Source of the DNA: a virus
Taxonomy: Duplodnaviria; Caudoviricetes
DNA length: 45,537 nt
Reading direction: 5' to 3' (one strand)
Virus record (IMG/VR): IMGVR_UViG_3300012987_000002
Coordinates: 1 to 45,537 of that record
Shown: positions 1-45,537 of the stretch, piece by piece
Layout of the letters: every line of letters begins with the position of its first letter
Position numbering within the stretch: the stretch's first letter is position 1
Made by a program: the position numbers and the translations under genes
The notes under the pieces: model-generated
Seen by the model: only the letters and a program-made list of their open reading frames with translations
Databases searched by the model: none
What the model was told of the DNA's origin: nothing

Positions 1-123
1 CTGGAGAAGACAGACCCTGCCACATGGCAGGCTCAGCAGCTTGCAGTGACTACTCAGGTCCAGCAGCTGGCCGCCCAGATGGGGGCGGCCATTCCTCAGT
101 CCAAGCTGAAGAGTGTCGTTGAC
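1..123. repeat. Terminal overlap, identical to 45415..45537 (circular assembly)
   Basis: Exact 123-nt identity between the two window ends; it lies inside a gene that reads in frame across the join. Confidence 0.97.
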
Positions 124-684
124 ACTGTCATGCGGACGGGCATGGAGGAAGGTCAGATCCGGGATGCCCTTGGTCAGTACGTGACATTCACCAAGGATGG
201 CACGCTCAAGGGTGAGGCTGGCATGCATGAGTTCACCATGAAGCAGTACGCCGCCCAAATGGGCGTCGAGATCGGTGACCAGGCAATCAAGAACCAGGCT
301 CAGCTGGTGGTGCGGAAGATGGCCACCAGTCAGGACTTCGAGAGCCAGATCAGAGAGCAGGCGAAGTCTGCATTCCCTGGATACAGCGAGCAGATAGATG
401 CGGGCATGACGATGAAGGACATCGCTAACCCCTATCAGCAACTGATGTCCAAGGAGCTGGAGCTTCCCGACTCTCCCCTTGGCCTCATGGACCCGACCAT
501 CCGCAATGCACTCAATGGACTGGACAAGGACGGGAAGCCTTCAGGCATGAACCTTCCGGACTTCCAGAGCATGCTGAGGAATGACCCTCGATGGCGCTCC
601 ACTCAGGGAGCGCAGGACCAAGTGATGAACGTAGGCCATTCGATCCTTCGGGACATGGGACTCATGAGCGGAGGCGGTAGCTGA
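1..684 (+). CDS. C-terminal part of NlpC/P60 virion protein (starts at 44797, 433 aa in total)
   Basis: Frame continuous from ATG 44797 across the join (LEKTDPATWQ...); C-terminal region paralogous to 684..1955. Confidence 0.9.
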   Translation: MEKTDPATWQAQQLAVTTQVQQLAAQMGAAIPQSKLKSVVDTVMRTGMEEGQIRDALGQYVTFTKDGTLKGEAGMHEFTMKQYAAQMGVEIGDQAIKNQAQLVVRKMATSQDFESQIREQAKSAFPGYSEQIDAGMTMKDIANPYQQLMSKELELPDSPLGLMDPTIRNALNGLDKDGKPSGMNLPDFQSMLRNDPRWRSTQGAQDQVMNVGHSILRDMGLMSGGGS

Positions 685-1955
685 TGGACCTCATGAGCAT
701 TCTCAAGCAGGCTGGCTTCAAGGGTGACGGTCTCAAGATGGCTTACGCCATTGCGATGGCCGAGTCCGGAGGCAATGCCAGGGCCCACAACGGCAACGCT
801 GGTACGGGCGACAACTCCTATGGCCTCTTCCAGATCAACATGCTGGGAGGCATGGGGCCCGAGAGGCGTCGGCAGTATGGGCTCAGCTCCAATGACGCAC
901 TGTTCGATCCCCTGACCAATGCCCGAGTCGCCTACAAGATGAGCAACGGCGGCAAGAACTGGGGGCCCTGGTCCACCTACGGCAATGGTGCCTACCAGAA
1001 GTACTACGGTGGCTCCAGTGCCACAGTCAAGAACTCTGGTGGCTCTTCCTCCGCCTCGTCGGGCGGAGGTGGTGGAGGCAGTGCACCAATGAGCCGGTCA
1101 GAGACTGCTGAAAGCTATGGCTTTGTAGAGTCTCTGTTCAACTCAGTGCCTGAACTGAAGAAGCTGTTCGACAAGGCAGTCAAGGGCGGATGGACGGCAG
1201 CCAAATTCCAGGCAGGCCTTCGGGACACCAAGTGGTGGAAGTCCAAGCCTGAGTCTGCGAGGAAGTTCCTCATCCTCCAGTACGGCGACCCCGCCACAGC
1301 CAAGCAGCAGCTTGCCCAGCAGCGCGTGAAGATCAAGCAAATGGCTGCTCAGCTCGGCATTACCGTCAACTCCAAGCTGTCCAAGAAGCTGGACGACTGG
1401 ACCATGAAGTCCATGTTGAACGGCTGGACAGATGCCCAGATGCGGGATGAACTGGGCAAGTTCGTCACCTTCGGGGATGACGACTGGGGCGGCGAGGGTG
1501 GTGAGGCCATCGAGAAGCTGAAGACCTACGCCTACCAGATGGGTGTCGCTTTCAATGGCAAGTGGTTCGCAGACCGCGCACGTCTGATCGTGCGCGGGAT
1601 GGCTACTCAGCAGGATTTCGAGGATGAGATCAGGCATGCAGCCAAGGGCGTCTTCAGTCAGTGGTCCAAGCAGCTCGATGCAGGTCAGACAGTGGCAGAC
1701 CTGGCGGCTCCTTACATGCAGTCCATGTCTCAGATCCTTGAGCTGCCAGCAGGCAGTGTCAATCTGTTCGATCCGACCATCCGGAAGGCTCTTCAGAACA
1801 AGGACAAGACGACTGGAGCCAATGCGGTCAAGCCTCTCTGGCAGTTCGAGAACGACCTCAGATCCGACAACCGTTGGAAGGGCACCCAGAATGCCCAGAA
1901 CAGTCTCATGCAGGTAGCCCACCAGGTCCTTGCGGACTTCGGTGTCAAGAACTAG
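684..1955 (+). CDS. Virion protein with N-terminal lysozyme-like/lytic transglycosylase domain
   Basis: AIAMAESGGN...SYGLFQIN...NWGPW motifs, Gly/Ser linker, helical C-terminal region; TGATG coupling to the upstream gene. Confidence 0.85.
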   Translation: MDLMSILKQAGFKGDGLKMAYAIAMAESGGNARAHNGNAGTGDNSYGLFQINMLGGMGPERRRQYGLSSNDALFDPLTNARVAYKMSNGGKNWGPWSTYGNGAYQKYYGGSSATVKNSGGSSSASSGGGGGGSAPMSRSETAESYGFVESLFNSVPELKKLFDKAVKGGWTAAKFQAGLRDTKWWKSKPESARKFLILQYGDPATAKQQLAQQRVKIKQMAAQLGITVNSKLSKKLDDWTMKSMLNGWTDAQMRDELGKFVTFGDDDWGGEGGEAIEKLKTYAYQMGVAFNGKWFADRARLIVRGMATQQDFEDEIRHAAKGVFSQWSKQLDAGQTVADLAAPYMQSMSQILELPAGSVNLFDPTIRKALQNKDKTTGANAVKPLWQFENDLRSDNRWKGTQNAQNSLMQVAHQVLADFGVKN

Positions 1956-1963
1956 GAGGGTAG

Positions 1964-3022
1964 ATGGCAACAGAAGGTGACCTTGAGTTCAAGCTGAAGG
2001 TTGGCAAGTCGAAAGTCTCTGCCTACCGAGCGCAGATAGAGGGGCTGAAGGCCCAGCTCAAGCGCAAGGGAAACTCCAAGGCTCTGATAGCGGCCCTGAA
2101 CAAGCGGCTGGCTACTACGCAGAAGGCCATGGACAACCAGGCCAAGGCCAATGTGGCCAATCAGAACGAGCTCTACAAGGTGACAGGCCAGTACGACAAG
2201 CTTCTGAGCGGTGACAACCGAGACGCCTTTGCGGCGGTCTCGGCGCTGTTCAATAGCTACGGACTGGGAAGCCTGTCAGGCAAGATCTACGATTACGTCA
2301 AGAACGGGTACAGCGCTGACACCATCTCAATCCTTTTGCAGGACACCAAGGAGTACAAGGAACGCTTCGCAGGCAACGAGCTTCGCAAGAAGGCAGGCCT
2401 GCCTGTCCTGTCTGCGGGTGAATACCTCGCTACGGAAGCCAGCTACCGACAGATCATGGAGTCAGCCGGACTGCCGTCTGGATTCTATGACCAGCCTAGC
2501 GACTTCAATTCCTGGATCGGGAAGAACGTCAGCCCCTCAGAGATTCAGACGAGGGTGGATCTGGCTACTCAGGCTACGATCCTCGCTAATCCGAACTATA
2601 AGAAGGCTCTGAATGCCATGGGCATTTCGGACGGGGAGCTGACTTCCTACTTCCTCGATCAGAAGAAGGCCCTTCCGTATATTCAGAAGGCGGCCGCAAC
2701 GGCTGCCATCGGGGCTCAGGCCCTTCAGAACAACCTGGCATTCGACCAGACGTATGCCGAGTCTCTGGCAACTTCTGGCATCACTGCCGATCAGGCCGCT
2801 CAGGGCTACTCGCAGATTGCCCAGGAGGCTGGAACCATGAAGGATCTGGCATCCATCTACGGCACCAGCTACACGCAGCGAGAAGCCGAAGAGGCTACCT
2901 TCCGGGGTAATGCTTCGGCGGTGAACAAGAGAAAGGGCCTTGCATCTCAGGAGCGTGCCAACTTCAGTGGCGCTGCTGGTGGTGCCCGTGCTGGCTTTGG
3001 CCAGCGGGGCGGAGCAAGGTAG
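1964..3022 (+). CDS. Putative internal virion protein
   Basis: 352-aa helical Ala/Gln-rich ORF with RBS AGGAGG, in the structural operon. Confidence 0.6.
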   Translation: MATEGDLEFKLKVGKSKVSAYRAQIEGLKAQLKRKGNSKALIAALNKRLATTQKAMDNQAKANVANQNELYKVTGQYDKLLSGDNRDAFAAVSALFNSYGLGSLSGKIYDYVKNGYSADTISILLQDTKEYKERFAGNELRKKAGLPVLSAGEYLATEASYRQIMESAGLPSGFYDQPSDFNSWIGKNVSPSEIQTRVDLATQATILANPNYKKALNAMGISDGELTSYFLDQKKALPYIQKAAATAAIGAQALQNNLAFDQTYAESLATSGITADQAAQGYSQIAQEAGTMKDLASIYGTSYTQREAEEATFRGNASAVNKRKGLASQERANFSGAAGGARAGFGQRGGAR

Positions 3023-3100
3023 TAAAGCATGGATGCGCACTCTCGCTCTGGGGGCATCCATTACAAGGCGTATGAGATAAGGACGTCTACCGGGGCCCAA

Positions 3101-3171
3101 TCGGATGTAGCTCAGTGGCAGAGCGGCGGTCTCCAAAACCGTTCACGGGAGTTCGATTCTCCCCATCCGGG
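3101..3171 (+). tRNA. tRNA-Trp (CCA anticodon); 3' CCA not encoded
   Basis: Acceptor TCGGATG/CATCCGG, D arm GCTC-AGTGGCA-GAGC, anticodon arm GCGGT-CTCCAAA-ACCGT, T arm GGGAG-TTCGATT-CTCCC. Confidence 0.93.
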
Positions 3172-3174
3172 CCG

Positions 3175-3269
3175 AATCAGGGATCGACCGGCCCCCTGAT
3201 TTGTACTTCAGTCCGGGATCACATTGAAGGCGAGCGAAACTCATCATCCCCTGATGAGCGTATGGCGCC
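3175..3269 (+). promoter_or_regulatory. Structured leader upstream of the scaffold gene
   Basis: Three consecutive stems: AATCAGGG/CCCTGATT, CTTCAGT/ATTGAAG, CTCATCA/TGATGAG. Confidence 0.45.
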
Positions 3270-3287
3270 ACAACCTAGGGAGATCAA

Positions 3288-3779
3288 ATGAACGACGCAT
3301 GGGGTTACGACGAGACCGCCGAGTCGACTGAGCCTGGCCACAACGATGGGCCCAAGGCGCTGCGGGAGGCTTACAAGGCGCAGAAGGCACAGAATGACGC
3401 GATCCTCGCAGAGCTTGCGGAGATCAAGGCAGAGCGTGCCAGGGAAAAGCTCTCGTCCGTCTTCAGCGAACTGGGAGTTCCGGATGCAGCGAGCCTGTAT
3501 CAGGGAGAGCCCGACCCGGAGAAGGCCCGTGCATGGGCTGAATCCATGCGAGCCGCCTTCGGCTCTGGCAACCAGGGAACCCCTGCTGCCGTTTCTCCGC
3601 CTGCCCCTGCGCTCGATGCGCAGGTTCAGCAGCAGTATCAGCAGATGAATGAAGCCGGTCAGAGTGGGACGCCACTCGGCAACTTCGAGGCTGCTGGCGC
3701 TGCTATCTCGCAGGCTAATGACCTCAACAGTCTTATTGCTGCCATGGCTCAGGCGAACAACTTGAATCCTGGCCAGTAA
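3288..3779 (+). CDS. Capsid scaffolding protein
   Basis: Acidic N-terminus and coiled coil (KALREAYKAQK); directly upstream of the major capsid gene. Confidence 0.75.
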   Translation: MNDAWGYDETAESTEPGHNDGPKALREAYKAQKAQNDAILAELAEIKAERAREKLSSVFSELGVPDAASLYQGEPDPEKARAWAESMRAAFGSGNQGTPAAVSPPAPALDAQVQQQYQQMNEAGQSGTPLGNFEAAGAAISQANDLNSLIAAMAQANNLNPGQ

Positions 3780-3808
3780 GACTCCTTCTCACTTAGGAGT
3801 GATCCCAC

Positions 3809-4831
3809 ATGGCTAACGCCTTTACCGGCACTGGGGCAATGGCTGCCCTTGTCCAGACTGCTTATGACCGCGCGCTTGAGTTCGCTCTGCGTGCACAGCC
3901 GATGTTCCGACAGGTCGCCGACAAGCGACCTGTCCAGCAGGCGATGCCTGGTTCTTCGGTCGTCTTCTCTCTGTACCAGGACCTCGCTCAGCAGATCACG
4001 CCGCTGAACGAGCTGGTTGACCCGGACGCCGTTGCGGCCGGTAACCCGACCACTGTCTCGGTGACCCTGAACGAGTATGGCAACTCGATCCTCGTCTCCA
4101 ACAAGCTGGACCTGTTCAGCTTCACCGACGTGACTGCCGGTCTCGTCAACCAGGTGGCATGGAACCTGATCGACTCTGTCGACCTCATCGTTCAGAACGT
4201 TCTTGCTGCGGGCACCCAGACGCTTCGGCGTTCTGGTACCGGCACGGTCGGTTACGGCTTCGGCACCACCCCGACCAACCCTGTTGCCCTGAACCAGATC
4301 GGTGGCGCTGCTGACGTCAACATCAGCAACTCTGCCATGAACTCTGTCATCGCCCGGACCGCCCCCGTGCAGCTCCGGACCAACAAGGTTCACCCGAACA
4401 AGGGCTCGCTGTACACCGCCTACATCCACCCGCAGGTCTCCTTCGACCTGCGTCAGGAAACTGGCGCTGCGGCCTGGCGTGACCCGCACAACTACTCGGC
4501 TGCTGACAACATCTGGGCCGGTGAGATCGGGTCCTACGAGGGCGCTGCGTACATCGAGACTCCTCGTGCCCAGAGTGCCCAGACCGGCGCTGCGTACTCC
4601 GGTCCTTCGGCTCCGGCTGGTGCCTCGCGTGTGTACAACACGTACTACACCGGTCAGCAGGCTCTGGCTGAGGCTGTGGCTGAGGACTTCCACACCGTCC
4701 GTGGTCCGGTCGTCGACAAGCTGACCCGCTTCCAGCCGCTCGGCTGGTACGGCGTTGCTGGCTGGTCGCTGTACCGTCCGGAGTCCCTGATCGTTGCTCA
4801 GACGACTTCGACTCTGCGCCCGACCGCGTAG
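3809..4831 (+). CDS. Major capsid protein (N4-gp56-like family)
   Basis: 340 aa with VTLNEYGN, YIHPQVSFDLR, GEIGSYEG and DKLTRFQPLGWYG motifs; strong codon bias; RBS TAGGAG. Confidence 0.9.
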   Translation: MANAFTGTGAMAALVQTAYDRALEFALRAQPMFRQVADKRPVQQAMPGSSVVFSLYQDLAQQITPLNELVDPDAVAAGNPTTVSVTLNEYGNSILVSNKLDLFSFTDVTAGLVNQVAWNLIDSVDLIVQNVLAAGTQTLRRSGTGTVGYGFGTTPTNPVALNQIGGAADVNISNSAMNSVIARTAPVQLRTNKVHPNKGSLYTAYIHPQVSFDLRQETGAAAWRDPHNYSAADNIWAGEIGSYEGAAYIETPRAQSAQTGAAYSGPSAPAGASRVYNTYYTGQQALAEAVAEDFHTVRGPVVDKLTRFQPLGWYGVAGWSLYRPESLIVAQTTSTLRPTA

Positions 4832-4845
4832 TAGTTGCCTGATGT

Positions 4846-4879
4846 GGGGACTTTACTCGACCAGTAAAGTCCCCCTTTC
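4846..4879 (+). terminator. Intrinsic terminator/attenuator after the capsid gene
   Basis: 12-bp stem GGGGACTTTACT/AGTAAAGTCCCC followed by CTTTC. Confidence 0.75.
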
Positions 4880-4903
4880 AGTAAACAATCAACAGGAGGT
4901 TCA

Positions 4904-5221
4904 ATGTCTGGCTTCGACAATACGTCGTTCACCACTCGAACGGCGACCGGCACAACCGACACTCTCACCCCCAATGACAGCGTCGTTGTATACACCAACA
5001 CGGCCGCCAAGACGGTCAACTTTCCGCTGGTCTCTCAGACTCAGCCTGGCCGCAAGTACTCGGTAGTCAATGCCGCTGCGGGCGCCATCACTCTGACTCC
5101 GGTGGCTCCTGCCACTCTCGATGGCCTGGCCACTAAGACGGTGGCTGCAACCAGCGGTCGAGCCGAGTTCATCTCTGATGGCACCAACTGGTTTACGACC
5201 AGCTCTGTCGGCCTTACGTAA
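4904..5221 (+). CDS. Putative head decoration protein
   Basis: Thr-rich 105-aa protein ending SDGTNWF, directly after the capsid gene; RBS AGGAGG. Confidence 0.55.
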   Translation: MSGFDNTSFTTRTATGTTDTLTPNDSVVVYTNTAAKTVNFPLVSQTQPGRKYSVVNAAAGAITLTPVAPATLDGLATKTVAATSGRAEFISDGTNWFTTSSVGLT

Positions 5222-5240
5222 CTAGGAGAAAGGGAGCCAA

Positions 5241-5624
5241 GTGGCTACGTGGAAATACACAACTCGCACGGTTTCCGAGGCTCCCTTTGCCTGGAACGAC
5301 CTCATGGTCCGCTATCGGATGGACCGTGGAATCTCGGTGCAGGAGGTTGCACCCTGTCAGTACGAGGAAGTCAGGTACTACACGTACACGGATGAACTCG
5401 GGGCAGCCAACCTCCCCACCAATCCGAATCAGGACACCACTTTCTGGCCCGCCCCTTCGGCGGGCCTGAACTTCTTCAGGGGCGGATACGAGCACATAGT
5501 AGATGACGCAACCAAGGCATGCCTGATCTCTTCAGGCGTTGCCGATGAAAGTAACTTTGAATCAACAACGCCCCTGACCGGATTCGGTGAGGGCGGCTTC
5601 GGTGAGGGAGGCTTCGGAGAGTGA
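5241..5624 (+). CDS. Virion-associated hypothetical protein with C-terminal GFGEG repeats
   Basis: Ends GFGEGGFGEGGFGE; GTGA overlap with the next gene. Confidence 0.6.
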   Translation: MATWKYTTRTVSEAPFAWNDLMVRYRMDRGISVQEVAPCQYEEVRYYTYTDELGAANLPTNPNQDTTFWPAPSAGLNFFRGGYEHIVDDATKACLISSGVADESNFESTTPLTGFGEGGFGEGGFGE

Positions 5625-6859
5625 CCTATACCCCAATTCCGCATGGCACAGAAAACTGGGATGTGCCTGTCAATGCCGCATTCACCAGTCAGGATCAGCG
5701 CATCACCGTGCTCGAAGACCTACAGCCCGAGGCGGAGGTGTACGTACCACCGGACTGGGGACAGTTCTGGCGCCCGGCTCGCAATGCTTCAGGCACTCAG
5801 GCATCCAAGATCATGGTTGCCGGTGCCTCTGTAGCCGAGGGCTACTACGCACAGAACACCATTACCGACTCCTGGGTCGGCAAGATGCGTACAGCAGTCC
5901 AGGGAACCTATGGCGATGGTGGCTCGGGGATGTTCTCCAGCTCCAGAACCGATGTCATCTCGTCCGCCACGGCCGGTGCCGTGGCTACCTGGGAAGGCAA
6001 CGGCTCCTTCGCAACCACGACTGGCACATGGACTACCGGCGCTCAGTTCTTCGGGCCCGGCATCAGCTTCATGATCTCGACGGCCGCAGCTACTGCCACC
6101 TACAAGGTGACTGGCAGCACCGTGAAGATCTACAACATCAGTGGTGCAGCACCGAGGGCCAACTACACCTACCAGATCGATGGTGGAGCAATAGTGCCCG
6201 TTACGGTGACCATCGGCACCACATCCATTCAGGTAACCACAGTGACCGGCCTAGCGCCTGTTGAGCACACGGTGGTCATCTCCTGGAATGGAGCTCCCAC
6301 AGAGCCTCTGAGCCTCATTGGAGTGGCTGGGGAGAACTCAACTGGCTGCATCGTGGACAACCTTGGCAGGGCTGGCACCACCTCCGCCAACTGGTCCAGC
6401 GCTTCGGCGCTGACCCAGCAGTGGAATGGTGGTCCATCGAATCCCTGCGACCTGTTCATTCTGCATCTAGGAGCGAACGACGCGACGTCAGGAACTGTCG
6501 ACAGTGAGACCTTCATGAGGAACATGTCGACCATCCTGCTTGCAGTGAAAGACGGAGCGTTTGGCCAGGACGCCACTGGTGACACTGACATCATGATTGT
6601 CACTCAGCACTTCGGCCACTTCACGAACCCCAGCATCTACGCCGGTTACAGCACCAGAATGAAGGGGCTGGCAGACACCTTCGGTGCTGCCTACGTCAAC
6701 ATCTGGGGACTGGGCCGGAACTCCTGGGCCTACTGGAATGGCCTCGGCTACTGGGGCAATGCGAATACCCCAGGCCCTGCCGGTACGGACAACGTGCACC
6801 CGTCCAATGCTGGCCACGACTACATCTCAAGCATCATCAATCCGATCGTGATGTCCTAG
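5621..6859 (+). CDS. SGNH/GDSL hydrolase-domain protein
   Basis: Block I AGAS, block II NLGRAG, block III LGAND, block V DNVHP. Confidence 0.8.
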   Translation: MTYTPIPHGTENWDVPVNAAFTSQDQRITVLEDLQPEAEVYVPPDWGQFWRPARNASGTQASKIMVAGASVAEGYYAQNTITDSWVGKMRTAVQGTYGDGGSGMFSSSRTDVISSATAGAVATWEGNGSFATTTGTWTTGAQFFGPGISFMISTAAATATYKVTGSTVKIYNISGAAPRANYTYQIDGGAIVPVTVTIGTTSIQVTTVTGLAPVEHTVVISWNGAPTEPLSLIGVAGENSTGCIVDNLGRAGTTSANWSSASALTQQWNGGPSNPCDLFILHLGANDATSGTVDSETFMRNMSTILLAVKDGAFGQDATGDTDIMIVTQHFGHFTNPSIYAGYSTRMKGLADTFGAAYVNIWGLGRNSWAYWNGLGYWGNANTPGPAGTDNVHPSNAGHDYISSIINPIVMS

Positions 6860-6867
6860 GAGGAATC

Positions 6868-7047
6868 ATGGCAGCGAAGCCCAACAAGAAGGCACCCCTT
6901 GGTCAGGGTGGACGGTTCGCAGCGGTAGCCAAGGCCGCTGGCGGCGGCGAGAAGGGTAAGGCCATTGCGGCTGCGGCTGGTCGCAAGAAGTACGGTGCCG
7001 CCAAGATGGCCAAGATGGCTGCGGCTGGACGGAAGAAGGCGAAGTAA
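6868..7047 (+). CDS. 59-aa Lys/Ala-rich basic protein (not in ORF track)
   Basis: RBS AGGAGG; MAAKPNKKAPLGQGGRFAAVAKAAGGGEKGKAIAAAAGRKKYGAAKMAKMAAAGRKKAK; TAATG coupling to the next gene. Confidence 0.85.
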   Translation: MAAKPNKKAPLGQGGRFAAVAKAAGGGEKGKAIAAAAGRKKYGAAKMAKMAAAGRKKAK

Positions 7048-7292
7048 TGGCCCACTACCTGTACGACCCGGCCAAGGAGCCGTGTCCTCCGTTGTTCCAT
7101 CCCGATGAGTGCTGCTGCGCCATCTGTGGACCGGGCGGCAATAACACTCTGACTGAGAACAACGAGAAGGGGATCCTGGAAACGAACCTCTTCAAGACCA
7201 TTGCAATGCACCAACAGGCTCCGCTCGGCTCTGACCATGACAGTCACAAGCAGGGCATCTATACGACGAACAGCGCAGGAGACAACGACTAA
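7047..7292 (+). CDS. Hypothetical protein
   Basis: Coupled at both ends (TAATG). Confidence 0.7.
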   Translation: MAHYLYDPAKEPCPPLFHPDECCCAICGPGGNNTLTENNEKGILETNLFKTIAMHQQAPLGSDHDSHKQGIYTTNSAGDND

Positions 7293-7504
7293 TGGCAGTT
7301 CAGAAGAAGATCGATGCGCCGCTTCTCAGTGTGGGCGATCTGGTCCACCTGGTTACTGGTGGCCGCACTCTCCAGAACTATGAGGTTCTGGGGATGGATG
7401 ACCGCTTCCTGAAGCTGTCGGCCAATCCGCAGGTTGCACCGCAGACCGACACGATCCTCATTCCGTGGGGTGCTCTCGAAGTCCTTGGGCTCCCGAATGG
7501 CTGA
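7292..7504 (+). CDS. Hypothetical protein
   Basis: RBS AGGAG; coupled to the upstream gene. Confidence 0.7.
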   Translation: MAVQKKIDAPLLSVGDLVHLVTGGRTLQNYEVLGMDDRFLKLSANPQVAPQTDTILIPWGALEVLGLPNG

Positions 7505-7556
7505 GGGACGCTGCCCTGACTGCAAGCAGCCCTTCGAGAAGTGTAGGTGTACCTGA
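7497..7556 (+). CDS. 19-aa Cys-rich microprotein MAEGRCPDCKQPFEKCRCT
   Basis: Exactly fills the gap; 8-nt overlap upstream and TGATG overlap downstream. Confidence 0.55.
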   Translation: MAEGRCPDCKQPFEKCRCT

Positions 7557-7828
7557 TGGCAGGCAAGTTCAAGAAGGGCGCACGCTGTTCCTCCGCCTGT
7601 CCCACCAAGGATCACCGGACATTCGGGGAGTGCATGAGGAGCAAGAGCCTTCAGCTCTCCCCGCATGTCAACGGTGACTATGCCAAGAAGCAGAAGGCGT
7701 GGGACAAGGAGCTGGGCAACTATGAGTCGGCCGTCAACCAGGGCGTCCAGCCTCGTGGCACCAAGCAGGCTCAGATTGATGAAGCGATGAAGTCCAGCGA
7801 CGCGACAGGCGTCGCCTATCAGGCATAA
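7556..7828 (+). CDS. Hypothetical protein (CSSACPTKDH motif)
   Basis: ATG 7556 preferred because of the TGATG coupling. Confidence 0.7.
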   Translation: MAGKFKKGARCSSACPTKDHRTFGECMRSKSLQLSPHVNGDYAKKQKAWDKELGNYESAVNQGVQPRGTKQAQIDEAMKSSDATGVAYQA

Positions 7829-7837
7829 GGGGAAGAG

Positions 7838-8431
7838 ATGGCAGAGCAGCTAGTAGCAGTAGTCAATCCGGATGGGAGCCTTGTCGGCTCCGGCGGAGGC
7901 GGAGGCAGCGTTACTGTCACCAACTTCCCCGCAACGCAGACAGTCGCAGGCTCCGTGTCGGTGTCGAACTTCCCGGCAACTCAGCCTGTCTCTGGCACTG
8001 TCACTGCCAACGGTGGCACCAGCCCAACGCTGGCAAACTCCTGGAACGTCAAGCTTACCGATGGCACGGACACTTCCTCGATCACCACTTCGGGACTGGG
8101 CAATGCCCTTCTGGTGAGCACGGGCACTCAAGTGTCCGGCAAGACCCTCAGCGCCGTGGCCGTCAACACCACGGGCACCACGGTTGACATGGGGTCGGCC
8201 AAGGCCAACTTCACCAGCGTCGTACAGGCGACTGGAACCATCACTGGCACGGTCACTCTGGAGCTGAGCATCGACGGCACCGTATGGGTGTCCAGTACCG
8301 TCACGGCCAACGTGACGGTTGCTGGCAACCTTGCCCTGTACAGCATCGGACGTCCTGCGCGGTATGCACGTGTCACTCTTACTGCGCAGGCTGGAACTGG
8401 AACCATCACCGCTGACATCATGGGAGGCTAA
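7838..8431 (+). CDS. Thr/Val/Gly-rich minor structural or fibre protein
   Basis: Duplicated V-x-NFPATQ repeat; beta-rich composition. Confidence 0.6.
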   Translation: MAEQLVAVVNPDGSLVGSGGGGGSVTVTNFPATQTVAGSVSVSNFPATQPVSGTVTANGGTSPTLANSWNVKLTDGTDTSSITTSGLGNALLVSTGTQVSGKTLSAVAVNTTGTTVDMGSAKANFTSVVQATGTITGTVTLELSIDGTVWVSSTVTANVTVAGNLALYSIGRPARYARVTLTAQAGTGTITADIMGG

Positions 8432-8812
8432 GTGAGCATTCTTTCTGGATCCTCTACGACGGACCAGGGAACCATCATCACTATTCCTGCTGGCAAGTGG
8501 TGGAGGGGCAGCATCTCGATCTCCTCTTCACTCTCCGCCGGTATCAATGTAGGTGCGCAGCAGGCAACCCCGACAGTGACAATCCAGGGAACCAACTCCG
8601 ATCCGGTCAACGGATCGGTAATGGCTGCGGTATCTCTCTCGACGCCTGCCGTTGGTCTTCTGTCGCTCCTCGGAGTCACTTCCAACCAGTCAGTCTGTCA
8701 GGTTGGCATAGCCCTTCAGGCGCCTCCTGGCAACTCCGTGCTGCTCAGACTGAACTCGCCTTCCAGCACCGTAACCATCGCCGTTGCCCACGGCGAAGTG
8801 TCCGACTTCTAA
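8432..8812 (+). CDS. Hypothetical structural protein
   Basis: Abuts the upstream stop; beta-rich composition. Confidence 0.6.
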   Translation: MSILSGSSTTDQGTIITIPAGKWWRGSISISSSLSAGINVGAQQATPTVTIQGTNSDPVNGSVMAAVSLSTPAVGLLSLLGVTSNQSVCQVGIALQAPPGNSVLLRLNSPSSTVTIAVAHGEVSDF

Positions 8813-8820
8813 GGAGCAAC

Positions 8821-9750
8821 ATGGCTGCTACATTCGATCTGATCACGCAGCGGGTGAAGCAGCAATTGCTTGGCTACACCCGAGTGCAAGAGTCCATCTC
8901 CTACCTGTCCCAGGACATGACTGCTACTGACGTCATATTCCAGTGTGATCCGGAGACGTCTACCAACATGTCCCGGGGCATCGTAGAGATCGATGATGAA
9001 ATGCTTCTGGTCAAGAAGGTCGACAGGTCCACCGGACTTGTCAGCGTACTGGCCAACCTGAACGGCAGAGGGGCCGAAGGCACCGATCCAGCCCCTCACC
9101 TGACTGATGCCATCACGATTGCTGACCCTCGCTATCCTCGGGTCCGCATCAAGGAAGCCATCAACGACACCATCAGGGCTATCTATCCCGACATCTGGAT
9201 ATTCGGAGAGTTCGAGTTCCCTTACGTGGCAGCTCGTTACGAGTATCCGATCCCGGCGGAGGCAGAAGATGTCTACAAGGTGACCTGGAACACCATTGGC
9301 CCGTCCGCCATCTGGCGTCCGGCCAGGACCTACAGGTTCAATCCCCAGGCATCCACTGGTTCTCAGGTGAAGCCCACGCCTCCGCCCACAGGCAAGACCA
9401 TTCAGATCCTCGATGGCGGCATTGTCCCTGGACGGGACATCCGGGTGACCTACACCAAGAAGCCCAACGTCCTGGTCAATGGCAACGATGACTTCGAGCT
9501 GACTACCGGACTGCCTGACCGGATGATCGACATGATTACCTACGGCGCCTGCTGGCGCCTGCTGCCCGGCTGGGAAGCCGGTCGACTCCAGCAGCAGTCC
9601 ATTGAATCCACGGAGCGAGCCCCACTCGTTCCGACTGGTGCAGCTTCTGATGCGTCCAAGTACTTCCTTGGTCTGTATCAGCGACGGCTTGACGAGGAGC
9701 GGGACCGACTGTTCCGCCTCTACGAGAACTTCCAGACCTTCAACAGCTAG
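8821..9750 (+). CDS. Putative head-tail adaptor / tail tubular protein
   Basis: Start MAATFD at 8821 with RBS AAGGAG (the ORF-track upstream extension overlaps the previous gene); position in the tail module. Confidence 0.6.
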   Translation: MAATFDLITQRVKQQLLGYTRVQESISYLSQDMTATDVIFQCDPETSTNMSRGIVEIDDEMLLVKKVDRSTGLVSVLANLNGRGAEGTDPAPHLTDAITIADPRYPRVRIKEAINDTIRAIYPDIWIFGEFEFPYVAARYEYPIPAEAEDVYKVTWNTIGPSAIWRPARTYRFNPQASTGSQVKPTPPPTGKTIQILDGGIVPGRDIRVTYTKKPNVLVNGNDDFELTTGLPDRMIDMITYGACWRLLPGWEAGRLQQQSIESTERAPLVPTGAASDASKYFLGLYQRRLDEERDRLFRLYENFQTFNS

Positions 9751-9758
9751 GAGAGACC

Positions 9759-11105
9759 ATGGTAGTCCGCTTCTACAGCTCCGTGGCGCCAGAGACTACC
9801 CTCTCTGCTGGCATCACCAACGCATCCACGTCCATTCAGGTCGGTTCGGTTACGGGCTTCCCGACCAACACCCCCTACACCCTGGCTCTGGACTACGAGG
9901 GAGCCACTGAGGAGCTTGTTCAGGTCAACGGTGCAGCAGGCACTACCCTGACTGTTACCAGGGCCGTGGACGGCACCTCAGCGGCTTCTCACAATGCAGG
10001 CGCCAGGGTGCGTCACGTGTCCAGTGCTCGCGACTTTGCTGATTCAAGGAACCACGAGAACTCCGCAAACGGAGTTCACGGGCTGGCTCCAGGTGAGGAT
10101 CTGGTAGGCACCGACAAGGTGCAGACCCTGAGCAACAAGACCTTCATCAATGCCACTGGTTCCCTGTCGAACATCACCGTCAACAACGTGGGCAACAACG
10201 CCCTGAAGGTCGTCGGAGATCCTGCCAACCCTACCGATTCGGCTATCACCGTTCAGCCCGACACGCTGTCTCCTGTGGTGTTCAGAGTTCTGAACAACGG
10301 CCAGGTCCGGGTGGTCAATGCAGTGGCTATCGACCCGATCAACAACCAGTACAGGATCCGAGTGGTCAAGTCTGGTGGCACTGACATCTTCGCAGTGCTC
10401 TCCGGTGGCTCAGTGACTGCGACCCTGAACAACGGAGCGGATGGATACGGACTGACTGCTTCGCTGGACGATGTAACCCGCCAGGGATTCTTCATCAACT
10501 CGGCAGCGTCGGCTCTGAGGGCAGCCATCTACACCAATGGCACCATGGACCTGAACTGTTCCAGCCCCACCAACGCCATCCTTGACATCAAGATGGCTGC
10601 CGGACAGACCGGCAGCCCTCTCAGGATCCTGGACAGTGGGTCCACCACGATTGCCAGCATCACGGCAGCGGGCACCGTCAGTGCGCCGAACGCCAACCTG
10701 GGTGCGCTGACGGTCACCGGCCCTACAACCTTCACGCCTACGCTGTCTTCCGGCTCTCCGGTCTTCACGGCAGCCAGCGGGTGGACCACGTCCAGCGCAC
10801 TGTCAGTGCAGGTGGCGGGCATGACCACTATCGTCATCGCAGTTACTCGAAGCGGTGGCACCATCACGCCGGACAGCCCTTCCGGCAACCTGTCTCCAGA
10901 CGTTCAGATCGGCACTGTCGCATCTCTGCACAGGCCCAACGCTCTGGTCAGCCAGGCACTCATGGGCTCGATCAGCAACGCTGGCTCAAACGGTACCGTG
11001 CGACTGAACACTGACGGAACTGCCGATTTTGTCGCATGGACTGCCGGTGTCCCGATCGACAACACCACGGGAACCTACCGGTTCACGTTTACGTATCCCT
11101 CGTAA
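9759..11105 (+). CDS. Tail fibre / receptor-binding protein
   Basis: N-terminal TLTVTRAVDGT...H..GARVRH anchor motif, VGTDKVQTLSNKT, beta-rich C-terminus. Confidence 0.75.
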   Translation: MVVRFYSSVAPETTLSAGITNASTSIQVGSVTGFPTNTPYTLALDYEGATEELVQVNGAAGTTLTVTRAVDGTSAASHNAGARVRHVSSARDFADSRNHENSANGVHGLAPGEDLVGTDKVQTLSNKTFINATGSLSNITVNNVGNNALKVVGDPANPTDSAITVQPDTLSPVVFRVLNNGQVRVVNAVAIDPINNQYRIRVVKSGGTDIFAVLSGGSVTATLNNGADGYGLTASLDDVTRQGFFINSAASALRAAIYTNGTMDLNCSSPTNAILDIKMAAGQTGSPLRILDSGSTTIASITAAGTVSAPNANLGALTVTGPTTFTPTLSSGSPVFTAASGWTTSSALSVQVAGMTTIVIAVTRSGGTITPDSPSGNLSPDVQIGTVASLHRPNALVSQALMGSISNAGSNGTVRLNTDGTADFVAWTAGVPIDNTTGTYRFTFTYPS

Positions 11106-11113
11106 GGAGCAAT

Positions 11114-11311
11114 ATGGACTACCCCGGCTACAGGGTCAACGCACGGATCACTGGAACCTCTCCGCTGAATGATCTGGTCTTCTATCTCGACGTTGATAAT
11201 GACCCGACCTTCAATGCTGGCCTCAAGCAGGCAGTGAAGGACTACGTCAACTCCCTGTCTACGGAGTACAAGTCGTTCAAGTTCTACAGCATCACTAGTA
11301 CCGACTTCTAA
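11114..11311 (+). CDS. Hypothetical protein (possible fibre chaperone)
   Basis: RBS TAAGGAG before ATG 11114. Confidence 0.6.
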   Translation: MDYPGYRVNARITGTSPLNDLVFYLDVDNDPTFNAGLKQAVKDYVNSLSTEYKSFKFYSITSTDF

Positions 11312-11325
11312 GAAAGGGGTCCGCA

Positions 11326-13248
11326 ATGGAGGTCGTACGCAAGATCCCCGATCAGCTTTCCGGTCTGGGTTCTGCTGGCTCCGGCCAGTACATTCCACAG
11401 GACAACATCTACGACTACGCCATTGCGGGCCTGCCTTTCCTCTCCGCCATCACGGACAATCGTCCGCACACCAACCGCATGGCACCCATTCGCAAGGAAC
11501 AGTTCGACAACTTTGCAGAGCCTGGCGAGCAGTCCCTCGAAGGCTGGTGGCTCCGGTCGCAGTCGACGTTCAATGGTGGCGCAGGGGTTCTTTATCAGGA
11601 CCCCGACAACGACAATCAGTTCAACTACCGGTTCGCCACTTCACTGGGCATCGACTGCTGGACCAGTGGCCAGCTCAAGCTTCTCAGGAACTCCGTAGCC
11701 AATGGGGCTACGGCGCTGCCCAACAATGTCGTACAGGGCTACGTGACCAACGCTGGCAACAATGCCTACTGGCAGATGGATCAGCACAACCTGGACAAGA
11801 AGACTGCGACTGTCACCAGTGCGATCATCTCTGGAGCTGCTGAAGATCTGCTTGATCTTACGTCGACTGGTGCTACCTACATTGTGGCCAAGTCGACTGG
11901 CATCGTGAAGGGCGTGGATGGCGGAGCACCAACGACCATCTACACCGACTCCACCACGAATGCCATCATCGAGTTCGTGAAGGACCGGCTGATCTACTGC
12001 AAGAACAACCTTGTCTATCAGCTCCTGCTCTCCCCTGCCAGCCCTCCGGCTGCACTGCCTGCTGTCACGTACACCATGCAGGATCCTGATTGGAGATGGC
12101 GGAGCATCACTGACGGGCCTACCTCGATCTACATTGCAGGCGACTCAGGCACCACCAGCCAGATCCACAAGTTCTCTCCGACGCTGGACTCGGGCAACCT
12201 TCCTATCCTGGAATGGCAGGGCGTCACCGCAACCATGCCTGCTGGTGAGCTGATCAATACGATCTACACCTACGTCGGATCCTTTGTAGGCATCGCCACC
12301 AACAAGGGCTTCAGGGTCGGAGAGATCGACTCGAATGGTGACATCACCTACGGCCCGCTCACCATTGAGGTGAGCGGAGGATGCACTGCCATTGTCGGCA
12401 ACGACAGGTTCATGTGGACTGGGTCTACAGCCCAGCACGATGGCTCCTCCGGGCTTTACAGGGTCGACCTGGGTAACCAGATCCAGGAGCAGACGACAAG
12501 GGCTGTACGGTACGCCTACGCCCGTGACATCTACCTTCAGGGAGAGCCGGGTCGAGTGGTCTCACTGACCATGTTCGGCAACTCGGACCGCAAGGTGTTC
12601 GCCATCAACCAGTTCGGTTCCGTCAGAGAGCAGGCGACAGAGCTGCTGCCACAGGGAACACTGGACACTGGTCGCATCAGGTTCAACACCGAAGAGCCCA
12701 AGCTCTACAAGTTCTTCAGTGTCCGGGTGCCCAGTCCACTCGACGGCAATCTTGCAGCCTCCATCCTTACTGAAGGTGGAGGCGTCATTCCTACTGTCAC
12801 CTACGGTCCCACCCAAGGAGGTGGGACCAAGGACATCGGGATCTCTCAGCCTACCGGCCCTCAGAACTGGATAGCCCTGCGGTTCACTCTGTTCCGTGGA
12901 GTCTCGAACTCCAGCATCGGAGCAATCATGAATGGCTGGCAGGTCAAGGCCCTGCCTGGTTCCATCCGCCAGCGCATCATCACCCATCCGTTCCTGCTCT
13001 TCGACGAGGAGACCGACAGGGGCGGACAGGTAATCGGCTACGACGGCTACTGCCAGGAGCGACTGTCGAAGTTCGAAGCGATTGCCCGAGCCGGTGACGT
13101 CGTCCTGTTCCAAGAGCTTGCTTCCCAACTAGTGACCCAGGTGGTTATTGATGACTTCGAGTTCCAGCAGACAGGCCCTCCGGGACCTGATGGTCCGATC
13201 GGTGGATACCTTACCGTCGTTATGCGCACGGTAGCCGAGAGCACCTAG
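11326..13248 (+). CDS. Putative tail nozzle / tubular protein B
   Basis: 640-aa beta-rich protein at the end of the tail module; function assigned by position. Confidence 0.55.
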   Translation: MEVVRKIPDQLSGLGSAGSGQYIPQDNIYDYAIAGLPFLSAITDNRPHTNRMAPIRKEQFDNFAEPGEQSLEGWWLRSQSTFNGGAGVLYQDPDNDNQFNYRFATSLGIDCWTSGQLKLLRNSVANGATALPNNVVQGYVTNAGNNAYWQMDQHNLDKKTATVTSAIISGAAEDLLDLTSTGATYIVAKSTGIVKGVDGGAPTTIYTDSTTNAIIEFVKDRLIYCKNNLVYQLLLSPASPPAALPAVTYTMQDPDWRWRSITDGPTSIYIAGDSGTTSQIHKFSPTLDSGNLPILEWQGVTATMPAGELINTIYTYVGSFVGIATNKGFRVGEIDSNGDITYGPLTIEVSGGCTAIVGNDRFMWTGSTAQHDGSSGLYRVDLGNQIQEQTTRAVRYAYARDIYLQGEPGRVVSLTMFGNSDRKVFAINQFGSVREQATELLPQGTLDTGRIRFNTEEPKLYKFFSVRVPSPLDGNLAASILTEGGGVIPTVTYGPTQGGGTKDIGISQPTGPQNWIALRFTLFRGVSNSSIGAIMNGWQVKALPGSIRQRIITHPFLLFDEETDRGGQVIGYDGYCQERLSKFEAIARAGDVVLFQELASQLVTQVVIDDFEFQQTGPPGPDGPIGGYLTVVMRTVAEST

Positions 13249-13256
13249 GGGGTAAA

Positions 13257-13526
13257 ATGGACTCGGACACCATCGTGCAACTGGCCATCCCTCTGGTGGC
13301 CATTGCATCTGGTTGGAGTGTGGGCAGACGTGGACTGTCCAGGCAGACGATAGACCTTCTCCGCATACGCATCGAGACCATCACGGAAGAGAATGAATCC
13401 AAGACGGAAGAGCTTCGGGGGCTGAGGGCACGCGTTGACGTCCTTGAGAACCTGGTGACTCAGAGAGCTGCGGTGGAAGAGGTCAAGCAGATCGTGGAGC
13501 GCATCGCTGATAGGGTAGGAGCATGA
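13257..13526 (+). CDS. Membrane protein with coiled coil (lysis-associated)
   Basis: N-terminal hydrophobic segment followed by a heptad-rich C-terminus. Confidence 0.6.
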   Translation: MDSDTIVQLAIPLVAIASGWSVGRRGLSRQTIDLLRIRIETITEENESKTEELRGLRARVDVLENLVTQRAAVEEVKQIVERIADRVGA

Positions 13527-13762
13527 CGCCAACATGGATCAGACGGCCCATAATGGTAGTAACCAACCAGAAGGAGCGGGACGTGGTGCTCCACGTCCAA
13601 AAGGCTCTGGGGTGGGCAGAGACGGGCGAGATGGACGAGGGCACAAGAAGCCATCTCCGTGGGCTTCAGAGCCTGTTCGGACTCCAGGTAACAGGCATCC
13701 TGGATCTGGAGACAGCAGAGCAAGTCGAACGACTCCGTGAGTACGGATCGGTGGAGGGATGA
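13523..13762 (+). CDS. Stand-alone peptidoglycan-binding domain protein
   Basis: VLHVQKALG..TGEMDEGT..LRGLQSLFGLQVTGILDLET matches the PG_binding_1 pattern. Confidence 0.8.
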   Translation: MTPTWIRRPIMVVTNQKERDVVLHVQKALGWAETGEMDEGTRSHLRGLQSLFGLQVTGILDLETAEQVERLREYGSVEG

Positions 13763-13765
13763 TGG

Positions 13766-13978
13766 ATGAAGGAATCAACGACGAGAACTGTCCGAACCAC
13801 AGTGCAGTCTCTTATTGCTGTGGCGGCTGTCATCCCTGTCATGTTGCCCGCACTGGGCGTGAAGACGAGTGCGGGCTTTGGTGCGACGATAGTCGTAGTT
13901 GCTGCTGCGATCACTCGGCTGCATCAGGTTCCGGCAATCAACGAGCTGCTTAACAAGTACTTCAAGGTGCCCAAGTAA
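13766..13978 (+). CDS. Holin
   Basis: Two transmembrane segments, RTVRTTVQ start, basic C-terminus; last late gene. Confidence 0.7.
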   Translation: MKESTTRTVRTTVQSLIAVAAVIPVMLPALGVKTSAGFGATIVVVAAAITRLHQVPAINELLNKYFKVPK

Positions 13979-13985
13979 AACCAAG

Positions 13986-14018
13986 AGCCCGGCCCCCAGG
14001 AGGGGCCGGGCCTTTTTG
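13986..14018 (+). terminator. Terminator between the convergent arms
   Basis: GCCCGGCCCC-CAGGA-GGGGCCGGGC followed by CTTTTT. Confidence 0.85.
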
Positions 14019-14029
14019 GCGTTTCAGGA

Positions 14030-14161
14030 CTAATCGTCGAAGGTCCAGCAGGGGGTTTCGATGTCTTCGCCAGACTTTGAGACTATGCCGCAGAGACAGC
14101 ACTCGTCAGCTACGGTCACGCCATCCTCTTCGGACAGCCAGTGCCAGCAGTGACTACTCAC
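14030..14161 (-). CDS. 43-aa Cys/His microprotein (MSSHCWHW...CCLCG...)
   Basis: GTG start with AAGGA RBS; last gene of the minus-strand arm. Confidence 0.6.
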   Translation of the reverse strand: MSSHCWHWLSEEDGVTVADECCLCGIVSKSGEDIETPCWTFDD

Positions 14162-14209
14162 GGTAGATTCCTTCCGCAGCCGATGCAGATGTTGTAGCCC
14201 TTGGGGTTC
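14158..14209. repeat. 52-bp imperfect direct repeat, copy 1 (copy 2 at 14430..14481)
   Basis: 48/52 identical; the two copies flank gene 14209..14433. Confidence 0.9.
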
Positions 14210-14433
14210 TAGCGCTTGGTGATGGTCACATCACCATTGCAGGCATAGGCCTCATTCCACTTGGGAACGACGCCGAGCAGGCCCCTGTAGATTCTGTACA
14301 GGAGGTCTCCATCCTCATAGTCGGAGTCGTCGATGGCATGAGCCATGGCGGCGGCGACAATCTTTGCTTCATCCTCCGTCTCCAGGGTGATGGTGACCGG
14401 ACGGAAGCCGGGGTTTTCTTGTTCGAAGTTCAC
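14209..14433 (-). CDS. Hypothetical protein
   Basis: GTG 14433 overlaps the upstream TGA (GTGA). Confidence 0.7.
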   Translation of the reverse strand: MNFEQENPGFRPVTITLETEDEAKIVAAAMAHAIDDSDYEDGDLLYRIYRGLLGVVPKWNEAYACNGDVTITKR

Positions 14434-14516
14434 GGCAGATTCCTTCCACAACCGATACAGATGTTGTAGCCCTTGGGGTTCGTTGCACCGCAGGGGATGC
14501 AGATCTTCTCAGTCAT
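14430..14516 (-). CDS. 28-aa zinc-ribbon microprotein MTEKICIPCGATNPKGYNICIGCGRNLP
   Basis: CxxCG..N.....CxxCG pattern; coupled at both ends. Confidence 0.7.
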   Translation of the reverse strand: MTEKICIPCGATNPKGYNICIGCGRNLP

Positions 14517-14610
14517 CGGACACCGCCACGATTACGACGAATCCAAGCAGACCGATCAGCATCCACAGCCACCCGAAGTGGTGCACCCATGCGTCCAGGA
14601 ACTCAGTCAT
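14509..14610 (-). CDS. 33-aa membrane peptide MTEFLDAWVHHFGWLWMLIGLLGFVVIVAVSDD
   Basis: Single transmembrane segment; overlaps both neighbours. Confidence 0.6.
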   Translation of the reverse strand: MTEFLDAWVHHFGWLWMLIGLLGFVVIVAVSDD

Positions 14611-14956
14611 CCTGCACCAGCCAGCTGGGGTCTACGTACTTATGATCCGGCTCCTCGTTGGCGGAGAGGTAGGCGTGCGCGATGACTGCATACCCCGCCA
14701 GATCCAGGAGCGAGTCCTTCAGGGACTCGTGCTGAGGACTCGGGTTGTATACGTCGCGAGACAGGGTCTCGATGCGAGTGAACTTGATGCCGATCTGAGC
14801 GAGCATGACACCCAGAGTGCGAGCACCAGAGAACTCCGCAGCCCTCTCGAAGTTACTGAACTCTCCAGTCGGAGCGTAGTCACTGTTCTTCGAGAGCAGC
14901 GTCTCAGCCAGCGTCTCAGCGCTGGCCTGGATGTAGCTGTTCGGATCCTTGCTCAC
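14603..14956 (-). CDS. DUF1599 / nucleotide-modification-associated domain 1 protein
   Basis: KNSDYA..FSNF..IKFTRI..ESLKDSLLDLAGYA pattern. Confidence 0.7.
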   Translation of the reverse strand: MSKDPNSYIQASAETLAETLLSKNSDYAPTGEFSNFERAAEFSGARTLGVMLAQIGIKFTRIETLSRDVYNPSPQHESLKDSLLDLAGYAVIAHAYLSANEEPDHKYVDPSWLVQDD

Positions 14957-15171
14957 TTGATCTCCCTGAAATCGTTGGCCAGGAACTCCAGGAACTCTTC
15001 GATCTCCTCGCGGCTCATCAGCTCCTGAGCGCGATGAGTACCCTCACTTGAGACGTAGATGATGTCCAGACTTTCGGTCTGAAAGTCTATGTCGACATGG
15101 TAGATGTCTTCTGCCTTAACGTCCCTCAGCTTCAGGAAGCTGAGGATCTTGGCTGTTGTCTGTACGTTCAT
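14953..15171 (-). CDS. Hypothetical protein
   Basis: Coupled ORF in the minus-strand operon. Confidence 0.65.
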   Translation of the reverse strand: MNVQTTAKILSFLKLRDVKAEDIYHVDIDFQTESLDIIYVSSEGTHRAQELMSREEIEEFLEFLANDFREIK

Positions 15172-15230
15172 GACATCCTATCGGGCAGCCGCAGTGCGGA
15201 GGGAAGTGCGGAGGATTGGTGCAGTTGTGC

Positions 15231-15512
15231 TCAGACACCGTCGCTTTCCTTCTCGTAATAACTAACTTCGATGGTGTTCCAGCCCAGTTCGCCGAGATAT
15301 CCGACAACCGCCAGCTGCTGGCACTCCACCTTCACGTCATAGTTGGCGTCGACCCAGCCCCGGAACGGCATCTTCTTGGTATACGGGCCGATCAACTCTA
15401 CGTCCTCGAACGACTTACCCTTGAGATTGGGGTAGTTGTCGTGGTTGTGCACACCAGTGGTGGTCACCTTGAACCGGTAGATGGTGGTGACATCCTGCAT
15501 GGACCTAGCCAT
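15231..15512 (-). CDS. Hypothetical protein
   Basis: RBS GGAGAG; part of the operon. Confidence 0.65.
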   Translation of the reverse strand: MARSMQDVTTIYRFKVTTTGVHNHDNYPNLKGKSFEDVELIGPYTKKMPFRGWVDANYDVKVECQQLAVVGYLGELGWNTIEVSYYEKESDGV

Positions 15513-15514
15513 GA

Positions 15515-15661
15515 CTACTCACTCTCTCCGTAACTGGTCTGGCCAGTCGGCTCTGGGGGACGCTCAGCGCTCTGACGATTCTCCTCGTACTGAAGGTCGA
15601 ACTCAAGGCCCTTCACTTCGCCCGAGGCGTTCTCGTCGAACGGAATGTCATTCCACTTCAT
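15515..15661 (-). CDS. 48-aa acidic protein (MKWNDIPF...)
   Basis: ATG 1 nt after the upstream stop; RBS GGAGG. Confidence 0.55.
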   Translation of the reverse strand: MKWNDIPFDENASGEVKGLEFDLQYEENRQSAERPPEPTGQTSYGESE

Positions 15662-15662
15662 C

Positions 15663-16007
15663 TCAGTCCTCCAGGATTCCAGTCGTGATGTACCACGAGT
15701 TGTACTCAGTGCGAGGATTGGGGTTCTCGATGTGGAACTCGGTGTCATTGCCAGTGCCAAGTTCCCGAGGATCGCAGCCCTGACCCTCTGCGATGTTGCG
15801 AAGAGTGGCCATGGCTCCCGCTTCGGTGCGGTGATACCCGACAGTCTCCTCAAGCTCATACGGAGAGTCGACCGGCTTCCACTCGGAGACGACGATGTAG
15901 ATCTCTTCGGGGTTCATCTCTTCCAGTTCCTCTTCGATGGTCGGAATGTACTGAGGCTTGCGAAGGAGCGGACCCGCATTGGGGTCCGCCCTCCAGGTCT
16001 TGCTCAT
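15663..16007 (-). CDS. Hypothetical protein
   Basis: Abuts the primase stop codon. Confidence 0.65.
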   Translation of the reverse strand: MSKTWRADPNAGPLLRKPQYIPTIEEELEEMNPEEIYIVVSEWKPVDSPYELEETVGYHRTEAGAMATLRNIAEGQGCDPRELGTGNDTEFHIENPNPRTEYNSWYITTGILED

Positions 16008-16646
16008 CTACTTCTTGATCCTGTCAATGATTGCCTGTGACCCATACTTGAGGTACGTAGAGTTCACGTCCTCACCATGGGGCAACCGGACCTTGAGGAC
16101 CGGCATTGACAGCTTATCACGCAGGCGCTCGTACAGCTTGTGGCCTGCATCATCAGCGTCGGCAAACACATAGATGCGCGACAGGTCTTCGAACACGTTG
16201 CACCAGTGGTCTTCCCAGTTGCTGGCGCCTGGAATGGCGACAGCAGGAATGCCGATCTGGCGGAGGACAAGAGAGTCCAGCTCGCCTTCGGTGACACCGA
16301 TCCAGTCGATGGCATCGTCGAACGACCTGACCCCATAGAGCGTGGTGTGCTGCCCCTTGGGCTTGAGGTACTTTCCGTGCCCAGCTTCCTTGCAGTCATG
16401 GTCTTGCAGGCATCTGAAGGACATGGCCACAGGCCCAAAGTCCGTGATGTACGGGATCGCAAGGCGACCCTCGTACTGCTCATGGATGGCAGGGGGATTA
16501 CGAACTACCCCAAGTCCTTCGAACCTTGCGTGATCCATTTCGATTCCGCGACCCGCCAGCCATTCGGCTGCTTCGGGTAGATGCTCGGCGTACTGTGACG
16601 CCGTATTCAGCAGCGATTGCCTCTGCTCTTTCGAGAGCTGCGCCAT
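16008..16646 (-). CDS. DNA primase, TOPRIM catalytic part
   Basis: GRLAIPY, VTEGELDS, AIPGA, VFADADDAG, GEDVNS motifs. Confidence 0.9.
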   Translation of the reverse strand: MAQLSKEQRQSLLNTASQYAEHLPEAAEWLAGRGIEMDHARFEGLGVVRNPPAIHEQYEGRLAIPYITDFGPVAMSFRCLQDHDCKEAGHGKYLKPKGQHTTLYGVRSFDDAIDWIGVTEGELDSLVLRQIGIPAVAIPGASNWEDHWCNVFEDLSRIYVFADADDAGHKLYERLRDKLSMPVLKVRLPHGEDVNSTYLKYGSQAIIDRIKK

Positions 16647-16893
16647 ACTCTAGATTCTCCATCTTCATGACGATCTGAATGGCGTTGCCTGCCGGGCAGT
16701 CGGTGTGCGTGTGGCACCTAAACCATCCATCGGCAGTGTTGACAGTAGCCGAAGGTGTCTTGTCGCCATGGAACGCGCACCTAATGGGGCGCGGCCCCAG
16801 ATCCTCGGTGATGCCGTCCTCGAACTCGTACTTCACCAGCACCGGGATCAGATACTCCGGGTACTGAGGCAGCTTGCCTCCGTCCCGTCTCAC
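16498..16893 (-). CDS. DNA primase zinc-binding domain (CHC2-like)
   Basis: CAFHGDKTPSA..FRCHT..C..GNAIQIVMKME. Confidence 0.85.
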   Translation of the reverse strand: MRRDGGKLPQYPEYLIPVLVKYEFEDGITEDLGPRPIRCAFHGDKTPSATVNTADGWFRCHTHTDCPAGNAIQIVMKMENLEYGAALERAEAIAAEYGVTVRRASTRSSRMAGGSRNRNGSRKVRRTWGSS

Positions 16894-17090
16894 TTGTCAC
16901 CCGTACTGATGTTGGGTCGAATAGCCCACCAGAAGCCGCGACGAATGCACTCGTCGAGTATCTTGTCGAGAGCAGACCGAAGATTGACGGCTTCAGGACT
17001 ATCACCGTAGACGATGTGATCGTCTCCGTAATAGACCTTGTCCGACAGTACGCTATGCAGCTCGTTCAGCTCGTCGTCAGTCAGATCCAT
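16890..17090 (-). CDS. Hypothetical protein
   Basis: Coupled ORF. Confidence 0.65.
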   Translation of the reverse strand: MDLTDDELNELHSVLSDKVYYGDDHIVYGDSPEAVNLRSALDKILDECIRRGFWWAIRPNISTGDK

Positions 17091-17490
17091 TGGGCTTCAC
17101 CCTTCCAACTACACCCCACGCTGGGGGGATATTAAGGTACGCGGCCATTCTGGCTACGGCATCCTGATCGTCTCGAAGGTGAGCCAGTACCGAGTTGCAG
17201 GGCTTGCACAGCAGGCCTCGAACAAATCCGCTGCTGTGGTCATGGTCTACCGCCAGCTTCCGGGCCTTCCCGGTAGCTCGTCGGCAGATGTAGCAGACGC
17301 CGCCCTGCGCCTCATAGAGAGCCCCGTACTGGCCAGCCTTAAGTCCGTACGTCCTGAGTACGTACAGCTCGTGAGCGGCCTCTTTGCGGGCCTCCTTGAG
17401 CTCTCGATGACAGGTAGCACACCGAGGCCCGGGGGGCGTCACCTTTCGGGTGACGCTCCCACAGTCCTTGCACGGCTTATTCGTTGACAT
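17077..17490 (-). CDS. Endonuclease VII-like protein
   Basis: QGGVCYIC..LAVDHDH..VRGLLCKPCN. Confidence 0.9.
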   Translation of the reverse strand: MSTNKPCKDCGSVTRKVTPPGPRCATCHRELKEARKEAAHELYVLRTYGLKAGQYGALYEAQGGVCYICRRATGKARKLAVDHDHSSGFVRGLLCKPCNSVLAHLRDDQDAVARMAAYLNIPPAWGVVGRVKPNGSD

Positions 17491-17617
17491 CCTGCACCGT
17501 GATCACGTAGTCCCACTCCCTGAAGTAGCTAGAGAGTGCGGAGTTGATTGCATCCTCAACATCTTCTGTGGCCCAGTGGTCCGGGTGTTCAGTGATGAGG
17601 ATAGAGATGCGCTTCAC
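17477..17617 (-). CDS. 46-aa protein (MKRISILITEHPDHW...)
   Basis: RBS GGGAG; GTGA coupling. Confidence 0.65.
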   Translation of the reverse strand: MKRISILITEHPDHWATEDVEDAINSALSSYFREWDYVITVQDVNE

Positions 17618-17676
17618 TTGCTACTCCCGTGCTCCAGGCAGGGATACTCCCTACCGCACCAGCAGTTAGCTTCCAT
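17614..17676 (-). CDS. 20-aa microprotein MEANCWCGREYPCLEHGSSK
   Basis: Fills the gap and overlaps both neighbours; CxC..C..H. Confidence 0.5.
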   Translation of the reverse strand: MEANCWCGREYPCLEHGSSK

Positions 17677-17818
17677 CGTCCACCATCCCATTTCCATTGC
17701 ACACGGTGCACGTCTCGATGACGTGCTCGATGATCGGATTCCCGTGCCCATCGTAGGCAGCGTGAGGATAGCTGGTCTGCCCATCCCCGCCACATCCTGT
17801 ACAGATTCGCTGCGCCAT
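17666..17818 (-). CDS. DnaJ-type zinc-finger microprotein (50 aa)
   Basis: CTGCGGDG and CTVCNGNG (CxxCxGxG twice); TGATG coupling. Confidence 0.75.
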   Translation of the reverse strand: MAQRICTGCGGDGQTSYPHAAYDGHGNPIIEHVIETCTVCNGNGMVDDGS

Positions 17819-17910
17819 CACAAGCTCACCTTCGCTCCGCATTTGGAACACTGATAGACGACTCGACCTAACTCCCAGGCCATGACCATGGGCTCTCCGC
17901 AGTGTGTCAC
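17818..17910 (-). CDS. 30-aa zinc-ribbon microprotein MTHCGEPMVMAWELGRVVYQCSKCGAKVSL
   Basis: HC..CxxCG; coupled at both ends; contains a TTA codon. Confidence 0.65.
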   Translation of the reverse strand: MTHCGEPMVMAWELGRVVYQCSKCGAKVSL

Positions 17911-18044
17911 TGATCCTCTACCTCCATCTCGTACTCACTCTCGCAGTCCACGCAGACTCGCAGTACGGTCGTCATGTTGGGGCCTGACGGCCATGAGGCT
18001 CGGCTCTCAAAGCGGCAACCGAACTCCTCACAGATCTCGTACAT
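17907..18044 (-). CDS. 45-aa Cys-rich microprotein (MYEICEEFGC...CVDC...)
   Basis: RBS GAGGAG; coupled at both ends. Confidence 0.65.
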   Translation of the reverse strand: MYEICEEFGCRFESRASWPSGPNMTTVLRVCVDCESEYEMEVEDQ

Positions 18045-18137
18045 CTACGACTCCTCGATGAAGTGATCACAGTAGACGCAGAGCCATCCACGCCTATTGC
18101 CCCACCATACCGGCTTCCAGTGATGATGACAGTTCAT
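18045..18137 (-). CDS. 30-aa microprotein MNCHHHWKPVWWGNRRGWLCVYCDHFIEES
   Basis: CxHxW..CxxC; TGATG coupling. Confidence 0.65.
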   Translation of the reverse strand: MNCHHHWKPVWWGNRRGWLCVYCDHFIEES

Positions 18138-18229
18138 CACGTCTCCGTAAACGTAGCGCAGTTGATGCACTCCAGCCCGTACTTGCCGTTCCGCCATGCC
18201 TGTACGAGGCATGGCTTGTCGCAACACAT
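18137..18229 (-). CDS. 30-aa microprotein MCCDKPCLVQAWRNGKYGLECINCATFTET
   Basis: CC..CxxC; TGATG coupling at both ends. Confidence 0.65.
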   Translation of the reverse strand: MCCDKPCLVQAWRNGKYGLECINCATFTET

Positions 18230-18372
18230 CACTCTTCCTCTTCCGCTTCAACGATGCTGATCGAGATCTGGGAGTGCTTGAGGTTCTTGTACAGGATCAT
18301 GTCGATGTCATCGGCATCCAATCCTTCCGGGAGACCTTCGATCACGGCAGTAATATCGTAGCTTGCGTACAT
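18229..18372 (-). CDS. 47-aa acidic protein (MYASYDITAVIEG...)
   Basis: TGATG coupling with the helicase stop and with the next gene. Confidence 0.7.
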   Translation of the reverse strand: MYASYDITAVIEGLPEGLDADDIDMILYKNLKHSQISISIVEAEEEE

Positions 18373-19202
18373 CACCAGTCCTCATCTTCCTGCTTGGTTG
18401 AGTCGAAGATCATGGCCTGCTCTTCCTTCTCGTCGATGAAGCAAGTAGCCGGGTCAGCCTTCATCGTGAAGTAGTCTCTACCCATTGCATCCTGTGGTCC
18501 GAAGCGGTTCTTCACCCTGGCCACATCCAGAGTTCCAGCGTGCGAGTCACCCCAGAGGGTGAGAATGAGCGTCGGCAGCTGGTTCGCTTTCCCCATGATC
18601 GCCGACCGGGGGGGAGGTGATCCACCCTTTGCACTTTCACTTGTATGGTGCACGACAGTAATAGCCGTCTCTTGTTCACGGGCCATGTCCTTCAGCTCTG
18701 CCATGAGGGCCCAGTAGTTCTGTTCACCGGCACCCTCATAGTCGATGTCCATCATGATGTCGATGACGGTGTGATGAGGATATGTACCCTTGAGGGTACG
18801 GTATGCCTCTGCCTCCGCCCACATGTGCTCAAGTGTGGGAGAAGACTTGAACGACCATCGGATGTGCTGATATTCCTTCAGCGCCTCGTAGGCGCTCCTG
18901 GTCTGCATCATAACCTCAGTCTCCGCCTCAGCGGTCTGAATGTTCTGATGCATGGCAAGCGCACGGCTTGCCATGGTGAAGTCATCGGAGTCGGAGGAGT
19001 GATAGATCGTAGGGACATCTGGCCCCATGCGCCTGACGATGTTCATGGTGAGAATAGTCTTCATGGAGCCGGGAGGACCGGCAATCATGGAGATGGAGCC
19101 ACGCCTGAACGTCATCTTCTTCTCGGCGAAGATCGGCCAGGGGGCAGGCAGCGGTTCGCCTGCGCTGACCCCTCGCTTCACTGTCCGATGGAGTGTTTTC
19201 AC
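18372..19202 (-). CDS. DnaB-like replicative helicase (ATPase domain only)
   Basis: Walker A AGPPGSMKT, Walker B TVID, VVHH, KNRFG arginine finger. Confidence 0.88.
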   Translation of the reverse strand: MKTLHRTVKRGVSAGEPLPAPWPIFAEKKMTFRRGSISMIAGPPGSMKTILTMNIVRRMGPDVPTIYHSSDSDDFTMASRALAMHQNIQTAEAETEVMMQTRSAYEALKEYQHIRWSFKSSPTLEHMWAEAEAYRTLKGTYPHHTVIDIMMDIDYEGAGEQNYWALMAELKDMAREQETAITVVHHTSESAKGGSPPPRSAIMGKANQLPTLILTLWGDSHAGTLDVARVKNRFGPQDAMGRDYFTMKADPATCFIDEKEEQAMIFDSTKQEDEDW

Positions 19203-19360
19203 TGATCGAAAACTCCCTGGTTGATGAGCCAGTTGACCAGCTTCTCGGATGCCTCATTGCTGGGGACCATGCGCAGAAGCTGGCTGATGACATCCTGCCA
19301 CTCATCAGGACTGGCGGTGACCACGATCTTGTCCTTGGTGAAATTCCTCTGGACTTCCAT
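19199..19360 (-). CDS. 53-aa protein (MEVQRNFTKDK...)
   Basis: TGATG and GTGA coupling. Confidence 0.65.
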   Translation of the reverse strand: MEVQRNFTKDKIVVTASPDEWQDVISQLLRMVPSNEASEKLVNWLINQGVFDQ

Positions 19361-19542
19361 CACATCTCCTCGATAGACACGATGTGCCGGTAGATGACGG
19401 AGATTCGCTTGCCGCTTGGATTAAGGTACGTGAAGCGATTCAGCAGACGATCATAGCTCAGGCCGTCAATGCCTTCATCGAGCAGTTCCATAGTGAAGGG
19501 TACCTTATGCTCTTCGCCATTCACCATCGTGATGAGAAGCAT
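19360..19542 (-). CDS. 60-aa hypothetical protein (MLLITMVNG...)
   Basis: RBS GGAGAAG before ATG 19542. Confidence 0.65.
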   Translation of the reverse strand: MLLITMVNGEEHKVPFTMELLDEGIDGLSYDRLLNRFTYLNPSGKRISVIYRHIVSIEEM

Positions 19543-19581
19543 CTCTTCTCCAGATTTCCTGTGGATTTGTACAGGTTTGCG

Positions 19582-19676
19582 TGGGGTGGGCAGGAATCGA
19601 ACCTGCGGGCTCCTCAATTACCGGCTCTTGCCCAAGGGCATCACTTGCAGATGCCTGGCCTACCAGAGTCCACCCC
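19582..19676 (-). ncRNA. tRNA-like RNA with non-canonical core
   Basis: Acceptor GGGGTGG/CCACCCC plus A discriminator and a perfect T arm GCAGG-TTCGATT-CCTGC; 63-nt core lacks standard D and anticodon arms. Confidence 0.7.
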
Positions 19677-19708
19677 TACAGCCGGGCCCCGAAGGGCCCG
19701 GCCTTGAT

Positions 19709-19792
19709 CTACTTGCTACCGATGTACCAGAGGGCTGCTGCCAGGACGAGCAGCAGAACCGTGATCAGACAGCTCGGATCATCGTTCTTCAT
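19709..19792 (-). CDS. 27-aa membrane peptide MKNDDPSCLITVLLLVLAAALWYIGSK
   Basis: TGATG coupling; one transmembrane segment. Confidence 0.6.
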   Translation of the reverse strand: MKNDDPSCLITVLLLVLAAALWYIGSK

Positions 19793-20289
19793 CAGCCAGC
19801 CTTGACGATCTTCACGCTGTACTGGAAGGGCTTGACATCCGAACGCAGACGCTTGAGCGCGTAGACGGTACCAGTCACCGCACCATGCCCGGTGTCCAGC
19901 ATCTCAGCCTTCAGCTTGTCCAGGAAGTCCCCGGACTTCAGCTCCCAGATGGTGTCGAACTCCTCGAAGTCCTCCACCTTCTCGCCGTTCTTCAGCTTCT
20001 TGCCGAGAACTCGACCGGCGATGCTGATGTCCTTGTTCCTCGGCTTGAACGCCTTGTGAACCGCATCCTCATCGAAGGATCCCTCAGCCATGGCGACCCA
20101 CTTGTCGCCATCGCTACGCTGAACCATCCACTTGACCTTGCCGTCCTGCGTCTTCTGGTCAGAGACCTCCGGCTCAGCCGTCTGCTGGAACAGCAGGGTT
20201 TCTCCGTCGTTCTCCCACTTCATCCAGTTCTGGCTGCCCTTGTCAGTGGCGATGCCGTTGCTGCCGAACAGGTCGTCGTACGTTGCCAT
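19792..20289 (-). CDS. Putative ssDNA-binding protein
   Basis: RBS TAGGAG before ATG 20289; beta-rich, lies between exonuclease and helicase; function mostly positional. Confidence 0.5.
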   Translation of the reverse strand: MATYDDLFGSNGIATDKGSQNWMKWENDGETLLFQQTAEPEVSDQKTQDGKVKWMVQRSDGDKWVAMAEGSFDEDAVHKAFKPRNKDISIAGRVLGKKLKNGEKVEDFEEFDTIWELKSGDFLDKLKAEMLDTGHGAVTGTVYALKRLRSDVKPFQYSVKIVKAG

Positions 20290-20373
20290 GCTTGTCTCTC
20301 CTAGGATTTCTGCGGTGATTCGTTCTATGTCTGCTGGGGTTAGGCTGGGATCGCGGCGCTTGAATGCCACAGC

Positions 20374-20850
20374 CTACCAGTCCTCAAGGTCCAGGGTGAC
20401 GGTCGCCTTGGGCTTGTCGGTCTCCCAGGGCTCGGGACCGGAAGGCTTCTGAGGCTTCTTCCAGGGCGGCTCGTTGACGTCCTGGATCTCGGTGGCTCCG
20501 AGTGCTTCCCGAATCTCCTGAGCGGCACTCTCCTCCTTGACCTCAGACTCTTCACGCATCTCATTCAAGACGGCGGTCAGAGGCTGTGGTCCAAGGTTCT
20601 TGAGTTCTGCTGGCAGGGGCTTGGCGAACACCTCTGCCAGGCCCTCCGTCAGCCTGTCGGGCTTCGCCTTGCGGCCCTGGACGATTGTCTTGGCAGCCTC
20701 CGCTTCGGCCTTCTGGAAGCTGCTCAGGACGTTGGCGTACAGAGTCGCCAGCATCTCGGGGTTGAGGTTTGCAGCCTCTTCCTCGGTACCCCGCCAGTTG
20801 ACGTAGGCATACGGGATGACGCTCGGGAACCTGAATTCGATCTCAGCCAT
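20374..20850 (-). CDS. Hypothetical replication/recombination-associated protein
   Basis: Start MAEIEF by TGATG coupling; acidic C-terminus with PW motifs. Confidence 0.6.
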   Translation of the reverse strand: MAEIEFRFPSVIPYAYVNWRGTEEEAANLNPEMLATLYANVLSSFQKAEAEAAKTIVQGRKAKPDRLTEGLAEVFAKPLPAELKNLGPQPLTAVLNEMREESEVKEESAAQEIREALGATEIQDVNEPPWKKPQKPSGPEPWETDKPKATVTLDLEDW

Positions 20851-20960
20851 CAGACCTGGGCTCCGCATTCTGTGCAGGGGTTGTCTACTACGTCGTTCTT
20901 CAAGTAGTGATCGGACGAGCATTCCTCTTCACCCTGAACACCACTTGGATTGTCGGCCAT
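20850..20960 (-). CDS. 36-aa microprotein (C..H..CTECG)
   Basis: TGATG coupling at both ends. Confidence 0.6.
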   Translation of the reverse strand: MADNPSGVQGEEECSSDHYLKNDVVDNPCTECGAQV

Positions 20961-21097
20961 CAGTCCTCTTCCTCTTCATCGTGATCACCGGACTCCCAGA
21001 GCGGGCACTCTGGATCAAACGCATTCACATCGGGGTCGCAGATGCAGCCACCCCAGTCGTTGAAGTAGTAGCGATCGTCCATGCCTTCCTGGTTCAT
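20960..21097 (-). CDS. 45-aa acidic microprotein (CIC..CP..H)
   Basis: ATGA and TGATG coupling. Confidence 0.55.
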   Translation of the reverse strand: MNQEGMDDRYYFNDWGGCICDPDVNAFDPECPLWESGDHDEEEED

Positions 21098-21261
21098 TCC
21101 TTCACCCATGTCGAGCTCTCTTCGCCGTCCTTGCAGATGCAGATGGTATTGCCGTCAACAAGAAGCTCGACACCATCCGATTCCATCTCGTCGAACAGCT
21201 TGCCCAGGCGCTTGGCCCACAGCTCGGCCGATGCGTTCTCGTCGATCCGCATGCTTGTCAT
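21094..21261 (-). CDS. 55-aa protein, paralogue of the upstream gene
   Basis: SAELWAKRLGKLFDEMESDGV; TAATG coupling. Confidence 0.65.
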   Translation of the reverse strand: MTSMRIDENASAELWAKRLGKLFDEMESDGVELLVDGNTICICKDGEESSTWVKE

Positions 21262-21530
21262 TACCGGTCCAGCCTAACGATCTCGTGGTCGTCGTCCTTG
21301 TAGACGTGGATGATGTCGTCGCAACCGGCAAACTGCACACCATCCTTTTCCATTGCGTCGATCAGGTGATCCAGTCGCTCCGCCCACAGGGCGGCCGACG
21401 TATCTTCACGCCCATCGATGCGCTCGAAGATGGGGATGTCGTACCCCTCATGCAAGTCGCACCACTCCCACCGCAGCACCTTCAATTCAGAAGGGGGGCT
21501 GGTCGAATCGGCTTCGGTCATAGTACACAC
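21261..21530 (-). CDS. Hypothetical protein (start uncertain)
   Basis: SAALWAERLDHLIDAMEKDGV. Confidence 0.6.
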   Translation of the reverse strand: MCTMTEADSTSPPSELKVLRWEWCDLHEGYDIPIFERIDGREDTSAALWAERLDHLIDAMEKDGVQFAGCDDIIHVYKDDDHEIVRLDR

Positions 21531-22323
21531 TCCGGTTGGTCACGCCTGCATACTCGATGCAGTTCGGATGGTTGAAGCACATCTTGCACATGAACTTCTG
21601 CTTGGCCTGGATTTGCATGGACTCCATGCCCTCCCGGACCTTCTGGTACTTGGCGCCAATCTCTGCGGGGTCAACCGCAGAGAGATCGATCGGCCTAGCT
21701 ACTGCTGCACCGGGAGACAGCATGCAGTACCTGCCCTTGAACTTCAGGTCCTTGAATCTGGGGTCCAGCTTAAGCCTGGCACCGTAGGTCAAAAGCTGAA
21801 AGTCATCAGGCTTCTTGGCTCCGGACTTCCAGTCGTCAACGACTGGACCCTTGAGTTTCTTGATCGGCCCCCTGTACTCACCAACGATGTCGATGTACGC
21901 CTTGATGGGCACAGAAAGCCCTGGAAGGCTGCCCGTGGCGTCGTACTCCACTTCCCAGACATCCACATCATCCAGGAACTCCAAGGCTCTCTCGAAGCAA
22001 TCCTTGACCCTCTGAAGAGCCTTTCCCTCAGATACCGGGTCGGCCTTGGGGCCGCCCGCCAGCCACTTAGAGAGATCAGGTTCGATCTGCATCTGGGCGG
22101 AGACGAGTGGATAGAAGTAGTCCTCAGCCTTGATGCCATCGCGGCCAGCGAAGTGCTTCTTCGGGTTGATCCAGTCCTCAACCATCTTGTGCACCGCAGT
22201 GCCGATGGGCAGGTACCAGGTCTGTACTTGCTTGGCCTGCCGAATGTACGACAGGTACCAGCTACGAGGGCACTGAGTGTAGGTGTTGTACTGACTGTAC
22301 GAGATGTGCTCTGGAAGATTCAT
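21487..22323 (-). CDS. Cas4/RecB-like PD-(D/E)xK exonuclease
   Basis: ISYSQ..CP, GTAVH, YIDIV..DDWKSG, QL..Y, C-terminal CxxC..C. Confidence 0.88.
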   Translation of the reverse strand: MNLPEHISYSQYNTYTQCPRSWYLSYIRQAKQVQTWYLPIGTAVHKMVEDWINPKKHFAGRDGIKAEDYFYPLVSAQMQIEPDLSKWLAGGPKADPVSEGKALQRVKDCFERALEFLDDVDVWEVEYDATGSLPGLSVPIKAYIDIVGEYRGPIKKLKGPVVDDWKSGAKKPDDFQLLTYGARLKLDPRFKDLKFKGRYCMLSPGAAVARPIDLSAVDPAEIGAKYQKVREGMESMQIQAKQKFMCKMCFNHPNCIEYAGVTNRSVYYDRSRFDQPPF

Positions 22324-22967
22324 ACCTTCAGTCTAGCAGCCCTCCGCTTTTGAGCAGAGATGCGGTCTCGCTCGTTCTTGCAGGTCTTGCATTCGTAGCG
22401 CCCCCCTTCGGGGCGCTTGCCCTTGTAGGCATACCAGTTGTCATGGTTGTTGACGCAGTACTCACCACGCTTCACTCCCTTGACTCGGGGCTTTGACTTC
22501 TTGCCCTCGGCAAGAGCCTTCTCTACCCTGCGCTTCTTTGCAGCATCATTGGCGCAAGTCTTGCAGTACCGGCCCTTCTTGGGGCTATTGGGGTACCTAG
22601 CCCAGTCACTATGACCCCTACCGCAAAGATCTGAATCAGGCCTGCGCCTTGAGGGCGCAGTCTTCACCTCACGAGGAAAGCCAGTAGGCCAAAGACCTGC
22701 CCTCATGGTCACGTGAAGATCTACAAAGTCTGCATCCCTGCGGCACTCGTTGATCACAGGGCACTTACCGCAGACCTTCTGAGCCGCTTCAAGGTTGGTC
22801 TTGTTCAAGTCCCTCAGCTCTGCACTGCTCAGCCCCTCAGCGATTGCACTGCCAGGGCTGCAAACCATGAACATCGTTGGCGGAAGGAAGGCGCAGCCAG
22901 CGTCTTCCGTCCAGTGATAAGCCTTCTCGGTTTCCCATTGGTGTTTGGCCTGCCTGGGAAGCAGCAT
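22320..22967 (-). CDS. WhiB-family regulator with two C-terminal C-x2-(G/N)H...CxxC modules
   Basis: RBS GGAGGAG before ATG 22967; C..AQKVCGKCPVINEC WhiB core; CGRGH..YCKTC and CVNNH..ECKTC. Confidence 0.75.
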   Translation of the reverse strand: MLLPRQAKHQWETEKAYHWTEDAGCAFLPPTMFMVCSPGSAIAEGLSSAELRDLNKTNLEAAQKVCGKCPVINECRRDADFVDLHVTMRAGLWPTGFPREVKTAPSRRRPDSDLCGRGHSDWARYPNSPKKGRYCKTCANDAAKKRRVEKALAEGKKSKPRVKGVKRGEYCVNNHDNWYAYKGKRPEGGRYECKTCKNERDRISAQKRRAARLKV

Positions 22968-22990
22968 CTTTTCTCCTCCGCCTAGACCAA

Positions 22991-23286
22991 GGGCCAGCCC
23001 GTAAGGCTGGCCCGTAGGTTCTATAAGATCTATAAGTATCCTAGCCACCCCTTTAGGGGGTGGCTAGAGAACTATCAGTACTACTGAACTAAAAGAAGTA
23101 TGCCCAGTCTGAACAGCCCTAAACATCACGGGATCATAACGTTACAGGCTGTACAGACTGTAGCTACTGTACGGATGCGCTCCCTTGAGGTCGCGATCCT
23201 TGGTGACCAGTTCCTCAAGGCCTTACAGTTAAGGAAACAACCGAAGGCCCCGAAAAATTTCTCAGGTAGATGTGACCTGCGTCACA
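22991..23286 (-). promoter_or_regulatory. AT-rich control region heading the middle operon (promoter or origin)
   Basis: Non-coding, with hairpins, motifs shared with 32220..32503, and a perfect TGTGA-N6-TCACA at 23271..23286. Confidence 0.6.
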
Positions 23287-23443
23287 CCTCCTCTACGTAC
23301 TGGTCTTCGAAGATCTGGAAGTCCAGAGGCTCGGGCCCATACCTGACTGCCCACACCAGGGCGCCATCAGCGTTGCGTCCGAACCAGATGACCTCACCCT
23401 CGAAGTCCTGCCAGGCCGGTGCGCCTACCACTCGAACCTTCAT
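23282..23443 (-). CDS. 53-aa protein (MKVRVVGAP...)
   Basis: RBS GGAGG; TGATG coupling. Confidence 0.65.
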   Translation of the reverse strand: MKVRVVGAPAWQDFEGEVIWFGRNADGALVWAVRYGPEPLDFQIFEDQYVEEV

Positions 23444-23619
23444 CAGTCTTCCTCCCATGCATCCACGATGCACCGCGATGGCACCGTGCGGATCGACCGG
23501 CTTCCGTCAACCTCCACGCCGACCACGGCCATGAGCTCTCCCGAGACGGAGGGAATCTCCATCAACAGGTAGCCCATGAAGTCTCCATAGGGAGGCGCAT
23601 CCTCAATCCGGACGTTCAC
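23443..23619 (-). CDS. 58-aa protein (MNVRIEDAP...), similar to the downstream gene
   Basis: GTGA and TGATG coupling. Confidence 0.6.
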   Translation of the reverse strand: MNVRIEDAPPYGDFMGYLLMEIPSVSGELMAVVGVEVDGSRSIRTVPSRCIVDAWEED

Positions 23620-23774
23620 CAGTCCGCTCCCTCTTCCTGGATGGATGCCAGGGCGCTCTCTACGGCCCTCTGTACGGCCAGCACGGCGTCTGCGGTGTCG
23701 TCGTTGGGCGATGTGTCAGCCTCCCACCTAAGAGCGTCCAGGAGGGCACCCAGAGCCTTCTCAACATCACTCAT
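23616..23774 (-). CDS. 52-aa helical protein (MSDVEKALG...)
   Basis: ATGA and GTGA coupling. Confidence 0.6.
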   Translation of the reverse strand: MSDVEKALGALLDALRWEADTSPNDDTADAVLAVQRAVESALASIQEEGADW

Positions 23775-23872
23775 GACTGACCTTTCGCCTTACTGTAGAA
23801 GTACAGGATCACCAGCAGGATGCCGATGATAAGAACAACGTCGCTCGTCCCACGCTTCTTGTTGTCACTCAT
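23771..23872 (-). CDS. 33-aa membrane peptide (MSDNKKRG...VVLIIGILLVILYFY...)
   Basis: Coupled at both ends; one transmembrane segment. Confidence 0.6.
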   Translation of the reverse strand: MSDNKKRGTSDVVLIIGILLVILYFYSKAKGQS

Positions 23873-24000
23873 TCTCTTTCTTCCTCCGCCAAGGCTGCAA
23901 GCTGGAGCTGCGCCTTCTGGTGCAGCCTCAGTTCACCTACCCAGTTGACGTCGTTGTACTCGTCGAAGGCCTCTTCTTCCATGAGATCTCTGTAGTTCAT
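23869..24000 (-). CDS. 43-aa acidic protein (MNYRDLMEEE...)
   Basis: RBS GGAG before ATG 24000. Confidence 0.6.
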   Translation of the reverse strand: MNYRDLMEEEAFDEYNDVNWVGELRLHQKAQLQLAALAEEERE

Positions 24001-24017
24001 GTTTGCTCCGTTGCATG

Positions 24018-24033
24018 TGTTATTCTGTCGGTA
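24018..24033 (+). promoter_or_regulatory. Extended -10 promoter for a leaderless mRNA
   Basis: TGt-TATTCT, 6 nt, then ATG 24033; no Shine-Dalgarno. Confidence 0.6.
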
Positions 24034-24803
24034 TGACAAAGCTTCAGTACACGGTGATCGTGCCTGACATCCAGTGGCCATACCATGACGGTCTGGCCCT
24101 CAAGAAGATACTCAAGGTGATTGAGGACATTCAGCCCTCACAGGTGGTGCAGATCGGCGACGGTATCGACTTCCCCCAAGTGAGTCAGTGGTCTGTAGGT
24201 ACCGCAGGAATGTACGCAGACACCCTTCAGGACCACATCAGCGGGTACTCTGTGGGTTTCCTTGAGGAGGTCCGCAAGAGGGCCCCCAAGGCCCGTCTGC
24301 GGTGGCTGGAGGGCAATCATGATCTGCGCATCACTTCATTCGTGAAGAAGTATGCCCCCGCACTGGCATCCCTGGACAGCCTGTCCATCCCATCTCTCTT
24401 CTCTCTCGATGAACTGGGATGGAGCTACGAGAAGGGCCCGATCAACATCGGGACCAACGTCTACGCTATCCACGGACACGAGTGCGGGGGGTACTCGCCT
24501 AGCCCTAACGCCTGGGACAAGAAGTTCACCGAGCGCTACGGGTCGCACCGTTCCTATGTGTTCGGTCACACGCACCAGCCTGCCCTTGTCACTCGGGCCT
24601 ACGGCTTCGAGGGCAAGGTTGACGGTCGGTTTACCATGAACGTCGGATCGATTATGGATCCGGTCAAGGCTACGTACGTCAAGGACGGGAGCGTGTCATG
24701 GAATATGTCGTTCGGAGTTCTTGCCGATGACGGGAAGAGAGTTTACCCCGAGCTTGTTGTAATGACTGACCGTGGGTTTCTGTTCAACGGTCAGAAGTAC
24801 TAG
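24033..24803 (+). CDS. Calcineurin-like metallophosphoesterase
   Basis: PDIQ, IGDGID, EGNHD, IHGH, FGHTH motifs. Confidence 0.88.
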   Translation: MTKLQYTVIVPDIQWPYHDGLALKKILKVIEDIQPSQVVQIGDGIDFPQVSQWSVGTAGMYADTLQDHISGYSVGFLEEVRKRAPKARLRWLEGNHDLRITSFVKKYAPALASLDSLSIPSLFSLDELGWSYEKGPINIGTNVYAIHGHECGGYSPSPNAWDKKFTERYGSHRSYVFGHTHQPALVTRAYGFEGKVDGRFTMNVGSIMDPVKATYVKDGSVSWNMSFGVLADDGKRVYPELVVMTDRGFLFNGQKY

Positions 24804-24811
24804 GAGATTCG

Positions 24812-25492
24812 ATGACCACCTTTCATGAACTGATGACGCCGCTCGTCGAGCGAGCGGCTATGACTACGGTGAACAAGTGGCCTTCCTACGTCTCCGTTGA
24901 GGATGTGCAGCAGGAACTGTGGCTGTGGGCCTACGAGAACCAGGGTTCAGTAGAGAAGGCCCAGAAGCTCAACGGGTGGGAGGCCAAGGTCTACTCAACG
25001 ATGCTGAAAGTAGCTTCTGCTACCGCATCGAAGGAGGACCAGAACGCAAATGGTTACACAAAGGATGATACGTATGTCTATTCAGTAGCGGTTATCGAAA
25101 CCCTTCTGGAGTCGGCGTTCACTTACGAGGACTGGCAGTCGTTCGGGAATCATGGCGACGGACAGCCGTCGGCCAAGGGTCAGGTGAATGAGACTGGTGA
25201 CATCTACGCCATGCTGTCCGATGTGAAGGCAGGATTGGCGGAGATCAAAGAGGAGTACCGGGAGGTTCTGTTCCTGCGGTACGGGCTTCACCTCAATCAT
25301 GATCAGGTAGGTGAAAGGCTCGGCAAGACCAAGAGTGCGGTTCATAACAGGCACAAGAGGGCCGTCAAGGCCCTTCGGGACAAGCTTGGGAGGGTGAACC
25401 CGGCAGACCTCCGGGCAGGCTGGGACAATCGCCGTGAGACGATCGGCATGGAACGTGCCCAGATCACTACTGAGCGACAGTACGAGGGATAA
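24812..25492 (+). CDS. Sigma-70-like factor / region-4 HTH protein
   Basis: EDVQQELW (region 2-like); YREVLFLRY..HDQVGERLGKTKSAVHNRHKRAVKALR (region 4). Confidence 0.78.
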   Translation: MTTFHELMTPLVERAAMTTVNKWPSYVSVEDVQQELWLWAYENQGSVEKAQKLNGWEAKVYSTMLKVASATASKEDQNANGYTKDDTYVYSVAVIETLLESAFTYEDWQSFGNHGDGQPSAKGQVNETGDIYAMLSDVKAGLAEIKEEYREVLFLRYGLHLNHDQVGERLGKTKSAVHNRHKRAVKALRDKLGRVNPADLRAGWDNRRETIGMERAQITTERQYEG

Positions 25493-25497
25493 GACCT

Positions 25498-25530
25498 AGG
25501 GCCCCGGGCGTGAACCCGGGGCCTTTCGGT
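25498..25530. terminator. Terminator between convergent genes
   Basis: GGCCCCGGG-CGTGAA-CCCGGGGCC followed by TTT. Confidence 0.75.
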
Positions 25531-25533
25531 TGC

Positions 25534-25896
25534 TCAGGCCAGCCTGAAGTCCTTGAGGTCGTACGAGTAGAGAATCATGGCGATACCTCTAGATGTTTCC
25601 GCCATGGCCACCCGGCCACTGCTTCGAACTTCCCTGACGGCCAGGACGGTGATTACCTGTCCGTTGTGCTTGTCGACGTAGTTCTTTCCCTCTTCGAAGA
25701 AGGGCTCGGGGATCTCATCGAGCTTGGCGAAGTCACCCCCATTGGCCGTATAGAGGTGAGCGAGAGTGGTAACAACTCCACGGCCGTGGTCCTTGACCCA
25801 GTAGTACGCGTGGGTGCCAATCATCTCGACAGCCAGAATCTCCTGGATGTCTCCGGACCCATCGAGCCGCTTGTCTCCGACCTTGAATCTGGACAC
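25534..25896 (-). CDS. Hypothetical protein (starts VSRFKVGD)
   Basis: GTG overlaps the upstream TAG; the ORF-track extension overlaps the upstream gene. Confidence 0.6.
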   Translation of the reverse strand: MSRFKVGDKRLDGSGDIQEILAVEMIGTHAYYWVKDHGRGVVTTLAHLYTANGGDFAKLDEIPEPFFEEGKNYVDKHNGQVITVLAVREVRSSGRVAMAETSRGIAMILYSYDLKDFRLA

Positions 25897-26402
25897 TAGC
25901 CTTCCCTCCTGTAGTACTTGCTCATGTTCTCGTTGCTGTCCGGCTGAATCTGCCCGTTGTGCAGGTTCTCCAGCAGAACGCACTTGTTCCCGACGGCGAC
26001 GATCTTTCCGCGATAGTACCTCTGACCGCGAGATACCACGTCCCCGATCGACCAGTCCGGGTTCTTTGTAAACCCAAGGGGGTCGGATCGCGAACTCTCC
26101 GTATATTTCCAGAAAGGATCGTCGGTCTTCCCTAGACTCCCAAACCGACAGTCCTGGGACACTATCCATGCCAGATCTCCTTCCTGCCAGGCCACATAGT
26201 GCACCTTGGTGGTGAACGGAGACTTGAAGACCGTTCCCTGATGAGGGAACGGTGTGCCATCCTTGATTCCTTCGGTCAACATGTCGTGAAAGCTGTTCAC
26301 GATGCGCTGAGAGAACTTGTCAAGGCTTTCTTCTGCCTCCGCCCCTTTGTCGATCATGGCGGAGAGCCACTGGGCCTGCTTGGTCCTACTGGGAAGCGTC
26401 AA
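25896..26402 (-). CDS. Hypothetical early protein
   Basis: 168-aa ORF within the operon. Confidence 0.65.
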   Translation of the reverse strand: MTLPSRTKQAQWLSAMIDKGAEAEESLDKFSQRIVNSFHDMLTEGIKDGTPFPHQGTVFKSPFTTKVHYVAWQEGDLAWIVSQDCRFGSLGKTDDPFWKYTESSRSDPLGFTKNPDWSIGDVVSRGQRYYRGKIVAVGNKCVLLENLHNGQIQPDSNENMSKYYRREG

Positions 26403-26625
26403 GAACCTCTGTCTCCAGACTGATGACGGACTCGGCTCGGTAGACCTGAACGATGGACGTAGTCACACGGTTCACGTAGAACTCGACACCGGGCTTGCCG
26501 GTGGCGAAGATCCTCGCCTGCTCCTGGGCGTTCTCCAGGACCGCGTAGGGGCCGTCAAGGGCATCCTCGGGGTTGCTGGAGGGGTTCTCGGAGCTGTCGA
26601 TGTAGTACTTGTAGTTGCTGGTCAT
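26386..26625 (-). CDS. Hypothetical early protein (MTSNYKYY...)
   Basis: RBS AAAGGA before ATG 26625. Confidence 0.65.
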   Translation of the reverse strand: MTSNYKYYIDSSENPSSNPEDALDGPYAVLENAQEQARIFATGKPGVEFYVNRVTTSIVQVYRAESVISLETEVLDASQ

Positions 26626-26713
26626 CTGATTCCTTTCGTGATGAGGCCACAGGCCACCCAGGGGAGAGAGTTCCTGGGTGACTTGAAGCCCCACCCTTCC
26701 GGGTGGGGGTGGA

Positions 26714-27088
26714 TCAGTTGGTCAGGTTGGCGGCCGCAACGCCGTACTTGAGGGAATCGCCCCAGGTCTCTTCAGTGTCCTGGCGAAACTGAACCGCCCG
26801 CATGAAGACCATGGCCTTCCGGTCGAAGGTTGCCTTGCCTTCATCGCGAAGGTAGGTCAGGAAGTGGCCGATGATCGACTGATTCCATCCATTGGCGAGG
26901 AAGTCCTCAGCCGTCAGGGATGTGTTCTCGTACAGAGCACGTCCGATCAGGCAGGAAGGCTGATTCTCTTCAACGTCCCAGTACGAGCAGCTTACGGCAT
27001 CACCGGGCGGCTGGTACACGTAGTCTTCATTGCCCTTGACTACGTCAGAGACCCATCGATACGCATCCTCGTACGAAATGTGGAACAT
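26714..27088 (-). CDS. Early protein, paralogue of 29510..29920
   Basis: DYVY..C.Y..PSCLIG..QD...TWG; RBS AAGGAGAGAG. Confidence 0.75.
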   Translation of the reverse strand: MFHISYEDAYRWVSDVVKGNEDYVYQPPGDAVSCSYWDVEENQPSCLIGRALYENTSLTAEDFLANGWNQSIIGHFLTYLRDEGKATFDRKAMVFMRAVQFRQDTEETWGDSLKYGVAAANLTN

Positions 27089-27240
27089 GTCTCTCTCCTT
27101 TGCTTCCGTCCACGATGGGCGGAGAGGGATGTACGGATGAAGTCCTTGTCATCATAGCCCTGCGTGGCTAGACAGGCGCCTACTTATGTTTCGGCGATCC
27201 GTACATCCTTCGCCGCCCACCCCGAAGGGTGGGCAGTTCC

Positions 27241-27639
27241 TTACAGCTGGTGGCACTTCTTCACCATGTGGTCATGGAGCGCCTTTACCTCACCGCGAGG
27301 TGCGATCTCCACGAACTCTTCACTGCCTTCTACGACCTTCCCGCCCTCCAGCACGTCCGAAAGGGAGCCGTGGCCGACCTGAACAATTCGGGAACAGGCC
27401 TTGGCCTCCATCTTGTCCAGAAGCTTGCGAGCCCTGTCCTCGACGTTGAGGCCCATGATTTGCCCCAGGGCGATCAGCTCAGCCTCCTGCTGAAGCTCCT
27501 TGTCCCCACCTACCCGGAACTCCAGGCAAGTGTAGACCGCCCACTCTCCTACATACGTGATGTAGAAGGGGTCGGTGGAGTCATCAACAGACGCGTCATG
27601 CCGGAAGTGGACCGGGCAGGACTCGTAGCTGTTGCACAT
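27241..27639 (-). CDS. Hypothetical early protein
   Basis: RBS AAGGAGAGAG. Confidence 0.7.
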   Translation of the reverse strand: MCNSYESCPVHFRHDASVDDSTDPFYITYVGEWAVYTCLEFRVGGDKELQQEAELIALGQIMGLNVEDRARKLLDKMEAKACSRIVQVGHGSLSDVLEGGKVVEGSEEFVEIAPRGEVKALHDHMVKKCHQL

Positions 27640-27659
27640 ATCTCTCTCCTTTGATTCAT

Positions 27660-27726
27660 CAGCACCTATGTCTGTGATGCTGCCACAACGTCCCGCTTTG
27701 CGGCGGGGCGCTCTGGTTAGTCACAG
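27660..27726 (-). ncRNA. Early-region RNA motif, copy E0
   Basis: CTGTGA-CTAA-CCA-GAGC[stem]GTTG-TGG-CAGCA-TCACAG-acatagg-TGCTG. Confidence 0.75.
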
Positions 27727-27858
27727 CTAGCTTCCCCACGATCTGGCTTTGACCCGACCGCACTTGATGCAGACTCTCGCCTGCACGGTCATGATCTTAT
27801 CGCGCCTGGTGCGTACAGTCACCTCGCGATACTTGTTCCACTTATGGATGAGGTGCAT
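27727..27858 (-). CDS. 43-aa microprotein (MHLIHKW...CIKCG...)
   Basis: TAATG coupling; H..H..CxxC. Confidence 0.6.
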   Translation of the reverse strand: MHLIHKWNKYREVTVRTRRDKIMTVQARVCIKCGRVKARSWGS

Positions 27859-27928
27859 TACACGCTCTCATCCTTCAGTTCTTCATCGAGCACGATCGTC
27901 TCACCCATGTCGGTGTCGTCTTCCATGA

Positions 27929-28144
27929 CTACGCCTCTTCCATGAATACGGTGAAGATGCCCCAGGCCTTGTCCCAGTTGACTGCCAGCCACGTGCCGTC
28001 CAGGGCGGGCCGAAGCTCCACGAACCCATTGAGTTCGTCGATCTCTTCGAGATCCCAGGGATATCCGTCCCAGAGGTCAGTGATCTGCTTGCCACTGCCA
28101 GCCTTGGAATACTTGTACGGCGTGGCCGAACTGGTGAACTTCAT
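27929..28144 (-). CDS. Hypothetical early protein
   Basis: RBS AAGGAGAGAG. Confidence 0.7.
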   Translation of the reverse strand: MKFTSSATPYKYSKAGSGKQITDLWDGYPWDLEEIDELNGFVELRPALDGTWLAVNWDKAWGIFTVFMEEA

Positions 28145-28166
28145 GATTCTCTCTCCTTTGATTGAC

Positions 28167-28231
28167 CGGCACCGAGATGCCGCGACAACCTAGGGGCCCT
28201 TTCGGGCCCCGTAGGCTCTCACTGGTCTCGG
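28167..28231 (-). ncRNA. Early-region RNA motif, copy E1
   Basis: CCGAGA-CCAG-TGA-GAGC[stem GAAA]GTTG-TCG-CGGCA-TCTCGG-TGCCG. Confidence 0.78.
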
Positions 28232-28270
28232 AGGACCTTCTTCATGTGCAGAAGTGAGTGATGAGATACA

Positions 28271-28636
28271 TCACAGCTGCGCCTGGATGATGTCAGCAAT
28301 ATCGCCGAAGCCGAATCCGTTGTCATTCAGATCCGACAGGTACTCGTTCGGATCGGACATGTGGGGATTGCCTGATGGGAGCCCAAGCCTGCGAGCCAGG
28401 GCGTAAGGCAAGTGCCCGGTCATCCAGGCACTCTCTGCCCAAACGCCATCACTGACGTACGGGTCGTCGTAGGCGAAGGCATCGCCCACCCACTCACCCA
28501 TTCCCCAGTCGGCGGCAATGTCGCATGCCACCCCGAGGCAGCAGTACTTGTTTTCGCTCCTGAGCTGGCCCTGCCCCTGCACATAGTCTCCTGAGCGCAG
28601 GCGCTTGATCCATTCAGTCTTGAACGCCTCGTCCAT
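28271..28636 (-). CDS. Hypothetical early protein (W..LRSG.Y.QG...CCLGV family)
   Basis: WIKRLRSGDYVQG..YCCLGVAC..LNDNGFGFGDIADII; RBS AAGGAGAGAG. Confidence 0.75.
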   Translation of the reverse strand: MDEAFKTEWIKRLRSGDYVQGQGQLRSENKYCCLGVACDIAADWGMGEWVGDAFAYDDPYVSDGVWAESAWMTGHLPYALARRLGLPSGNPHMSDPNEYLSDLNDNGFGFGDIADIIQAQL

Positions 28637-28655
28637 TTCTCTCTCCTTTGTCCAT

Positions 28656-28720
28656 CAGCACTGAAGTGCTGGCACAACCCAGGGCCCCCGAAGGGGCCCG
28701 TGAGCTCTGCGTAGCTTCAG
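28656..28720 (-). ncRNA. Early-region RNA motif, copy E2
   Basis: CTGAAG-CTAC-GCA-GAGC[stem UUCG]GTTG-TGC-CAGCA-CTTCAG-TGCTG. Confidence 0.8.
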
Positions 28721-28778
28721 GTTCTGTACAGGTAGCCGATCATCCATACCAAGCCGACCAGTCCAAGCAGGATCATGG

Positions 28779-28931
28779 TCAGCCCTTCACGTGAGCACCG
28801 GATGCCGTGCCACTACCGAAGACCGTCATGGACTTGCGGGGCCTGGAGTTCCGGTTCTCGACCGACCGAAGCCACATCAGCGTCCGGTATCCCCGGCGCC
28901 GTGCGGAATTGACGGTGTGGTTCTTGTTCAT
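28779..28931 (-). CDS. 50-aa basic protein (MNKNHTVNSARRR...)
   Basis: RBS GGGAG; ATGA coupling. Confidence 0.55.
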   Translation of the reverse strand: MNKNHTVNSARRRGYRTLMWLRSVENRNSRPRKSMTVFGSGTASGAHVKG

Positions 28932-29245
28932 GATGTCTCCCAGATCGTGAATGCATAGCGCTGTCCGTGCAGAGTGCTGTCGCATCCTTCACAGGCAGTC
29001 ATGGAGTAGTCCCGCGTTTCGCAGTCGCACTCGGACTCGATCTCCTGAAGAGGCTCGTAGTCGCTGCACTCATGCCTGCTGGACAGCATTCCCTTGGTGA
29101 TGCGGTATTTGGCAGCTTCCCAGAGAATCCATTGTTCCCTGTCGTGCCCAGGGTCTGTGTGACAGTCTCCACATTCACCATTCATGTGGTGAAGCATGCA
29201 GTTGTCACACACCCAGACGGTGTAGCTGTCGCCCTTGCTCATCAC
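28928..29245 (-). CDS. Cys-rich early protein
   Basis: CDNC, CGDC, CDC and CEGC motifs. Confidence 0.7.
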   Translation of the reverse strand: MMSKGDSYTVWVCDNCMLHHMNGECGDCHTDPGHDREQWILWEAAKYRITKGMLSSRHECSDYEPLQEIESECDCETRDYSMTACEGCDSTLHGQRYAFTIWETS

Positions 29246-29415
29246 TCGCCTCCGCCAACAGCCATCTCGATGTCCCAGTCATCCAGGTAGAGAGTGCCAT
29301 TGCCGTCGGTGCGCTTGGCCTTCCAGCAGCCGTACATGGGTGATGTGATCTCGACCTCATAGCCATTGACCATCAGTCGCGTGCCCACGTAGTCCTTGTC
29401 GCCATCCTCAATCAT
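29242..29415 (-). CDS. 57-aa protein (MIEDGDKDYVG...)
   Basis: RBS AAGGAGAGAG; coupled downstream. Confidence 0.7.
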   Translation of the reverse strand: MIEDGDKDYVGTRLMVNGYEVEITSPMYGCWKAKRTDGNGTLYLDDWDIEMAVGGGE

Positions 29416-29433
29416 TCTCTCTCCTTGTTCATT

Positions 29434-29489
29434 CGGCTGTAGTGCCGTCTCAACGGCCCTCCGAAGAGGGCCGCTCAGCCTGGCTACAG
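29434..29489 (-). ncRNA. Early-region RNA motif, copy E3
   Basis: CTGTAG-CCAG-GCT-GAGC[stem UUCG]GTTG-AGA-CGGCA-CTACAG-CCG. Confidence 0.78.
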
Positions 29490-29509
29490 TCAGGGCCTGT
29501 GGGCCCCTG

Positions 29510-29920
29510 TCAGTTGCCTCCCTTTTCCACCCAGTCCGCTGCCTGACTCACCGCATTAGCCCAGGTGGTGCCTACATCCTGGCGGGCCTGAGCGAATTGC
29601 AGGAACTCGTCGGCCTTTCCGGGAATGTCGGCCAGGATGCCGTACTCCTTCAGGCCCGTGATGAGCTGATGGGCATCCTCACCCTCGAAGTCCTTCATGA
29701 CTCCCAGGGGAACCCCTGCCGAATGCAGCAGCGTGCCGACGAGGCAGCCGGGAACGCTGGCCTCACCATTGTTGTGCACGTACAGGCACTGCTGGTTGTA
29801 CCCATCATCTGCGGGCTCACCATCAGGCGTGACGTACACGTAGTCAGGGCCCACGGTCTCGACCAGTGCCTGAGCGCTGGCGAGAAGGGCATCGTACTGA
29901 AGCTTGATCGGCTCGTTCAT
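29510..29920 (-). CDS. Early protein, paralogue of 26714..27088
   Basis: Start MNEPIK with RBS AAGGAGAGAG; DYVY..CLY..PGCLVG..QD..TW. Confidence 0.75.
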   Translation of the reverse strand: MNEPIKLQYDALLASAQALVETVGPDYVYVTPDGEPADDGYNQQCLYVHNNGEASVPGCLVGTLLHSAGVPLGVMKDFEGEDAHQLITGLKEYGILADIPGKADEFLQFAQARQDVGTTWANAVSQAADWVEKGGN

Positions 29921-29936
29921 TTCTCTCTCCTTGTGT

Positions 29937-29990
29937 CGGCTGTGATGCCGTCTCAACGCTCCCTTCCGGGAGCGCTCAGAGTGGTCACAG
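29937..29990 (-). ncRNA. Early-region RNA motif, copy E4
   Basis: CTGTGA-CCAC-TCT-GAGC[stem GGAA]GTTG-AGA-CGGCA-TCACAG-CCG. Confidence 0.78.
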
Positions 29991-30203
29991 ACTGAAGTGA
30001 TGCCGGATGTGCCATTGACTCTTGGGGCCCGTGGTGTCCATGCACTGAATGTACGTGGCCTTGTGTGCGCCATTCAGCCACAGAGTGAACATGAATCGCC
30101 TGGCATTGATCCAGCGAAACCAGGTGACAGTGGAACCGGCATTGGGCTTCCATCCTTCAGAGGGGAAGTTGTGGCCGGTCCAGTCCTGGCGTTGATCAAT
30201 CAT
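29985..30203 (-). CDS. Hypothetical early protein (MIDQRQDW...)
   Basis: RBS AAGGAGAGAG before ATG 30203. Confidence 0.7.
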   Translation of the reverse strand: MIDQRQDWTGHNFPSEGWKPNAGSTVTWFRWINARRFMFTLWLNGAHKATYIQCMDTTGPKSQWHIRHHFSL

Positions 30204-30224
30204 GGTCTCTCTCCTTGGTTCAGT

Positions 30225-30293
30225 CAGCACTGAGGTGCTGCTACAACCAAGGAGCGCCCCGAAAGGCGCTCCGTTGGCTCTAGGTAGCCTCAG
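30225..30293 (-). ncRNA. Early-region RNA motif, copy E5
   Basis: CTGAGG-CTAC-CTA-GAGC[stem]GTTG-TAG-CAGCA-CCTCAG-TGCTG. Confidence 0.8.
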
Positions 30294-30502
30294 TAGATGT
30301 ACTCGCTCTGGTAGTACCAGACTTCCCATTCGTTCATGTCGGGAAGCCAGACGGTCACCAGGCACTCATCCTCACGATCCTGGAGGATGGTAATCTGATC
30401 CGGCGTGGCGACAAAGCGAGTAGCTTCCAGAAAGTCTGAGAGCTTCAGGTTGCCTACACCGATGGGCTGTGGATCGTCACCCATAATTACCTTGTTCAGC
30501 AT
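30290..30502 (-). CDS. Hypothetical early protein (MLNKVIMG...)
   Basis: RBS AAGGAG before ATG 30502. Confidence 0.7.
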   Translation of the reverse strand: MLNKVIMGDDPQPIGVGNLKLSDFLEATRFVATPDQITILQDREDECLVTVWLPDMNEWEVWYYQSEYIY

Positions 30503-30708
30503 GACCGCTCCTTGGTCCAGTGACGAATGTCCATCGATGACACCATTCCGCCCCGCAGGGCGTTGATCGAGTGAGTCTCGCAGACTTCCACCCAGGTGAC
30601 ACTGTCGAACTTCTCGCCCTGGAAGGAGTGGACCCAGTAGGCCTCCAGGCTCCTCTTGGAGCACTGCCTGCCAGCTCTGGTTTCAGCTATGCACTGTCCA
30701 TCCCACAC
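30496..30708 (-). CDS. Hypothetical early protein (C..C..C..H)
   Basis: RBS AAGGAGAGAG. Confidence 0.65.
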   Translation of the reverse strand: MWDGQCIAETRAGRQCSKRSLEAYWVHSFQGEKFDSVTWVEVCETHSINALRGGMVSSMDIRHWTKERSC

Positions 30709-30720
30709 GTTCTCTCTCCT

Positions 30721-30876
30721 TCAGTCTTCAGTGTGGTCTTCGCCGTCCAGATGCCAGTCTGCGCATTTAGTGCAGAACGGCACTCCGTCGTAGTCGCACT
30801 CAAGTGCAATGTCTCGCACGTGTTGCTCTACGTACTGGGGACGCTTCTTCATGAACTGAAGAATCTGATCTTCCAC
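30721..30876 (-). CDS. First early gene, 51 aa (C..CxxC..H)
   Basis: GTG 30876 with RBS AAGGAGAGAG. Confidence 0.65.
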   Translation of the reverse strand: MEDQILQFMKKRPQYVEQHVRDIALECDYDGVPFCTKCADWHLDGEDHTED

Positions 30877-30889
30877 ACTCTCTCCTTCA

Positions 30890-31605
30890 GTCTCTGCGTA
30901 CACATCGTGTACGCATTGGGCGGAGGATAGGCATAACACTCAAAAGAGCTGTCTACCCACCACCCTGATGCCCATCCAGACCACGAATGACCTGGCAGGC
31001 ATCAAGTAGGAGAGCCAGCCCCCCGTAAGGGGCTGGCGATAGGGCTGTGAGGCCCTATCGAGAGAGAAGGCATACGAACCAAGAGCGCCGTAGCTCGACC
31101 CGTAGGGAGCTGTCCTGCGCCTTCCACACGCCCGTTAGGGCGTAGTTGGTCCGAAGTTCGTATGCGACACACTGTTGAGTTCTCAAGGATCGTGGGTTCA
31201 TTCAACGGATTGTGAACGGCTGGTCGCCCATCCTGCCTACTCCCCCACTCAAGGGGGTCTCGCCAGTCTCTGTAAGCCCTGACTGCCTGTTGTAGCTATC
31301 CCCGAAGGGAGTCACCCGGCACGGCACTGACCTCGTATCCGTCTCCTGCCACTACAGCTTGTCCGTGACGCTCTCAATCCTGCCTCCGAGTGTCTGTGTA
31401 CCTACGTGGGCTGTAAGAGCCCCAGGCGAGCACACAGGCCTTCTTCAGGTTCATGTGAGCGTGTAGCCAAGCTGTTCAGTTCTGAAGGAGTCAGTGAGTC
31501 CCTGCACCCGCAAAGGATTCGCCCGGGTTGTTCACTGACTGTCAGCCGCTCGAAGCTTCCGACTGCTTGGCTGGTGTTGCTTGCCTCGCCGTCGTGCTGA
31601 CAACG
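30890..31605 (-). ncRNA. Long structured early leader or candidate ncRNA
   Basis: No RBS-supported ORF; dense nested inverted repeats; contains a boxA-like element. Confidence 0.5.
31172..31189 (-). promoter_or_regulatory. rRNA-leader-type boxA element TCCTTGAGAACTCAACAG
   Basis: Matches, from recall, the conserved actinobacterial rrn leader motif TTGAGAACTCAA. Confidence 0.65.
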
Positions 31606-31640
31606 AGAACTATCCACGTGCCGCCAAGGGCTGTCTACAA
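31605..31640 (-). promoter_or_regulatory. Putative host-sigma early promoter
   Basis: TAGACA-N17-GATAGT on the minus strand, at the head of the early leader. Confidence 0.45.
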
Positions 31641-32219
31641 GCAAACCAGAAGTTTGCCCTGTGGCGGAGAGGGATGCAGGGCCTGACCTGCACTGATGGC
31701 CTCAAAAGATTCTTCAGATTGCTGATGCGAAGGCAGGCCCGTAAGGCCTGCCGTGGGCTTCTGCCCCTTACCATCTGTACGCGCGTCTAGGCTGTATGTC
31801 CGGATAGATCCCCTGGATTCATACGCCTGTATAGCCTGTGTGGGCCGTGGTACAAAGCCTGGTACATAGTCCCCCACCTGCGATTCCATGGCAAACAGGC
31901 ACACAGACCATGGATTCTGTGGGATATCTACAGATCTTCCTGCGTTTACGTATGTATCCGCCGTTCATGGTTGTGAACATCCTACAAAGCTGCGCACATC
32001 TGATGGTGTGGCTGCTCATATGAGCGCTGTACAGTATGTACATGCAGAGGCCTGTATATCTATACATACTGTCCAGTGCTGCACGCATGAGCATGAGCCT
32101 GCTCACCTGAGCATGGGTAGACTGTTCAGTGCTAAGACTCTCGATGTCAAGAGAACTCAGAGTGTCCGAGCTGTGCACTCAGAGTGACCCGGGGATGTTT
32201 AATCCGGGGCGTGTGTGTG

Positions 32220-32503
32220 TGTGTGAGACCCACGACAGATATGACATGTATCACAGTCCACAGAGCCCTAGATCTACGCAGAGTAACCGATAGACTCGGG
32301 TCTTGTGACTCTCTGTAGATAGTTGGTAAAGAGTTGGTAAAGTAATGGAACCAAGCGGTGGGGTGCCGCCTACATCTTATAGTGAGACCTTAAAGATGTA
32401 GATCAAACAGTCTGAACAGTCTGAACAGCCCTAGTAGCTTCGAGCCCCAAGGCGAGGAGCTACAGTATCAATAGAACCTACGGCCACCCTTGAGGGGTGG
32501 CCT
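32220..32503 (+). promoter_or_regulatory. AT-rich control region heading the late operon
   Basis: Short tandem repeats (GTTGGTAAAG x2, AACAGTCTG x2) and motifs shared with 22991..23286. Confidence 0.6.
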
Positions 32504-32623
32504 TGGACATGCATACTTAAGAGCAGTACCGCTAACGCGGAATCATCCTCCGCCATAGACCTAAAGGAGTCGCGCGGATCGTGCTAAGCACAGACTGCGC
32601 AGTTCTTATAAAGGAGAAGGCGG

Positions 32624-34567
32624 ATGGCAAAAGTTTACAAGACTGAGGATGGCAAGCTCCACAAGAGCCGCCCTAAAGGCGGCTCACAGGGCAACCCTCA
32701 GATCAAGGCTGGCAAGGCTACCGTCCTGAAGTATCTCCAGAAGGGCCTGAGCCAGCGACAGGCTGCTGATGACCTTGGGGTCCACCCGAACACCATCCAG
32801 TACTGGCGGACCTCTGATGAGAACTTTCGCCACGACATGGACCGCATCAAGCTGATGCAACATCCCGAGCAGGCTGCCAAGGCTCGTGAGGAGATGCCGG
32901 AGTTCCCCGAGTTCTGCATGGAGTACCTGGACACTCAGCTCTTCTGGCATCAGCTCCAGTGGTACGACATCCTTGAGGGTCGTGAGCCCAGGGACCTGCA
33001 TCCTTCGCAGGTCTACAAGAAGGGTGACCCGGGGATGACGATTGTCAACACTCCTCCGGAGCACTCGAAGTCCACGACCATCACGGTCAACTACGTGACC
33101 TACAGGATCTGCCAGGACCCGAACATCCGAATCATCCTGGTGTCCCAGACTCAGGAGATGGCTAAGCGATTCCTGCGAGCGATCAAGGATCGCCTCGCCG
33201 GGGCCAACCAGTCCTACAAGAAGCTACAGCAGGCGTTCGCCCCTGAAGGGGGCTTCGATGCCAACTCTGCCTCCTGGACTGCCGACGCCATCTACATCAA
33301 CGCCGAGTCGCGAGACTCCGGCGAGGCTACCCCTACGGTGCAGGCTCTGGGTATGAACGGCCAGATCTACGGTAACCGTGCTGACCTGATCATCCTTGAC
33401 GACACCGTGACGGGGAAGAACGCTCATGAGTTCGAGAAGCAAATCGACTGGATCCAGCGAGAGGTCATCAACCGGCTATCCTACCCGGGTGGCACCCTTC
33501 TGCTGGTGGGAACACGCCTGGCACCAGTGGAACTCTACTCAGAGATACAGAAGCCAGAATGGTATGGACAGGATGAAGAGTCCCCTTGGACTTACCTCAC
33601 CCAACCTGCTGTACTTGAGTTTGCGGACAACCCCGATGACTGGCATGTTCTCGCACCCTGGACCAACCGGCCTCCGGTATCGCTCGGAGCAAGACGTCTG
33701 GTGGAAAAGAACGCAGACGGCCTTTACCCTTGGCACTCAGGAAAGTCTCTAGCCAGACGCCGAGCCACAAGCTCGGCTCAGAACTGGGCCATGGTCTACC
33801 AGCAGGAGCAGGTGACAGCAGATGCCATCTTCCCGCCCGACAAGGTTCATGCTTCCATCGACGGCATGCGTGCCGCTGGCTTTATGCAGAGAGGTGCACC
33901 CGGACATCGGGTCAACGGCATGGATGGACTTTATGTCATCGGCGGCTTTGACCCTGCGATCACAGGCCACTCTGCGGCAATCATACTGGGAGTCGATCGT
34001 GTGTCCGGAGTGCGGTGGGTTCTTGACGTATGGACTAGGCCCAATTGCAAACCTGACGACCTCTTCGACAAGATCAAAGAGTGGACAGTCAGGTACCACG
34101 TGAACGAGTGGGTCATCGAGAAGAACGCGATGAACCTCATGGTCACCCAGAACCGGGATCTCCGGAACTTCCTGGGCAGCCATGGCACCCACCTGCGTGA
34201 GCACTTCACCGGCAACAACAAGAACGATGTGGACTTCGGTGTTGCTTCCATGTCCATGCTGTTCGATGGAGCCAAGGAAGGCAAGGGCCTGATCCGGCTG
34301 CCCAATCGTTCTCAGAACGAGGGAGTCAAGGCCCTGATCGAACAGCTCGTCACCTGGTTTCCCCAGTCCAAGGCCAAGCAGGATACCGTGATGGCCCTGT
34401 GGTTCGCAGAGACCAAAGCTCGTGAGCTGGTCAACAACGTGGAGTCAATCTTCCACGTCTCCTCGGAGTATCAATCAGAACGCGATAGGCAGAAGTCTAT
34501 GGTGATAGACTTGGACTTCTACGCACAGTCAAGCATGGTTGAAGGCAATGGGGAGTGGTGGGGATGA
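32624..34567 (+). CDS. terL: Terminase large subunit with fused N-terminal HTH
   Basis: Walker A PPEHSKST, Walker B IILDD, VGTR coupling motif, nuclease GFDPA and QDTVMALW; N-terminal SQRQAADDLGVHPNTIQYW HTH. Confidence 0.9.
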   Translation: MAKVYKTEDGKLHKSRPKGGSQGNPQIKAGKATVLKYLQKGLSQRQAADDLGVHPNTIQYWRTSDENFRHDMDRIKLMQHPEQAAKAREEMPEFPEFCMEYLDTQLFWHQLQWYDILEGREPRDLHPSQVYKKGDPGMTIVNTPPEHSKSTTITVNYVTYRICQDPNIRIILVSQTQEMAKRFLRAIKDRLAGANQSYKKLQQAFAPEGGFDANSASWTADAIYINAESRDSGEATPTVQALGMNGQIYGNRADLIILDDTVTGKNAHEFEKQIDWIQREVINRLSYPGGTLLLVGTRLAPVELYSEIQKPEWYGQDEESPWTYLTQPAVLEFADNPDDWHVLAPWTNRPPVSLGARRLVEKNADGLYPWHSGKSLARRRATSSAQNWAMVYQQEQVTADAIFPPDKVHASIDGMRAAGFMQRGAPGHRVNGMDGLYVIGGFDPAITGHSAAIILGVDRVSGVRWVLDVWTRPNCKPDDLFDKIKEWTVRYHVNEWVIEKNAMNLMVTQNRDLRNFLGSHGTHLREHFTGNNKNDVDFGVASMSMLFDGAKEGKGLIRLPNRSQNEGVKALIEQLVTWFPQSKAKQDTVMALWFAETKARELVNNVESIFHVSSEYQSERDRQKSMVIDLDFYAQSSMVEGNGEWWG

Positions 34568-34911
34568 CATGCAAGCAGTGTGGCGGCATCATGGTCGCCA
34601 CCCGCAAGAGCTACTGCCAGGATTGCGCACCTAGTGACCGCAAGCACAAGAGCGGAGTTCGCTACAACACTCACTGGGCAAACCTGATTCGCCTGTACGG
34701 CGTAGACAGGCAGATGTGGAATGCCATGTACTTCGATCAAGACGGCACCTGCCTCATCTGCAGCGAGAATGAGGCGAAGGTTCTGGATCACAACCATGAG
34801 ACCGGGAGGCCGAGGGGCCTCCTGTGTCAACCCTGCAATGGCTTCCTCGGATTCGTTGAGGCGCCTGGCAAGCTTGACGCCGCACTCAAGTATCTAGAGG
34901 AGAGCGAATGA
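34564..34911 (+). CDS. Endonuclease VII-like protein
   Basis: QDGTCLIC..LDHNH..RGLLCQPCN; ATGA overlap with the terminase stop. Confidence 0.85.
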   Translation: MTCKQCGGIMVATRKSYCQDCAPSDRKHKSGVRYNTHWANLIRLYGVDRQMWNAMYFDQDGTCLICSENEAKVLDHNHETGRPRGLLCQPCNGFLGFVEAPGKLDAALKYLEESE

Positions 34912-35627
34912 AGTTCAGTAAGGGATTCATCTCAAGGAAGGATCTCGGCTGGCCTGCAAGTGCCGCACCGCTTAAGACCAAAAAGACCCTTGGGGTGAAA
35001 GTCCACTACGAGGGGACCAGGTCTCCGGTTCGGGATCACAGCTACTGTAAGGGGTACTGGAGTGGAATCAGAAACTCCCATCTCGCCAACAAGGCCGAGG
35101 GGTATTCCGATGTCGCTTATTCGCTCGCTGTCTGTCGCCACGGCTATGTCATGGAGGGCCGTGGTGTTGGATACCGCACTGGCGCCAACGGCAATCAGAC
35201 GCTCAATGCGAACCATGACTCAGTCGTCGTCCTCTACGGGACGAACGACAGCGCAGTCTCTGCCGAAGTTGTCCAGGGTCTGAAGGAGGCGATCCAGTAT
35301 CTACGAACCGGTGGTTCGGGTACGGAGATCAAGGGACACCGCGACGGGTACCCTACCCTTTGCCCTGGCGATCCTCTGTACGCATACGTGAAGAATGGCA
35401 AGCTCAACCCAGACCTTAAGGATGATGACGACGTGACCCCTGCTGACATCAACAAGATTGCGGATGCGGTAGTTGACCGTCTTCTCTCCGCCGACAAGTT
35501 CACTGCCCCGAAGGACGCTGCTGACTACAGCGACGATCCGAAGAATCCCCGGCACTACTGGACCGGTCGCTCCGTCTTTGCCGACCTGGTGACCCGAGTG
35601 CGGAGTATCGACAAGAAGCTCAAGTAA
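34908..35627 (+). CDS. Endolysin, N-acetylmuramoyl-L-alanine amidase (PGRP/Amidase_2)
   Basis: VHYE, SDVAYS, MEGRG, GHRD..TLCPG zinc-amidase motifs. Confidence 0.88.
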   Translation: MKFSKGFISRKDLGWPASAAPLKTKKTLGVKVHYEGTRSPVRDHSYCKGYWSGIRNSHLANKAEGYSDVAYSLAVCRHGYVMEGRGVGYRTGANGNQTLNANHDSVVVLYGTNDSAVSAEVVQGLKEAIQYLRTGGSGTEIKGHRDGYPTLCPGDPLYAYVKNGKLNPDLKDDDDVTPADINKIADAVVDRLLSADKFTAPKDAADYSDDPKNPRHYWTGRSVFADLVTRVRSIDKKLK

Positions 35628-35641
35628 CGTAAGGAGGACAC

Positions 35642-37447
35642 ATGGCTAGGGCCTATGAAGAGATCAAGGACCGCGTAGAGTCGCTACGCCGTGCCTCCGC
35701 TGAGCGTGACGCCCGTTGGAACAATGTCTACAGCGTCCGGTCGGGCGACACCGATACGGTCATGCCGGGCTCTATGCCTGAAGCATGGCCGAAGCCCATC
35801 GTTGCAAACCTGATCGACACTTCAGCGCGAGACATGGCAGAAGTCATGGGAGCCATGCCGAGCATCAACTGCTCGGCCGGAACCCTGGTGACCGACAAGT
35901 CCAAGAAGTTCAGTTCCAAGAAGACCAAGATTGCCAACTACTACGTCCAGTGCTCCGGCCTGGACGCGGGCCGTCAGGTGACGGCCGCTGATCACTACAC
36001 CACGTATGGTCAGGTCATCTACTCGATCGAAGCGGACTTCGAGAAGAAGCGCCCGCACATCCGGGTCGAGAACCCGATGGGTACCTATATCGAACGGGAC
36101 ATGTTCGGCCGGGTGAAGTCCCATACCAAGGTGTGGGTAGAGCAGGCAATCCATCTGGTCAACAAGTTCCCCCAGCTCCTCAGAGTTCTTCAGTCCAACA
36201 ATGACCGCCAGTCGGGCGGTCAGGGATGGGCGGAGCGTAAGATCGAAGTAGTCAAGTACTGCGATGCGGATCAGATCGTCATGTATCTTCCGCAGCACGG
36301 TGAGCAGGTTGTCAGCTCGATGGAGAATCCATTGGGCAAGGTCTACATCTCCGTAGGCTACCGCCCCAGCTATGACCGTGAGATCCGTGGTGCATTCGAT
36401 GACGCCATCTGGGTGCAGCTTGCCAAGGCGCGCATGGCACTCCTCGGGCTGGAGGCTACCGAGAAGACTGTACGGGCACCGCTCGCAGTTCCTCGGGATG
36501 TGCAGAAGATGACGTTCGGGGATGACGCAGTCATCCGTACTGACAATCCTGACAAGATCAGGCGAGTCGGTATCGACGTTCCTTCTGCTGCTTTCCAGGA
36601 AGGGCAGATGCTTGAGCAGGAGCTGCGCGTGGGAACGCGCACTCCTGAAGCCCGGAGCGGCAATATGGATGCCAGCATCATTACTGGCCGTGGCGTCCAG
36701 GCTCTGATGGGTGGCTTCAACACTGTCATCTCCACAGGGCAGACAGTCCTCTCCGAGGCTCTGTCGACTGCCATCGAACTCTGCTTCGAGATGGACGAGA
36801 AACTGTGGCCCAAGGAGAAGAAGACAGTCCGTGGAACAGTACAGGGCACTCCCTTTGAAGAGACCTACGTTCCTGCGAAGGACATTGACGGAGACTACAC
36901 GGTCGATGTCACGTATGGCTTTGCGGCTGGGCAGGATCCCGCGAGAGCTATTGTTGGGCTCTTGCAGCTACGCGGTGACCAGCTCATCTCAAGGGACTTC
37001 TTTCAGCGTCAGCTCCCTATGTCCATCGACGTGCAGCAGATGCAGGTTCAGATCGACAACGAGCAGATGGTTGATGCGATCAAGCAGGGAATGATGGGCT
37101 ACGCACAGGCCATCCCTCAGATGGCCTTGCAGGGTCAGGATCCTGTTGAAGCCCTGAAGCGACTGGCTGACATGATCAAGCTCAGGGAGAAGGGCGACTC
37201 CATTCAGGATGCAGTCCTGAAGGTCTTCACTCCCAAGGAGGCGCCTGCGGGCGCTCCGCAGAATCCCATGGAAGCTCTGCTTGCCGGAGCCGGTGGGGGC
37301 GCTCCAGCGGGCGCACAGCCCAATGCAAGCCCCTCCGGACAACCGGGGGCGCCACAGGGTATGGACTTGCAGAGCATGCTAGCTGGTCTGACCAGCGGCG
37401 GTGAGGCAACCATGTCCACACGTACCCAACGGCAATCACCTATCTAG
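35642..37447 (+). CDS. Portal protein
   Basis: 601 aa after terminase, with a Gln/Pro-rich C-terminus typical of podovirus portals. Confidence 0.8.
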   Translation: MARAYEEIKDRVESLRRASAERDARWNNVYSVRSGDTDTVMPGSMPEAWPKPIVANLIDTSARDMAEVMGAMPSINCSAGTLVTDKSKKFSSKKTKIANYYVQCSGLDAGRQVTAADHYTTYGQVIYSIEADFEKKRPHIRVENPMGTYIERDMFGRVKSHTKVWVEQAIHLVNKFPQLLRVLQSNNDRQSGGQGWAERKIEVVKYCDADQIVMYLPQHGEQVVSSMENPLGKVYISVGYRPSYDREIRGAFDDAIWVQLAKARMALLGLEATEKTVRAPLAVPRDVQKMTFGDDAVIRTDNPDKIRRVGIDVPSAAFQEGQMLEQELRVGTRTPEARSGNMDASIITGRGVQALMGGFNTVISTGQTVLSEALSTAIELCFEMDEKLWPKEKKTVRGTVQGTPFEETYVPAKDIDGDYTVDVTYGFAAGQDPARAIVGLLQLRGDQLISRDFFQRQLPMSIDVQQMQVQIDNEQMVDAIKQGMMGYAQAIPQMALQGQDPVEALKRLADMIKLREKGDSIQDAVLKVFTPKEAPAGAPQNPMEALLAGAGGGAPAGAQPNASPSGQPGAPQGMDLQSMLAGLTSGGEATMSTRTQRQSPI

Positions 37448-37455
37448 GAGGATCA

Positions 37456-37692
37456 ATGAGTGAAGCAGGATGGTTCGCGGGAGACCACGGTCCCGAGGGT
37501 GTCTGGCGTAGCGAGAAGGGCTCTATGCTCGCTCCCCACATTCAGATGCCGATGACGTCCGAGGCCATGGGTGACAGCCGTCACCAGACCGACAACGTCA
37601 ACCAGCTCTGGAACACGACTGTCATCGTCTCTACGCCGATGACCGGTGGTGGCGGCGCTACCAAGCAGACGCCCCTTGAGGGACACAAGTAA
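37456..37692 (+). CDS. Hypothetical protein
   Basis: RBS AGGAGG. Confidence 0.7.
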   Translation: MSEAGWFAGDHGPEGVWRSEKGSMLAPHIQMPMTSEAMGDSRHQTDNVNQLWNTTVIVSTPMTGGGGATKQTPLEGHK

Positions 37693-37694
37693 TC

Positions 37695-37907
37695 ATGGAA
37701 GAAGAAGGGATCACCACGGAGTCATACATCAATCCCCGGCTGCACGATAGGTGGTCCCTTCTGACTCTAGGCGTCTCCTTTGTGGGAGACGTCGTGCAGA
37801 TCACTGCTGACTACCTTGCCTCCGCCGCAATGATGGCAGCTCAGCATTCAACCCAGAAGCAGTACGACAAGAAGTTCAGGGAGGTTACCCGTGGCTACTC
37901 CAGTTAG
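37695..37907 (+). CDS. Hypothetical protein
   Basis: ORF within the operon. Confidence 0.6.
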   Translation: MEEEGITTESYINPRLHDRWSLLTLGVSFVGDVVQITADYLASAAMMAAQHSTQKQYDKKFREVTRGYSS

Positions 37908-38316
37908 CGGACCGGGCCAGTTCAGTCAGAGGACTGACAAGGCTGTAGGCAATGCCAACAGTAGTCTCCCCAACGCTGCGTATGGTGAGAACAAGGACTA
38001 CCAGGAGCAGAAGGCCGGAGCCCCCATGGCTGCCAGCCCTGGAGTCCCACAGGACTTGGGAGCCCTTATGGGCTCCATGCGCCCCGATTCGATCGGACTG
38101 GATGCAGAGTCGCAGCAGCCGGATATCCCGGTTACTGACGGAGCTGCAATGGGTGCAGGAGCTGGGCCGGAAGTGCTCGGCCCTCAGCCCGAAGACCCTT
38201 CGGCATCCAGGAACGAATCGTGGCTGATGGCTGCTCTGTACATGGCAGACCAGCCGAACTCAAGTGATGCGGCAAGGAACCTTGTGCGCAAACTGAAAGC
38301 AGACACAGGAATGTAG
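37891..38316 (+). CDS. Putative internal virion protein
   Basis: VSGPGQFSQRTD..AYGE..PVTDGA..GAG; RBS GGAGG. Confidence 0.65.
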   Translation: MATPVSGPGQFSQRTDKAVGNANSSLPNAAYGENKDYQEQKAGAPMAASPGVPQDLGALMGSMRPDSIGLDAESQQPDIPVTDGAAMGAGAGPEVLGPQPEDPSASRNESWLMAALYMADQPNSSDAARNLVRKLKADTGM

Positions 38317-38326
38317 GAGGCACAGC

Positions 38327-41300
38327 ATGGCGCGTTGGTGGGACACAGAAATGGCGAGTGCCGGTCAGGCTCTTGCTTCAGACCCGTCGATGGGCTTTGA
38401 CGTTGCGACTACTCCTGACCAGGTTTTCAATGGTCAGGTTCCTGGCCAGCTCAAGTATGAGGCCAAGTACACTCAGGGCCAGTACGAGGACGACAAGGAA
38501 GATGTCCAGCAGAAGCGATCCGGATTCCTGGGTGCCATCCTGAACTTTACCGACAAGGCTGACGATGTAGCCAACTCGGTGACTGGTGGCATGTGGGACA
38601 AGGTGCAGGACAACATCCTTGCCCCTGTGGGCAAGGCTGTCTGGTATCCGGTTGACAAGCTTGCTACCGGAGCCCACTGGCTGTACTCGAATGTCGTCAG
38701 CCGACCGCTGTCCATGATCCTTCAGATGGATGCCCAGGCTGCACTTGATGCAGATCCCAGCATCATGTTTTCGGGCAAGGCTTGGTCGGATGCCTGGGAT
38801 CAGGCAGAGAACATCTCGCCTGGTCAGGTTGTTACCAACGCAGCACTGACCGGCATTGCCCGTGGAGACATTGGCCCCGTCGCTCCCTTCATGAGTGACG
38901 ACGTTGAGAAGCTTCAGAACATCATCAAGGAATCCCAGGTCGGCAAGGATGCACGCGAGCGGAACACCGCTCGCTTGATCCAGGACACCGACTACTGGCG
39001 GGACAAGGCAGGATGGACATACACCGCTGGCTCCGGAACTCTCGACTTCATGTCGGTGATGTTCCTGGATCCCAGCACCTACCTGACTGCTGGCGTCAGC
39101 TCTGCCGTCAAGGGCGTCCGCTCTATCAAGTACATCGAACAGGGTGGAGAGCTTGTCCGTGATCAAGGCAAGGTCGTGCGGGGCGCCAAGGCCCTCGTAG
39201 GCAAGAAGCCTCAGACGGTCGAAGAGGTCGCTAGCGGCAAGAAGATGAATGAGTTCTTCGACTGGGTCACCAGCGAAGGCGCTAACGGCGCCGCTCGCAA
39301 GACTGAAGCGGAGATCGCATCGCATCCCATCTTCGGTCGTGGACGTCGGGCTGCTGTTGCCAAGAACCAGCTTGCATCCCTGATGTCCAGGGCTTCTCGT
39401 GATGACCTGCCCCTGATCTACCGATACTCCGTCGGCGACCAGAGGGCCGCCGCTGAACTGATGGCCAAGGGCTCGAACAGCCTGGACGACATCGGTCGCG
39501 TCATGGACAACCGGAAGCTCGTTGGATCGGTGAACTTTGAGCCTGCACTGCTTGCCTACTTCGCAGAGAAGGAAGGCGCCAAGGTAGCAGCAGGAGCCGA
39601 GCTGAAGCCGCCTCTGGTTCTCAGCCCCGAGGCTACTGGTCTTCACGAGCAAGCCGCCAAGGCTGTACTTGAGGCCAGCCCGAAGATGAAGATCAATGCC
39701 GCTGGCACTGTCTCCAAGTCCTTCATCAAGCAGGCGAACACATGGAAGGCTTCTCAGGTTGATATGGTCAACCAGGAGCTTGCCAGGGCTGAGGGCATCG
39801 GCACGATGCTCCGGTCCGCTCTCGCTGAGAACCTTGGAGCTGAAGACTTCAGCACCGCAGTCAAGGGCGCTCACCTCTTCGGCTCGCTGCCCCAGGCTTA
39901 CCGCATGGGCAATGGGGCTTTCCGTTCCACGACCAAGGCGGCTGAGAAGAAGTTCGCCAACAAGATGGCAGACCGTAGGGGAGTCTTCAGTACTGAAGGT
40001 CTGCGCAGGGGATTCCTTGGGACTCCAGTCCGGATGCTTCAGGCATTCGGTGACAGGACTCCGGTCGGTCGCATCAATCACAATGACGCCGACGCGGGAG
40101 ACCGCGTCTACGAGATGCTTCGAGAGGTTCCCGCGCTGGGGGCCGATCAGCGCTCCAGCCTACTGAACAAGTACCTCACGGCGGGCGACAAGACTGCGAA
40201 GTCCAGGGCCCTCGATGAGATCCACGGTGAAGTCATGAACCACATGGCTCAGCGTGTGCATGGTCTCGACCCCGAGATTGCCAACATCTTCCAGGGCATG
40301 ACCAAGGTCGGCATTGCCGACACCGTCAACAAGCTGGCCGGTAAGACTGTCGGGTCCAGTAAGTTCGGTACCAAGCAGGCGTTCTCCTCCGCCATGGATG
40401 AGGGTGCCGCCAAGACTGTTGACCACATCGAGGACGGCGTAGGCTGGAGCGTCAGCCCACTGGCCAAGACTCAGCTTTCCCAGACTGACAGCCTTCTCCC
40501 GATCAAGGAGATCAACCGGGTTCTGGCAAGGAACTCCGGAGGCATGAAGACCCTTCGCCGCATGGGTGGCTCTGCTGCCGATGTGACTCGAATGTTCGCA
40601 GACAATGCGAACACCATCTGGAAGGCGTCTACTCTCCTCCGCCCTGCCTACACGGCCCGAATGGTTTCCGAGGAGCTGGCCGCTGCTGCTATCAAGTTCG
40701 GCTTCCTGTCGCACATCATGGCTAGCGGCACCAAGGGCAGTACGAACTTTGTACTAAACCGAGGCCAGTGGCTCAATGCAGAACTTGGGAACGTTAGCGG
40801 TCGGGTGGCTGAGAAGCTTGGAGCTGAGAAGGTTGCCGCCAAGATAGGCGGCTCCTACACTCCTTCCACGGGGGCGGGTGTTGACTCCAGGCTTGCAGTT
40901 GTGAACCTGGGCGATGATGAGGTCATCGCTTCTGCTAAGGCTCGTCGTGCTGCACTTGAGAAGGAGATCGCAGCTGCCCAGGCCAAGCCCAAGAACCCTG
41001 CCAGGATCGCTGAGATCCAGACGGCAATCAAGGGAACCAAGAAGCGCAAGGAGATCGATGCGCTCAGGGCAGAACTGAAGACCATTCACAGTCAGCCCGA
41101 AGTTGATTCTCTCAAGGCTCAGCTCGCTGCCGTCAAGACTACTCGCATCCGGGTGAACAAGGCGCTGCCCGTCATTGATGCTCGCATCAAGATGGAGCGT
41201 GAAGCTCAGGGCAAGCTTCAGCAGGAGCTGGCCCGATTTGAGAAGAAGCGCAAGAGCATCTTGGACAACAACGCTGGCAAGCCTATGAGCAATCGTTCCG

Positions 41301-43855
41301 CGATTGCTCTTGAGCAGCACCAGCAGAAGATCGAGGATCTGGCCAGTCGCATTGATGACCATGGTCAGGTGATTAATGAGTTCGCTCAGTACTCGAACTA
41401 CGTACTGAACCGGGCTGTCGAATCGACTGGCCGTCGCATCGGTGAGAAGTCCTACCAGTACCGTGGGATGACTGTTCCGCAGGCATTCTCCAAGGAGTGG
41501 ACCAACCCGATCAGCCGCTCCCAGTTCGATGCAGAAGGAGACGTTGCGGCGTCTGCCATCTACGCACGCGCTGAAGCTGTGGACAAGGAGCGGCTTATCC
41601 GCTCCGGCTCCTGGGACTACATCACTCCCGATCAGCCGCAGCACATGGCTGAATGGCTCAATGCCCTCAACCGTCAGTTCGCTCAGGATGAAGGTTTCCG
41701 GCTGGTCATGCAGGACTCTACGGGCGAAGCCGCCCGTAGGTACTTTGCAACGCCTGCTGGCAAGCAGCATCTGAAGGACATCGGCGGACAGGGAAAGGAC
41801 CCCGAGGAACTGATCAAAAAGATCAGGCTCACTCTGGACAAGTACCTTCCCGAGGACACTGGCCTGCGACAGAAGCTGCTTGACGGTGAAGACCTCACCA
41901 AGGCCGACCTCCACAAGGCAATCCCGCCCAATGACTTCCCGGTTGTTCACGGCCAGGAAGTTCTGGACAAGACTGCATTGTGGGGCAAGCACCAGCCTGG
42001 CAACATCCTCGATGCCGCCATTAAGAACGGCTTCAAGAGGCTGGGTGCCATTCCTTCTTCGGTCATGTCCCGGAACCCTGTGTACGTCAAGTTCCAGGAA
42101 GGGCGGATGAAGGAGCTGATCGATGGTGAGCTTCGAGTCCGTATGTCTCAGGGCAAGACGGATCACCTGACTCCGGAAGAGCTGAATCAGCTCATGCTGA
42201 AGTCGGACAAGATGGCTCGCAAGGATATGGCTCAGATCGTCTATGACCCTACAAGGACTTCGGCATCCGAGGCCCTTCGGTTCATAGCTCCGTTCTACTC
42301 GGCTCACGCTGACGGCCTTGCCCGATGGGGTGGGCTGATCGCTGAGAAGCCACAGGCCCTCGGCAGGATTGCTCAGATCTACAATGCCCCGGTCGCAGCC
42401 AACATGGTGACCGATGCTCAGGGCAACCTGGTTGGCCAGGATGGCTATGCGGACATTGTAGACCCGACTACGTATAAGCTGGACAAGAAGGGCCATCCTA
42501 TTCCGGGGACGGCTAAGGTGATCGGCAGGAAGTTCGTTCCGATCCAGGACAGGACGCTTCATCTCAAAGCCCCATGGGCGGAGAAGGGTAGCGGCACTGT
42601 TCCGATCAAGCTTCAGGCCATGAACACCATCCTACCTGGGGATCCTTGGTGGAACCCTGGCTCTGGACCTATGGTTCAGGTGGCTGGTACGGCGCTCGCT
42701 AAGGCGGCGCCTTCGACTGGAGAGTTCCTTCAGTGGTCCAAGATCCTGCCCTACGGACCTTCTGGCTCAATGACTGAGGCCATCACTCCGAAGTACATGC
42801 GCAGCCTCTGGGCTGCGTATCAGGGTGATGACCCGGACAACGAGGCATACCAGAAGGCTTACCTGGCAATCTGGAACAAGAAGCAGATGGAGTTCCACGA
42901 GAACGGCACTAAGTTCTCACCCAAGGAGATCGAGCAAGAGGCCAAGCAGTTCCTCTTCCTGGACTTCCTGGAGGCGTGGGGATCTCCTGCTCAGACGCAG
43001 CAGACTCCCCTCACCGGAACGCCGTACCAGTTCTTTGTCGACCAGCTCTCTCAGCTCAAGAAGATTGATCCTGAGACTGCCAATGACAGGTTCCTTGCCA
43101 AGTTCGGGGCGGACTACTCGGGCTTCACTGCCTCCCTGTCCAAGTCAATGGGAATTGCTGCCACCATCAGCGCTGACCAGCAGGCAGAGAAGTACAAGGA
43201 CGAGATTTCTGCCGACCCTGACATGGCTGCCTTCTGGGTGGGCGATGTCTACAACGGAGGTCCTTTCTCCTCCGCCGTATATGCGAAGCAGATGGAGCAG
43301 AACTTCGGAGCCGAGAAGGCTCGGGAGAAAATCCCTGCGGAGCACGCCATTGAGCAGAACCAGATCTCTACCGGCTGGAATCAGTACAAGGCCGGGAAGA
43401 TGTATCTGGACTATCTGCTCATTCGCAATGGCTTCAAGTCCTACAGTGAATCGGGAGCCGAACAGCTCAACCAGGCCAGGAAAAACCTGGTGGATGGAAC
43501 GTCTCAGCAGTACCCCGCATGGGGAGAGGCATTCAATGTCACCGATCGTGGCAAGGTTCAGAGCCGCATACGCTCGTTCGAGATTGCACTCAAGGACGAG
43601 AAGCTGATGAACGACCCGATGCGTCGGGAGATGCCGGTACTCCAGCAGTACCTGGCAGGGCGTGCGATGTTCAAGAAGGCGCTCAAGCAGCGAGGGGCTA
43701 GTCAGGTTTCCTACGCCGCTGATGGGATCACTCCCATCGGAGAGTCTGCCGACATCGGATATGCGTGGGGCCAGTTCCGAATGGGGCTCGCCAACTCCAA
43801 CATCGCATTCAACGAACTCATGAACAGGTACCTGTCTAACGACGACCTTCAGTAA
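38327..43855 (+). CDS. 1842-aa putative internal/ejection virion protein
   Basis: Largest ORF, helical with a central coiled coil, in the structural operon. Confidence 0.65.
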   Translation: MARWWDTEMASAGQALASDPSMGFDVATTPDQVFNGQVPGQLKYEAKYTQGQYEDDKEDVQQKRSGFLGAILNFTDKADDVANSVTGGMWDKVQDNILAPVGKAVWYPVDKLATGAHWLYSNVVSRPLSMILQMDAQAALDADPSIMFSGKAWSDAWDQAENISPGQVVTNAALTGIARGDIGPVAPFMSDDVEKLQNIIKESQVGKDARERNTARLIQDTDYWRDKAGWTYTAGSGTLDFMSVMFLDPSTYLTAGVSSAVKGVRSIKYIEQGGELVRDQGKVVRGAKALVGKKPQTVEEVASGKKMNEFFDWVTSEGANGAARKTEAEIASHPIFGRGRRAAVAKNQLASLMSRASRDDLPLIYRYSVGDQRAAAELMAKGSNSLDDIGRVMDNRKLVGSVNFEPALLAYFAEKEGAKVAAGAELKPPLVLSPEATGLHEQAAKAVLEASPKMKINAAGTVSKSFIKQANTWKASQVDMVNQELARAEGIGTMLRSALAENLGAEDFSTAVKGAHLFGSLPQAYRMGNGAFRSTTKAAEKKFANKMADRRGVFSTEGLRRGFLGTPVRMLQAFGDRTPVGRINHNDADAGDRVYEMLREVPALGADQRSSLLNKYLTAGDKTAKSRALDEIHGEVMNHMAQRVHGLDPEIANIFQGMTKVGIADTVNKLAGKTVGSSKFGTKQAFSSAMDEGAAKTVDHIEDGVGWSVSPLAKTQLSQTDSLLPIKEINRVLARNSGGMKTLRRMGGSAADVTRMFADNANTIWKASTLLRPAYTARMVSEELAAAAIKFGFLSHIMASGTKGSTNFVLNRGQWLNAELGNVSGRVAEKLGAEKVAAKIGGSYTPSTGAGVDSRLAVVNLGDDEVIASAKARRAALEKEIAAAQAKPKNPARIAEIQTAIKGTKKRKEIDALRAELKTIHSQPEVDSLKAQLAAVKTTRIRVNKALPVIDARIKMEREAQGKLQQELARFEKKRKSILDNNAGKPMSNRSAIALEQHQQKIEDLASRIDDHGQVINEFAQYSNYVLNRAVESTGRRIGEKSYQYRGMTVPQAFSKEWTNPISRSQFDAEGDVAASAIYARAEAVDKERLIRSGSWDYITPDQPQHMAEWLNALNRQFAQDEGFRLVMQDSTGEAARRYFATPAGKQHLKDIGGQGKDPEELIKKIRLTLDKYLPEDTGLRQKLLDGEDLTKADLHKAIPPNDFPVVHGQEVLDKTALWGKHQPGNILDAAIKNGFKRLGAIPSSVMSRNPVYVKFQEGRMKELIDGELRVRMSQGKTDHLTPEELNQLMLKSDKMARKDMAQIVYDPTRTSASEALRFIAPFYSAHADGLARWGGLIAEKPQALGRIAQIYNAPVAANMVTDAQGNLVGQDGYADIVDPTTYKLDKKGHPIPGTAKVIGRKFVPIQDRTLHLKAPWAEKGSGTVPIKLQAMNTILPGDPWWNPGSGPMVQVAGTALAKAAPSTGEFLQWSKILPYGPSGSMTEAITPKYMRSLWAAYQGDDPDNEAYQKAYLAIWNKKQMEFHENGTKFSPKEIEQEAKQFLFLDFLEAWGSPAQTQQTPLTGTPYQFFVDQLSQLKKIDPETANDRFLAKFGADYSGFTASLSKSMGIAATISADQQAEKYKDEISADPDMAAFWVGDVYNGGPFSSAVYAKQMEQNFGAEKAREKIPAEHAIEQNQISTGWNQYKAGKMYLDYLLIRNGFKSYSESGAEQLNQARKNLVDGTSQQYPAWGEAFNVTDRGKVQSRIRSFEIALKDEKLMNDPMRREMPVLQQYLAGRAMFKKALKQRGASQVSYAADGITPIGESADIGYAWGQFRMGLANSNIAFNELMNRYLSNDDLQ

Positions 43856-43864
43856 GGAGTAGCC

Positions 43865-44794
43865 ATGGCCGATGGGCCTTATGTTCTGGACCAAGCTCAG
43901 CAGCAGCAGGGACTTGCGGCCCTTCAGGCCACTGGCTCCGGCCTGTCTGGTGGGTCGACGGTGTCTGCTGGCCCCGGCTTTGATGCCGGGGCTTATCTGA
44001 GTGGCTTCAATTCAAAGCCTGGAACTCCTGGCAGCCGAGTCTATCTCGGACCCAACAAGGGGATCCTCAACCCCGGCCTTGCGGCTGGTGGTGTGGGCAT
44101 GATTGGGGCCTTCTCGGGCAAGAACACCGACAGCTACGAGAATGCCCGCATGGCTCCCATTAACTGGGACGAGAAGCAGAAGCGGGACTTCATCTCCAAG
44201 GGCATTCTCTACAAGATGCCTGGCTTCGACTACAACATGGGCATGCCTGAGATCATGGATGCCTGGGATGGACTCGTAAAGTCCGCCCAGGCGTTCTCCA
44301 AGGAAGGTGCCGAGTGGTCGCCCTGGGATGTCATGGGTTCCTACGCCAATGACGGCAAGGGCTTCGGTACCATCCGCAAGGGTGACTGGCTCTATGACGC
44401 CAGGACCGGCGATAAGGTCAAGTATGTAGGACCCCGGACCAAGACGACCACGAGCAAGAACGTCAACCTGTCGTCCCCCGAGGACGTCAGGGCACTGACT
44501 ACTCAGATGCTCACGGAGCTGCTTGGCCGTGCACCTACGGATGAAGAGCTGGCCAAGTACCGGTCCAGCATCAATGGCTATGAGCGGGCAAACCCTGAGA
44601 TGACTACGACTACTCACACTCTCAATGACATGGGGGAAGAGGTAGCCCAGTCCAGCACCACTACGGGTGGTGCTTCCCAGGCTGCCCTGGGTTCCATTGT
44701 GGAAGGCGGAGCGAAGAAGGGGCCTGAGTACGGCAAGTACCAGGCTGGTACCACTTACTTCAACGCTCTCATGCAGATGATTACTGGAGGTTAG
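43865..44794 (+). CDS. Putative internal virion protein
   Basis: RBS TAAGGAG; LLGRAPTDEEL motif. Confidence 0.6.
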   Translation: MADGPYVLDQAQQQQGLAALQATGSGLSGGSTVSAGPGFDAGAYLSGFNSKPGTPGSRVYLGPNKGILNPGLAAGGVGMIGAFSGKNTDSYENARMAPINWDEKQKRDFISKGILYKMPGFDYNMGMPEIMDAWDGLVKSAQAFSKEGAEWSPWDVMGSYANDGKGFGTIRKGDWLYDARTGDKVKYVGPRTKTTTSKNVNLSSPEDVRALTTQMLTELLGRAPTDEELAKYRSSINGYERANPEMTTTTHTLNDMGEEVAQSSTTTGGASQAALGSIVEGGAKKGPEYGKYQAGTTYFNALMQMITGG

Positions 44795-44796
44795 CA

Positions 44797-45537
44797 ATGG
44801 CGTCAGGTGAGGACATCGTCAAGTACCTGTTGCAGTTCAAGGGTACGCCTTACGTCTGGGGCGGTGCCCAGCCTGGAGGCTTCGATTGTTCCGGCCTGAT
44901 GCAGTACGGCTTTGCTCACTTCGGAATCAAGCTGCCCCGAGTTACCTACGACCAGATCGGCCAGGGTCAGGCCATCGGAATGAAGGGCCTTCGCCCTGGC
45001 GATCTGGTCTTCTTCGACACCGACAAGAATGTAGCCGGACCTGACCATGTCGGCATCTATATGGGCAACGGGAAGATGTTCCATACTCCCCGCCCCGGCA
45101 AGTCTGCCGAAGTGGTTGACATGACCTCCGGCTACTACCTGGACAGGTTCATGGGTGGCCGTCGCATCGATGGAGTCAAGACTTCTGGTGCTTCGGTGGC
45201 CGATGGTCCGACTGAAGCTGAGGTCAAAATGACTCCCGAGGAGCTGGCTGCCTCGTACGGCTGGGCATATGGATTTCTGAACGGCAACAGTGAACTCAAG
45301 AAGCTGTTCAAGGAAGCCGTAGACGGCTCCTGGACGGCCGAAAAGTTCCAAGCCGGACTCCGGGACACTTCATGGTGGAAGAAGACCTCAGAGAGCGCCA
45401 GGCAGGCTCAAGTGCTGGAGAAGACAGACCCTGCCACATGGCAGGCTCAGCAGCTTGCAGTGACTACTCAGGTCCAGCAGCTGGCCGCCCAGATGGGGGC
45501 GGCCATTCCTCAGTCCAAGCTGAAGAGTGTCGTTGAC
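44797..45537 (+). CDS. NlpC/P60 peptidoglycan endopeptidase virion protein (continues at 1..684; missing from ORF track)
   Basis: GTPYVWGG..GFDCSGLMQY..LPRVT..PGDLVFF..DHVGIY..MFH (Cys-His-His); RBS GGAGG. Confidence 0.92.
   Translation, partial: MASGEDIVKYLLQFKGTPYVWGGAQPGGFDCSGLMQYGFAHFGIKLPRVTYDQIGQGQAIGMKGLRPGDLVFFDTDKNVAGPDHVGIYMGNGKMFHTPRPGKSAEVVDMTSGYYLDRFMGGRRIDGVKTSGASVADGPTEAEVKMTPEELAASYGWAYGFLNGNSELKKLFKEAVDGSWTAEKFQAGLRDTSWWKKTSESARQAQVLEKTDPATWQAQQLAVTTQVQQLAAQMGAAIPQSKLKSVVD
45415..45537. repeat. Terminal overlap, identical to 1..123
   Basis: Exact identity. Confidence 0.97.

Follow-up and report, generated by a model that had tools for sequence, protein, structure and literature searches.

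Transcripts of phage T7 are described as carrying RNase III sites (PMC3867540), and the early mRNA of the Bacillus phage SP82 is presented as a target of Bs-RNase III (PMC4838370). In Streptomyces, the rpsO-pnp hairpin is an RNase III target that is cut at an internal loop, and RNase J prefers substrates with a 5'-monophosphate (PMC10126417). The pistol, twister sister and hatchet ribozymes were discovered via their nearness to ribozymes and phage genes, and in pistol both the P1 hairpin and the pseudoknot that its loop forms with the P2-P3 junction are required for activity (PMC4604425). We analyzed a window of 45,537 nt (the whole of IMG/VR record IMGVR_UViG_3300012987_000002), which is a complete Beephvirinae-like (cluster BF) Streptomyces podophage genome, with the host deduced from its relatives.

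The initial annotation had pointed to six copies of an RNA structure with the order P1 (6 nt), CYAN, P2 (3 nt), GAGC, a variable hairpin, GUUG, P2', CRGCA, P1' and UGCYG. All six were found with this consensus on the minus strand, and downstream of every copy is a Shine-Dalgarno sequence (SD; AAGGAGAGAG) and then the start codon. They were numbered E1 to E6 in transcription order, and the new 5' ends are those predicted from a putative cut position.

30293-30230, minus strand: E1 element (cassette from P1 to SD 30209..30293; predicted new 5' end 30240)
29985..30203, minus strand: 72-aa gene behind E1 (in the related contig L463 a pistol ribozyme precedes a homologue, 52% over 54 aa)
29990-29940, minus strand: E2 element (cassette 29925..29990; predicted 5' end 29950)
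29510..29920, minus strand: 136-aa gene behind E2 (member of the multi-copy family phrog_572; in L463 a homologue, 31% over 140 aa, likewise follows a pistol ribozyme)
29489-29437, minus strand: E3 element (cassette 29419..29489; predicted 5' end 29447)
29242..29415, minus strand: 57-aa gene behind E3 (no family found)
28720-28661, minus strand: E4 element (cassette 28641..28720; predicted 5' end 28671)
28271..28636, minus strand: 121-aa gene behind E4 (phrog_18067)
28231-28172, minus strand: E5 element (cassette 28151..28231; predicted 5' end 28182)
27929..28144, minus strand: 71-aa gene behind E5 (no family found)
27726-27672, minus strand: E6 element (cassette 27644..27726; predicted 5' end 27682)
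27241..27639, minus strand: 132-aa gene behind E6

The consensus pattern with its pairings gave six matches in the window, compared with one in 300 second-order Markov genomes of equal length. A covariance model built from 40 copies, the six window copies included, scored these six at 59-79 bits and the next-best match in the window at 12.7 bits, and therefore there is no seventh copy. Searches of relatives showed the element in dozens of related contigs as well. The pattern search for homologues missed copies with GAGAG, E5 among them, and E5 was added to the alignment (A3) by hand; a relaxed search at the G.G position missed canonical copies and serves for single variants, not for counts. 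The model found no match in three Streptomyces genomes (150 candidates scored per genome, without a positive control), and blastn searches with the region or a single copy as query returned nothing of use from named phages. No Rfam family was matched by the six elements: the window gave only a tRNA at the gathering threshold, and positions 26000-32700 searched at E up to 10 gave seven chance-level matches with no ribozyme among them.

Each element can adopt two mutually exclusive folds, a long hairpin and one in which its 3' strand forms a separate hairpin, and the covariation claimed for both was confirmed. In E3 a G.A mismatch takes the place of the first pair of P2; homologues with N=G have a mismatch at this pair in 17 of 19 cases. 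In E6, 7 extra nt separate P1' from UGCUG. The long hairpin is a single unbranched irregular helix, without a junction or pseudoknot, and it is predicted to form first during transcription in 6/6 copies. The two folds differ by 0-6 kcal/mol; at equilibrium the refolded state dominates in uncut E1, E4 and E6, and blocking of the first 10 nt gave the refolded state in all six. That the element acts as RNA was supported by the UNCG or GNRA loops of 26/39 homologues and by the higher stability of the sense strand, as compared to the other strand, in 38/39. A pseudoknot joining P1 and the 3' hairpin was rejected, as by inspection the connecting loop is only 0-2 nt. The mean unpaired value of the SD was 0.53-0.84 in the uncut RNA and 0.75-1.0 after the predicted cut. 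A switch acting on translation is unsupported, given that either fold leaves most of the SD unpaired, and the same holds for a riboswitch hiding the SD; nor is there a U-tract.

Bulged CA, loop and AGC/GUU had been described as invariant, and this did not survive comparison with homologues, where CA changes to UA, G.U to G-C or A-U, A-U to U-A and C-G to G-C. About ten positions are near-invariant, two unpaired A's included, and most of these were imposed by the searches themselves. The idea that the bulged CA and the loop form an indispensable core is likewise unsupported, because equivalent slots in relatives hold other hairpins. The upstream stop codon had been placed in P1 in E2, E4 and E5, which is partly right under either numbering: the in-frame stop lies within P1 in E1 (70-aa ORF, ending at 30292), E2 (72-aa ORF, ending at 29987) and E4 (19-codon ORF), and 23 nt upstream in E3, 42 nt upstream in E5, where an 8-codon mini-ORF stops in P2, and 3 nt upstream in E6. 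Among homologues with an assignable ORF, 19/28 have the stop in P1.

With moderate confidence we propose that the six elements are mRNA cleavage cassettes that are cut by the host RNase III, after which the product refolds to expose a hairpin at its 5' end. That a cut occurs is very probable, and if it does, the host RNase III is likely to be the enzyme. The early transcript would fold first into the long hairpin, and the RNase III cut would fall on the 3' side of that hairpin, immediately ahead of CRGCA. The freed downstream piece would then refold into a hairpin at the very 5' end, ahead of an open SD. This hairpin may drive product release and shield the 5'-monophosphate end from RNase J/E, and a single nick would leave the upper hairpin on the upstream message, protecting it at the 3' side. 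How large a fraction is cut may depend on the competition of the two folds. A point against this reading is that the refolded state dominates in uncut E1, E4 and E6, so cutting would have to be fast. An RNase III-like site, one of three options originally offered, fits best; a switch acting on translation is unsupported, and a self-cleaving RNA is unlikely.

The helix above the predicted junction is 10-18 bp long (median 13, n=39 copies) and reaches at least 11 bp in 38/39, 11 bp being the minimum helix for E. coli RNase III (PMC1540722). Similarly, 30 hairpins of unrelated sequence have 13-19 nt above the junction. The helix below it is only ~8 bp and interrupted by a loop and a bulge, which counts against RNase III, although the total length agrees with the roughly two turns expected of a bacterial RNase III site. 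We compared the predicted cut region with the E. coli box consensus (G-C, W-W, A-U, W-W), and the Streptomyces preference may differ. Proximal-box positions 1-4 are G.U (38/39), A-U (39/39, with one U-A swap found outside the 39), G.G (39/39) and W-W (A-U/U-A, 30/39). The match is partial: the A-U pairs at positions 2 and 4 speak for RNase III, G.U at position 1 and G.G at position 3 depart from the box and argue against it, and the G-C/C-G pair found at position 4 in 9/39 copies, and in 14/39 of a second set, is a catalytic antideterminant in E. coli. The distal box (U-A, U.G in E. coli) is absent, with C-G at -11 in 34/39 and mixed pairs at -12; the C-G at -11 resembles U.G in that its G belongs to the strand predicted to be cut. 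The near-invariant positions also exceed what RNase III sites usually need, which is a further point against this enzyme. Mapped E. coli RNase III sites rarely fit the box consensus fully (PMC5371410), and the proximal-box score gave a unique best register in only two of four T7 hairpins.

A non-Watson-Crick pair lies 4 nt above the junction in 25/25 hairpins of this type and in 26/30 of other types. In the other types -5 is G-C in 11/30, and G-Y at -6 is not register-specific (19/30 at the junction vs 22/30 four nt away), both of which count against RNase III. The rpsO-pnp hairpin, or Actino-pnp RNA (RF01688), has U.U, G.U, G-C and C-G, listed in the order used for the element and in a register that is our estimate; unlike what we propose for the element, its cleavage destabilises the mRNA and there is no refolding hairpin. 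RF01688 gave no real match in the window (17.7 bits vs 47.7, located elsewhere in the region).

The cassette-bearing region, which is probably early as judged by genome position and synteny with BF phages, shares its layout with the T7 early region: a boxA, here a boxA-like motif, in the leader, followed by long hairpins with imperfect pairing that separate early genes and directly precede the ribosome binding site, on a transcript presumably made by the host polymerase. No promoter was identified for the early region. Two boxA-like motifs were found, named for their position in the rrn leader and spacer and for their likeness to the consensus in PMC13753749.

31172..31187, minus strand: first boxA-like motif of the early leader; two Streptomyces genomes have the identical motif ~200 nt ahead of 16S
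31472..31487, minus strand: second boxA-like motif (2 mismatches), its position conserved in relatives

These motifs suggest that the early operon needs antitermination. In the T7 sites (R0.3, R0.5, R1, R1.1 and R1.3) at least ~12 nt separate the loop and the cut, as they would in the element, and two T7 hairpins have stop codons in their lower stems, comparable to those here in P1. In contrast, the 3' products of T7 are unstructured, so the refold is without precedent there; here the 3' strand encodes a covarying hairpin that would be 5'-terminal. The element also differs in that it follows the E. coli boxes only in part and that its slots are shared with pistol ribozymes. The Bacillus phages SP82 and SPO1 offer another early region of Gram-positive phages. 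In SPO1, hairpins of one family, alike in the loop and variable in the apical stem, occur in multiple copies ahead of strong SDs, and these hairpins are presumably Bs-RNase III sites; they differ from the element in having no sequence likeness and, by our architecture caller, no consistent refolding hairpin at the junction.

What the initial annotation had overlooked is that the GAGC...GU core echoes the conserved residues of pistol (RF02679) and that true pistols fill equivalent slots. In one relative (contig L463/L423) five ribozymes that match the pistol model of Rfam at 48.6-70.5 bits (cut-off 34.5) are followed by one of these cassettes, and two of the five in L463 precede genes homologous to those that follow E1 and E2. 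The hairpins likely mark cut points of the early message, because a relative has pistols before similar genes. In 7/8 distinct pistols from three BF-like contigs a hairpin of the 3' product starts within the first 1-2 nt, which refutes the idea that 5'-OH pistol products need none. Cut and SD are 20-28 nt apart in the five L463 pistols, and in the six cassettes 18-31 nt separate the predicted junction and the SD. A predicted cut that leaves a 5' hairpin near the C of CRGCA, as was proposed from the outset, would therefore match the product design of the pistol slots.

This raises the question of a new small self-cleaving ribozyme class, a compact pistol relative that is swapped with pistol in BF-like phages and cuts either at the junction or between G and U in GUUG, the 3' hairpin releasing the product. 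The alternation in equivalent slots, the variable hairpin with its near-invariant positions, and the agreement in letters and spacing between GAGC-[hairpin]-GUUG and the pistol GAGCG-[P3]-GU(G/U)G all speak for it, and still we consider it unlikely. Unlike pistol, the element has no P1 hairpin (none was seen by eye), pseudoknot or AG before the pseudoknot strand; the best upstream complement to a pseudoknot partner in the six elements is 4-6/6 and scattered. The pistol model found no match in the window, nor at E up to 10 in positions 26000-32700, and the same library detects pistols in relatives. The shared letters pair with each other in the element, whereas the GU junction of pistol is unpaired. 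The element's GU pairs with GC and swaps to G-C/C-G in homologues, and the C-G, G.U and A-U pairs are each swapped with pairing kept, so that the scissile G-U of pistol would lie within a helix here. Cleavage at G-U would put 6 unpaired nt ahead of the hairpin, as compared to 0-1 nt in pistol products, and variants in equivalent slots lose CYAN/CRGCA. The cores of hammerhead, twister, twister sister, hatchet, HDV-like and hairpin ribozymes contain a three- or four-way junction or a pseudoknot, and the element is one irregular helix. These classes gave no match in positions 26000-32700, in agreement with the earlier failure to place the element, although Rfam may not model every class.

Slightly less probable still is that there is no cut, and that a ribosome stopping in P1 melts the long hairpin into two stacked hairpins that control read-through or stability, either as a ribosome-coupled switch or as a U-less terminator or pause. 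The small energy difference, the refolding when the first 10 nt are blocked, the stops in P1 and the apparent need for antitermination agree with such a switch. Against it stand the open SD, the pistols in equivalent slots, which point to cutting, and the fact that cut T7 hairpins overlap stop codons too; as for an intrinsic terminator, which was rejected, there is no U-tract and only E1's upper hairpin was flagged (4 found vs 3.2 expected). A different protein endonuclease of phage or host origin, recognizing the G.G/A-U/G.U helix together with the bulged A's, would explain the strong core conservation and the incomplete fit with the boxes of E. coli RNase III. The majority of early and middle proteins lack a family assignment (35 and 30 proteins scanned, a subset of the ORFs), which leaves room for such an enzyme, but no ribonuclease family was among those scanned. 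Several unrelated hairpin sequences with equal geometry occur within one genome, and the first genes would need processing before phage proteins exist, making this improbable. Most remote is the view that the elements act chiefly at the DNA level, as repeats through which recombination shuffles early genes. Contig L132 has near-identical copies and the early region is mosaic, but the G.U pairs, UNCG/GNRA loops, strand asymmetry and three-way covariation with the downstream hairpin point to RNA, and no integrase was found among the proteins scanned. An attC-like DNA site, for which GTTRRRY is the motif, was rejected, as this motif is not kept and the scanned proteins included no integrase. Gene shuffling may be a side effect of the cassettes.

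If cleavage by the host RNase III is true, T7-style processing extends to actinophages with an added step, in that the substrate encodes the 5' hairpin of its product. Equivalent slots would then hold protein-cut hairpins in one phage and pistols in another with one product design, and small self-cleaving ribozymes of phages would replace RNase III sites to make stable single-gene mRNAs. If instead the element cuts itself, it would be a new ribozyme class. Possibly, the cassettes can serve as portable processing or stabilising parts for Streptomyces expression.

A long hairpin with a mutually exclusive 3' hairpin was called in 91/119 early-gene leaders of BF-like phages, as compared to 24/182 shuffles and 4/41 late-gene leaders. 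Almost all early genes of these phages have the hairpin pair and then a strong SD, and the core sequence is interchangeable: depending on the phage, homologous genes have either this cassette or hairpins unrelated to it, which fits a nuclease that reads shape. The gene family behind E6 illustrates this, with the cassette in some relatives and unrelated hairpins at seven other BF loci.

The six hairpin cassettes that stand before early genes on the minus strand (E1 to E6 in transcription order, E1 at 30293-30230 and E6 at 27726-27672) represent a real, uncatalogued RNA family. All six copies reported in the initial annotation are present with the consensus it gave, and the pattern with its pairings matched six times in the window versus once in 300 simulated genomes; a seventh copy was not found in the window. 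The Rfam check proposed there gave no match of the element to any family in a scan of the window, and no description of it was found in titles and abstract starts, most subscription journals being outside coverage. Homologues were sought by running the pattern over viral and metagenome contigs and over named phages. The scores were two-peaked: among the matches listed, 31 of 153 distinct ones keep 10-11 of the 11 pairs not demanded by the pattern. Scanning without the Shine-Dalgarno sequence (SD) gave 67 distinct matches in 69 loci, and 32 of the 39 structured ones have RRGGAGAG within 50 nt. For the long fold (P1, P2 and a variable upper hairpin), 96% of cells are paired across 40 copies with double-sided changes at 10/13 pairs, compared with 0/500 shuffles as high and 26-42% in slid controls, figures that overstate the case since the copies are related and were selected for pairing. 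The mutually exclusive 3' hairpin lay outside the selection criteria, and its claimed covariation was borne out: its first base is the C of CRGCA in 36/39 copies, where shuffled tails give a mean of 6 and a maximum of 12, and it covaries three ways (C/G/C 25, U/A/U 7, wobble 4).

The window holds an entire phage genome of 45.4 kb, which has a terminal repeat of 123 nt. Its portal protein shows 66-69% identity to portals of 29 Streptomyces phage records; the seven of these that we opened are all cluster BF-type, six being classed as Beephvirinae. E1-E6 are part of the block of small leftward genes at the end of BF-type genomes, and from this synteny we infer a Streptomyces host and the early status of the block. 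Named BF phages mostly have one cassette, before the second early gene, and some uncultured relatives have five to eight. One contig carries four near-identical cassettes (L132 3418-7269), which suggests recent duplication or conversion. No DNA polymerase family was found among the 35 and 30 window proteins scanned, and there is one tRNA gene, as against at least 20 in WRightOn.

The two folds of each copy are predicted to lie 0-6 kcal/mol apart. In each of the six the long hairpin is predicted to be the first to form during transcription; at equilibrium, E1, E4 and E6 are mainly in the refolded state. The SD stays mostly unpaired in the long fold, in the refolded state and after a cut. The bulged CA had been called invariant; it changes to UA in homologues, with U.G or U-A compensation. 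Together with the pairing of the bulged C in the second fold, this suggests that the C serves as a toehold and not as a catalytic residue. An upstream stop codon within P1, proposed for E2, E4 and E5, is found in E2 and E4, and also in E1, and is absent from E5. Between the upstream stop and P2 of E5 (28274-28221, minus strand), mini-ORFs of 9-10 and 8 codons form a chain, linked by TGATG and ATGA overlaps and ending inside P2; this may be due to chance.

A long hairpin with an exclusive 3' hairpin was called in 91/119 SD-anchored early leaders, i.e. regions before a gene's SD, from 32 loci (controls: shuffles 24/182, tail-only shuffles 62/182, late genes 4/41). These 91 comprised 46 of this cassette type, 36 of other types and 9 that were dropped (6 looked miscalled on inspection, 3 lacked a junction, the predicted cut site); thinning left 25 and 30. 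Three of the dropped leaders, all first-gene, show G.G, A-U and G-C, and their hairpin begins at +1. The loop-to-junction distance is common to both sets (12-20 nt in this type, 13-19 nt in the others), and a non-Watson-Crick pair occurs at -4 in 25/25 and 26/30, respectively; in the other hairpin types G-Y at -6 shows no register specificity. Where homologues of the gene behind E6 occur, four other contigs have the E6-type cassette before the gene, and seven BF loci have hairpins unrelated to it. The architecture is general across these early leaders and the core sequence is not.

When 66 of the fetched loci were searched against Rfam, pistol ribozymes turned up in three BF-like contigs, most of them with a product hairpin and an SD behind them.

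Pistol ribozymes between early genes (Rfam scan)
L463, 1625-4019: pistols
L431, 258-330 and 1596-1670: pistols
L200, 4710-4775: pistol

L463 has two boxA-like motifs, then five consecutive pistols and, after these, one cassette of the E1-E6 type. The gene behind one of these pistols is a homologue of the gene behind E1 (52% over 54 aa, E 6e-18), and that behind another a homologue of the gene behind E2 (31% over 140 aa, E 3e-12), whose family is multi-copy, which makes orthology uncertain. Given a cut at the GU between P3 and P2, as described for pistols (PMC4604425), 7/8 distinct pistols have a product hairpin that starts in the first 1-2 nt and competes with P2, and the cut-to-SD distance is 20-28 nt in the five L463 pistols. 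Of the evidence for the slots being cut sites, the strongest is that pistols occupy equivalent slots with the same product design, and it puts the predicted cassette cut at the foot of the 3' hairpin; that the cassettes are not cut at all is quite unlikely. Slot-sharing with pistols could also argue that the cassette is itself a self-cleaving ribozyme, as it was the criterion that led to the discovery of pistols (PMC4604425), and the cassette GAGC...GUUG echoes the pistol GAGCG...GU(G/U)G, a likeness that may reflect descent. However, the pistol's P1 and pseudoknot are absent, the pistol-like letters pair and swap in cassette homologues, and the cassette fold is one irregular helix, so we consider a ribozyme unlikely. 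Elsewhere, two pistols and three type II hammerheads lie within 2.7 kb of each other in an unrelated viral contig of 95 kb (L470 2974-5691).

Host RNase III is the probable cutter, and the cassettes would then work like T7 RNase III sites. For E. coli RNase III an 11-bp helix minimum and a box consensus are reported (PMC1540722), and single-strand cuts are reported at loops to leave protective 3' hairpins (PMC3867540). With the cut set before CRGCA, A-U stands at box position 2 in 39/39 copies and W-W at position 4 in 30/39, but position 1 has G.U and position 3 G.G, and the distal box is not matched. Box scoring was weak on the T7 hairpins themselves, and mapped E. coli sites are reported to match the consensus rarely (PMC5371410). 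The Streptomyces enzyme is described as cutting the rpsO-pnp hairpin at an internal loop (PMC10126417); that hairpin has a mismatch and pairs in the same order as the cassette, in an inferred register. Streptomyces RNase J is reported to prefer monophosphate ends (PMC10126417). Similar preferences are described for B. subtilis (bioRxiv 10.1101/2023.03.12.532304). Cleavage of the cassettes by a nuclease other than RNase III seems improbable. UNCG or GNRA loops (26/39 copies) and strand asymmetry (38/39) point to an element that works as RNA, which makes a role at the DNA level very remote.

The early leader of the window contains two motifs that match a Streptomyces pre-16S motif.

BoxA-like motifs in the window
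31172-31187, minus strand: exact match
31472-31487, minus strand: two mismatches

In two Streptomyces genomes the motif lies ~200 nt before 16S, with a variant before 23S. It occurs once or twice in 6/7 named BF phages, and the two leader motifs are conserved across BF-like phages (L125-L130, L132, L184, L201 and L463). It resembles the B. subtilis boxA (PMC13753749); no publication giving a Streptomyces boxA sequence was found. T7 likewise has a boxA before its first hairpin. Rrn-type antitermination of the phage operon is possible, and an antiterminated, fast polymerase would allow long hairpins to fold ahead of ribosomes. The non-coding early leader at 30870-31215 (minus strand) is predicted to fold very stably, at -161 kcal/mol over 345 nt (a value not set against shuffles), and shows partial conservation in L132. 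Some BF-like early leaders carry a 16S rRNA-like piece (L130 19526-19634, L147 1450-1558, L134 4184-4293, L412 172-314; model positions 106-311 less a deletion of ~97 nt, at 73-85 bits), possibly a mimic of the 16S 5' domain. In the leaders checked for its position it precedes boxA; it was not found in the window. In Streptomyces (L387/L388), the 3' strand of the 16S processing stem, 3' of 16S, reads like that of the slot-1 cassette, except for three additional bases and a different pairing register.

A different, branched RNA with a conserved loop, GAAACAUAAGUA, precedes the last early gene (window ~27093-27215, minus strand); it is without an Rfam match and occurs in all seven named BF phages opened. 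The hairpin after that gene (~26640-26715, minus strand) displays CUCUCUCCCC, which is complementary to the early-gene SD, and named BF phages have a similar element. In SPO1 (L391 5800-12700) we observed a hairpin family in repeated copies; another repeated motif there, UGAGUAAGUCC with a hairpin, stands before three early genes.
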